DNA of 64,000 nt, from assembly GCF_001677475.2 (NCBI RefSeq), contig NZ_CP015229.1; one strand, written 5' to 3'. Below the pieces are notes generated by a model. It made no database searches and was not told where the DNA came from. It saw only the letters and a list, made by a program, of their open reading frames with translations. The translations under genes and the position numbers were made by a program. Source of the stretch: Escherichia coli (GTDB lineage: Bacteria; Pseudomonadota; Gammaproteobacteria; Enterobacterales; Enterobacteriaceae). Below, piece after piece: positions 1 through 64,000 of this stretch; within the stretch, counting starts at the first letter, position 1; every line of letters begins with the position of its first letter.

Positions 1-125
1 GAGGCGGTACACAACACTTTGGTATCGCCAAATTCGACCAGCACCGAGCCTTCTGCATGTTTTGTATAGTTACGAGTCAGGGTAACGGGACGCACCTGAT
101 TATTGCTACGGCCTGCTGGACGCAT
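1..125 (-). CDS. rph: RNase PH, 5' end only (runs off window start)
   Basis: Reverse complement of 1-125 reads ATG CGT CCA GCA GGC CGT... = [41 protein letters not shown], the RNase PH N-terminus; divergent from yicC as in K-12. Too short for the ORF track. Confidence 0.85.
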
Positions 126-251
126 ATTGAAATCTCCGGCTTGAAACAAATGTGGCTGCGCATTATACGGACTTCCGGCGGTTATTCCTATCCTGACAAG
201 GCATCGATGGCTATAATCCTTCCACCTCTCCTTTTATAAACAGGAACGTCT

Positions 252-1115
252 ATGATCCGCAGTATGACCGCCTACGCCCGGCGTGAAATCAAGGGTGAAT
301 GGGGGAGCGCAACCTGGGAAATGCGCTCGGTAAACCAGCGTTATCTGGAAACTTACTTTCGTCTGCCGGAGCAGTTCCGTAGCCTTGAACCTGTCGTTCG
401 TGAGCGTATTCGTTCTCGCCTGACGCGCGGTAAAGTGGAATGTACCCTGCGCTATGAGCCAGATGTTAGCGCACAAGGTGAGCTGATCCTCAACGAAAAA
501 CTGGCTAAACAGCTGGTAACTGCCGCGAACTGGGTGAAAATGCAGAGTGACGAAGGGGAAATCAACCCGGTTGATATTCTGCGCTGGCCAGGCGTGATGG
601 CAGCCCAGGAGCAGGATCTCGACGCGATTGCCGCTGAAATTCTCGCGGCGTTGGATGGTACGCTGGACGACTTTATCGTCGCGCGCGAAACCGAAGGTCA
701 GGCGCTGAAAGCATTGATCGAGCAGCGTCTGGAAGGCGTCACCGCCGAAGTGGTCAAAGTCCGCGCCCATATGCCGGAAATCCTGCAATGGCAGCGTGAG
801 CGTCTGGTCGCGAAGCTGGAAGATGCTCAGGTGCAACTGGAAAACAACCGTCTGGAGCAGGAGTTGGTTCTGCTGGCACAACGAATTGACGTTGCCGAAG
901 AACTGGACCGCCTCGAAGCGCATGTCAAAGAGACCTACAACATTCTGAAGAAAAAAGAAGCGGTTGGCCGTCGTCTGGACTTTATGATGCAGGAGTTCAA
1001 CCGCGAGTCGAACACTCTTGCTTCGAAGTCTATCAATGCCGAAGTGACAAACTCCGCCATCGAGCTGAAAGTGTTGATTGAGCAGATGCGCGAGCAGATT
1101 CAGAATATTGAGTAA
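252..1115 (+). CDS. yicC: YicC family stress-induced protein (287 aa)
   Basis: Track ORF 252..1115; translation and length match remembered YicC; position next to rph and dinD. Confidence 0.9.
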   Translation: MIRSMTAYARREIKGEWGSATWEMRSVNQRYLETYFRLPEQFRSLEPVVRERIRSRLTRGKVECTLRYEPDVSAQGELILNEKLAKQLVTAANWVKMQSDEGEINPVDILRWPGVMAAQEQDLDAIAAEILAALDGTLDDFIVARETEGQALKALIEQRLEGVTAEVVKVRAHMPEILQWQRERLVAKLEDAQVQLENNRLEQELVLLAQRIDVAEELDRLEAHVKETYNILKKKEAVGRRLDFMMQEFNRESNTLASKSINAEVTNSAIELKVLIEQMREQIQNIE

Positions 1116-1149
1116 CTCGTAACACTAATTCTTACTTTTCAGCCTTCAC

Positions 1150-1184
1150 AAATGCCGCCCACTCAAACAGAGCGGCATTTTTCT
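1150..1184 (+). terminator. Rho-independent terminator after yicC
   Basis: Inverted repeat AAATGCCGC...GCGGCATTT followed by TTTTCTT, directly after the yicC stop. Confidence 0.6.
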
Positions 1185-1275
1185 TCCCCGCAACTTCAAT
1201 TCTGTTTTGCGTGCCTGCTCCAGATTTTGCGATGTTTTTTTGCCCAGCACACTGAGAACGTGAGATACTCACAGC

Positions 1276-1291
1276 TGTATATAAATACAGT
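1276..1291 (+). promoter_or_regulatory. LexA (SOS) box upstream of dinD
   Basis: CTGTATATAAATACAG fits the CTGT-N8-ACAG LexA consensus, about 45 bp upstream of the dinD start; dinD is a known damage-inducible gene. Confidence 0.8.
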
Positions 1292-1335
1292 TACAGATTT
1301 ACTTTCTTTGCAATCGATATCACATGGAGTGGGCA

Positions 1336-2160
1336 ATGAACGAACATCATCAACCTTTTGAAGAAATACGGCATTATGGCACTGAAGGGCAAGAATTTTG
1401 GTCAGCGAGAGAATTGGCACCGTTACTGGATTATCGGGACTGGCGCAATTTTCAAAAGGTACTTACCCGCGCGACTCAAGCGTGCGAAGCCAGCAATCAA
1501 GCTGCATCTGACCATTTCGTTGAAACCACCAAAATGGTTGTATTAGGTTCAGGGGCTCAACGAGAACTTGAAGATGTTCATCTCTCCCGCTATGCCTGTT
1601 ACCTGGTAGTACAAAACGGCGACCCTGCGAAACCGGTTATTGCGGCAGGGCAAACTTATTTTGCTATCCAGACCCGACGGCAGGAGCTGGCTGACGATGA
1701 AGCTTTCAAGCAACTTCGTGAAGACGAAAAGCGTCTTTTTCTGAGAAATGAGTTGAAAGAACATAACAAACAATTAGTTGAGGCAGCGCAGCAAGCTGGG
1801 GTAGCGACAGCTATCGATTTCGCCATATTTCAGAATCATGGTTACCGGGGACTGTATGGTGGATTAGATCAGAAAGCCATCCATCAGCGGAAGGGGCTGA
1901 AAAAGAGTCAGAAGATCCTGGATCATATGGGTTCAACAGAACTGGCGGCTAATCTCTTTCGAGCTACCCAAACAGAAGAAAAACTCAAGCGGGATGGCGT
2001 GAATTCAAAACAGCAAGCTAACACCACACACTTTGACGTGGGTCGCAAGGTGAGGCAAACCATTCAGGAACTTGGCGGAACCATGCCTGAGGAGTTGCCG
2101 ACCCCGCAGGTCAGCATCAAGCAGTTGGAAAACAGTGTAAAAATTACAGAGAAAAAATAG
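1336..2160 (+). CDS. dinD: DNA-damage-inducible protein D
   Basis: Track ORF 1324..2160; start moved to the internal ATG (MNEHHQPFEE...) to give the remembered 274 aa; LexA box upstream. Confidence 0.85.
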   Translation: MNEHHQPFEEIRHYGTEGQEFWSARELAPLLDYRDWRNFQKVLTRATQACEASNQAASDHFVETTKMVVLGSGAQRELEDVHLSRYACYLVVQNGDPAKPVIAAGQTYFAIQTRRQELADDEAFKQLREDEKRLFLRNELKEHNKQLVEAAQQAGVATAIDFAIFQNHGYRGLYGGLDQKAIHQRKGLKKSQKILDHMGSTELAANLFRATQTEEKLKRDGVNSKQQANTTHFDVGRKVRQTIQELGGTMPEELPTPQVSIKQLENSVKITEKK

Positions 2161-2451
2161 CAGAAACTAAAAACTCTTTTTGTTGATTGAGACACCCGAT
2201 GCGTAAGCCAAAGTCCAGGTGCGGTGAACACAATGGCTAAACATTGCACCTTTCTTTTCCACCCCTCAATTTTAACCTATTTTTTCTTATGCATTTTCTC
2301 AGACAAGTAGTCAGAAGAATGCATCTACGCTACAGAAAATAGCGATTTCACATAACTACAAGTTATCAATTTCCTCTCACCTTAAAAAATCTCAATCGTG
2401 ACAATGCGCACAAATCGCTACCCTGCCAGACAGATTTTTAGGGAGAGAACC

Positions 2452-4840
<2,389 letters not shown>

Positions 4841-4864
4841 GAATCGTCTTTATTGCAGTGAATC

Positions 4865-5629
<765 letters not shown>

Positions 5630-5683
5630 ACCTGATTTCAGTATCATGCCCAGTCATTTCTTCACCTGTGGAGCTTTTTAAGT

Positions 5684-5959
5684 ATGGCACGCGTAACTGT
5701 TCAGGACGCTGTAGAGAAAATTGGTAACCGTTTTGACCTGGTACTGGTCGCCGCGCGTCGCGCTCGTCAGATGCAGGTAGGCGGAAAGGATCCGCTGGTA
5801 CCGGAAGAAAACGATAAAACCACTGTAATCGCGCTGCGCGAAATCGAAGAAGGTCTGATCAACAACCAGATCCTCGACGTTCGCGAACGCCAGGAACAGC
5901 AAGAGCAGGAAGCCGCTGAATTACAAGCCGTTACCGCTATTGCTGAAGGTCGTCGTTAA
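5684..5959 (+). CDS. rpoZ: RNA polymerase omega subunit
   Basis: 91 aa [29 protein letters not shown]...; immediately upstream of spoT. Confidence 0.95.
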
Positions 5960-5977
5960 TCACAAAGCGGGTCGCCC

Positions 5978-8086
5978 TTGTATCTGTTTGAAAGCCTGAA
6001 TCAACTGATTCAAACCTACCTGCCGGAAGACCAAATCAAGCGTCTGCGGCAGGCGTATCTCGTTGCACGTGATGCTCACGAGGGGCAAACACGTTCAAGC
6101 GGTGAACCCTATATCACGCACCCGGTGGCGGTTGCCTGCATTCTGGCCGAGATGAAACTCGACTATGAAACGCTAATGGCGGCACTGCTGCATGACGTGA
6201 TTGAAGATACTCCCGCCACCTACCAGGACATGGAACAGCTTTTTGGTAAAAGCGTCGCCGAGCTGGTAGAGGGGGTGTCGAAACTTGATAAGCTCAAGTT
6301 CCGCGATAAGAAAGAGGCGCAGGCCGAAAACTTTCGCAAGATGATTATGGCGATGGTGCAGGATATCCGCGTCATCCTCATCAAACTTGCCGACCGTACC
6401 CACAACATGCGCACGCTGGGCTCACTTCGCCCGGACAAACGCCGCCGCATCGCCCGTGAAACTCTCGAAATTTACAGCCCGCTGGCGCACCGTTTAGGTA
6501 TCCACCACATTAAAACCGAACTCGAAGAGCTGGGTTTTGAAGCGCTGTATCCCAACCGTTATCGCGTAATCAAAGAAGTGGTGAAAGCCGCGCGCGGCAA
6601 CCGTAAAGAGATGATCCAGAAGATTCTTTCTGAAATCGAAGGGCGTTTGCAGGAAGCGGGAATACCGTGCCGCGTCAGTGGTCGCGAAAAGCATCTTTAT
6701 TCGATTTACTGCAAAATGGTGCTCAAAGAGCAGCGTTTTCACTCAATCATGGACATCTACGCTTTCCGCGTGATCGTCAATGATTCTGACACCTGTTATC
6801 GCGTGCTGGGCCAGATGCACAGCCTGTACAAGCCGCGTCCGGGCCGCGTGAAAGACTATATCGCCATTCCAAAAGCGAACGGCTATCAGTCTTTGCACAC
6901 CTCGATGATTGGCCCGCACGGCGTGCCGGTTGAGGTCCAGATCCGTACCGAAGATATGGATCAGATGGCGGAGATGGGTGTTGCCGCGCACTGGGCTTAT
7001 AAAGAGCACGGCGAAACCAGTACTACCGCACAAATCCGCGCCCAGCGCTGGATGCAAAGCCTGCTGGAGCTGCAACAGAGTGCCGGTAGCTCGTTTGAAT
7101 TTATCGAGAGCGTTAAATCCGATCTCTTCCCGGATGAGATTTACGTTTTCACACCGGAAGGGCGAATTGTCGAACTGCCTGCCGGTGCAACGCCCGTCGA
7201 CTTCGCTTATGCGGTGCATACCGATATCGGTCATGCCTGCGTGGGCGCACGCGTCGACCGCCAGCCTTACCCGCTGTCGCAGCCGCTTACCAGCGGTCAA
7301 ACCGTTGAAATTATTACCGCACCGGGCGCTCGCCCGAATGCCGCTTGGCTGAACTTTGTCGTTAGCTCGAAAGCGCGCGCCAAAATTCGTCAATTGCTGA
7401 AAAACCTCAAGCGTGATGATTCTGTAAGCCTGGGCCGTCGTCTGCTCAACCATGCGTTGGGTGGCAGCCGCAAGCTCAATGAAATCCCGCAGGAAAATAT
7501 TCAGCGCGAGCTGGACCGCATGAAGCTGGCAACGCTTGACGATCTGCTGGCTGAAATCGGCCTTGGTAACGCAATGAGCGTGGTGGTCGCGAAAAATCTG
7601 CAACATGGGGACGCCTCCATTCCACCGGCAACCCAAAGTCACGGACATCTGCCCATTAAAGGTGCCGATGGCGTGCTGATCACCTTTGCGAAATGCTGTC
7701 GCCCTATTCCTGGCGACCCGATTATCGCCCACGTCAGCCCCGGTAAAGGTCTGGTGATCCACCATGAATCCTGCCGTAACATCCGTGGCTACCAGAAAGA
7801 GCCAGAGAAGTTTATGGCTGTGGAATGGGATAAAGAGACGGCGCAGGAGTTCATCACCGAAATCAAGGTGGAGATGTTCAATCATCAGGGCGCGCTGGCA
7901 AACCTAACAGCGGCAATTAACACCACCACCTCGAATATTCAAAGTTTGAATACGGAAGAGAAAGATGGTCGCGTCTACAGCGCCTTTATTCGTCTGACCG
8001 CCCGTGACCGTGTGCATCTGGCGAATATCATGCGCAAAATCCGCGTGATGCCAGACGTGATTAAAGTCACCCGAAACCGAAATTAA
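5978..8086 (+). CDS. spoT: Bifunctional (p)ppGpp synthetase/hydrolase SpoT
   Basis: 702 aa, TTG start (LYLFESLNQ...); HD hydrolase and RelA/SpoT synthetase domains; rpoZ-spoT-trmH-recG order. Confidence 0.95.
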   Translation: MYLFESLNQLIQTYLPEDQIKRLRQAYLVARDAHEGQTRSSGEPYITHPVAVACILAEMKLDYETLMAALLHDVIEDTPATYQDMEQLFGKSVAELVEGVSKLDKLKFRDKKEAQAENFRKMIMAMVQDIRVILIKLADRTHNMRTLGSLRPDKRRRIARETLEIYSPLAHRLGIHHIKTELEELGFEALYPNRYRVIKEVVKAARGNRKEMIQKILSEIEGRLQEAGIPCRVSGREKHLYSIYCKMVLKEQRFHSIMDIYAFRVIVNDSDTCYRVLGQMHSLYKPRPGRVKDYIAIPKANGYQSLHTSMIGPHGVPVEVQIRTEDMDQMAEMGVAAHWAYKEHGETSTTAQIRAQRWMQSLLELQQSAGSSFEFIESVKSDLFPDEIYVFTPEGRIVELPAGATPVDFAYAVHTDIGHACVGARVDRQPYPLSQPLTSGQTVEIITAPGARPNAAWLNFVVSSKARAKIRQLLKNLKRDDSVSLGRRLLNHALGGSRKLNEIPQENIQRELDRMKLATLDDLLAEIGLGNAMSVVVAKNLQHGDASIPPATQSHGHLPIKGADGVLITFAKCCRPIPGDPIIAHVSPGKGLVIHHESCRNIRGYQKEPEKFMAVEWDKETAQEFITEIKVEMFNHQGALANLTAAINTTTSNIQSLNTEEKDGRVYSAFIRLTARDRVHLANIMRKIRVMPDVIKVTRNRN

Positions 8087-8092
8087 TGTTTT

Positions 8093-8782
8093 ATGAACCC
8101 AACACGTTATGCACGTATCTGCGAAATGCTCGCCAGGCGGCAGCCTGATCTGACCGTCTGCATGGAGCAGGTCCACAAACCTCATAACGTTTCTGCGATT
8201 ATTCGTACCGCAGATGCCGTTGGCGTACATGAAGTTCATGCCGTCTGGCCTGGCAGCCGGATGCGCACCATGGCTTCGGCAGCTGCGGGTAGTAACAGCT
8301 GGGTACAGGTGAAAACGCACCGCACCATTGGCGATGCCGTCGCTCATCTGAAAGGCCAGGGCATGCAGATTCTGGCAACCCATCTTTCTGATAACGCTGT
8401 CGATTTCCGCGAAATTGATTACACTCGCCCGACCTGTATTTTGATGGGACAGGAGAAAACAGGCATCACGCAGGAAGCGTTGGCCCTGGCGGATCGGGAC
8501 ATCATCATTCCGATGATTGGCATGGTGCAATCGCTGAATGTTTCCGTTGCCTCAGCCCTCATTCTTTACGAAGCCCAGCGCCAGCGGCAAAATGCGGGCA
8601 TGTACCTGCGTGAAAACAGCATGTTGCCGGAAGCAGAGCAACAACGCCTGTTGTTTGAAGGCGGCTATCCGGTGCTGGCGAAAGTCGCAAAACGCAAAGG
8701 CCTGCCTTATCCCCACGTAAATCAGCAAGGCGAGATCGAAGCTGATGCCGACTGGTGGGCTACTATGCAGGCTGCAGGGTAA
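8093..8782 (+). CDS. trmH: tRNA (Gm18) 2'-O-methyltransferase
   Basis: 229 aa SpoU-family methyltransferase; conserved position between spoT and recG. Confidence 0.9.
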   Translation: MNPTRYARICEMLARRQPDLTVCMEQVHKPHNVSAIIRTADAVGVHEVHAVWPGSRMRTMASAAAGSNSWVQVKTHRTIGDAVAHLKGQGMQILATHLSDNAVDFREIDYTRPTCILMGQEKTGITQEALALADRDIIIPMIGMVQSLNVSVASALILYEAQRQRQNAGMYLRENSMLPEAEQQRLLFEGGYPVLAKVAKRKGLPYPHVNQQGEIEADADWWATMQAAG

Positions 8783-8787
8783 GTGCC

Positions 8788-10869
8788 ATGAAAGGTCGCC
8801 TGTTAGATGCTGTCCCACTCAGTTCCCTAACGGGCGTTGGCGCAGCACTTAGTAACAAACTGGCGAAAATCAACCTGCATACCGTGCAGGATCTACTGTT
8901 ACACCTTCCCCTGCGCTACGAAGATCGCACCCATCTCTACCCCATCGGAGAACTACTGCCGGGCGTTTATGCCACGGTGGAAGGCGAAGTGCTGAACTGC
9001 AATATCTCCTTCGGCGGTCGGCGGATGATGACCTGCCAGATCAGCGACGGTTCCGGCATTCTCACCATGCGCTTTTTCAACTTCAACGCGGCAATGAAAA
9101 ATAGCCTGGCGACGGGCCGCCGTGTACTGGCCTATGGTGAAGCAAAGCGCGGTAAATATGGTGCGGAGATGATCCACCCGGAATACCGCGTGCAAGGCGA
9201 TCTCAGCACGCCAGAGTTACAGGAAACGCTCACGCCGGTTTACCCAACTACGGAAGGCGTAAAGCAGGCCACGCTGCGTAAATTAACCGACCAGGCGCTG
9301 GATCTGCTCGACACCTGCGCCATTGAAGAACTCCTGCCGCCGGAACTGTCACAAGGAATGATGACGCTGCCGGAAGCGTTGCGCACTTTGCACCGCCCGC
9401 CGCCGACGCTACAGCTTAGCGATCTGGAAACCGGCCAGCATCCGGCACAACGCCGTCTGATTCTGGAAGAACTGCTGGCGCACAACCTCAGCATGTTAGC
9501 CTTACGTGCCGGAGCACAGCGTTTTCATGCCCAGCCACTGAGCGCCAATGACGCGCTGAAAAATAAACTCCTCGCAGCCTTACCGTTCAAGCCAACGGGC
9601 GCACAGGCACGCGTAGTGGCGGAGATCGAGCGCGATATGGCGCTGGATGTGCCGATGATGCGCCTGGTACAGGGCGATGTAGGTTCCGGTAAAACGCTGG
9701 TCGCCGCCCTCGCCGCGCTGCGTGCGATTGCCCACGGCAAACAGGTGGCATTAATGGCACCAACCGAATTACTCGCCGAGCAGCACGCCAATAACTTCCG
9801 CAACTGGTTTGAACCGCTCGGTATCGAAGTGGGCTGGCTCGCCGGTAAGCAGAAAGGTAAAGCGCGACTGTCTCAGCAGGAAGCCATTGCCAGCGGTCAG
9901 GTGCAGATGATTGTTGGTACGCACGCCATCTTCCAGGAACAGGTGCAGTTTAACGGCCTGGCGCTGGTGATTATCGACGAACAGCATCGCTTTGGCGTGC
10001 ATCAGCGTCTGGCATTGTGGGAGAAAGGCCAGCAGCAAGGCTTCCATCCGCATCAGCTGATCATGACCGCGACACCCATCCCACGCACGTTGGCAATGAC
10101 CGCCTATGCCGACCTTGATACCTCGGTGATAGATGAACTGCCGCCAGGCCGCACGCCAGTGACTACGGTCGCTATTCCTGATACCCGCCGTACCGACATT
10201 ATTGACCGCGTGCGCCATGCCTGCATCACCGAAAAGCGTCAGGCGTACTGGGTGTGCACACTCATTGAAGAGTCAGAGTTACTGGAAGCGCAGGCAGCTG
10301 AAGCTACCTGGGAAGAGTTGAAACTGGCGCTACCAGAGTTGAATGTTGGCCTGGTACACGGACGGATGAAACCAGCCGAGAAACAGGCGGTGATGGCGTC
10401 GTTTAAACAAGGTGAACTACACCTGCTGGTTGCCACTACCGTTATTGAAGTCGGCGTTGATGTGCCTAACGCCAGTCTGATGATTATCGAAAACCCGGAG
10501 CGTCTGGGTCTGGCGCAGTTACACCAGCTGCGCGGGCGTGTAGGTCGTGGCGCGGTGGCTTCTCACTGCGTGCTGCTCTACAAAACACCGCTCTCTAAAA
10601 CGGCGCAAATTCGCCTGCAAGTGCTGCGCGACAGCAACGACGGGTTTGTGATTGCACAAAAAGATCTGGAGATTCGCGGCCCTGGCGAATTGTTAGGCAC
10701 TCGTCAGACGGGTAATGCTGAATTTAAAGTGGCGGATTTACTGCGCGATCAGGCGATGATCCCGGAAGTTCAGCGCCTGGCGCGACATATTCACGAACGT
10801 TACCCACAACAAGCAAAAGCCCTGATAGAACGCTGGATGCCAGAAACAGAACGTTACTCCAACGCGTAA
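8788..10869 (+). CDS. recG: ATP-dependent DNA helicase RecG
   Basis: Track ORF 8755..10869; start set at MKGRLLDAVPL (693 aa); Walker A GDVGSGKT and DEQH box present. Confidence 0.95.
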   Translation: MKGRLLDAVPLSSLTGVGAALSNKLAKINLHTVQDLLLHLPLRYEDRTHLYPIGELLPGVYATVEGEVLNCNISFGGRRMMTCQISDGSGILTMRFFNFNAAMKNSLATGRRVLAYGEAKRGKYGAEMIHPEYRVQGDLSTPELQETLTPVYPTTEGVKQATLRKLTDQALDLLDTCAIEELLPPELSQGMMTLPEALRTLHRPPPTLQLSDLETGQHPAQRRLILEELLAHNLSMLALRAGAQRFHAQPLSANDALKNKLLAALPFKPTGAQARVVAEIERDMALDVPMMRLVQGDVGSGKTLVAALAALRAIAHGKQVALMAPTELLAEQHANNFRNWFEPLGIEVGWLAGKQKGKARLSQQEAIASGQVQMIVGTHAIFQEQVQFNGLALVIIDEQHRFGVHQRLALWEKGQQQGFHPHQLIMTATPIPRTLAMTAYADLDTSVIDELPPGRTPVTTVAIPDTRRTDIIDRVRHACITEKRQAYWVCTLIEESELLEAQAAEATWEELKLALPELNVGLVHGRMKPAEKQAVMASFKQGELHLLVATTVIEVGVDVPNASLMIIENPERLGLAQLHQLRGRVGRGAVASHCVLLYKTPLSKTAQIRLQVLRDSNDGFVIAQKDLEIRGPGELLGTRQTGNAEFKVADLLRDQAMIPEVQRLARHIHERYPQQAKALIERWMPETERYSNA

Positions 10870-10972
10870 AAGACGGCGGTGAGAAGACCGCCGCTTCAGG
10901 TTGTTCTACCTTCCTGCCGGATGTGCTTCGTCCTACAAAAACTTATAAATTCAATAAATTGTGAATCAATAC

Positions 10973-11001
10973 GTAGGCTTGATAAGCGAAGCGTATCAGG
11001 C
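10973..11001. repeat. REP (repetitive extragenic palindromic) element
   Basis: GTAGGCTTGATAAGCGAAGCGTATCAGGC matches the E. coli REP consensus family; lies between the convergent recG and gltS; a GC hairpin follows at about 11012-11035. Confidence 0.6.
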
Positions 11002-11044
11002 ATTTGTCTTTGTTGCGGCGGCACTTCTACCGCCGCTTCATCGG

Positions 11045-12250
11045 TTAACCCGCAAAAATCGGCAACATCAAATACAACTTAATTACCAGCGCGTTAACGA
11101 TATCGATAAAGAACGCACCGACCATCGGCACTACCAGGAAGGCCATGTGCGACGGGCCAAAACGTTCAGTGATCGCCTGCATGTTGGCGATTGCCGTTGG
11201 CGTTGCACCGAGGCCAAAACCACAGTGACCCGCAGCAAGCACTGCCGCATCGTAGTTTTTGCCCATCATGCGCCAGGTAACGAAGATGGCATACAACGCC
11301 ATGAAGATGGTCTGTACCACCAGAATCGCCAGCATCGGCAGCGCCAGCGAAGCCAGCTCCCACAGTTTCAGCCCCATCAGCGCCATCGCCAGGAACAACG
11401 ACAGGCTTACGTTACCCAGCACGGATACCGCACGCTCAAAGACGCGGTAAAAGCCCATCATTGACAGACCGTTGCTCAGAATCACGCCAACAAACAGTAC
11501 ACAGACGAAGGTCGGCAGTTCAAAAGCAGTGCCAGCCAAAAGTTGCGCAACAATTTTCCCCACCGTCAGGCAGATAGCAATCAGCGCGATAGTTTCAATC
11601 AGCACCAACGAGGTGATCATGCGGCCCACATCCGGCTTTTCGAACGCCGTCGGGACTTCCTGGTCATCCGGAATACCGTTCGGCGTGGTGGAGTGTTTCA
11701 CCAGATAGCGCGCCACCGGACCGCCAATCAAGCCGCCCAGCACCAAACCGAACGTTGCACAGGCCATCGCCACTTCCGTCGCATTGGTGAAGCCATAACG
11801 TTCAATGAACAATTTACTCCATGCAGCTCCCGTACCGTGACCGCCGGAAAGCGTAATAGAACCGGCCAGCAACCCCATCAGCGGATCAAGCCCTAACAGG
11901 CTAGCCATACCAATGCCAATGGCATTTTGCATCACCAACAGACCAACAACCACAATCAGGAAGATGCCAACCACACGCCCACCGGCACGCAAACTGGCAA
12001 TGTTGGCGTTCAGGCCAATGGTGGCGAAGAAAGCCAGCATTAACGGATCGCGTAGGGACATATCAAAGTTGACTTCCCAGCCCATGCTTTTTTTCAGTAC
12101 CAGTAGCGCCAGCGCCACCAACAAACCACCCGCAACAGGTTCCGGTATGGTGTATTTCTTCAAAAAGGAGACGGAATGGACCAACTTACGCCCGAGCAGC
12201 AACGTCAGCGTTGCGGCAACAAGCGTTGCTAAAGTATCGAGATGAAACAT
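11045..12250 (-). CDS. gltS: Sodium/glutamate symporter
   Basis: 401 aa polytopic membrane protein matching remembered GltS; conserved position. Confidence 0.9.
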   Translation of the reverse strand: MFHLDTLATLVAATLTLLLGRKLVHSVSFLKKYTIPEPVAGGLLVALALLVLKKSMGWEVNFDMSLRDPLMLAFFATIGLNANIASLRAGGRVVGIFLIVVVGLLVMQNAIGIGMASLLGLDPLMGLLAGSITLSGGHGTGAAWSKLFIERYGFTNATEVAMACATFGLVLGGLIGGPVARYLVKHSTTPNGIPDDQEVPTAFEKPDVGRMITSLVLIETIALIAICLTVGKIVAQLLAGTAFELPTFVCVLFVGVILSNGLSMMGFYRVFERAVSVLGNVSLSLFLAMALMGLKLWELASLALPMLAILVVQTIFMALYAIFVTWRMMGKNYDAAVLAAGHCGFGLGATPTAIANMQAITERFGPSHMAFLVVPMVGAFFIDIVNALVIKLYLMLPIFAG

Positions 12251-12529
12251 AGTTACTCCTTTGTATCCGCATCACTCTTTCATACTCGTCATACTTCATC
12301 GCGCAGTGGCAACTTCATGAACTATGACGGGTATCGAGTTATGCTTTCCTGGGTCAAATTCTCAGCTGTTAATGAACAAATGGCATGGATTTTAAGCAGA
12401 AAAATACCAAAAGTTATATAAAAAAGTGCATTTATCTCATTTAAATATTTAGATGAGGATGTGGCAAACGTTTGCTTTTCTCTTTCGGTCAGCTAAAATG
12501 CCCGCTTTGCTACCACGGGATTGTTTTCG

Positions 12530-13921
12530 ATGTCTGTTTCCACCCTCGAGTCAGAAAATGCGCAACCGGTTGCGCAGACTCAAAACAGCGAACTGATTTA
12601 CCGTCTTGAAGATAGTCCGCCGCTTCCTCAAACCTTGTTTGCCGCCTGTCAGCATCTGCTGGCGATGTTCGTTGCGGTGATCACGCCAGCGCTATTAATC
12701 TGCCAGGCGCTGGGTTTACCGGCACAAGACACGCAACACATTATTAGTATGTCGCTGTTTGCCTCCGGTGTGGCATCGATTATTCAAATTAAGGCCTGGG
12801 GTCCGGTTGGCTCCGGGCTGTTGTCTATTCAGGGCACAAGCTTCAACTTTGTTGCCCCGTTGATTATGGGCGGCACAGCGCTGAAAACCGGAGGTGCTGA
12901 TGTTCCTACCATGATGGCGGCTTTGTTCGGCACGTTGATGCTGGCAAGTTGTACCGAGATGGTGATCTCCCGCGTTCTGCATCTGGCGCGCCGCATTATT
13001 ACACCGCTGGTTTCTGGCGTTGTGGTGATGATTATCGGCCTGTCGCTAATTCAGGTGGGGCTGACCTCCATTGGCGGCGGTTACGCAGCCATGAGCGATA
13101 ACACCTTCGGCGCACCGAAAAATCTGCTGCTGGCAGGCGTGGTCTTAGCCTTAATTATCCTGCTTAACCGTCAACGTAACCCTTACTTACGCGTGGCCTC
13201 ACTGGTGATTGCGATGGCGGCCGGATATGCGCTGGCGTGGTTTATGGGCATGTTGCCAGAAAGCAACGAACCGATGACGCAAGAACTGATTATGGTGCCA
13301 ACGCCACTCTATTACGGTCTTGGCATTGAATGGAGTCTGCTGCTGCCGCTGATGCTGGTCTTTATGATCACTTCGCTGGAAACCATTGGCGATATCACGG
13401 CGACCTCTGACGTTTCCGAACAGCCAGTGTCCGGTCCGCTGTACATGAAACGCCTGAAAGGCGGCGTGCTGGCAAACGGTCTGAACTCGTTTGTTTCGGC
13501 GGTGTTTAACACCTTCCCGAACTCCTGCTTCGGGCAGAACAACGGAGTGATCCAGTTGACCGGTGTTGCCAGCCGCTATGTCGGTTTTGTCGTCGCGCTG
13601 ATGTTGATCGTGCTGGGTCTGTTCCCGGCAGTGAGCGGTTTTGTACAACACATTCCAGAACCGGTTCTGGGCGGCGCAACGCTTGTAATGTTTGGCACTA
13701 TCGCCGCTTCCGGTGTGCGCATTGTGTCTCGTGAGCCGCTGAACCGTCGGGCGATTCTGATTATCGCGCTGTCGCTGGCGGTCGGTCTGGGCGTCTCTCA
13801 GCAGCCGCTGATTTTGCAGTTTGCCCCTGAGTGGCTGAAAAACCTGCTCTCCTCCGGGATTGCCGCGGGCGGTATTACTGCCATCGTGCTGAATCTGATT
13901 TTCCCACCAGAAAAACAGTAA
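12530..13921 (+). CDS. xanP: Xanthine permease (NCS2 family)
   Basis: Track ORF 12521..13921; start at [10 protein letters not shown] (463 aa); NCS2 nucleobase transporter features. Confidence 0.85.
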
Positions 13922-14041
13922 TTCACTGGCGGCGGTAAGATAATTACCGCCGCAGTCTCACCTCTTTCACCATTCCCGCCTTGAGGATTGCGCGTAAATC
14001 GTGCATAACTCCCTTATGTGCATTTCACGGGATGGAAGACC

Positions 14042-43100: not shown

Positions 43101-44435
43101 CTAATCCACCAGAATAATCTTCAGTGCAAACAGAGCTGCGACCACCACCACACACAGGTTCAGATCGCGCCAGCGCCCGGTGCATACTTTCATGATGCAG
43201 TACGACATAAAGCCGAGTGCAATCCCTTCGGTGATCGAAAAAGTAAAGGGCATCATCACCGTGGTAATAAATGCGGGCACCGATTCGGTAAAATCATCCC
43301 AGTTAACGCGCGCCAGGCTCGAAGTCATCAGCACGCCAACAAAGATTAACGCTCCAGCGGTTGCGTAAGGAGGAACCATCGCCACCAGCGGTGAGAAGAA
43401 CATAACCAACAGGAACATAACGCCAACCACAACCGCAGTCAGCCCCGTGCGACCACCGACTGCCACACCAGAAGTACTTTCAATATAGGCAGTAACAGAC
43501 GAGGTGCCGATAAACGCACCCGCCACCGAACTGACGCTATCAACATATAGCGCCTTATTCATATTGGGGAATTTACCGTTACTATCTATTAAGCCAGCTT
43601 TATCAGTTACACCAATTAATGTTCCTGATGAATCAAATAGGTTGATCAGCATAAAGGAGAAAATGATACCGGCGAGTTCAAGTGTTAACGCGCCGCTCAA
43701 ATCTACTTCACCAATGACGCCGCTAATATCAGGCGGAATGGAATAGACGCCGCTAAAATGAACATCACCGAAAAATAATCCGCAGCAGGAAGTGACGACG
43801 ATGGAAACCAGCACCGCGGCATGAAAATGACGTGATGACAATACGGTTATAATAAAAAAACCTAATATACCTAATAACACGCCGTGAGAGCTTAAATCGC
43901 CAATCATCACCAGGGTGTCTTTATTGGCGACAATAACGCCAGTGTTTTTTAATCCCATTAAGGCAATAAATAATCCGATTCCACTGGTGATACCAATACG
44001 TAAACTTAAGGGAATGTTGGAGATCATCCAGTACCGGATACGAAACAGCGTGAGCAAAAATAGCCCAATTGCGCCCCAGAATATCGCGCCCATCCCGGTC
44101 TGCCAGGAGATACCCATCGCCCCCACGACCACGAACGCAAAGAAGGCGTTCAGCCCCATTGCCGGAGCCAGCGCCACGGGTAAGTTAGCAAATATCCCCA
44201 TCGCAATACTGCCGATACCGGCAATCAAACAGGTGGTAACAAACACCACTTTCGGGTCCATTTGTGCCGCGCCGAGGATTTGCGGGTTCACAAAAACGAT
44301 GTACACCATGGTTAAAAAAGTGGTCATCCCCGCAATCAATTCTGTGCGGACGGTGGTCCCATGCTGAGGTAGTTTAAATAATCGCGAAAGCGTCCCTGAT
44401 TCATTACTCACGTAATCGGTATTGTCATTATTCAT
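43101..44435 (-). CDS. adeQ: Adenine permease (NCS2/AzgA family)
   Basis: Track ORF 43101..44513 (470 aa); start at MNNDNTDYVSNESG gives the remembered 444 aa; divergent from ade. Confidence 0.85.
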   Translation of the reverse strand: MNNDNTDYVSNESGTLSRLFKLPQHGTTVRTELIAGMTTFLTMVYIVFVNPQILGAAQMDPKVVFVTTCLIAGIGSIAMGIFANLPVALAPAMGLNAFFAFVVVGAMGISWQTGMGAIFWGAIGLFLLTLFRIRYWMISNIPLSLRIGITSGIGLFIALMGLKNTGVIVANKDTLVMIGDLSSHGVLLGILGFFIITVLSSRHFHAAVLVSIVVTSCCGLFFGDVHFSGVYSIPPDISGVIGEVDLSGALTLELAGIIFSFMLINLFDSSGTLIGVTDKAGLIDSNGKFPNMNKALYVDSVSSVAGAFIGTSSVTAYIESTSGVAVGGRTGLTAVVVGVMFLLVMFFSPLVAMVPPYATAGALIFVGVLMTSSLARVNWDDFTESVPAFITTVMMPFTFSITEGIALGFMSYCIMKVCTGRWRDLNLCVVVVAALFALKIILVD

Positions 44436-44609
44436 TTTTTTGTCCATTGGAGGAGATTTAATCCCTTGCTTTTGTAAAACAAATGACAACAACGGTTCAG
44501 TGATAATTATCACATTTCAATTGCGCATTAATGGATATTCTTTAATAATCTCGCGACGTTTCTTTATGATAAATAATAATCAAATTGATAAAATCAAAAT
44601 GAGAAAAAT

Positions 44610-46376
44610 ATGAATAATTCTATTAACCATAAATTTCATCACATTAGCCGGGCTGAATACCAGGAATTGTTAGCCGTTTCCCGTGGCGACGCTGTTGCCG
44701 ATTATATTATTGATAATGTCTCTATTCTCGACCTGATCAATGGCGGAGAAATTTCCGGCCCAATTGTGATTAAAGGACGTTACATTGCCGGTGTTGGCGC
44801 AGAATACACTGATGCTCCGGCTTTGCAGCGGATTGATGCCCGCGGCGCAACGGCGGTGCCAGGGTTTATTGATGCTCACCTGCATATTGAATCCAGCATG
44901 ATGACGCCGGTCACCTTTGAAACCGCTACCCTGCCGCGCGGCCTGACGACCGTTATTTGCGACCCTCATGAAATCGTCAACGTGATGGGCGAAGCCGGAT
45001 TCGCCTGGTTTGCCCGCTGTGCCGAACAGGCAAGGCAAAACCAGTACTTACAGGTCAGCTCTTGCGTACCCGCCCTGGAAGGCTGCGATGTTAACGGTGC
45101 CAGTTTTACCCTTGAACAGATGCTCGCCTGGCGGGACCATCCGCAGGTTACCGGCCTTGCAGAAATGATGGACTACCCTGGCGTAATTAGCGGGCAGAAT
45201 GCGCTGCTCGATAAACTGGATGCATTTCGCCACCTGACGCTGGACGGTCACTGCCCGGGTTTGGGTGGTAAAGAACTTAACGCCTATATTGCTGCGGGTA
45301 TTGAAAACTGCCACGAAAGTTATCAGCTGGAAGAAGGACGCCGGAAATTACAACTCGGTATGTCGTTGATGATCCGCGAAGGGTCCGCTGCCCGCAATCT
45401 CAACGCTCTGGCACCGTTGATCAACGAATTTAACAGCCCGCAATGCATGCTCTGTACCGATGACCGTAACCCGTGGGAGATCGCCCATGAAGGACACATC
45501 GATGCCTTAATTCGCCGCCTGATCGAACAACACAATGTGCCGCTGCATGTGGCATATCGCGTCGCCAGCTGGTCGACGGCGCGCCATTTTGGTCTGAATC
45601 ACCTCGGCTTACTGGCACCCGGCAAGCAGGCCGATATCGTCCTGTTGAGCGATGCGCGTAAGGTCACGGTGCAGCAGGTACTGGTGAAAGGCGAGCCGAT
45701 TGATGCGCAAACCTTACAGGCGGAAGAGTCGGCGAGACTGGCACAATCCGCTCCGCCGTATGGCAATACCATTGCCCGCCAGCCCGTTTCCGCCAGCGAC
45801 TTTGCCCTGCAATTCACGCCCGGAAAACGCTATCGGGTCATTGACGTCATCCATAACGAATTGATTACGCACTCCCGCTCCAGCGTCTATAGCGAAAATG
45901 GTTTTGATCGCGATGATGTGTGCTTTATTGCCGTACTTGAGCGTTACGGGCAACGGCTGGCTCCGGCCTGTGGTTTGCTCGGCGGCTTTGGCCTGAATGA
46001 AGGTGCGCTGGCTGCGACGGTCAGCCATGACAGCCATAATATTGTGGTGATCGGTCGCAGTGCGGAAGAGATGGCGCTGGCGGTCAATCAGGTGATTCAG
46101 GATGGCGGCGGGCTGTGCGTGGTACGTAACGGCCAGGTACAAAGTCATCTGCCGTTACCAATTGCAGGGCTGATGAGCACCGACACGGCGCAGTCGCTGG
46201 CGGAGCAAATTGACGCCTTGAAAGCCGCCGCCCGTGAATGCGGTCCGTTACCCGATGAGCCGTTTATTCAGATGGCGTTTCTTTCCCTGCCAGTGATCCC
46301 CGCGCTGAAACTAACCAGCCAGGGGCTGTTTGATGGCGAGAAGTTTGCCTTCACCACGCTGGAAGTCACGGAATGA
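44610..46376 (+). CDS. ade: Adenine deaminase
   Basis: 588 aa amidohydrolase with metal-binding HxH ([12 protein letters not shown]); length and position match K-12 ade. Confidence 0.9.
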
Positions 46377-46378
46377 AA

Positions 46379-46572
46379 AAAAGACCGTATTAGCTGATTT
46401 ACGGAAAATATGTACTCCACAAGCGTCAATATCAGACGAGGCCTGGGAAAAGATGATGTTGTCTGATGAAAGTAATCAGCAGCACATCCGTGAGGCTATT
46501 GTGGCGATGGAACGCAATAACCAGAAAAATTACTGGGAAGCGTTAGGCAAGGTTGAATGCCCGGATATGTAG
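46379..46572 (+). pseudogene. Truncated yicS paralog (C-terminal ~63 codons, no signal peptide)
   Basis: Encodes ...KKTVLADLRKICTPQASISDEAWEKMMLSDESNQQHIREAIVAMERNNQKNYWEALGKVECPDM, about 80% identical at nucleotide level to the 3' part of yicS (23890-24082); the N-terminal signal peptide is missing and the frame runs back into the ade 3' end. Confidence 0.7.
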
Positions 46573-46607
46573 ACGTGAAGCCGCAGCTTCACGTCTACAT
46601 TTAGCAC

Positions 46608-47564
46608 TTAACGTGAACGTATATCGGGAATAATTAAATCACCACGCAGAACATATGAACCCAGCATCGTCTGTGTCTTCTCGTTAAGCCAACTGACTAT
46701 CCGGGCGGCCATTTCGTCCAGCGAATACTCTATCGCCGGAATGGTCGGTATCCCCGGAAGATGAACAGTACCCGCCAGACTAAATACCATAATGTCCTCA
46801 GGAACAGATTTATTAAACGCCTGCAATTGCGGTATCACCCGCTGCGCTTGCTGTTCATCAGCAACTAATAACGCATTAAAGTTCAGTGTTGAGGCGTTAT
46901 TTAGCAGCTCCTGCAAAGCCACTGAGGAAGATATTGCTTCCATAAAAACCAGATTACGGTTAAAGGGAAGAAAGTTTTTCTCCAGCGCGTGTTTATAGCC
47001 CAGTAAGACCTGGTCAGAAAATCCCATACCGTGTGGGTGGATGAGGGCGATTTGTCGTCTGTTCTGACTTATCAGATAGTTACAAGCGGTTTCAGTCGCG
47101 AATGTGTGATCGAACTGAATACTGTTAACATCATTACCCGTCTCAAGGCAGTCCACCAGTATCACGTTTTCCTGATGAATATTCAGTGGGAAACGCGCAC
47201 CAATAATCAGTACGTCATCACACAAACCACAGCTCAGCTCATCAAGGGCGTTCTTTACCTCGGCTTTATTGCTGGCGAAGCGAAGAAGTAGATGTTTTTG
47301 ATGCTGGCTGAGATGTTTTTCCAGAGCGTAAAGATAACCGGTGGTCTGATTAATGTTTTCCTGAGCACAAATTACACCGATACAGCCCGTAGATTGCGTC
47401 AGCAGTGACTGCGCAATGACATTGGGACGATAGTTTAGCTCTTCGACGGCTTTCAATACCGCGAGACGGCTGGCTTCTTTAACACCACGCGATCCGCTCA
47501 ACACCCGAGAAACCGTCGCTTTTGAAACGCCAGCCAAACGCGATACATCATTGATAGTAGACAT
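46608..47564 (-). CDS. LacI/GalR-family transcriptional repressor
   Basis: N-terminal HTH MSTINDVSRLAGVSKATVSRVLSG followed by a periplasmic-binding-protein-like sugar-binding domain; SD GGGGAG before the chosen ATG; divergent from the PTS operon. Confidence 0.8.
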   Translation of the reverse strand: MSTINDVSRLAGVSKATVSRVLSGSRGVKEASRLAVLKAVEELNYRPNVIAQSLLTQSTGCIGVICAQENINQTTGYLYALEKHLSQHQKHLLLRFASNKAEVKNALDELSCGLCDDVLIIGARFPLNIHQENVILVDCLETGNDVNSIQFDHTFATETACNYLISQNRRQIALIHPHGMGFSDQVLLGYKHALEKNFLPFNRNLVFMEAISSSVALQELLNNASTLNFNALLVADEQQAQRVIPQLQAFNKSVPEDIMVFSLAGTVHLPGIPTIPAIEYSLDEMAARIVSWLNEKTQTMLGSYVLRGDLIIPDIRSR

Positions 47565-47855
47565 CATTCTCCCCTGACAGAGCGGCCCTGGCTCCCACAA
47601 TCCTGAATTCCTGTTGGCTTAAATATTAGCCATTCGCAGTATAACTGTTTCCGTTTTTTAATGGAAACCGATTTTCCATGACACCTCAAAACTGAGCTAA
47701 TAATGATAAAGATGTGAACAGAATCGAAATATTAACGCGACTTTATAGCGAAATCGGATAGCCGTCACAGTTTGTGTTTCCATGAATGGAAACCGGTTTC
47801 CAAATGATATCAAATCAATTGCGAAATAGATTTTTACATTCAGAGGATGTGTCAG

Positions 47856-48170
47856 ATGGTCAGGATTATGTTGTGTTGCTCTGCGGGGATGTCAACCAGT
47901 CTGCTGGTGAAAAAAATGGTCGAGGCCGCAGAAAGCAGAGAGCTACCGGTAGAGATAGATGCCTACGGAGTTTCCGAATTTGATATTCAGTTTCCAAAAT
48001 ATCAGGTGGTGCTACTCGGACCGCAGGTAAAGTATATGTTAAACATGCTCGCAGAAAAGGCCGCCCCCCAGGGAATACCCGTAAAAGCCATTGATATGGC
48101 GGACTACGGAATGCAACGGGGTGACAAGGTGCTGGATTACGCTCTGTCGCTCATTGCAGCGACACATTAG
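47856..48170 (+). CDS. PTS EIIB, lactose/cellobiose family
   Basis: About 104 aa with N-terminal MVRIMLCCSAGMSTS (active-site Cys motif typical of IIB-Cel/Lac). Confidence 0.8.
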   Translation: MVRIMLCCSAGMSTSLLVKKMVEAAESRELPVEIDAYGVSEFDIQFPKYQVVLLGPQVKYMLNMLAEKAAPQGIPVKAIDMADYGMQRGDKVLDYALSLIAATH

Positions 48171-48182
48171 AAAGGTGTCATT

Positions 48183-49514
48183 ATGAGTTCGTTATATCAA
48201 TCAATGGTTGCCGTTATTGAACAATCCATCACACCGCTTGCCGGGAAGCTGGGGCAGCAAAAATATGTGATTGCCATCCGGGACGGTTTTACTGCCGCTC
48301 TACCGTTTATGATCATCGGTTCGTTTATGCTGGTGTTCATTTTCCCACCGTTTTCGGCTGAAACAACCAACAGTTTTGCCCGAGGCTGGCTGGATTTCTC
48401 CGCCACCTACCGTGAACAGCTAATGTTGCCATTTAACCTCAGTATGGGAGTGATGACTTTCTTCATCTCAGTAGGAATCGGTGCCAGCCTTGGGCGACAG
48501 TTTAATCTCGATCCGATTATGTCTGGCTTGCTGGCATTTATGGCATTTTTACTGGTCGCAGCGCCTTACGCTGACGGCAAGATATCGACTCAATATCTTT
48601 CCGGGCAAGGTATTTTCACGTCGCTGATTACTGCGATTTATGCCACTCGTGTGTACGCCTGGTTAAAACAACACAACGTGACAATCCGCTTACCCAAAGA
48701 AGTCCCTACTGGGGTGGCGCGTTCCTTTGAGATCCTTATCCCGGTTCTGGTGGTCATTGCTACGCTACACCCACTGAATCTGTTTATTGAGGCCCAGACT
48801 GGAATGATTATTCCTGAGGCGATCATGCATCTTTTAGCGCCACTGGTCTCTGCCTCTGATTCCCTGCCTGCAATTCTGCTGTCTGTTCTGATGTGTCAGA
48901 TTTTCTGGTTCGCAGGTATTCATGGTTCACTGATTGTAACCGGCATCATGAATCCCTTCTGGATGGCAAACCTGTCGGCAAATCAGGCAGCTCTTGCCGC
49001 TGGCGCAGCACTTCCTCACGTTTATCTGCAAGGTTTTTGGGATCACTACCTGCTGATTGGTGGTGTCGGCTCGACGCTACCGCTGGCGTTCTTGCTGTTA
49101 CGCAGTCGCGTTGCTCACTTGCGCACCATCGGAAAAATGGGCGTTGTCCCCAGTTTTTTCAACATTAATGAGCCTATTCTGTTCGGTGCGCCGATCATCA
49201 TGAATCCGATGTTGTTTATCCCGTTCGTTTTCGTGCCAATTATTAACGCCATCCTGGCCTATACCGCGACCAGACTGGGCTGGCTGGCACAGGTTGTCTC
49301 ATTAACGCCATGGACCACACCTGCTCCAATTGGTGCCTCCTGGGCTGCCAACTGGGCACTTAGCCCGGTAGTGATGTGCATTATCTGTATGGTGATGTCG
49401 GCGCTGATGTACCTCCCATTCTTGCGCGCCTATGAACGCTCATTGCTAAAAAGCGAAGAACAAAAAGCGCAGGATACCGTCTCCGTGGCCAATGCAGCCC
49501 GTAGCAACTCATAA
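48183..49514 (+). CDS. PTS EIIC permease, lactose/cellobiose family
   Basis: 443 aa polytopic membrane protein directly following IIB; size and hydropathy typical of ChbC-type IIC. Confidence 0.8.
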   Translation: MSSLYQSMVAVIEQSITPLAGKLGQQKYVIAIRDGFTAALPFMIIGSFMLVFIFPPFSAETTNSFARGWLDFSATYREQLMLPFNLSMGVMTFFISVGIGASLGRQFNLDPIMSGLLAFMAFLLVAAPYADGKISTQYLSGQGIFTSLITAIYATRVYAWLKQHNVTIRLPKEVPTGVARSFEILIPVLVVIATLHPLNLFIEAQTGMIIPEAIMHLLAPLVSASDSLPAILLSVLMCQIFWFAGIHGSLIVTGIMNPFWMANLSANQAALAAGAALPHVYLQGFWDHYLLIGGVGSTLPLAFLLLRSRVAHLRTIGKMGVVPSFFNINEPILFGAPIIMNPMLFIPFVFVPIINAILAYTATRLGWLAQVVSLTPWTTPAPIGASWAANWALSPVVMCIICMVMSALMYLPFLRAYERSLLKSEEQKAQDTVSVANAARSNS

Positions 49515-49534
49515 TGAATCAAGGAGTAAGAACA

Positions 49535-50932
49535 ATGAGATACCGTTTTCCCGACAACTTCTGGTGGGGTAGTGCCTGCTCTGCGCTGCAAACCGAAGGG
49601 GATAGTCTGAACGGCGGCAAAAGCCAAACCACCTGGGATGTATGGTTCGAGCGCCAGCCAGGCCGCTTCCATCAAGGTATTGGCCCGGCGAACACATCAA
49701 CCTTTTATCAACACTGGCAACAAGATATTGCCCTGCTGAAACAGTTAAAACATAACAGTTTTCGCACCTCGTTAAGCTGGTCTCGCCTGATACCAGACGG
49801 TACTGGTGACGTAAATCCTGAAGCGGTGGCGTTCTATAACAATGTCATCGACGAGCTGCTGGCGCAGGGCATCACACCGTTTATCACCTTGTTCCACTTT
49901 GATATGCCGATGGTGATGCAGGAAAAAGGTGGCTGGGAGAGTCGTGAAGTCGTAGAAGCTTTTGGTGAATATGCCCGTACCTGCTTTGAACTGTTCGGCA
50001 ACAGAGTGAAGCACTGGTTTACCTTTAACGAACCGATTGTGCCGGTAGAGGGCGGTTATTTATATGACTTCCACTATCCGAACGTTGTTGATTTTAAACG
50101 TGCTGCGACAGTGGCTTACCATACCGTTCTTGCGCACGCCACGGCAGTTCGGGCATTTCGCCGCGGTAATTTCGAAGGTGAAATTGGCGTGGTGCTCAAC
50201 CTGACGCCTTCTTATCCGCGCTCGCAAAATCCGGCTGATGTTAAAGCCGCACACTGCGCTGACCTTCTGTTTAACCGCAGCTTCCTCGATCCGGTGCTAA
50301 AAGGAGAATACCCGGCAGACCTTGTAGCATTACTGAAAGAGTACGATCAGTTGCCGCAATGCCAGCCTGACGATAGTCAGCTAATCGCCGACGGAAAAAT
50401 CGACCTGCTGGGGATAAATTATTATCAACCCCGTCGAGTTAAATGCCGGGATAGCGCCGTAAACCCCAATGCTCCCTTTATGCCGGAGTGGTTATTTGAC
50501 TATTACGAGATGCCTGGGCGAAAAATGAATCCTTATCGGGGATGGGAAATTTATGAACCCGGTATTTACGATATCATCACCAATCTTCGCGATAATTATG
50601 GTAATCCTCGTTGTTTTATTTCTGAAAATGGGATGGGTGTAGAAAACGAGCAACGTTTTATTCAGGAAGGGCAAGTCAACGATAGCTATCGTATTGAATT
50701 TGTCGCTGAACATTTAAAATGGCTGCATAAAGGAATTAGCGAAGGGTGTAATTGCCTTGGCTATCATATGTGGACGTTTATCGATAACTGGTCATGGCTT
50801 AATGCTTATAAAAATCGCTATGGATTTGTTCAGCTTGATCTGGAAACGCAAACACGCACGATTAAAAAAAGTGGTGAGTGGTTTGCGACAGTTGCAGAAA
50901 ATAACGGTTTTGATTGCGAGAAACAAAAATGA
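49535..50932 (+). CDS. Glycoside hydrolase family 1, 6-phospho-beta-glucosidase/galactosidase
   Basis: GH1 signatures FPDNFWWGSACSALQTEG, acid/base TFNEP and nucleophile ISENGMG; SD AAGGAG 8 nt before ATG at 49535 (the track ORF begins at 49514). Confidence 0.85.
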   Translation: MRYRFPDNFWWGSACSALQTEGDSLNGGKSQTTWDVWFERQPGRFHQGIGPANTSTFYQHWQQDIALLKQLKHNSFRTSLSWSRLIPDGTGDVNPEAVAFYNNVIDELLAQGITPFITLFHFDMPMVMQEKGGWESREVVEAFGEYARTCFELFGNRVKHWFTFNEPIVPVEGGYLYDFHYPNVVDFKRAATVAYHTVLAHATAVRAFRRGNFEGEIGVVLNLTPSYPRSQNPADVKAAHCADLLFNRSFLDPVLKGEYPADLVALLKEYDQLPQCQPDDSQLIADGKIDLLGINYYQPRRVKCRDSAVNPNAPFMPEWLFDYYEMPGRKMNPYRGWEIYEPGIYDIITNLRDNYGNPRCFISENGMGVENEQRFIQEGQVNDSYRIEFVAEHLKWLHKGISEGCNCLGYHMWTFIDNWSWLNAYKNRYGFVQLDLETQTRTIKKSGEWFATVAENNGFDCEKQK

Positions 50933-51231
50933 TCGAACTAGAAGATGCTGTTATGGAAATAATCGTCAATGCCGGCCAGTCACGCAGCCTCTGTTTTGAA
51001 GCGTTACACGCGGCACGTGCCGGGAACTTTGATGAAGCCAAACAGCTGCTACATGAAGCTGACGGTTATTCGCGTCAGGCTCACCATATGCAAACCAAAT
51101 TGATCGAACAGGATGCTGGTGAGGCCCGTCAGCCAATGACATTAATTATGGTACATGCACAGGATCATTTAATGACATCGATGCTGGCACGAGAATTAGC
51201 AGAAGAAATAATTCATCTTTATCAAAGATAA
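50929..51231 (+). CDS. PTS EIIA, lactose/cellobiose family
   Basis: About 100 aa (MIELEDAVMEIIVNAGQSRS...AHHMQTKLIEQDAG...); ATGA overlap with the upstream stop. Confidence 0.8.
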   Translation: MIELEDAVMEIIVNAGQSRSLCFEALHAARAGNFDEAKQLLHEADGYSRQAHHMQTKLIEQDAGEARQPMTLIMVHAQDHLMTSMLARELAEEIIHLYQR

Positions 51232-51432
51232 TTAATTAATGCTTAGTGAGGAACATCTATTTGATAAAATAAAACCCCTGCTTTACCCAAGAATAAAATA
51301 GATAAACCACCCTGTTTCGGCAGTTAAAAACAAACCGAAACAGGCTGCTTATTATCATAAAACAAATTAATACACACCTTATATTTATTATGCCTAACGC
51401 ATAATGAATTATAACGTGTGCGTGAGATAATT

Positions 51433-52812
51433 ATGAAAAAGATAAATACACTTCCAGTTACCCTAGCGGTTATTGCCGCTTTGTACTCAATATCTGCCCA
51501 AGCTCAGGAATTTACTCAGGAACAAATAGACGCCATTGTGGCAAAAGCCGTCGATAAAGCATTAGCCGAAAGGCAAGAAAAAATGGATGCCGCGGCAGCG
51601 AAAAAAGTGGATGTTATTAACGAACCGGAAAGTGCTGCGCAGTCTCCGGATATGGCAATTCCCTTTGGCGTAAAATTTAGTGGTTATGCCCGTTATGGGG
51701 CTCACTTTCAAAGCGGCGATCAAAAATATGTTGCTGTAGACGGCTCCTATAATGGTGCATCTGCAATTGGTCGTCTGGGGAACGAAGGTAACGGCGGAGA
51801 GTTTCAGTTATCAAAAGCCTTCAAGAGCGATAACGGCGCAATCTGGGATGTCAATGTCATGATTGATCACTGGGGCGACGAAGTTAACCTGAAAAAAGCC
51901 TACGCTGGTGTCACCAATGTTTTGGCATCCAATCCTGACGCCTATATCTGGGCTGGTCGTGACTTCCACCAGCGCCCGCAACAGGGCATTAATGACTACT
52001 TCTGGATGACTCACGATGGTCAGGGTGCCGGGGTGAAAAATTTCGACATTGGTGGCATCAAGTTTGACCTTGCTACTGTCGCAGCGGTTGAATCCTGTAA
52101 TCCTGAAGTGATGGAGGATGAGACCAATCCGTCACGCATTACCTGTACTGGCGGGTCAGGAACGGGCGACAAAGGCAATTATGCGGTAACGTCCAAAATC
52201 CATGGTATGAAACTGGGGCCACTGGATCTTGAGTTGTACGCTAACTACGGCTTCGACTCAAAAGCGGTCGAAGGTGAAGACAAACTGAAAGCCTGGCAGG
52301 GGGCATTTGTTGTAAGCCATAGCAATGACAGCGGAGTGAATAAAGTCATTGCCCGCTACTCTGATAATTCCGATAACAGTGTTTACAATAAAACTGACGA
52401 TCTCACGACAATTTACGCCAGTTTTGAAGGTAGTCATAAATTTACCCAGCAGGCGCAAATCGAGTATTTACTGGCCTTCCATGATTACGACAACAGTTCT
52501 ATTAAGAGTGATAACCGCAAAAACTATGGCGTAATTGTCCGTCCTATGTATTTCTGGAATGACGTTCACTCCACCTGGCTTGAGGCGGGTTATCAACGGG
52601 TTGATTATGATAAAGGCGGAGATAATTCCGGCTGGAAGCTGACGCTGTCACAGAACATTTCTATTGCGATGGGCCCGGAATTCCGCCCAATGCTACGTTT
52701 CTACATGACGGGCGGGCAAGTTGATAATGACCGGACTGCACGCGTCAACGGTACAAAAGAGGAAACGCTTGACGACTTTAACCTTGGCGCGATGTGGGAA
52801 GCCTGGTTCTGA
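51433..52812 (+). CDS. LamB-family carbohydrate-specific outer-membrane porin
   Basis: Signal peptide MKKINTLPVTLAVIAALYSISAQA; IWAGRDFHQRPQQGINDYFWMTHDGQGAG parallels the maltoporin greasy-slide region; C-terminal ...GAMWEAWF aromatic end. Confidence 0.75.
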   Translation: MKKINTLPVTLAVIAALYSISAQAQEFTQEQIDAIVAKAVDKALAERQEKMDAAAAKKVDVINEPESAAQSPDMAIPFGVKFSGYARYGAHFQSGDQKYVAVDGSYNGASAIGRLGNEGNGGEFQLSKAFKSDNGAIWDVNVMIDHWGDEVNLKKAYAGVTNVLASNPDAYIWAGRDFHQRPQQGINDYFWMTHDGQGAGVKNFDIGGIKFDLATVAAVESCNPEVMEDETNPSRITCTGGSGTGDKGNYAVTSKIHGMKLGPLDLELYANYGFDSKAVEGEDKLKAWQGAFVVSHSNDSGVNKVIARYSDNSDNSVYNKTDDLTTIYASFEGSHKFTQQAQIEYLLAFHDYDNSSIKSDNRKNYGVIVRPMYFWNDVHSTWLEAGYQRVDYDKGGDNSGWKLTLSQNISIAMGPEFRPMLRFYMTGGQVDNDRTARVNGTKEETLDDFNLGAMWEAWF

Positions 52813-52830
52813 CAGGCCACTCACATTGAG

Positions 52831-53283
52831 TTAATGCAACCAAAACACGCCTTCTTCTGGCTGGAAGAGGGCGTTATAGCGCATTTGGAAGGCATTAATC
52901 TCCTGCATATCTGGCTCTAACTCACGGAGAAAACCCAGCGCCAGACGGACCTGGGCATCAGTGATCGGCGCAGCAAGACGCGCTTTTTGCAACAACCGAT
53001 GCCAACGTAACAGGTTCTGCTCACTACCATCGACAATCACAATTTGCCAGATAAGTAACACCTGAGCAGCATTTTGCAGATGAGATTCATCCGGGCGATG
53101 CAAATAATACAAAAACTCTTTACCAGGCATTTTACCCATCTGATCGATCATCGATTCTACGGGTACAACATCAATATTAAGTCGTTCGCTTAAACGGCGA
53201 ATCGCCCGTCGGGTGCCTGACGTCAGAACCCGAAAACCAACCACAAACACCACCACGACGGTGGCAAGCATTATCCAGATCAT
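52831..53283 (-). CDS. DUF1198 membrane protein, yicN paralog (150 aa)
   Basis: Roughly 85% identical at protein level to the yicN at 42596-43048 by eye; lies between the porin gene and uhpT. Confidence 0.8.
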   Translation of the reverse strand: MIWIMLATVVVVFVVGFRVLTSGTRRAIRRLSERLNIDVVPVESMIDQMGKMPGKEFLYYLHRPDESHLQNAAQVLLIWQIVIVDGSEQNLLRWHRLLQKARLAAPITDAQVRLALGFLRELEPDMQEINAFQMRYNALFQPEEGVFWLH

Positions 53284-53399
53284 GCGTTCTCCTGCGCATC
53301 AACTTTTGATGATATCTGGAAAACTCCCCCAGGCGTTAATCTGGTCAAATTGAATAAAAAAAGCCCGGCGTCATGCCGGGCAAAAGTCACCAGTTACGT

Positions 53400-64000: not shown

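Follow-up and report, generated by a model that had tools for sequence, protein, structure and literature searches.

The yicC–dinD intergenic region

The window, that is, the whole 64 000 nt stretch of Escherichia coli DNA analysed here, contains the genes yicC, dinD, yicG and ligB in the same order as in K-12. The dinD coding sequence (1336..2160, + strand) specifies 274 aa plus a stop, in agreement with the K-12 annotation, and its product matches the NCBIfam equivalog NF008573 from end to end at 505 bits, the cut-off being 242. By this score, and by its place in a yicC–dinD–yicG locus, the gene is dinD, under which name it is annotated in E. coli genomes; the DNA of the region is 97–99 % identical to E. 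coli dinD loci. A Pfam Bro-N domain covers residues 10–105 of the protein. To our knowledge, the cellular role of DinD is still poorly defined.

Two in-frame ATG codons, at 1324 and 1336, could serve as the start of dinD. Yersinia and Pectobacterium have conserved the sequence CATGGAGTGrGCrATG, with its GGAG, ahead of their dinD genes, and this supports the downstream codon, ATG 1336, as the predicted start. A related sequence, AAGGAGTGAGCGATG, is present in Pseudocitrobacter. The putative Shine–Dalgarno sequence, GGAG (1326..1329, + strand), can be read 6 nt before ATG 1336.

Between yicC (252..1115) and dinD there is a gap of 220 nt. This includes a probable intrinsic terminator of yicC (1150..1185, + strand), in which a T run comes directly after a GC-rich hairpin. 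As RNA, the segment 1150–1190 is predicted to fold with −11.9 kcal/mol into a stem formed by AAAUGCCGC and GCGGCAUUU, after which there is a U-rich stretch. The loop of 13 nt is over the limit of the terminator scanner, which consequently missed this structure. A comparable hairpin and T run follow yicC in other Enterobacterales. The presence of a terminator-like hairpin after yicC implies that dinD would need a promoter of its own within 1186..1335.

A strict sigma-70 consensus scanner, applied to 1050..2450, detected no promoter at 9 of 12 matches, and no terminator. Under relaxed settings the best sigma-70-like candidate upstream of dinD is TTGCCC-N18-GATACT, comprising a putative −35 hexamer at 1240..1245 and a putative −10 hexamer at 1264..1269 (both + strand); its score of 7.65 bits is equalled by 23 % of the 150 nt slices of the window. 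Seven aligned Escherichia alleles all carry the same −35 hexamer. Two E. coli polymorphisms are located in the spacer, and the −10 hexamer departs from GATACT in a single E. coli allele, as GACACT, at its third and least conserved position. This pattern, in which the spacer varies, the −35 hexamer does not and the −10 hexamer hardly does, mildly supports the putative promoter. Over the full 64 kb, an Rfam scan identified tRNA-Sec only (selC, 19807..19897) and nothing at the dinD leader.

Within the same intergenic gap, a pattern search located the single CTGT-N8-ACAG of the entire window, CTGTATATAAATACAG, at 1275..1290; it is identical to the core of the K-12 dinD operator. The original prediction had placed it at 1276–1291, one base too high, and about 45 bp upstream of dinD, a distance that proves exact, with 45 nt between the end of the box at 1290 and ATG 1336. 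The description of the site as a perfect CTGT-N8-ACAG palindrome holds for the pattern itself and for the 6 bp inverted arms, CTGTAT/ATACAG, but not for the central ATAA, which has no self-complementarity. The consensus LexA operator is TACTG(TA)5CAGTA, with an invariant CTG-N10-CAG (PMC11228462; PMC6590174). The full 20 bp sequence in the window, AGCTGTATATAAATACAGTT (1273..1292), is an imperfect palindrome of this kind: it carries CTG-N10-CAG, both CTGT and ACAG are present, and the spacer is AT-rich. No strand is assigned to either the core or the 20-mer. The promoter candidate, which is not statistically distinctive, predicts a +1 near 1276, inside the box, so that the operator would span about −4 to +17. 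This is a typical place for LexA to exclude RNA polymerase.

The LexA motif match and its allelic variation

The bare CTGT-N8-ACAG pattern, in which eight bases are specified, proves nothing alone, since 0.63 occurrences are expected per 64 kb of this composition and 44 of 100 shuffled windows contained at least one. The pattern by itself is thus not beyond chance, and the match becomes significant only once the whole 20-mer is scored. For this purpose a 20-position weight matrix was built from 17 of the SOS boxes that PMC3009722 lists for E. coli in its Table 4; dinD was excluded in order to avoid circularity. With the dinD-free matrix, AGCTGTATATAAATACAGTT scores 22.57 bits, and its heterology index (HI; Berg–von Hippel type) is 4.56. 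According to the exact score distribution this corresponds to P = 1.1e-8 per position and to E = 1.4e-3 per window, both strands included, and a score of 22.57 bits was reached in none of 300 dinucleotide shuffles. The 17 known boxes span 11.1 to 27.4 bits when each is left out of the matrix in turn. The site lies within this range of functional boxes, and outscores 13 of the 17, including those of dinI, sulA, recA and lexA. The weight-matrix check suggested with the original prediction therefore returned a high and not a low score, and the designation as a canonical LexA box is borne out, the full 20-mer also aligning base for base with the K-12 dinD SOS box.

On both strands of the window, AGCTGTATATAAATACAGTT is the top match. 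The runner-up, inside ligB, reaches 12.3 bits, about 10 bits lower and less than shuffled windows yield on average as their best score (13.3 bits), and the matrix scan of both strands of the 64 kb found no second SOS box above this value. The matrix thus parts the site cleanly from the background (22.6 vs ≤12.3 bits elsewhere in the 64 kb). From the K-12 gene order, the very strong tisB/istR SOS box might have been included in the window as well. This was ruled out, as the window stops inside ilvB, with istR a few hundred bases further on. For the same reason a match at 61325–61344, TACTGTATAACTTTAAAGGC (11.8 bits), whose first 10 bases are also those of the tisB box, is considered unrelated and at chance level. 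With tisB/istR outside the window, a single strong LexA site is what known biology predicts.

Elsewhere in the window, a selC island (19900–44000) encodes EilA, IpaD/SipD-like and YopB/SseC-like type III secretion (translocon) proteins and an inverse-autotransporter adhesin. This stretch is at least 80 % covered in only 36 of 5,426 genomes, at 93–95 % identity. Two hypothetical genes near ilvN (59500–62000) are full length in only ~1,100 E. coli genomes.

The sequence at 1273..1292 is almost certainly the LexA operator (SOS box) of dinD, orthologous to the K-12 dinD operator. In the undamaged cell a LexA dimer would occupy both half-sites, CTGT and ACAG, of the dinD operator. As the operator follows the yicC terminator and precedes the dinD ribosome-binding site, lying most likely over the transcription start, bound LexA would block RNA polymerase. 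DNA damage would lead to RecA filaments and to self-cleavage of LexA, whereupon the operator would empty and dinD would be transcribed. The course from DNA damage through the RecA filament and LexA self-cleavage to derepression is established SOS knowledge. Damage induction of this particular allele under LexA control would be expected by analogy, being carried over from the K-12 literature.

At position 1274 of the window, the second position of the 20-mer, the allele has G (AGCTGT) whereas the K-12 dinD box has A (AACTGT). The exact 41-mer around the box is found in its K-12 version in 3,166 of 5,426 complete E. coli genomes, and in the version of the window in none. A second allele family, which includes UTI89, accounts for 1,036 genomes, and in several of these alleles the box reads AACTGTATATAAACACAGTT (24.2 bits), with several changes just downstream of it. 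In all seven Escherichia alleles aligned, amongst which the K-12 and UTI89 types are represented, CTGT and ACAG are unchanged. The number of variable positions in these alleles is 2 of 20 within the box vs 10 of 123 in the flanking sequence. This variation is consistent with constraint on the box but too sparse to show purifying selection; because the variable sites are so few, conservation within E. coli is uninformative on constraint. Across positions 1–20000, the window has no more than 97.6 % identity to any complete E. coli genome, and the best match to the dinD region is 99.2 %. Judging from these identities, the window represents an Escherichia lineage that has been little sampled and falls outside the well-sampled groups, and this would explain the private variant at 1274.

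The dinD gene is not universal in E. coli: the region has no match in 713 of the 5,426 genomes, and is covered to at least 80 % in only 4,048. In E. coli strain H2 (L005, 1–2700) dinD is annotated as a partial pseudogene without its N-terminus. The place immediately upstream, where yicC and the operator would otherwise be, is taken by antirepressor, YlcI/YnfO-family and Icd-like genes, which have the appearance of prophage or satellite genes. The dinD allele of E. coli 19KM1766N (L004, 537–1139) has 603 nt compared with 825, probably through an internal deletion, with promoter and operator intact. Within the dinD gene of the window, the 16 nt CAACTGCTTGATGCTG (2112–2127, − strand match) is perfectly conserved in this divergent lineage. 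Through this sequence the tisAB RNA and the 3' end of dinD mRNA are reportedly complementary (PMC2577331).

Other readings of the site at 1273..1292 have to be weighed against a LexA operator. It could have arisen by chance, or could be an AT-rich promoter element in which LexA has no role and TATATAAAT serves as the −10 region. The expected 0.63 occurrences of the bare pattern per window, the TATA-like centre of the box and the lack of a box in syntenic orthologues of other genera would all agree with this. The E value of the full 20-mer (1.4e-3) would not, nor would the location of the site, which corresponds exactly to that of an orthologous operator for which LexA-dependent regulation has been published. 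As regards a −10 region, TACAGT is the sole hexamer within the box to have the near-invariant T at −10 position 6, and the best combination that includes it reaches only 4.15 bits. Such an explanation is therefore very improbable. We find it just as difficult to credit that the inverted repeat works in the transcript, as a hairpin of the 5' UTR affecting the stability or translation of dinD mRNA, and not as a DNA operator. The 20-mer, as RNA, does fold into a 7 bp hairpin (−6.4 kcal/mol). However, its stem is AU-rich and weak, and it lies 33 nt upstream of the Shine–Dalgarno sequence, which stays unsequestered; moreover, with the predicted start at ~1276, in the left arm, the hairpin would be incompletely transcribed. 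The LexA motif, in addition, is matched position by position, including an unpaired centre that an RNA stem does not need.

More credible than these, though still unlikely, is that the operator is real and that the private A-to-G change at 1274 makes dinD noticeably leakier, or earlier induced, than in typical E. coli. The change costs 2.1 bits (24.72 to 22.57) and raises the HI by 1.6 (2.95 to 4.56). It also breaks the 8 bp symmetric arms of the K-12 box, at a position where 12 of the 17 known boxes have A, and the variant occurs in 0 of 5,426 complete E. coli genomes. Set against this, the functional lexA and ruvA operators have G at the same position, the motif-defining CTGT is intact, and the site still scores above dinI, sulA, recA and lexA in the leave-one-out comparison; the size of any effect is not computable from sequence. 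We infer that the substitution would weaken LexA binding only modestly, at most.

DinD homologues, LexA boxes and type I restriction–modification genes

A protein-guided scan, with one genome per species, found at least 567 loci encoding relatives of DinD, of which the best 80 were examined. These belong to other genera, with no other Escherichia species amongst them. The homologues at the best 80 of at least 567 loci have 66–89 % aa identity and come from many phyla, their range taking in Gamma-, Beta-, Delta- and Epsilonproteobacteria, Chlamydiae, Bacteroidetes, Spirochaetes, Planctomycetes and others. For each of these homologues, the preceding 250 nt were scored at a threshold of ≥15 bits with the E. 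coli matrix, the scan thus covering LexA motifs of the Gamma- and Betaproteobacterial type. Such a site was present within 250 nt upstream at eight of these best 80 of at least 567 loci, and at none of the 80 in the remaining ~3.5 kb, which indicates that the upstream matrix matches are specific. The eight loci are confined to two Citrobacter and six Burkholderia/Paraburkholderia/Caballeronia.

The predicted Citrobacter box, CACTGTAAAAAyATCCAGTA, is situated 26 nt before the start (L030:1446–1465 and L035:1446–1465), and the stand-alone dinD homologue and its box lie between ibpB and a yidE-like permease gene. In the Burkholderiaceae the predicted box, ACCTGTAyAAAAAnACAGTA, is ~88 nt upstream of the start (L049, L050, L052, L077, L082 and L085, about 70–110 nt before position 1501), and here the stand-alone homologue and box lie between mnmE and an integrase gene. 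These boxes resemble that of the window in having CTG-N10-CAG, in scoring 17.5–23 bits, and in being directly upstream of a stand-alone dinD-family gene. They differ from it in sequence, in distance to the start (26 and ~88 nt vs 45 nt), and in linkage, which is to ibpB in Citrobacter, to mnmE and the integrase gene in Burkholderiaceae, and to yicC in Escherichia.

No CTG-N10-CAG was present upstream of dinD at seven yicC-syntenic loci from six genera of Enterobacterales, namely Pseudocitrobacter, Yersinia massiliensis, Rahnella, Providencia, Morganella (two loci) and Pectobacterium fontis. Conservation across genera gives the operator no support; the lack of the box at these loci is compatible with a lineage-specific gain, and we take it to mean this and not to speak against function. 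In a neighbour-joining tree the three box-bearing groups form separate clades, each nested amongst box-less relatives. The simplest reading of this arrangement is that LexA control arose independently in Escherichia, Citrobacter and Burkholderiaceae; the distribution may alternatively have come about by multiple losses.

Two further upstream elements were observed amongst the homologues. The Yersinia massiliensis and Pectobacterium dinD loci (L006:1380–1460, L014:1370–1460 and the upstream region of L012), which have no LexA box, share a conserved upstream element. This is an inverted repeat, TTATTGT(A/G)-N~14-(T)ACAATAA, ~90 nt before the start, and is possibly the operator of another regulator. 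In Photorhabdus (L016, L020 and L028) there is a weak LexA-like sequence, TCTTGGATGGCATAACAGTA, ~72 nt before position 1501, which at 12.1 bits is near chance and is identical in three species.

Type I restriction–modification (R–M) genes adjoin the dinD homologue at 39 of the best 80 of at least 567 loci. The typical order is hsdM–dinD–hsdS on one strand, with 4 nt overlaps at locus L065, and Pfam confirmed the R–M neighbours at one Bacteroidetes, one Geobacter and one Acinetobacter locus. None of the 39 R–M-adjoining loci amongst these 80 has a LexA box. DinD also scores 413 bits against PDC-S13, a phage-defence candidate listed by PADLOC, and matches the N-terminal part of the 717-position 'Specificity_I' model, the latter match suggesting the existence of DinD–HsdS fusions. 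The R–M association can be seen in published annotation, for example at the gonococcal ngoAV locus (bioRxiv 10.64898/2026.01.10.698759); a literature search found no study of it.

Taken together, these observations allow a tentative proposal, to which we give slightly less than even weight, that the dinD box is not ancestral. DinD would be a highly conserved and horizontally mobile family, mostly embedded between hsdM and hsdS, whose stand-alone copies gained LexA control at least three times, with differing operators, next to yicC in Escherichia, ibpB in Citrobacter and mnmE in Burkholderiaceae. On this view, the SOS regulon of E. coli would have recruited dinD from amongst defence-island genes. 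The patchy and apparently repeated association of LexA boxes with DinD is the sole part of the present analysis that goes beyond textbook knowledge. It may be of interest for regulon evolution and phage defence, and a defence-related origin of DinD, if true, would suggest new experiments.

Comparison with known LexA operators

The site at 1273..1292 was anticipated in the original prediction to be expected biology and useful chiefly as a positive control, and that is what it is: the known dinD SOS operator with a private flank variant, and nothing new for SOS biology. As a control, it demonstrates that a textbook regulatory site is correctly readable from raw sequence. The consensus sites of CRP (TGTGA-N6-TCACA), ArgR and Fur were also considered; judged by eye, none fits.

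Regulation of dinD in K-12 is well documented. The K-12 dinD box is AACTGTATATAAATACAGTT (PMC3009722), dinD is amongst the genes with a 'known SOS box' (PMC6590174), and the heterology index of this box, 2.2, is amongst the best in the genome (PMC6590174; PMC11228462). RT-qPCR with lexA(Def) and lexA3 strains confirmed that dinD expression depends on LexA (PMC3009722), and AZT induced the gene 9.8-fold, with a value 12-fold lower in the non-cleavable lexA3 strain (PMC11228462). The main text of PMC5999292, in which 28 operators were measured, does not name dinD.

The umuDC and sbmC SOS boxes, TACTGTATATAAAAACAGTA, share their left part, CTGTATATAAA, with the box in the window. They belong to other genes and have the outer flanks TA...TA, vs AG...TT in the window. 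Their score of 27.4 bits (leave-one-out) compares with 22.6–24.7 bits for dinD, and places them in the high-affinity class of score.

The K-12 dinD (pcsA) box, upstream of b3645, occupies the orthologous position between yicC and dinD, and by alignment the yicC–dinD intergenic region of the window is ~97 % identical to that of K-12 MG1655. The two loci have equal distances between box and ATG, and their putative −35, −10 and ribosome-binding sequences are alike. The 16 bp core is identical and 19 of the 20 operator bases match, the outer flank of the window allele, AG...TT, being less symmetric than the AA...TT of K-12.

Follow-up and report, generated by a model that had tools for sequence, protein, structure and literature searches.

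A truncated yicS of Escherichia fergusonii type at the left edge of a PTS cassette between adeD and uhpT in Escherichia coli

Each of the cryptic beta-glucoside systems of Escherichia coli K-12 (bgl, asc and chb) combines a phospho-beta-glucosidase with a PTS permease and a repressor, to which bgl adds BglH, a LamB-like porin. The gene cassette described here is of the same design, and a LamB-type porin is found both in it and in bgl. It differs in that it carries separate lactose/cellobiose-family IIA, IIB and IIC components together with a glycoside hydrolase of family 1 (GH1) and a LacI-type repressor.

A second point of comparison is homology-facilitated illegitimate recombination (HFIR), which is reported to occur in E. 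coli at ~3e-10 per recipient (Amarir-Bouhram et al. 2011, PMC3240628). In HFIR and related illegitimate recombination (PMC3240628), foreign DNA is joined at a microhomology of a few bases without an integrase or an insertion sequence (IS). The island resembles this, but the process is read here from the joints only. The gene fragment at the island edge is already labelled a pseudogene in public annotation, where its origin is not given: the RefSeq/PGAP 'YicS family protein' pseudogenes (e.g. AACG44_RS14710 in NZ_CP151026.1) have the same sequence and the same position between adeD and the LacI-family gene, with no structural difference. Among the papers listed by a literature search on yicS, none concerns this locus.

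The window analysed is a stretch of 64,000 nt of E. coli DNA, to which all coordinates refer unless stated otherwise. The adenine deaminase gene adeD (ade, 588 amino acids, 44610-46376, plus strand; from the open reading frame list, PGAP and the junctions) is followed directly by a partial yicS, here called yicS' (46372-46572, plus strand), a pseudogene that comprises codons 32-97 and the TAG stop codon of an E. fergusonii-type yicS. Very probably yicS' is the non-functional remnant of another lineage's yicS, brought in at the front of a PTS cassette of beta-glucoside type, 7 kb long, that arrived by illegitimate recombination. As to its nature, yicS' is the dead 3' two-thirds of yicS, an ordinary recombination scar at an island edge.

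A preliminary description had placed a truncated yicS homologue of about 190 bp, starting at 46379, directly after the adeD stop codon. The homologue and its content, the C-terminal two-thirds of YicS, are borne out by an alignment anchored on the stop codons and by a match to the NCBIfam model NF041639 (YicS_fam); the start is not, as the true left limit is 46372, 7 nt further to the left, at donor codon 32 (AAT). From there 66 residues are encoded up to the TAG at 46570-46572. The translation scores 103 bits (E = 7.7e-30) against NF041639, above the curated cutoff of 45 bits, but it covers only positions 26-96 of the 96 in the profile and thus falls short of full length, whereas two intact YicS proteins span positions 3-96. 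A Pfam-A scan of yicS' gave no match with a library that lacked the recent YicS model PF27428; precomputed domain tables include that model. The frame is +1 relative to adeD and overlaps its last codon and stop (GAA TGA, 46371-46376). 'Fused' to the 3' end of ade, as first worded, is therefore right in the sense of abutting and overlapping, but there is no translational fusion. Missing from yicS' are the N-terminal ~10 residues of the mature protein and the signal peptide before them: in an alignment with intact members, all of which have a Sec-type signal peptide, inspection finds no hydrophobic N-terminus, and the 13 residues added by an in-frame ATG at 46333, inside adeD, contain no hydrophobic core. 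The early remark on the missing signal peptide is thus upheld.

An intact resident yicS is present 22.5 kb away on the same strand (23789-24082; 97 amino acids with the signal peptide MKPTMLLMITVFLTFSAISQA in its translation; NF041639 128 bits, positions 3-96); the matching gene in related genomes is named 'protein YicS' by PGAP. Positions 46375-46572 align with 23885-24082 without gaps, in frame and anchored on both stop codons, with 155/192 to 160/198 identical bases (~81%), and BLASTN of 46372-46571 against K-12 yicS gives 81.0% identity (E = 4e-49). The previously noted ~80% identity to an intact gene 22 kb upstream agrees with these values. Similarity extends over the whole 3' two-thirds of yicS and is no low-complexity patch; left of 46363 it falls to background, i.e. 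2-4 matches per 15 bases.

Is yicS' then an old duplicate of the resident gene that diverged in place beside adeD? An intact yicS in the same genome, 81% identical and in the same orientation, would suit such an origin. The substitutions speak otherwise: 37 of 198 nt differ from the resident gene, with 27.5 of 36.8 synonymous sites changed (pS 0.75, i.e. saturated; pN 0.06) and 89% amino-acid identity, as against only 4 of 198 nt (two synonymous, two non-synonymous) relative to yicS of an E. fergusonii locus (L006). A protein search with yicS' finds an intact 97-residue YicS (P0002), 97% identical, while E. coli YicS alleles are 85-91% identical. Moreover, yicS' is continuous with 6.7 kb of cassette, the same that stands behind an intact yicS in both E. 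fergusonii and Citrobacter, and it is missing from 5,401 of 5,426 E. coli genomes. The collinear 98.4% match to the E. fergusonii locus described below refutes the intragenomic duplicate, which is left with practically no probability. A recent duplication had been doubted from the start, rightly in view of 37/198 against 4/198 differences; 'paralog', the term used at that time, has to be given up, and yicS' is best called a xenolog, the syntenic gene of another lineage. The DUF1198 gene yicN at the other end of the island agrees with this, its foreign copy (yicN') differing from the resident yicN at 91 of 450 nt (pS 0.60). Compared with pS 0.11 for yicI between the window and E. fergusonii, the values of 0.75 for yicS and 0.60 for yicN mark the yicS'...yicN' haplotype as an anciently diverged version of the locus.

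Where did the haplotype come from? Positions 46372-53323 match positions 10094-17046 of the E. fergusonii locus L006 in a single collinear block of 6,953 bp at 98.4% identity. In E. fergusonii, the limits of the block are nt 94 (codon 32) of the intact yicS on one side and a point 40 bp upstream of yicN on the other. Contigs that encode the P0002 protein read yicL, intact yicS, LacI, IIB, IIC, GH1, IIA, porin, DUF1198, adeD and uhpT, and the order from yicS through the cassette to yicN is found in eight E. fergusonii loci. The E. fergusonii identity of two of the sampled loci (L004 and L006) is taken from two papers that cite the accessions CP079884 and CP042945 as chromosomes of this species (PMC9204285, PMC10740950); the GTDB scan uses one genome per species and lists no E. 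fergusonii representative. The native locus of CP042945 and CP079884 has the same genes as the island in the same order, with 98.1-98.4% nucleotide identity over 6.95 kb, and the same stem-loop between yicS and the regulator gene. It differs in that its yicS is intact (97 amino acids, signal peptide), in the sequence past yicN, which is unlike the last 32 bp of the island in the window, and in place: the E. fergusonii block lies between yicL and adeD, the syntenic yicS-yicN position, and the island between adeD and uhpT.

The linkage is not confined to E. fergusonii. Among species representatives, Citrobacter portucalensis, Citrobacter sedlakii and two unnamed Citrobacter species have nlpA-yicS-LacI-IIB-IIC-GH1-IIA-porin-nepI-yicN, with cassette proteins 84-96% identical to those of the island (~80% at the nucleotide level). 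As in the island, the Citrobacter cassette is linked to the 3' end of yicS; unlike in the island, nepI stands between the porin gene and yicN, and several species retain the GH1 gene only. L016, from a separate Escherichia species cluster, likewise has the cassette after yicS, with 95.4% identity to the island. By contrast, the cassette is absent from Escherichia whittamii, Escherichia albertii and other representatives of the genus, in which adeD is directly beside uhpT. The position downstream of yicS in E. fergusonii, Citrobacter and L016, taken with the empty sites, indicates that the native place of the cassette is 3' of yicS and that the adeD-uhpT position is derived. An older recombination event joining a yicS-linked segment to ade had been proposed, and the E. 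fergusonii match and the same linkage in Citrobacter substantiate it. The donor was probably an E. fergusonii-like relative.

Some of these loci deserve mention in their own right. L016 (NZ_JAATUR010000037.1, labelled E. coli SCPM-O-B-8794, a strain on which no literature was found) represents a separate GTDB species; it reads yicS'-cassette-yicN-adeQ-adeD with yicS' intact and with E. coli-like yicN and adeQ, a third arrangement of the locus in the genus. Eleven Citrobacter loci (L022, L024, L025, L028, L030-L033, L036, L038 and L045) retain GH1 alone between yicS and nepI, without regulator, PTS subunits or porin, which shows that the cassette has partly decayed where it is native.

The island itself consists of eight genes, whose names are taken from the PGAP annotation of a near-identical genome (L001). 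After yicS' follow a LacI-family regulator gene (46608-47564, minus strand; Pfam LacI, PF00356, and Peripla_BP_3 on the E. fergusonii homologue) and, on the plus strand, genes for PTS IIB of the lactose/cellobiose family (47856-48170; PF02302), PTS IIC (48183-49514; PF02378), the GH1 enzyme, a putative 6-phospho-beta-glucosidase (49535-50932; PF00232), PTS lactose/cellobiose IIA (50929-51231; PF02255) and a LamB-type carbohydrate porin (51433-52812; PF02264). With IIA, IIB, IIC, an enzyme of the GH1 phospho-beta-glucosidase family and a dedicated regulator, PGAP and Pfam together describe a PTS operon of the lactose/cellobiose family for beta-glucoside utilisation. At the right end is yicN' (52831-53283, minus strand; PGAP 'DUF1198 family protein'), intact and 99% identical in amino acids to the E. 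fergusonii protein; the resident yicN (42596-43048, minus strand; PGAP from L001), a core gene that adjoins adeQ, has 80% nucleotide identity to it. To the right of the island is the core gene uhpT (53400-54791, minus strand; PGAP), 98.1% identical to that of K-12. Sequence of K-12 type stops at 46382-46387 and restarts at 53353-53356, and yicS' does mark the left boundary of the PTS island, as had been thought. The island thus carries diverged copies of two core near-neighbours (in the order yicS-nepI-yicN), truncated yicS' on the left and intact yicN' on the right, and their presence at opposite ends indicates an origin from the syntenic locus elsewhere. None of the eight genes is a mobility gene; there is no integrase, IS or tRNA gene in or beside the island, and a search for terminal repeats of at least 15 bp at its ends found no long ones. 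The source locus, yicN' at the other end and the base-level joints are newly identified here.

What did the site look like before the insertion? In a K-12 derivative the stop codons of the convergent adeD and uhpT are 45 bp apart, with the spacer GGAATAATAAAAAAAGCCCGGCGTCATGCCGGGCAAAAG. Sequences of K-12, Escherichia sp. E1V33 and E. fergusonii show the empty site, with only a short intergenic terminator between the two genes; for E. whittamii, E. albertii and an E69-type species representative the arrangement follows from gene spacing alone. The left recombination joint, GAATGAAAAAAAGACC (46371-46386), is of adeD type up to AAT and of donor yicS type from AAT on, as a three-way comparison shows: the K-12/E. 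fergusonii empty site reads GGAATAATAAAAAAA(A)GCCC and E. fergusonii yicS reads GGCAAATGAAAAAAAGACC. With a slash at the crossover, the adeD parent is ...GTCACGGAAT/AATAAAAAAAGCCC, the donor yicS parent ...AATCGGCAAAT/GAAAAAAAGACCGT and the product ...GTCACGGAATGAAAAAAAGACCGT; in shorter form, adeD ...ACGGAAT/AATAAAAAAAG and donor ...GGCAAAT/GAAAAAAAG have AAT and an A-run in common. Both parents of the joint are therefore identified, and they share a few bases, AAT + A7, at the crossover, i.e. a microhomology junction. The adeD stop codon is TGA here and TAA in K-12 and E. fergusonii; the TGA consists of the shared T and the GA of the donor codon GAA, and the C-terminus of AdeD is unchanged.

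The right joint (53352-53381) consists of GAATAAAAAAAGCCC and the original adeD/uhpT hairpin (GCCCGGC-GTCAT-GCCGGGC, from the fold), and matches the K-12 empty site from the A-run onward. Read on the minus strand, the A7 run at this joint forms the T tract that belongs to the uhpT terminator. Identity to the E. fergusonii loci (L003-L010) ends at 53323 (...ATATCTGGAAAA). The next 32 bp (53324-53355), CTCCCCCAGGCGTTAATCTGGTCAAATTGAAT, also given as CTCCCCCAGGCGTTAATCTGGTCAAATTGAA, have no match in the sampled E. fergusonii genomes and are followed by the A7 run and the terminator hairpin. Their donor was sought by blastn-short against all fetched loci, which gave only island-bearing contexts of E. 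coli type, and by an exact 27-mer scan of JGI metagenomes, which gave a single contig of the same E. coli context. An exact look-up of the yicN' protein gave E. coli-type contexts only. When compared by eye with the spacers that separate yicN from adeQ in E. coli, in other Escherichia and in Citrobacter, the 32 bp appear weakly similar to the yicN-adeQ spacer and the last adeQ codons, a resemblance without statistical support. Both island ends read GAAT(G)AAAAAAAG, so that a GAAT + A7 + G motif of ~12-15 nt recurs.

The island is rare. A 264-bp query across the yicS'-regulator junction (46377-46640) finds it in 25 of 5,426 complete E. coli genomes (0.46%), always in the chromosome, with matches 96.6-99.2% identical. 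All 25 copies are annotated 'YicS family protein', and the five records opened are all described by PGAP as incomplete and missing the N-terminus. No intact second yicS, for which a survey of the ade position had been proposed, is present in the 5,426 genomes, nor does the 5' part of donor-type yicS find a match in them better than resident yicS (60-80% identity). The 11 E. coli copies examined, the window counted, have the same left joint. Their islands form one clade, 0-1.6% apart, which is sister to an E. fergusonii clade (0.3-0.9% apart inside), with 1.6-2.1% between the two. A single insertion is thereby indicated, followed by inheritance or by homologous spread within E. coli, and the distances, 1.6-2.1% from E. 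fergusonii and up to 1.6% among the E. coli islands, indicate that the transfer was not recent.

The same diversity could be read in another way. If adeD-yicS'-cassette-yicN'-uhpT were the ancestral order in E. coli or in Escherichia, the 45-bp spacer would be the product of repeated precise deletions. A single clade of E. coli copies with up to 1.6% diversity, about that of the species-wide core, is compatible with this, and recombination between the GAAT + A7 + G repeats at the two ends could cut the island out precisely. But K-12, Escherichia sp. E1V33 and E. fergusonii have one and the same sequence at the empty site, with adeD beside uhpT in other Escherichia representatives, and independent deletions would not all rebuild the same intact terminator. 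Nor can a truncated yicS precede an intact gene that is linked to the same cassette elsewhere, and a prevalence of 0.46% also speaks against an ancestral state. The ancestral arrangement is accordingly quite unlikely. Transfer into E. coli is the direction suggested by the derivation of a truncated copy from an intact one and by the prevalence.

How might the cassette have been inserted? One copy of the block, reaching from the middle of yicS to just past yicN, occupies the 45-bp spacer between the convergent adeD and uhpT in a minority of E. coli. At the left joint, illegitimate recombination would have used a short microhomology between donor AAT-GAAAAAAAG and the site after the adeD stop, AAT-AAT-AAAAAAAG, with the crossover on the adeD stop codon and at the A-run from which the uhpT terminator has its T tract; the GAAT + A7 + G motif may have been used again at the right joint. 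Insertion could have been a one-step event with two microhomology joints, or could have involved a circular intermediate and a single crossover. Another possibility is HFIR anchored in uhpT, with later loss of a redundant adeQ'-ade' copy between the GAAT repeats. The microhomology is short and A-rich, and the proposed mechanism is reconstructed from sequence. The uhpT flank and the 3' flank of adeD in the window are about equally near K-12 and E. fergusonii (0-6 differences per 100 bp), and adeD (nt 301 to the end) and uhpT are 97-98% identical between the two species. With donor and recipient so nearly alike on either side of the island, mosaicism in the flanks cannot tell a homologous anchor from none.

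Directly after yicS', and overlapping its stop codon, is a hairpin with a perfect 15-bp stem and a 4-nt loop (46567-46600; inverted repeat I7, 100% complementary), with folding energies of -25.6 (plus strand) and -31.0 kcal/mol (minus strand) and z values of -6.2 and -6.8. In E. fergusonii and Citrobacter, yicS is followed by a similar stem made of other bases, and the hairpin is the stem-loop that natively separates yicS from the convergent regulator gene. It is also the first strong stem-loop downstream of adeD in the window, so that an adeD transcript would run through yicS' to the old yicS stem-loop before meeting any strong hairpin. The transcripts may end there. A consensus terminator scan does not call this hairpin, which has a short T tract with three T's after the stem. 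An Rfam search of 46200-47900 found nothing. A programmed +1 frameshift from adeD into yicS' at GAA-TGA-A7 was considered and rejected: there is no slippery codon for re-pairing, the A-run varies in length and one strain is frameshifted.

Could yicS' nevertheless be alive, as a signal-less cytoplasmic protein of 79 amino acids (from ATG 46333) or 39 amino acids (from ATG 46453), or as a 3' UTR/terminator module of adeD? The frame is open in 10 of the 11 copies, ATG 46333 is preceded at 7 nt by an AGGGG, a 39-residue open reading frame with the YicS Pfam domain is predicted by some gene callers, and the strong hairpin directly after yicS' would fit a 3' UTR module. An open frame, however, is what one expects by default at ~2% divergence from an intact gene, and the substitutions relative to E. 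fergusonii are two synonymous and two non-synonymous, too few to exclude selection statistically. The frame is broken by a 7-bp deletion in strain Combat11I9, and in PE164 an A6 instead of an A7 run uncouples the upstream ATG from the YicS frame. The family is one of exported proteins with two conserved cysteines, yet yicS' has no signal peptide; no Rfam family matches either. A live remnant is thus very improbable. A function of its own appears unlikely for yicS', which lacks a signal peptide as well as a start codon of its own and has decayed in some strains. A further sign of neutral decay, beside those in Combat11I9 and PE164, is an internal stop codon in yicN' of E. coli O158:H23 CFIAFB20140388 (L048, 14455-14907); the foreign DUF1198 copy is therefore dispensable.

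With the reading of yicS' as a transferred and truncated yicS, the annotation of 46372-46572 is settled: it is a pseudogene remnant, not to be called a gene or an extension of AdeD. Remnants of genes at the edges of islands are a textbook class, and the understanding of genome evolution is unchanged. The locus is, all the same, a well-resolved case of a metabolic cassette that moves between Escherichia species without mobility genes: donor locus, empty site and left joint are all visible at base resolution, and the crossover coincides with a stop codon and with a terminator's A/T tract.

The cassette invites a wider proposal. E. fergusonii is cellobiose-positive in diagnostic tests (PMC5454151), and the link between this trait and the cassette is one that we draw here. 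At its fullest, the proposal has the cassette as the basis of the trait, by which E. fergusonii is distinguished from E. coli, its rare E. coli carriers as cellobiose/beta-glucoside fermenters that arose by an integrase-free interspecies 'cut and paste' out of a syntenic site into a new one, and yicS' as co-opted for the adeD 3' UTR or terminator or translated into a cytoplasmic peptide; taken as a whole, this is unlikely. If the cassette does give an E. fergusonii-like sugar phenotype in ~0.5% of E. coli, it might confuse biochemical identification.

Several observations concern neighbouring sequences. The resident yicS and nepI, separated by 40 bp in K-12, have a 16-kb insertion between them in the window (24384-40199) that carries a SycD/LcrH-type chaperone, SipB-like and IpaD/SipD-like type III secretion proteins, the HilA-family regulator EilA and a 2,933-residue inverse autotransporter, IatC/Air. 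This slot is the place of the PTS cassette in Citrobacter, so that the same slot has taken up different cargo in different lineages. Inside iatC (33550-36780) is an array of ~97-residue tandem repeats, with BLAST self-matches at 291-bp offsets that are 82-88% identical; the copy number appears to vary between strains, since the annotated length of iatC varies. Between nepI and yicN (41814-42480) are a RelE/ParE-family toxin gene and a DNA-binding partner, a pair that K-12 lacks and that is present in every island-bearing E. coli genome opened. To the right, two open reading frames (508 and 435 amino acids; 58630-61677, minus strand) separate uhpA from ilvN, which adjoin in K-12; no Pfam domain is recorded for their counterparts in related contigs, and the one next to uhpA is 'hypothetical' in PGAP.

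The E. fergusonii locus has a history of its own. It has no nlpA, nepI or adeQ. Its adeD (L006, 17292-19058) is a mosaic, in which the first ~250 nt are ~29% different from E. coli (pS 0.73, pN 0.16) and the remainder is 97.7% identical (pS 0.09), the boundary suggesting an old recombination breakpoint inside the gene. Its yicL (8956-9881 in L003-L010, against 21805-22730 in the window) has 77.6% nucleotide and 87% amino-acid identity to E. coli, whereas the Citrobacter YicL proteins, at 88-93% amino-acid identity, are closer to E. coli, and yicI nearby is at 97%. The segment from yicL to the 5' end of adeD thus looks like a deeply diverged or imported haplotype. Lastly, a 10.7-kb contig labelled 'MAG: Collinsella sp.' (Actinomycetota; L018, JAIJJM010000039.1) encodes a YicS 99% identical to the resident E. 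coli protein, and is very likely a mis-binned Escherichia contig.

Follow-up and report, generated by a model that had tools for sequence, protein, structure and literature searches.

Between adeD and uhpT, this Escherichia coli genome carries a 7-kb block with six genes, all intact in the window (the whole 64-kb stretch of DNA analysed), that encode an apparently working uptake-and-hydrolysis route for a sugar. We favour, with moderate confidence, the view that the block forms an inducible and self-contained pathway that takes up and splits a beta-1,4-linked disaccharide of hexoses from plant cell walls. Foremost among the candidate substrates are cellobiose and disaccharides from glucomannan or mannan (glucosyl-mannose, mannobiose), since the predicted hydrolase is closest to the enzyme SPy1599 and since orthologues in Aeromonas lie in a beta-mannan locus with the same predicted operator. 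The block is rare in E. coli, yet other enteric bacteria commonly carry this operon. We found no experimentally characterised member of the orthologue group in the literature searched.

Gene models are those of the RefSeq annotation of the closest E. coli copy, and families were assigned via NCBIfam and Pfam. An earlier, sequence-only reading had described a divergent LacI-type repressor and a compact operon in the order IIB-IIC-GH1-IIA-porin, and this layout holds for all six genes, including their positions and the place of GH1 between IIC and IIA. The repressor gene (46608-47564, minus strand; 318 aa; NCBIfam LacI-family match, 5.7e-29) had been recognised correctly, but its start had been set at an upstream TTG (47600) and is more likely the ATG at 47564. 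On the plus strand follow genes for PTS EIIB (47856-48170; 104 aa; TIGR00853, 2.1e-26) and EIIC (48183-49514; 443 aa; TIGR00410), a predicted GH1 6-phospho-beta-glycosidase (49535-50932; 465 aa; identified by its match to SPy1599 and its catalytic motifs), EIIA (50929-51231; 100 aa; TIGR00823, 3.7e-35) and a LamB-family outer-membrane sugar porin (51433-52812; 459 aa; Pfam LamB). The compactness is seen in gaps of 12 nt (IIB/IIC) and 20 nt (IIC/GH1) and in a 4-nt ATGA overlap (GH1/IIA); IIA and the porin gene are 201 nt apart.

All three PTS proteins belong to the lactose/cellobiose family. EIIB is 46% identical to ChbB and has a Cys at the place of Cys10, the residue phosphorylated in ChbB, and EIIA is 52% identical to ChbA, with VHAQDHLMTSMLAREL identical around the phosphorylation site His89; both residues and their surrounding motifs are kept. 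The family scores lie under the curated cut-offs (92.6 vs 110 for EIIB; 120 vs 137 for EIIA). EIIC exceeds its cut-off (TIGR00410, 367 bits vs 236), ranks this cellobiose model over the lactose (275 bits) and chitobiose models, and keeps the GIHG and NINEP motifs at 30% identity to both ChbC and BgcF. The porin has a signal peptide, an N-terminal extension of about 60 residues and a full-length LamB domain (PF02264 positions 1-378 of 378, residues 82-459, E 1.5e-73). It matches maltoporin structures at E 1e-12 to 2e-13, and BglH and BgcH only in part (26-34%).

In the proposed route, the LamB-type porin would pass the sugar through the outer membrane and the PTS would import the disaccharide while phosphorylating its non-reducing sugar. 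Phosphoryl groups would be relayed from PEP via EI, HPr, EIIA-His and EIIB-Cys, with EIIC as the channel. The GH1 6-phospho-beta-glycosidase would then cleave the product to a hexose 6-phosphate and a free hexose, and the host enzymes Glk, ManA and possibly Mak could route both into glycolysis.

The best solved relative of the GH1 protein is SPy1599 of S. pyogenes (PDB 4B3K; E 2e-150, 50% identity over 453 residues), a Gram-positive enzyme encoded in a different gene neighbourhood. The catalytic motifs NEP (at residue 165, with Glu166) and ENG (Glu364) both align with those of SPy1599, and the C-terminal WSWLNAYKNRYG, around the phosphate pocket, is identical to the SPy1599 motif. The segment DNWSWLNAYKNRYG corresponds to DGWSWLNAYKNRYG of SPy1599 and has the features of a phosphate pocket (Ser in place of Glu, plus Lys and Tyr), an assignment that we presume from LacG. 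The natural substrate of SPy1599 is reportedly likewise not established. Stepper et al. 2013 (a reference in PMC9075583) name SPy1599 a 6-phospho-beta-glucosidase in their title. The GH1 protein shares 30-34% identity with AscB, BglB and BgcA, and source databases name its close orthologues 'GmuD'; by sequence similarity it sits in the SPy1599/'GmuD'-labelled branch, outside the BglA/BglB/AscB branch. Of the earlier description as a beta-glucoside-type PTS island, the PTS island stands, and the beta-glucoside label is not established, given this branch and the beta-mannan locus in Aeromonas.

The glycon markers of the enzyme disagree. In NCBIfam it scores 355 bits with the 6-phospho-beta-galactosidase subfamily, above the 195-229 bits reached with the enterobacterial subfamilies of 6-phospho-beta-glucosidases, and it has Ser-Trp at what we take to be Ser428 and Trp429 of LacG. 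At the marker position where Trp is found in 6-phospho-beta-galactosidases (galacto or dual specificity) and Ala in BglA-type enzymes (PMC10360150), it carries Trp, which therefore leaves some room for a galacto-configured substrate. The operon would then take up beta-galactosides (lactose, lactulose, or disaccharides derived from galactan or galacto-oligosaccharides), and its GH1 would be a 6-phospho-beta-galactosidase or a dual enzyme. We consider this very improbable: SPy1599, the nearest characterised enzyme, has the same Ser-Trp motif and is nevertheless a glucosidase, EIIC gives the lactose model a poorer score than the cellobiose model, genes of the tagatose-6-phosphate pathway are absent, and the context in Aeromonas is mannan rather than galactan.

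Identity with a named system (bgc, chb, bgl or asc) was considered and rejected, as proteins are 26-52% identical and gene order and regulator differ; no comparison combined high identity with the same order. This agrees with the earlier reading, which had found no match to bgl, asc or chb and a resemblance to bgc with a different order and regulator. The make-up of the bgc operon (PTS, GH1 phospho-beta-glucosidase, porin and regulator) has been described (PMC3585215). In CFT073, an extraintestinal pathogenic E. coli, bgcEFIHA and bgcR lie between marB and eamA, a different site. Both systems are accessory in E. coli and combine a three-protein lactose/cellobiose-family PTS, a GH1 enzyme, a LamB-family porin and a divergent regulator. 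However, the bgc order is IIB-IIC-IIA-porin-GH1 (bgcE-F-I-H-A), BgcR is a GntR-type activator rather than a LacI-type repressor, and identities of 26-44% (IIB 42%, IIC 30%, IIA 44%, GH1 30%; porin 26% over 100 residues) do not indicate orthology.

In K-12, chbBCARFG (formerly cel) encodes a PTS of the same family, including the closest K-12 paralogues of EIIA and EIIB. Its substrate is chitobiose, and it encodes the GH4 enzyme ChbF, the deacetylase ChbG and the AraC-type ChbR, none of which has a counterpart in the island, while the operon lacks a porin gene. Like the island, the K-12 asc system (ascG-ascFB) combines a LacI-family repressor, divergently encoded, with a phospho-beta-glucosidase of family GH1. 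Among the GH1 proteins of K-12, AscB comes closest (34%), and AscG (26%) is the sole match of the repressor in the K-12/CFT073 comparison set. In contrast to the island, asc has a fused EIIBC of the glucose/beta-glucoside family and no porin.

The repressor gives full-length LacI-family matches that cover an N-terminal helix-turn-helix and a periplasmic-binding-protein-like sugar domain, and orthologues 75-93% identical to it occur in at least 70 loci. The nearest catalogued regulator is RegPrecise CelR3 of Vibrionales (39% identity to the Photobacterium protein, with a near-identical helix-turn-helix), whose regulon is a computational prediction for cellobiose use with cellobiose-6-phosphate as effector. 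The RegPrecise supplementary tables examined contain no Enterobacterales member of this regulon.

A perfect palindrome, TGGAAACCGGTTTCCA (47787-47802), lies 54 nt upstream of the EIIB start codon and is the predicted main operator (O1) of the repressor; across nearly all operon-bearing loci its position is conserved, at about 65 bp before EIIB. It is the sole perfect match in the window (chance expectation 0.24 at up to 3 mismatches). Nearly all loci with the operon have exactly one copy (up to 2 mismatches) in this position, loci that hold the GH1 gene alone have none, and the palindrome also stands upstream of EIIB in Vibrio, where it precedes PTS genes, and in Aeromonas. A second predicted operator, O2 (TGGAAACCGATTTTCCA, 47662-47678), matches the palindrome, is positionally conserved in most of the 68 intergenic regions aligned and overlaps the -35 element of the predicted promoter of the repressor gene (TTTCCA, 18 nt, TATACT; 47667 to 47638, minus strand), the -10 element of which lies in a conserved block. 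Between the two operators there are two half-conserved sites, TGTGA-N6-TCGAA (47713-47728) and TCGGA-N6-TCACA (47754-47769), which we tentatively assign to CRP because of the consensus TGTGA-N6-TCACA; the blocks TGTGA, TCGA and GTCACAG are phylogenetic footprints in the 68-locus alignment. Control could thus involve a LacI-type repressor that acts at both predicted palindromic operators of the divergent promoter region, one over the operon promoter and the other over the repressor's own promoter, with release probably by the phosphorylated disaccharide and activation probably by CRP-cAMP.

The porin gene may be subject to an additional layer of control. The RNA of the IIA-porin spacer (fold z = -4.84) contains a conserved hairpin (51311-51344, plus strand) followed by a conserved motif (51347-51356) that is complementary to the ribosome-binding region of the porin gene (51424-51432). 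The hairpin arms vary in a compensating manner between genera, and their G-U pairs are workable on the plus strand only; a search of Rfam gave no match. Together, hairpin and anti-ribosome-binding-site motif may tune porin translation.

The mannan side of the preferred reading comes from Aeromonas. In Aeromonas caviae, orthologues of EIIB, EIIC and GH1 are 72-73% identical and in the same order (EIIA 60%), and the cluster continues with a ROK kinase, a LamB porin and two GH5 beta-mannanases. The palindrome TGGAAACCGGTTTCCA precedes both the EIIB and the mannose-6-phosphate isomerase genes there (3 matches vs 0.04 expected). This locus thereby holds the full set of the Bacillus subtilis gmu operon (PTS GmuBAC, GH1 GmuD, kinase GmuE, isomerase GmuF and mannanase GmuG). 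The E. coli island resembles gmu in combining a lactose/cellobiose-family PTS with a GH1 phospho-glycosidase, close orthologues of which carry the database label 'GmuD'. Unlike gmu, which is controlled by the GntR-type GmuR, it has a LacI-type regulator and, as expected in a Gram-negative host, a porin. Kinase, isomerase and mannanase genes are missing from the island, which speaks against a mannan role, and a clustered, co-regulated set of this kind was found in neither the island nor the Enterobacterales flanks, but in the Aeromonas cluster only. Within 10 kb of the operon, about 80 Enterobacterales loci contain no mannan genes, except that two of them have a ROK-PMI pair at a distance of 5-7 kb, with unrelated genes between. 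The link is confined to one genus, as the Vibrio PTS and GH1 genes occur without mannan genes, and the Aeromonas regulator and porin are only 42% and 25% identical to the island proteins. Specificity need not be conserved at 72% identity.

The same observations bear on a classical beta-glucoside system, which would serve cellobiose and/or aryl beta-glucosides (arbutin, salicin) with no mannan role in Enterobacteriaceae. We regard this as possible but rather unlikely. It would account for the cellobiose model as top score of EIIC, the glucosidase activity of SPy1599, the cellobiose use predicted for the CelR3 group and the Enterobacterales operons that have no accompanying mannan-related gene. 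The operon-carrying genera also include classically cellobiose-positive ones. It fits less well with the Aeromonas cluster and its shared operator, which take in a gene for mannose-6-phosphate isomerase and two for mannanases, and with the low identity of GH1 to AscB, BglB and BgcA. Such a system would be a functional equivalent of bgc, asc or bgl. In Citrobacter, an orphan GH1 gene is the sole part of the operon present both in the cellobiose-negative type strain of C. werkmanii and in the cellobiose-positive C. pasteurii.

Relative to K-12, the block is an insertion. In K-12, adeD and uhpT are separated, stop to stop, by 45 bp and the block is absent, as the sequence-only reading had expected. 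Homology to K-12 breaks off at 46387 and returns at 53353; the inserted DNA therefore spans about 46388-53352, more than the six genes. It also includes a 5'-truncated yicS copy at its left edge (46372-46572, plus strand), which abuts the adeD stop (46374-46376), and a second DUF1198 (yicN-like) gene at its right edge (52831-53283, minus strand). The yicS copy, which RefSeq annotates in the closest E. coli copy as a partial YicS family pseudogene, matches the final 200 bp of K-12 yicS at 81% DNA identity and K-12 YicS at 81% amino-acid identity over 74 residues. The second DUF1198 gene, a RefSeq pseudogene in the same closest copy, has 88% amino-acid and 79% DNA identity to K-12 yicN, compared with 99% for the resident yicN at 42596-43048. 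To the right of the insertion, the resident uhpT terminator (hairpin at 53381-53363) and the 3' end of the sRNA UhpU are intact (53353-53399, minus strand); the UhpU annotation covers the equivalent bases in K-12. Both junctions carry the microhomology GAAT(G)AAAAAAAG (about 13 bp). The block is found in a minority of strains, with the site empty in others, but mobility genes, a tRNA target and long direct repeats were not identified, and the ORF list of the window contains no integrase or transposase.

Beyond E. coli, the operon is widely conserved in Enterobacterales, as well as in Vibrio and Aeromonas. Its usual site in Enterobacteriaceae is between yicS and nepI: in Citrobacter, Enterobacter, Leclercia and Kosakonia the order is nlpA-yicS-[operon]-nepI-yicN-uhpT, so that yicS is the natural left neighbour and yicN follows nepI to the right. 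E. coli has no operon at yicS|nepI, and its copy lies elsewhere, at adeD|uhpT, bounded by flanks that match E. coli yicS and yicN at 79-81% identity only. The copy was therefore in all likelihood re-acquired: an operon native to yicS|nepI of Enterobacteriaceae would have been regained by a few E. coli lineages together with donor flanks, entering between adeD and the uhpT terminator. Of 5,426 complete E. coli genomes, 25 (about 0.5%) carry the block. Also in favour of re-acquisition, dS between two carrier strains is lower in the island (0.032) than in its flanks (0.057-0.10).

This rarity could also suggest a silent or decaying passenger with no natural phenotype in E. coli, like the cryptic systems bgl, asc and chb. 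Some strains have degraded copies: in 14EC033 the porin gene is cut short by an IS1 and everything else has been lost, in CUWW06 nothing but the 3' end of the porin gene is left, and in one strain the adjacent DUF1198 copy has become a pseudogene. G+C is lower (0.39-0.45) in the regulatory region and in the operon's 3' part, as is typical of H-NS-silenced genes. We nevertheless judge this reading improbable, because the six genes are intact, with no RefSeq pseudogene flag in the two full copies with annotation examined. Between E. coli copies, dN/dS is 0.02-0.1 (40 synonymous vs 7 non-synonymous changes), which indicates that the six genes are under purifying selection, and the predicted operators and promoter footprints match those in genera with the native operon.

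The block between adeD and uhpT contains a structurally ordinary PTS operon of the lactose/cellobiose family, widespread across Enterobacterales but rare in E. coli. A gene encoding a LacI-family regulator (46608-47564, minus strand) lies upstream of five plus-strand genes encoding PTS EIIB (47856-48170), EIIC (48183-49514), a GH1 hydrolase of 465 residues (49535-50932), EIIA (50929-51231) and a porin (51433-52812). The genes were read from the ORF list of the window, with gene models as annotated by RefSeq in the closest copy from E. coli. NCBIfam assigns the regulator to the LacI family, EIIB, EIIC and EIIA to the lactose/cellobiose family and the hydrolase to GH1, and the porin has a full LamB domain (Pfam E 1.5e-73). 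The six-gene block described in the sequence-only reading is thus present in the ORF list with every gene intact. The packing is tight, as that reading also held, with the sole exception of a 201-nt spacer 5' of the porin gene. The phosphorylation sites of ChbB and ChbA align with a Cys in the island EIIB and a His in EIIA, respectively, and both catalytic glutamate motifs were found in the GH1 enzyme. With all 6 of 6 genes intact and dN/dS of 0.02-0.1 between E. coli copies, the island looks functional rather than cryptic.

In K-12, only 45 bp separate the stop codons of adeD and uhpT, and this gap contains a terminator common to both genes as well as the 3' end of the sRNA UhpU. Homology of the window to K-12 ends at 46387 and restarts at 53353, with the uhpT terminator intact. 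The claim that the block is inserted between ade and uhpT is borne out by this empty site and by its presence in only 25 of 5,426 complete E. coli genomes. Two further genomes in this set retain a porin-gene remnant only. In the single remnant inspected (E. coli 14EC033; locus L088, 3288-5074), IS1 cuts the porin gene and a deletion extends from the element to tnaA, so that just the porin 3' end and the DUF1198 copy survive. The imported DNA exceeds the six genes, with a 5'-truncated yicS copy at its left edge and a second DUF1198/yicN gene at its right edge (81% and 79% DNA identity, respectively, to the resident E. coli genes). The junctions have in common a microhomology of about 13 bases, GAAT(G)AAAAAAAG, and the inserted block has no integrase, transposase or tRNA gene. 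We infer that integration occurred via the conserved uhpT terminator on one side and the microhomology on the other.

The insert (window 46374-46400 and 53353-53399) also parts adeD from the bidirectional terminator that it has in common with uhpT in K-12. The terminator hairpin stays on the uhpT/UhpU side, and no comparable hairpin occurs 3' of adeD in the window, so transcription from adeD may continue antisense to the repressor gene.

When one genome per species was scanned, GH1 orthologues with 77-93% identity were identified in many genera, including Citrobacter, Kosakonia, Phytobacter, Enterobacter, Leclercia, Lelliottia, Pantoea, Erwinia, Yersinia, Serratia and Hafnia. Most of these loci keep the order LacI / IIB-IIC-GH1-IIA-porin. 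The porin is missing or the regulator lies elsewhere in several Pantoea loci and in a divergent group (Cedecea, an Erwinia MAG, Pectobacterium and Prodigiosinella). Four Pantoea loci (L034, L031, L039 and L046) have the operon without the porin gene, and L034, from Pantoea agglomerans, is plasmid-borne. In members of the Citrobacter freundii complex (L008, L009, L012, L029, L089 and L090), GH1 stands alone between yicS and nepI (90-93% identity), and the PTS, porin and regulator genes as well as the operator are absent from these loci.

Within Enterobacteriaceae the operon has a fixed neighbourhood, nlpA-yicS-[operon]-nepI-yicN-(adeQ-adeD)-uhpT, and in K-12 yicS adjoins nepI with nothing between them. 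Since the E. coli site differs from this arrangement, the E. coli copy occupies a second site; it retains pieces of the original neighbours yicS and yicN, with nepI absent between them. Thus an operon frequent in related genera is gone from its usual E. coli site and was regained elsewhere in few lineages. The island genes share 79-84% DNA identity with their Citrobacter orthologues, compared to 76-86% for flanking core genes, and no donor was identified among the species sampled. Between the window and the closest carrier strain, dS is 0.032 for the island and 0.057-0.10 for adeQ, adeD, uhpT and uhpC. These data fit import from an unsampled relative, followed by spread inside E. coli through recombination. 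An ancestral presence at adeD|uhpT with loss in most E. coli was rejected, because the island yicS and yicN flanks have diverged from the E. coli genes to the degree seen between genera, and because the island is less diverged than the flanking core genes in the two carrier strains. E. coli LH50-c (L087, 4586-11205) carries the module and the adeD'-yicS' junction at a different chromosomal place, where xylA and further sugar genes are its neighbours. In this copy the porin gene is mosaic and strongly diverged (dS 0.98) and the remaining five are nearly identical to their counterparts (dS 0.01-0.06); the copy is therefore a recombinant.

Cryptic and accessory catabolic genes have long been studied with the E. 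coli beta-glucoside systems bgl, asc, chb and bgc as a model. We compared the island proteins to Bgc proteins from the CFT073 genome and to Chb, Bgl and Asc proteins from K-12. The best matches were ChbB (46%) and BgcE (42%) for EIIB, ChbC and BgcF (30% each) for EIIC, ChbA (52%) and BgcI (44%) for EIIA, AscB (34%), BgcA (30%) and BglB (30%) for GH1, BglH and BgcH (partial, 26-34%) for the porin, and AscG (26%) for the regulator. The bgc operon, located between marB and eamA in CFT073, also differs in gene order and regulator type. With identities this low (26-52%), the proposal that the operon is none of bgc, bgl, asc or chb holds, and the island is a system separate from them. Both the observation and the interpretation of the sequence-only reading are therefore upheld with respect to the genes, their insertion and their separateness from known systems. 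The literature searched contained no published study of the operon or its orthologues.

The 291-bp divergent region contains a perfect palindrome, TGGAAACCGGTTTCCA, at 47787-47802 and an imperfect copy at 47662-47678, compared to 0.24 matches expected by chance in the 64-kb window (allowing up to 3 mismatches). When 68 loci from several families were aligned, these two sites were the most conserved blocks; two CRP-like sites, a -10-like element of the regulator gene and the EIIB ribosome-binding site are conserved as well. Among all loci compared, nearly every one with the PTS genes has exactly one good match, about 65 bp upstream of EIIB, and no match was found in loci that retain the GH1 gene alone. 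Vibrio and Aeromonas also carry the palindrome. We read the palindromes as predicted operators; the upstream one (47662-47678) overlaps the -35 hexamer of the regulator gene's own predicted promoter. The repressor has no clear orthologue among the RegPrecise CelR groups (26-30% identity to CelR and CelR2, 39% to CelR3), and membership in one of them was rejected.

The spacer between EIIA and the porin gene (51232-51432) shows unusually strong RNA folding (z = -4.84). It includes a hairpin (51311-51344) whose arms co-vary between genera, followed by a conserved motif, GGUUAUUGUC in most genera (51347-51356 in the window), that is complementary to the porin ribosome-binding region. A search of Rfam with this intergenic RNA gave no match. 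The element may control porin translation or mRNA processing.

With regard to substrate, no characterised orthologue of any operon protein was found in the literature searched. The GH1 enzyme does not belong to the BglA/BglB/AscB type. Its best relative among solved structures, with 50% identity, is SPy1599 of S. pyogenes, which the title of Stepper et al. 2013 (cited in PMC9075583) calls a 6-phospho-beta-glucosidase, and the two enzymes have an identical motif where phospho-glycosidases bind phosphate. Close GH1 orthologues are labelled 'GmuD' in databases. In Aeromonas caviae the orthologous genes stand in the same order, with 72-73% protein identity to the island for EIIB, EIIC and GH1 and 60% for EIIA, and they are followed on the 3' side by genes for a ROK kinase, a LamB porin and two GH5 enzymes. 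Both GH5 enzymes have beta-mannanases as their best solved relatives, and one has a CBM35 module. In this locus the island palindrome lies ahead of the EIIB gene and also of a mannose-6-phosphate isomerase gene (3 matches vs 0.04 expected). The Aeromonas context points towards mannan- or glucomannan-derived beta-1,4 disaccharides.

This reading calls for caution, since the Enterobacterales and Vibrio loci lack mannan genes and EIIC scores highest with a cellobiose model. No mannan genes were found in 10-kb flanks of about 80 Enterobacterales loci, the E. coli island included, apart from a ROK kinase and mannose-6-phosphate isomerase pair 5-7 kb away in 2 loci. That pair was rejected as an operon linkage, as an unrelated PTS, a dehydratase and a GntR regulator intervene. 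The Vibrio PTS/GH1 loci are likewise without mannan genes. A galacto-configured substrate, which would accord with the tryptophan of the island GH1 at a position where this residue is described as marking galactosidase or dual specificity (PMC10360150), is very improbable. Overall, the candidate substrates narrow to beta-linked plant disaccharides. One possible, rather doubtful scheme makes the operon a Gram-negative counterpart of the Bacillus gmu system, a PTS route for beta-mannan or glucomannan disaccharides. Under this scheme, ectopic re-acquisition would enable a small number of E. coli lineages to cross-feed in the gut on products of dietary mannan breakdown, and a conserved mRNA element would set the amount of porin by masking the ribosome-binding site of its gene. 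We found no description of such a PTS route in Enterobacteriaceae in the literature searched. If the substrate is a mannan or glucomannan disaccharide, this carbon source would distinguish ordinary E. coli from rare lineages of the species as well as from many Enterobacter, Citrobacter, Kosakonia, Pantoea and Yersinia, and genes so far annotated generically would gain a name and a function. Practical consequences are modest, because systems with such components and such a layout are already familiar.

Two other observations bear on neighbouring genera. No tie emerged between the operon and the cellobiose phenotype across Citrobacter species, as the type strain of Citrobacter werkmanii (cellobiose-negative) and C. 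pasteurii (positive) are both without the PTS genes; other cellobiose systems exist, which makes this comparison uninformative. A 'GH1 beta-mannanase' of Enterobacter aerogenes (731 residues with a carbohydrate-binding module; PMC7362650) was rejected as a relative of the 465-residue GH1, from which size and architecture set it apart.

Other segments of the window are also absent from K-12. The yicS|nepI junction, the usual operon site elsewhere in Enterobacteriaceae, is filled here by a different, 16.3-kb insertion (24081-40401) that encodes a 2,933-residue inverse autotransporter adhesin (annotated IatC or EaeX/Air), EilA, and type III secretion translocon and needle-tip proteins. Among 5,426 complete E. 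coli genomes, 36 contain 80% or more of this insertion. Relative to K-12, about 840 bp are extra between nepI and yicN (41681-42520), annotated in the closest genome as a RelE/ParE toxin and a helix-turn-helix antitoxin. A segment of about 3.4 kb between uhpA and ilvN (58530-61927) has no K-12 counterpart, and in the closest genome a frameshifted hypothetical gene is annotated there.
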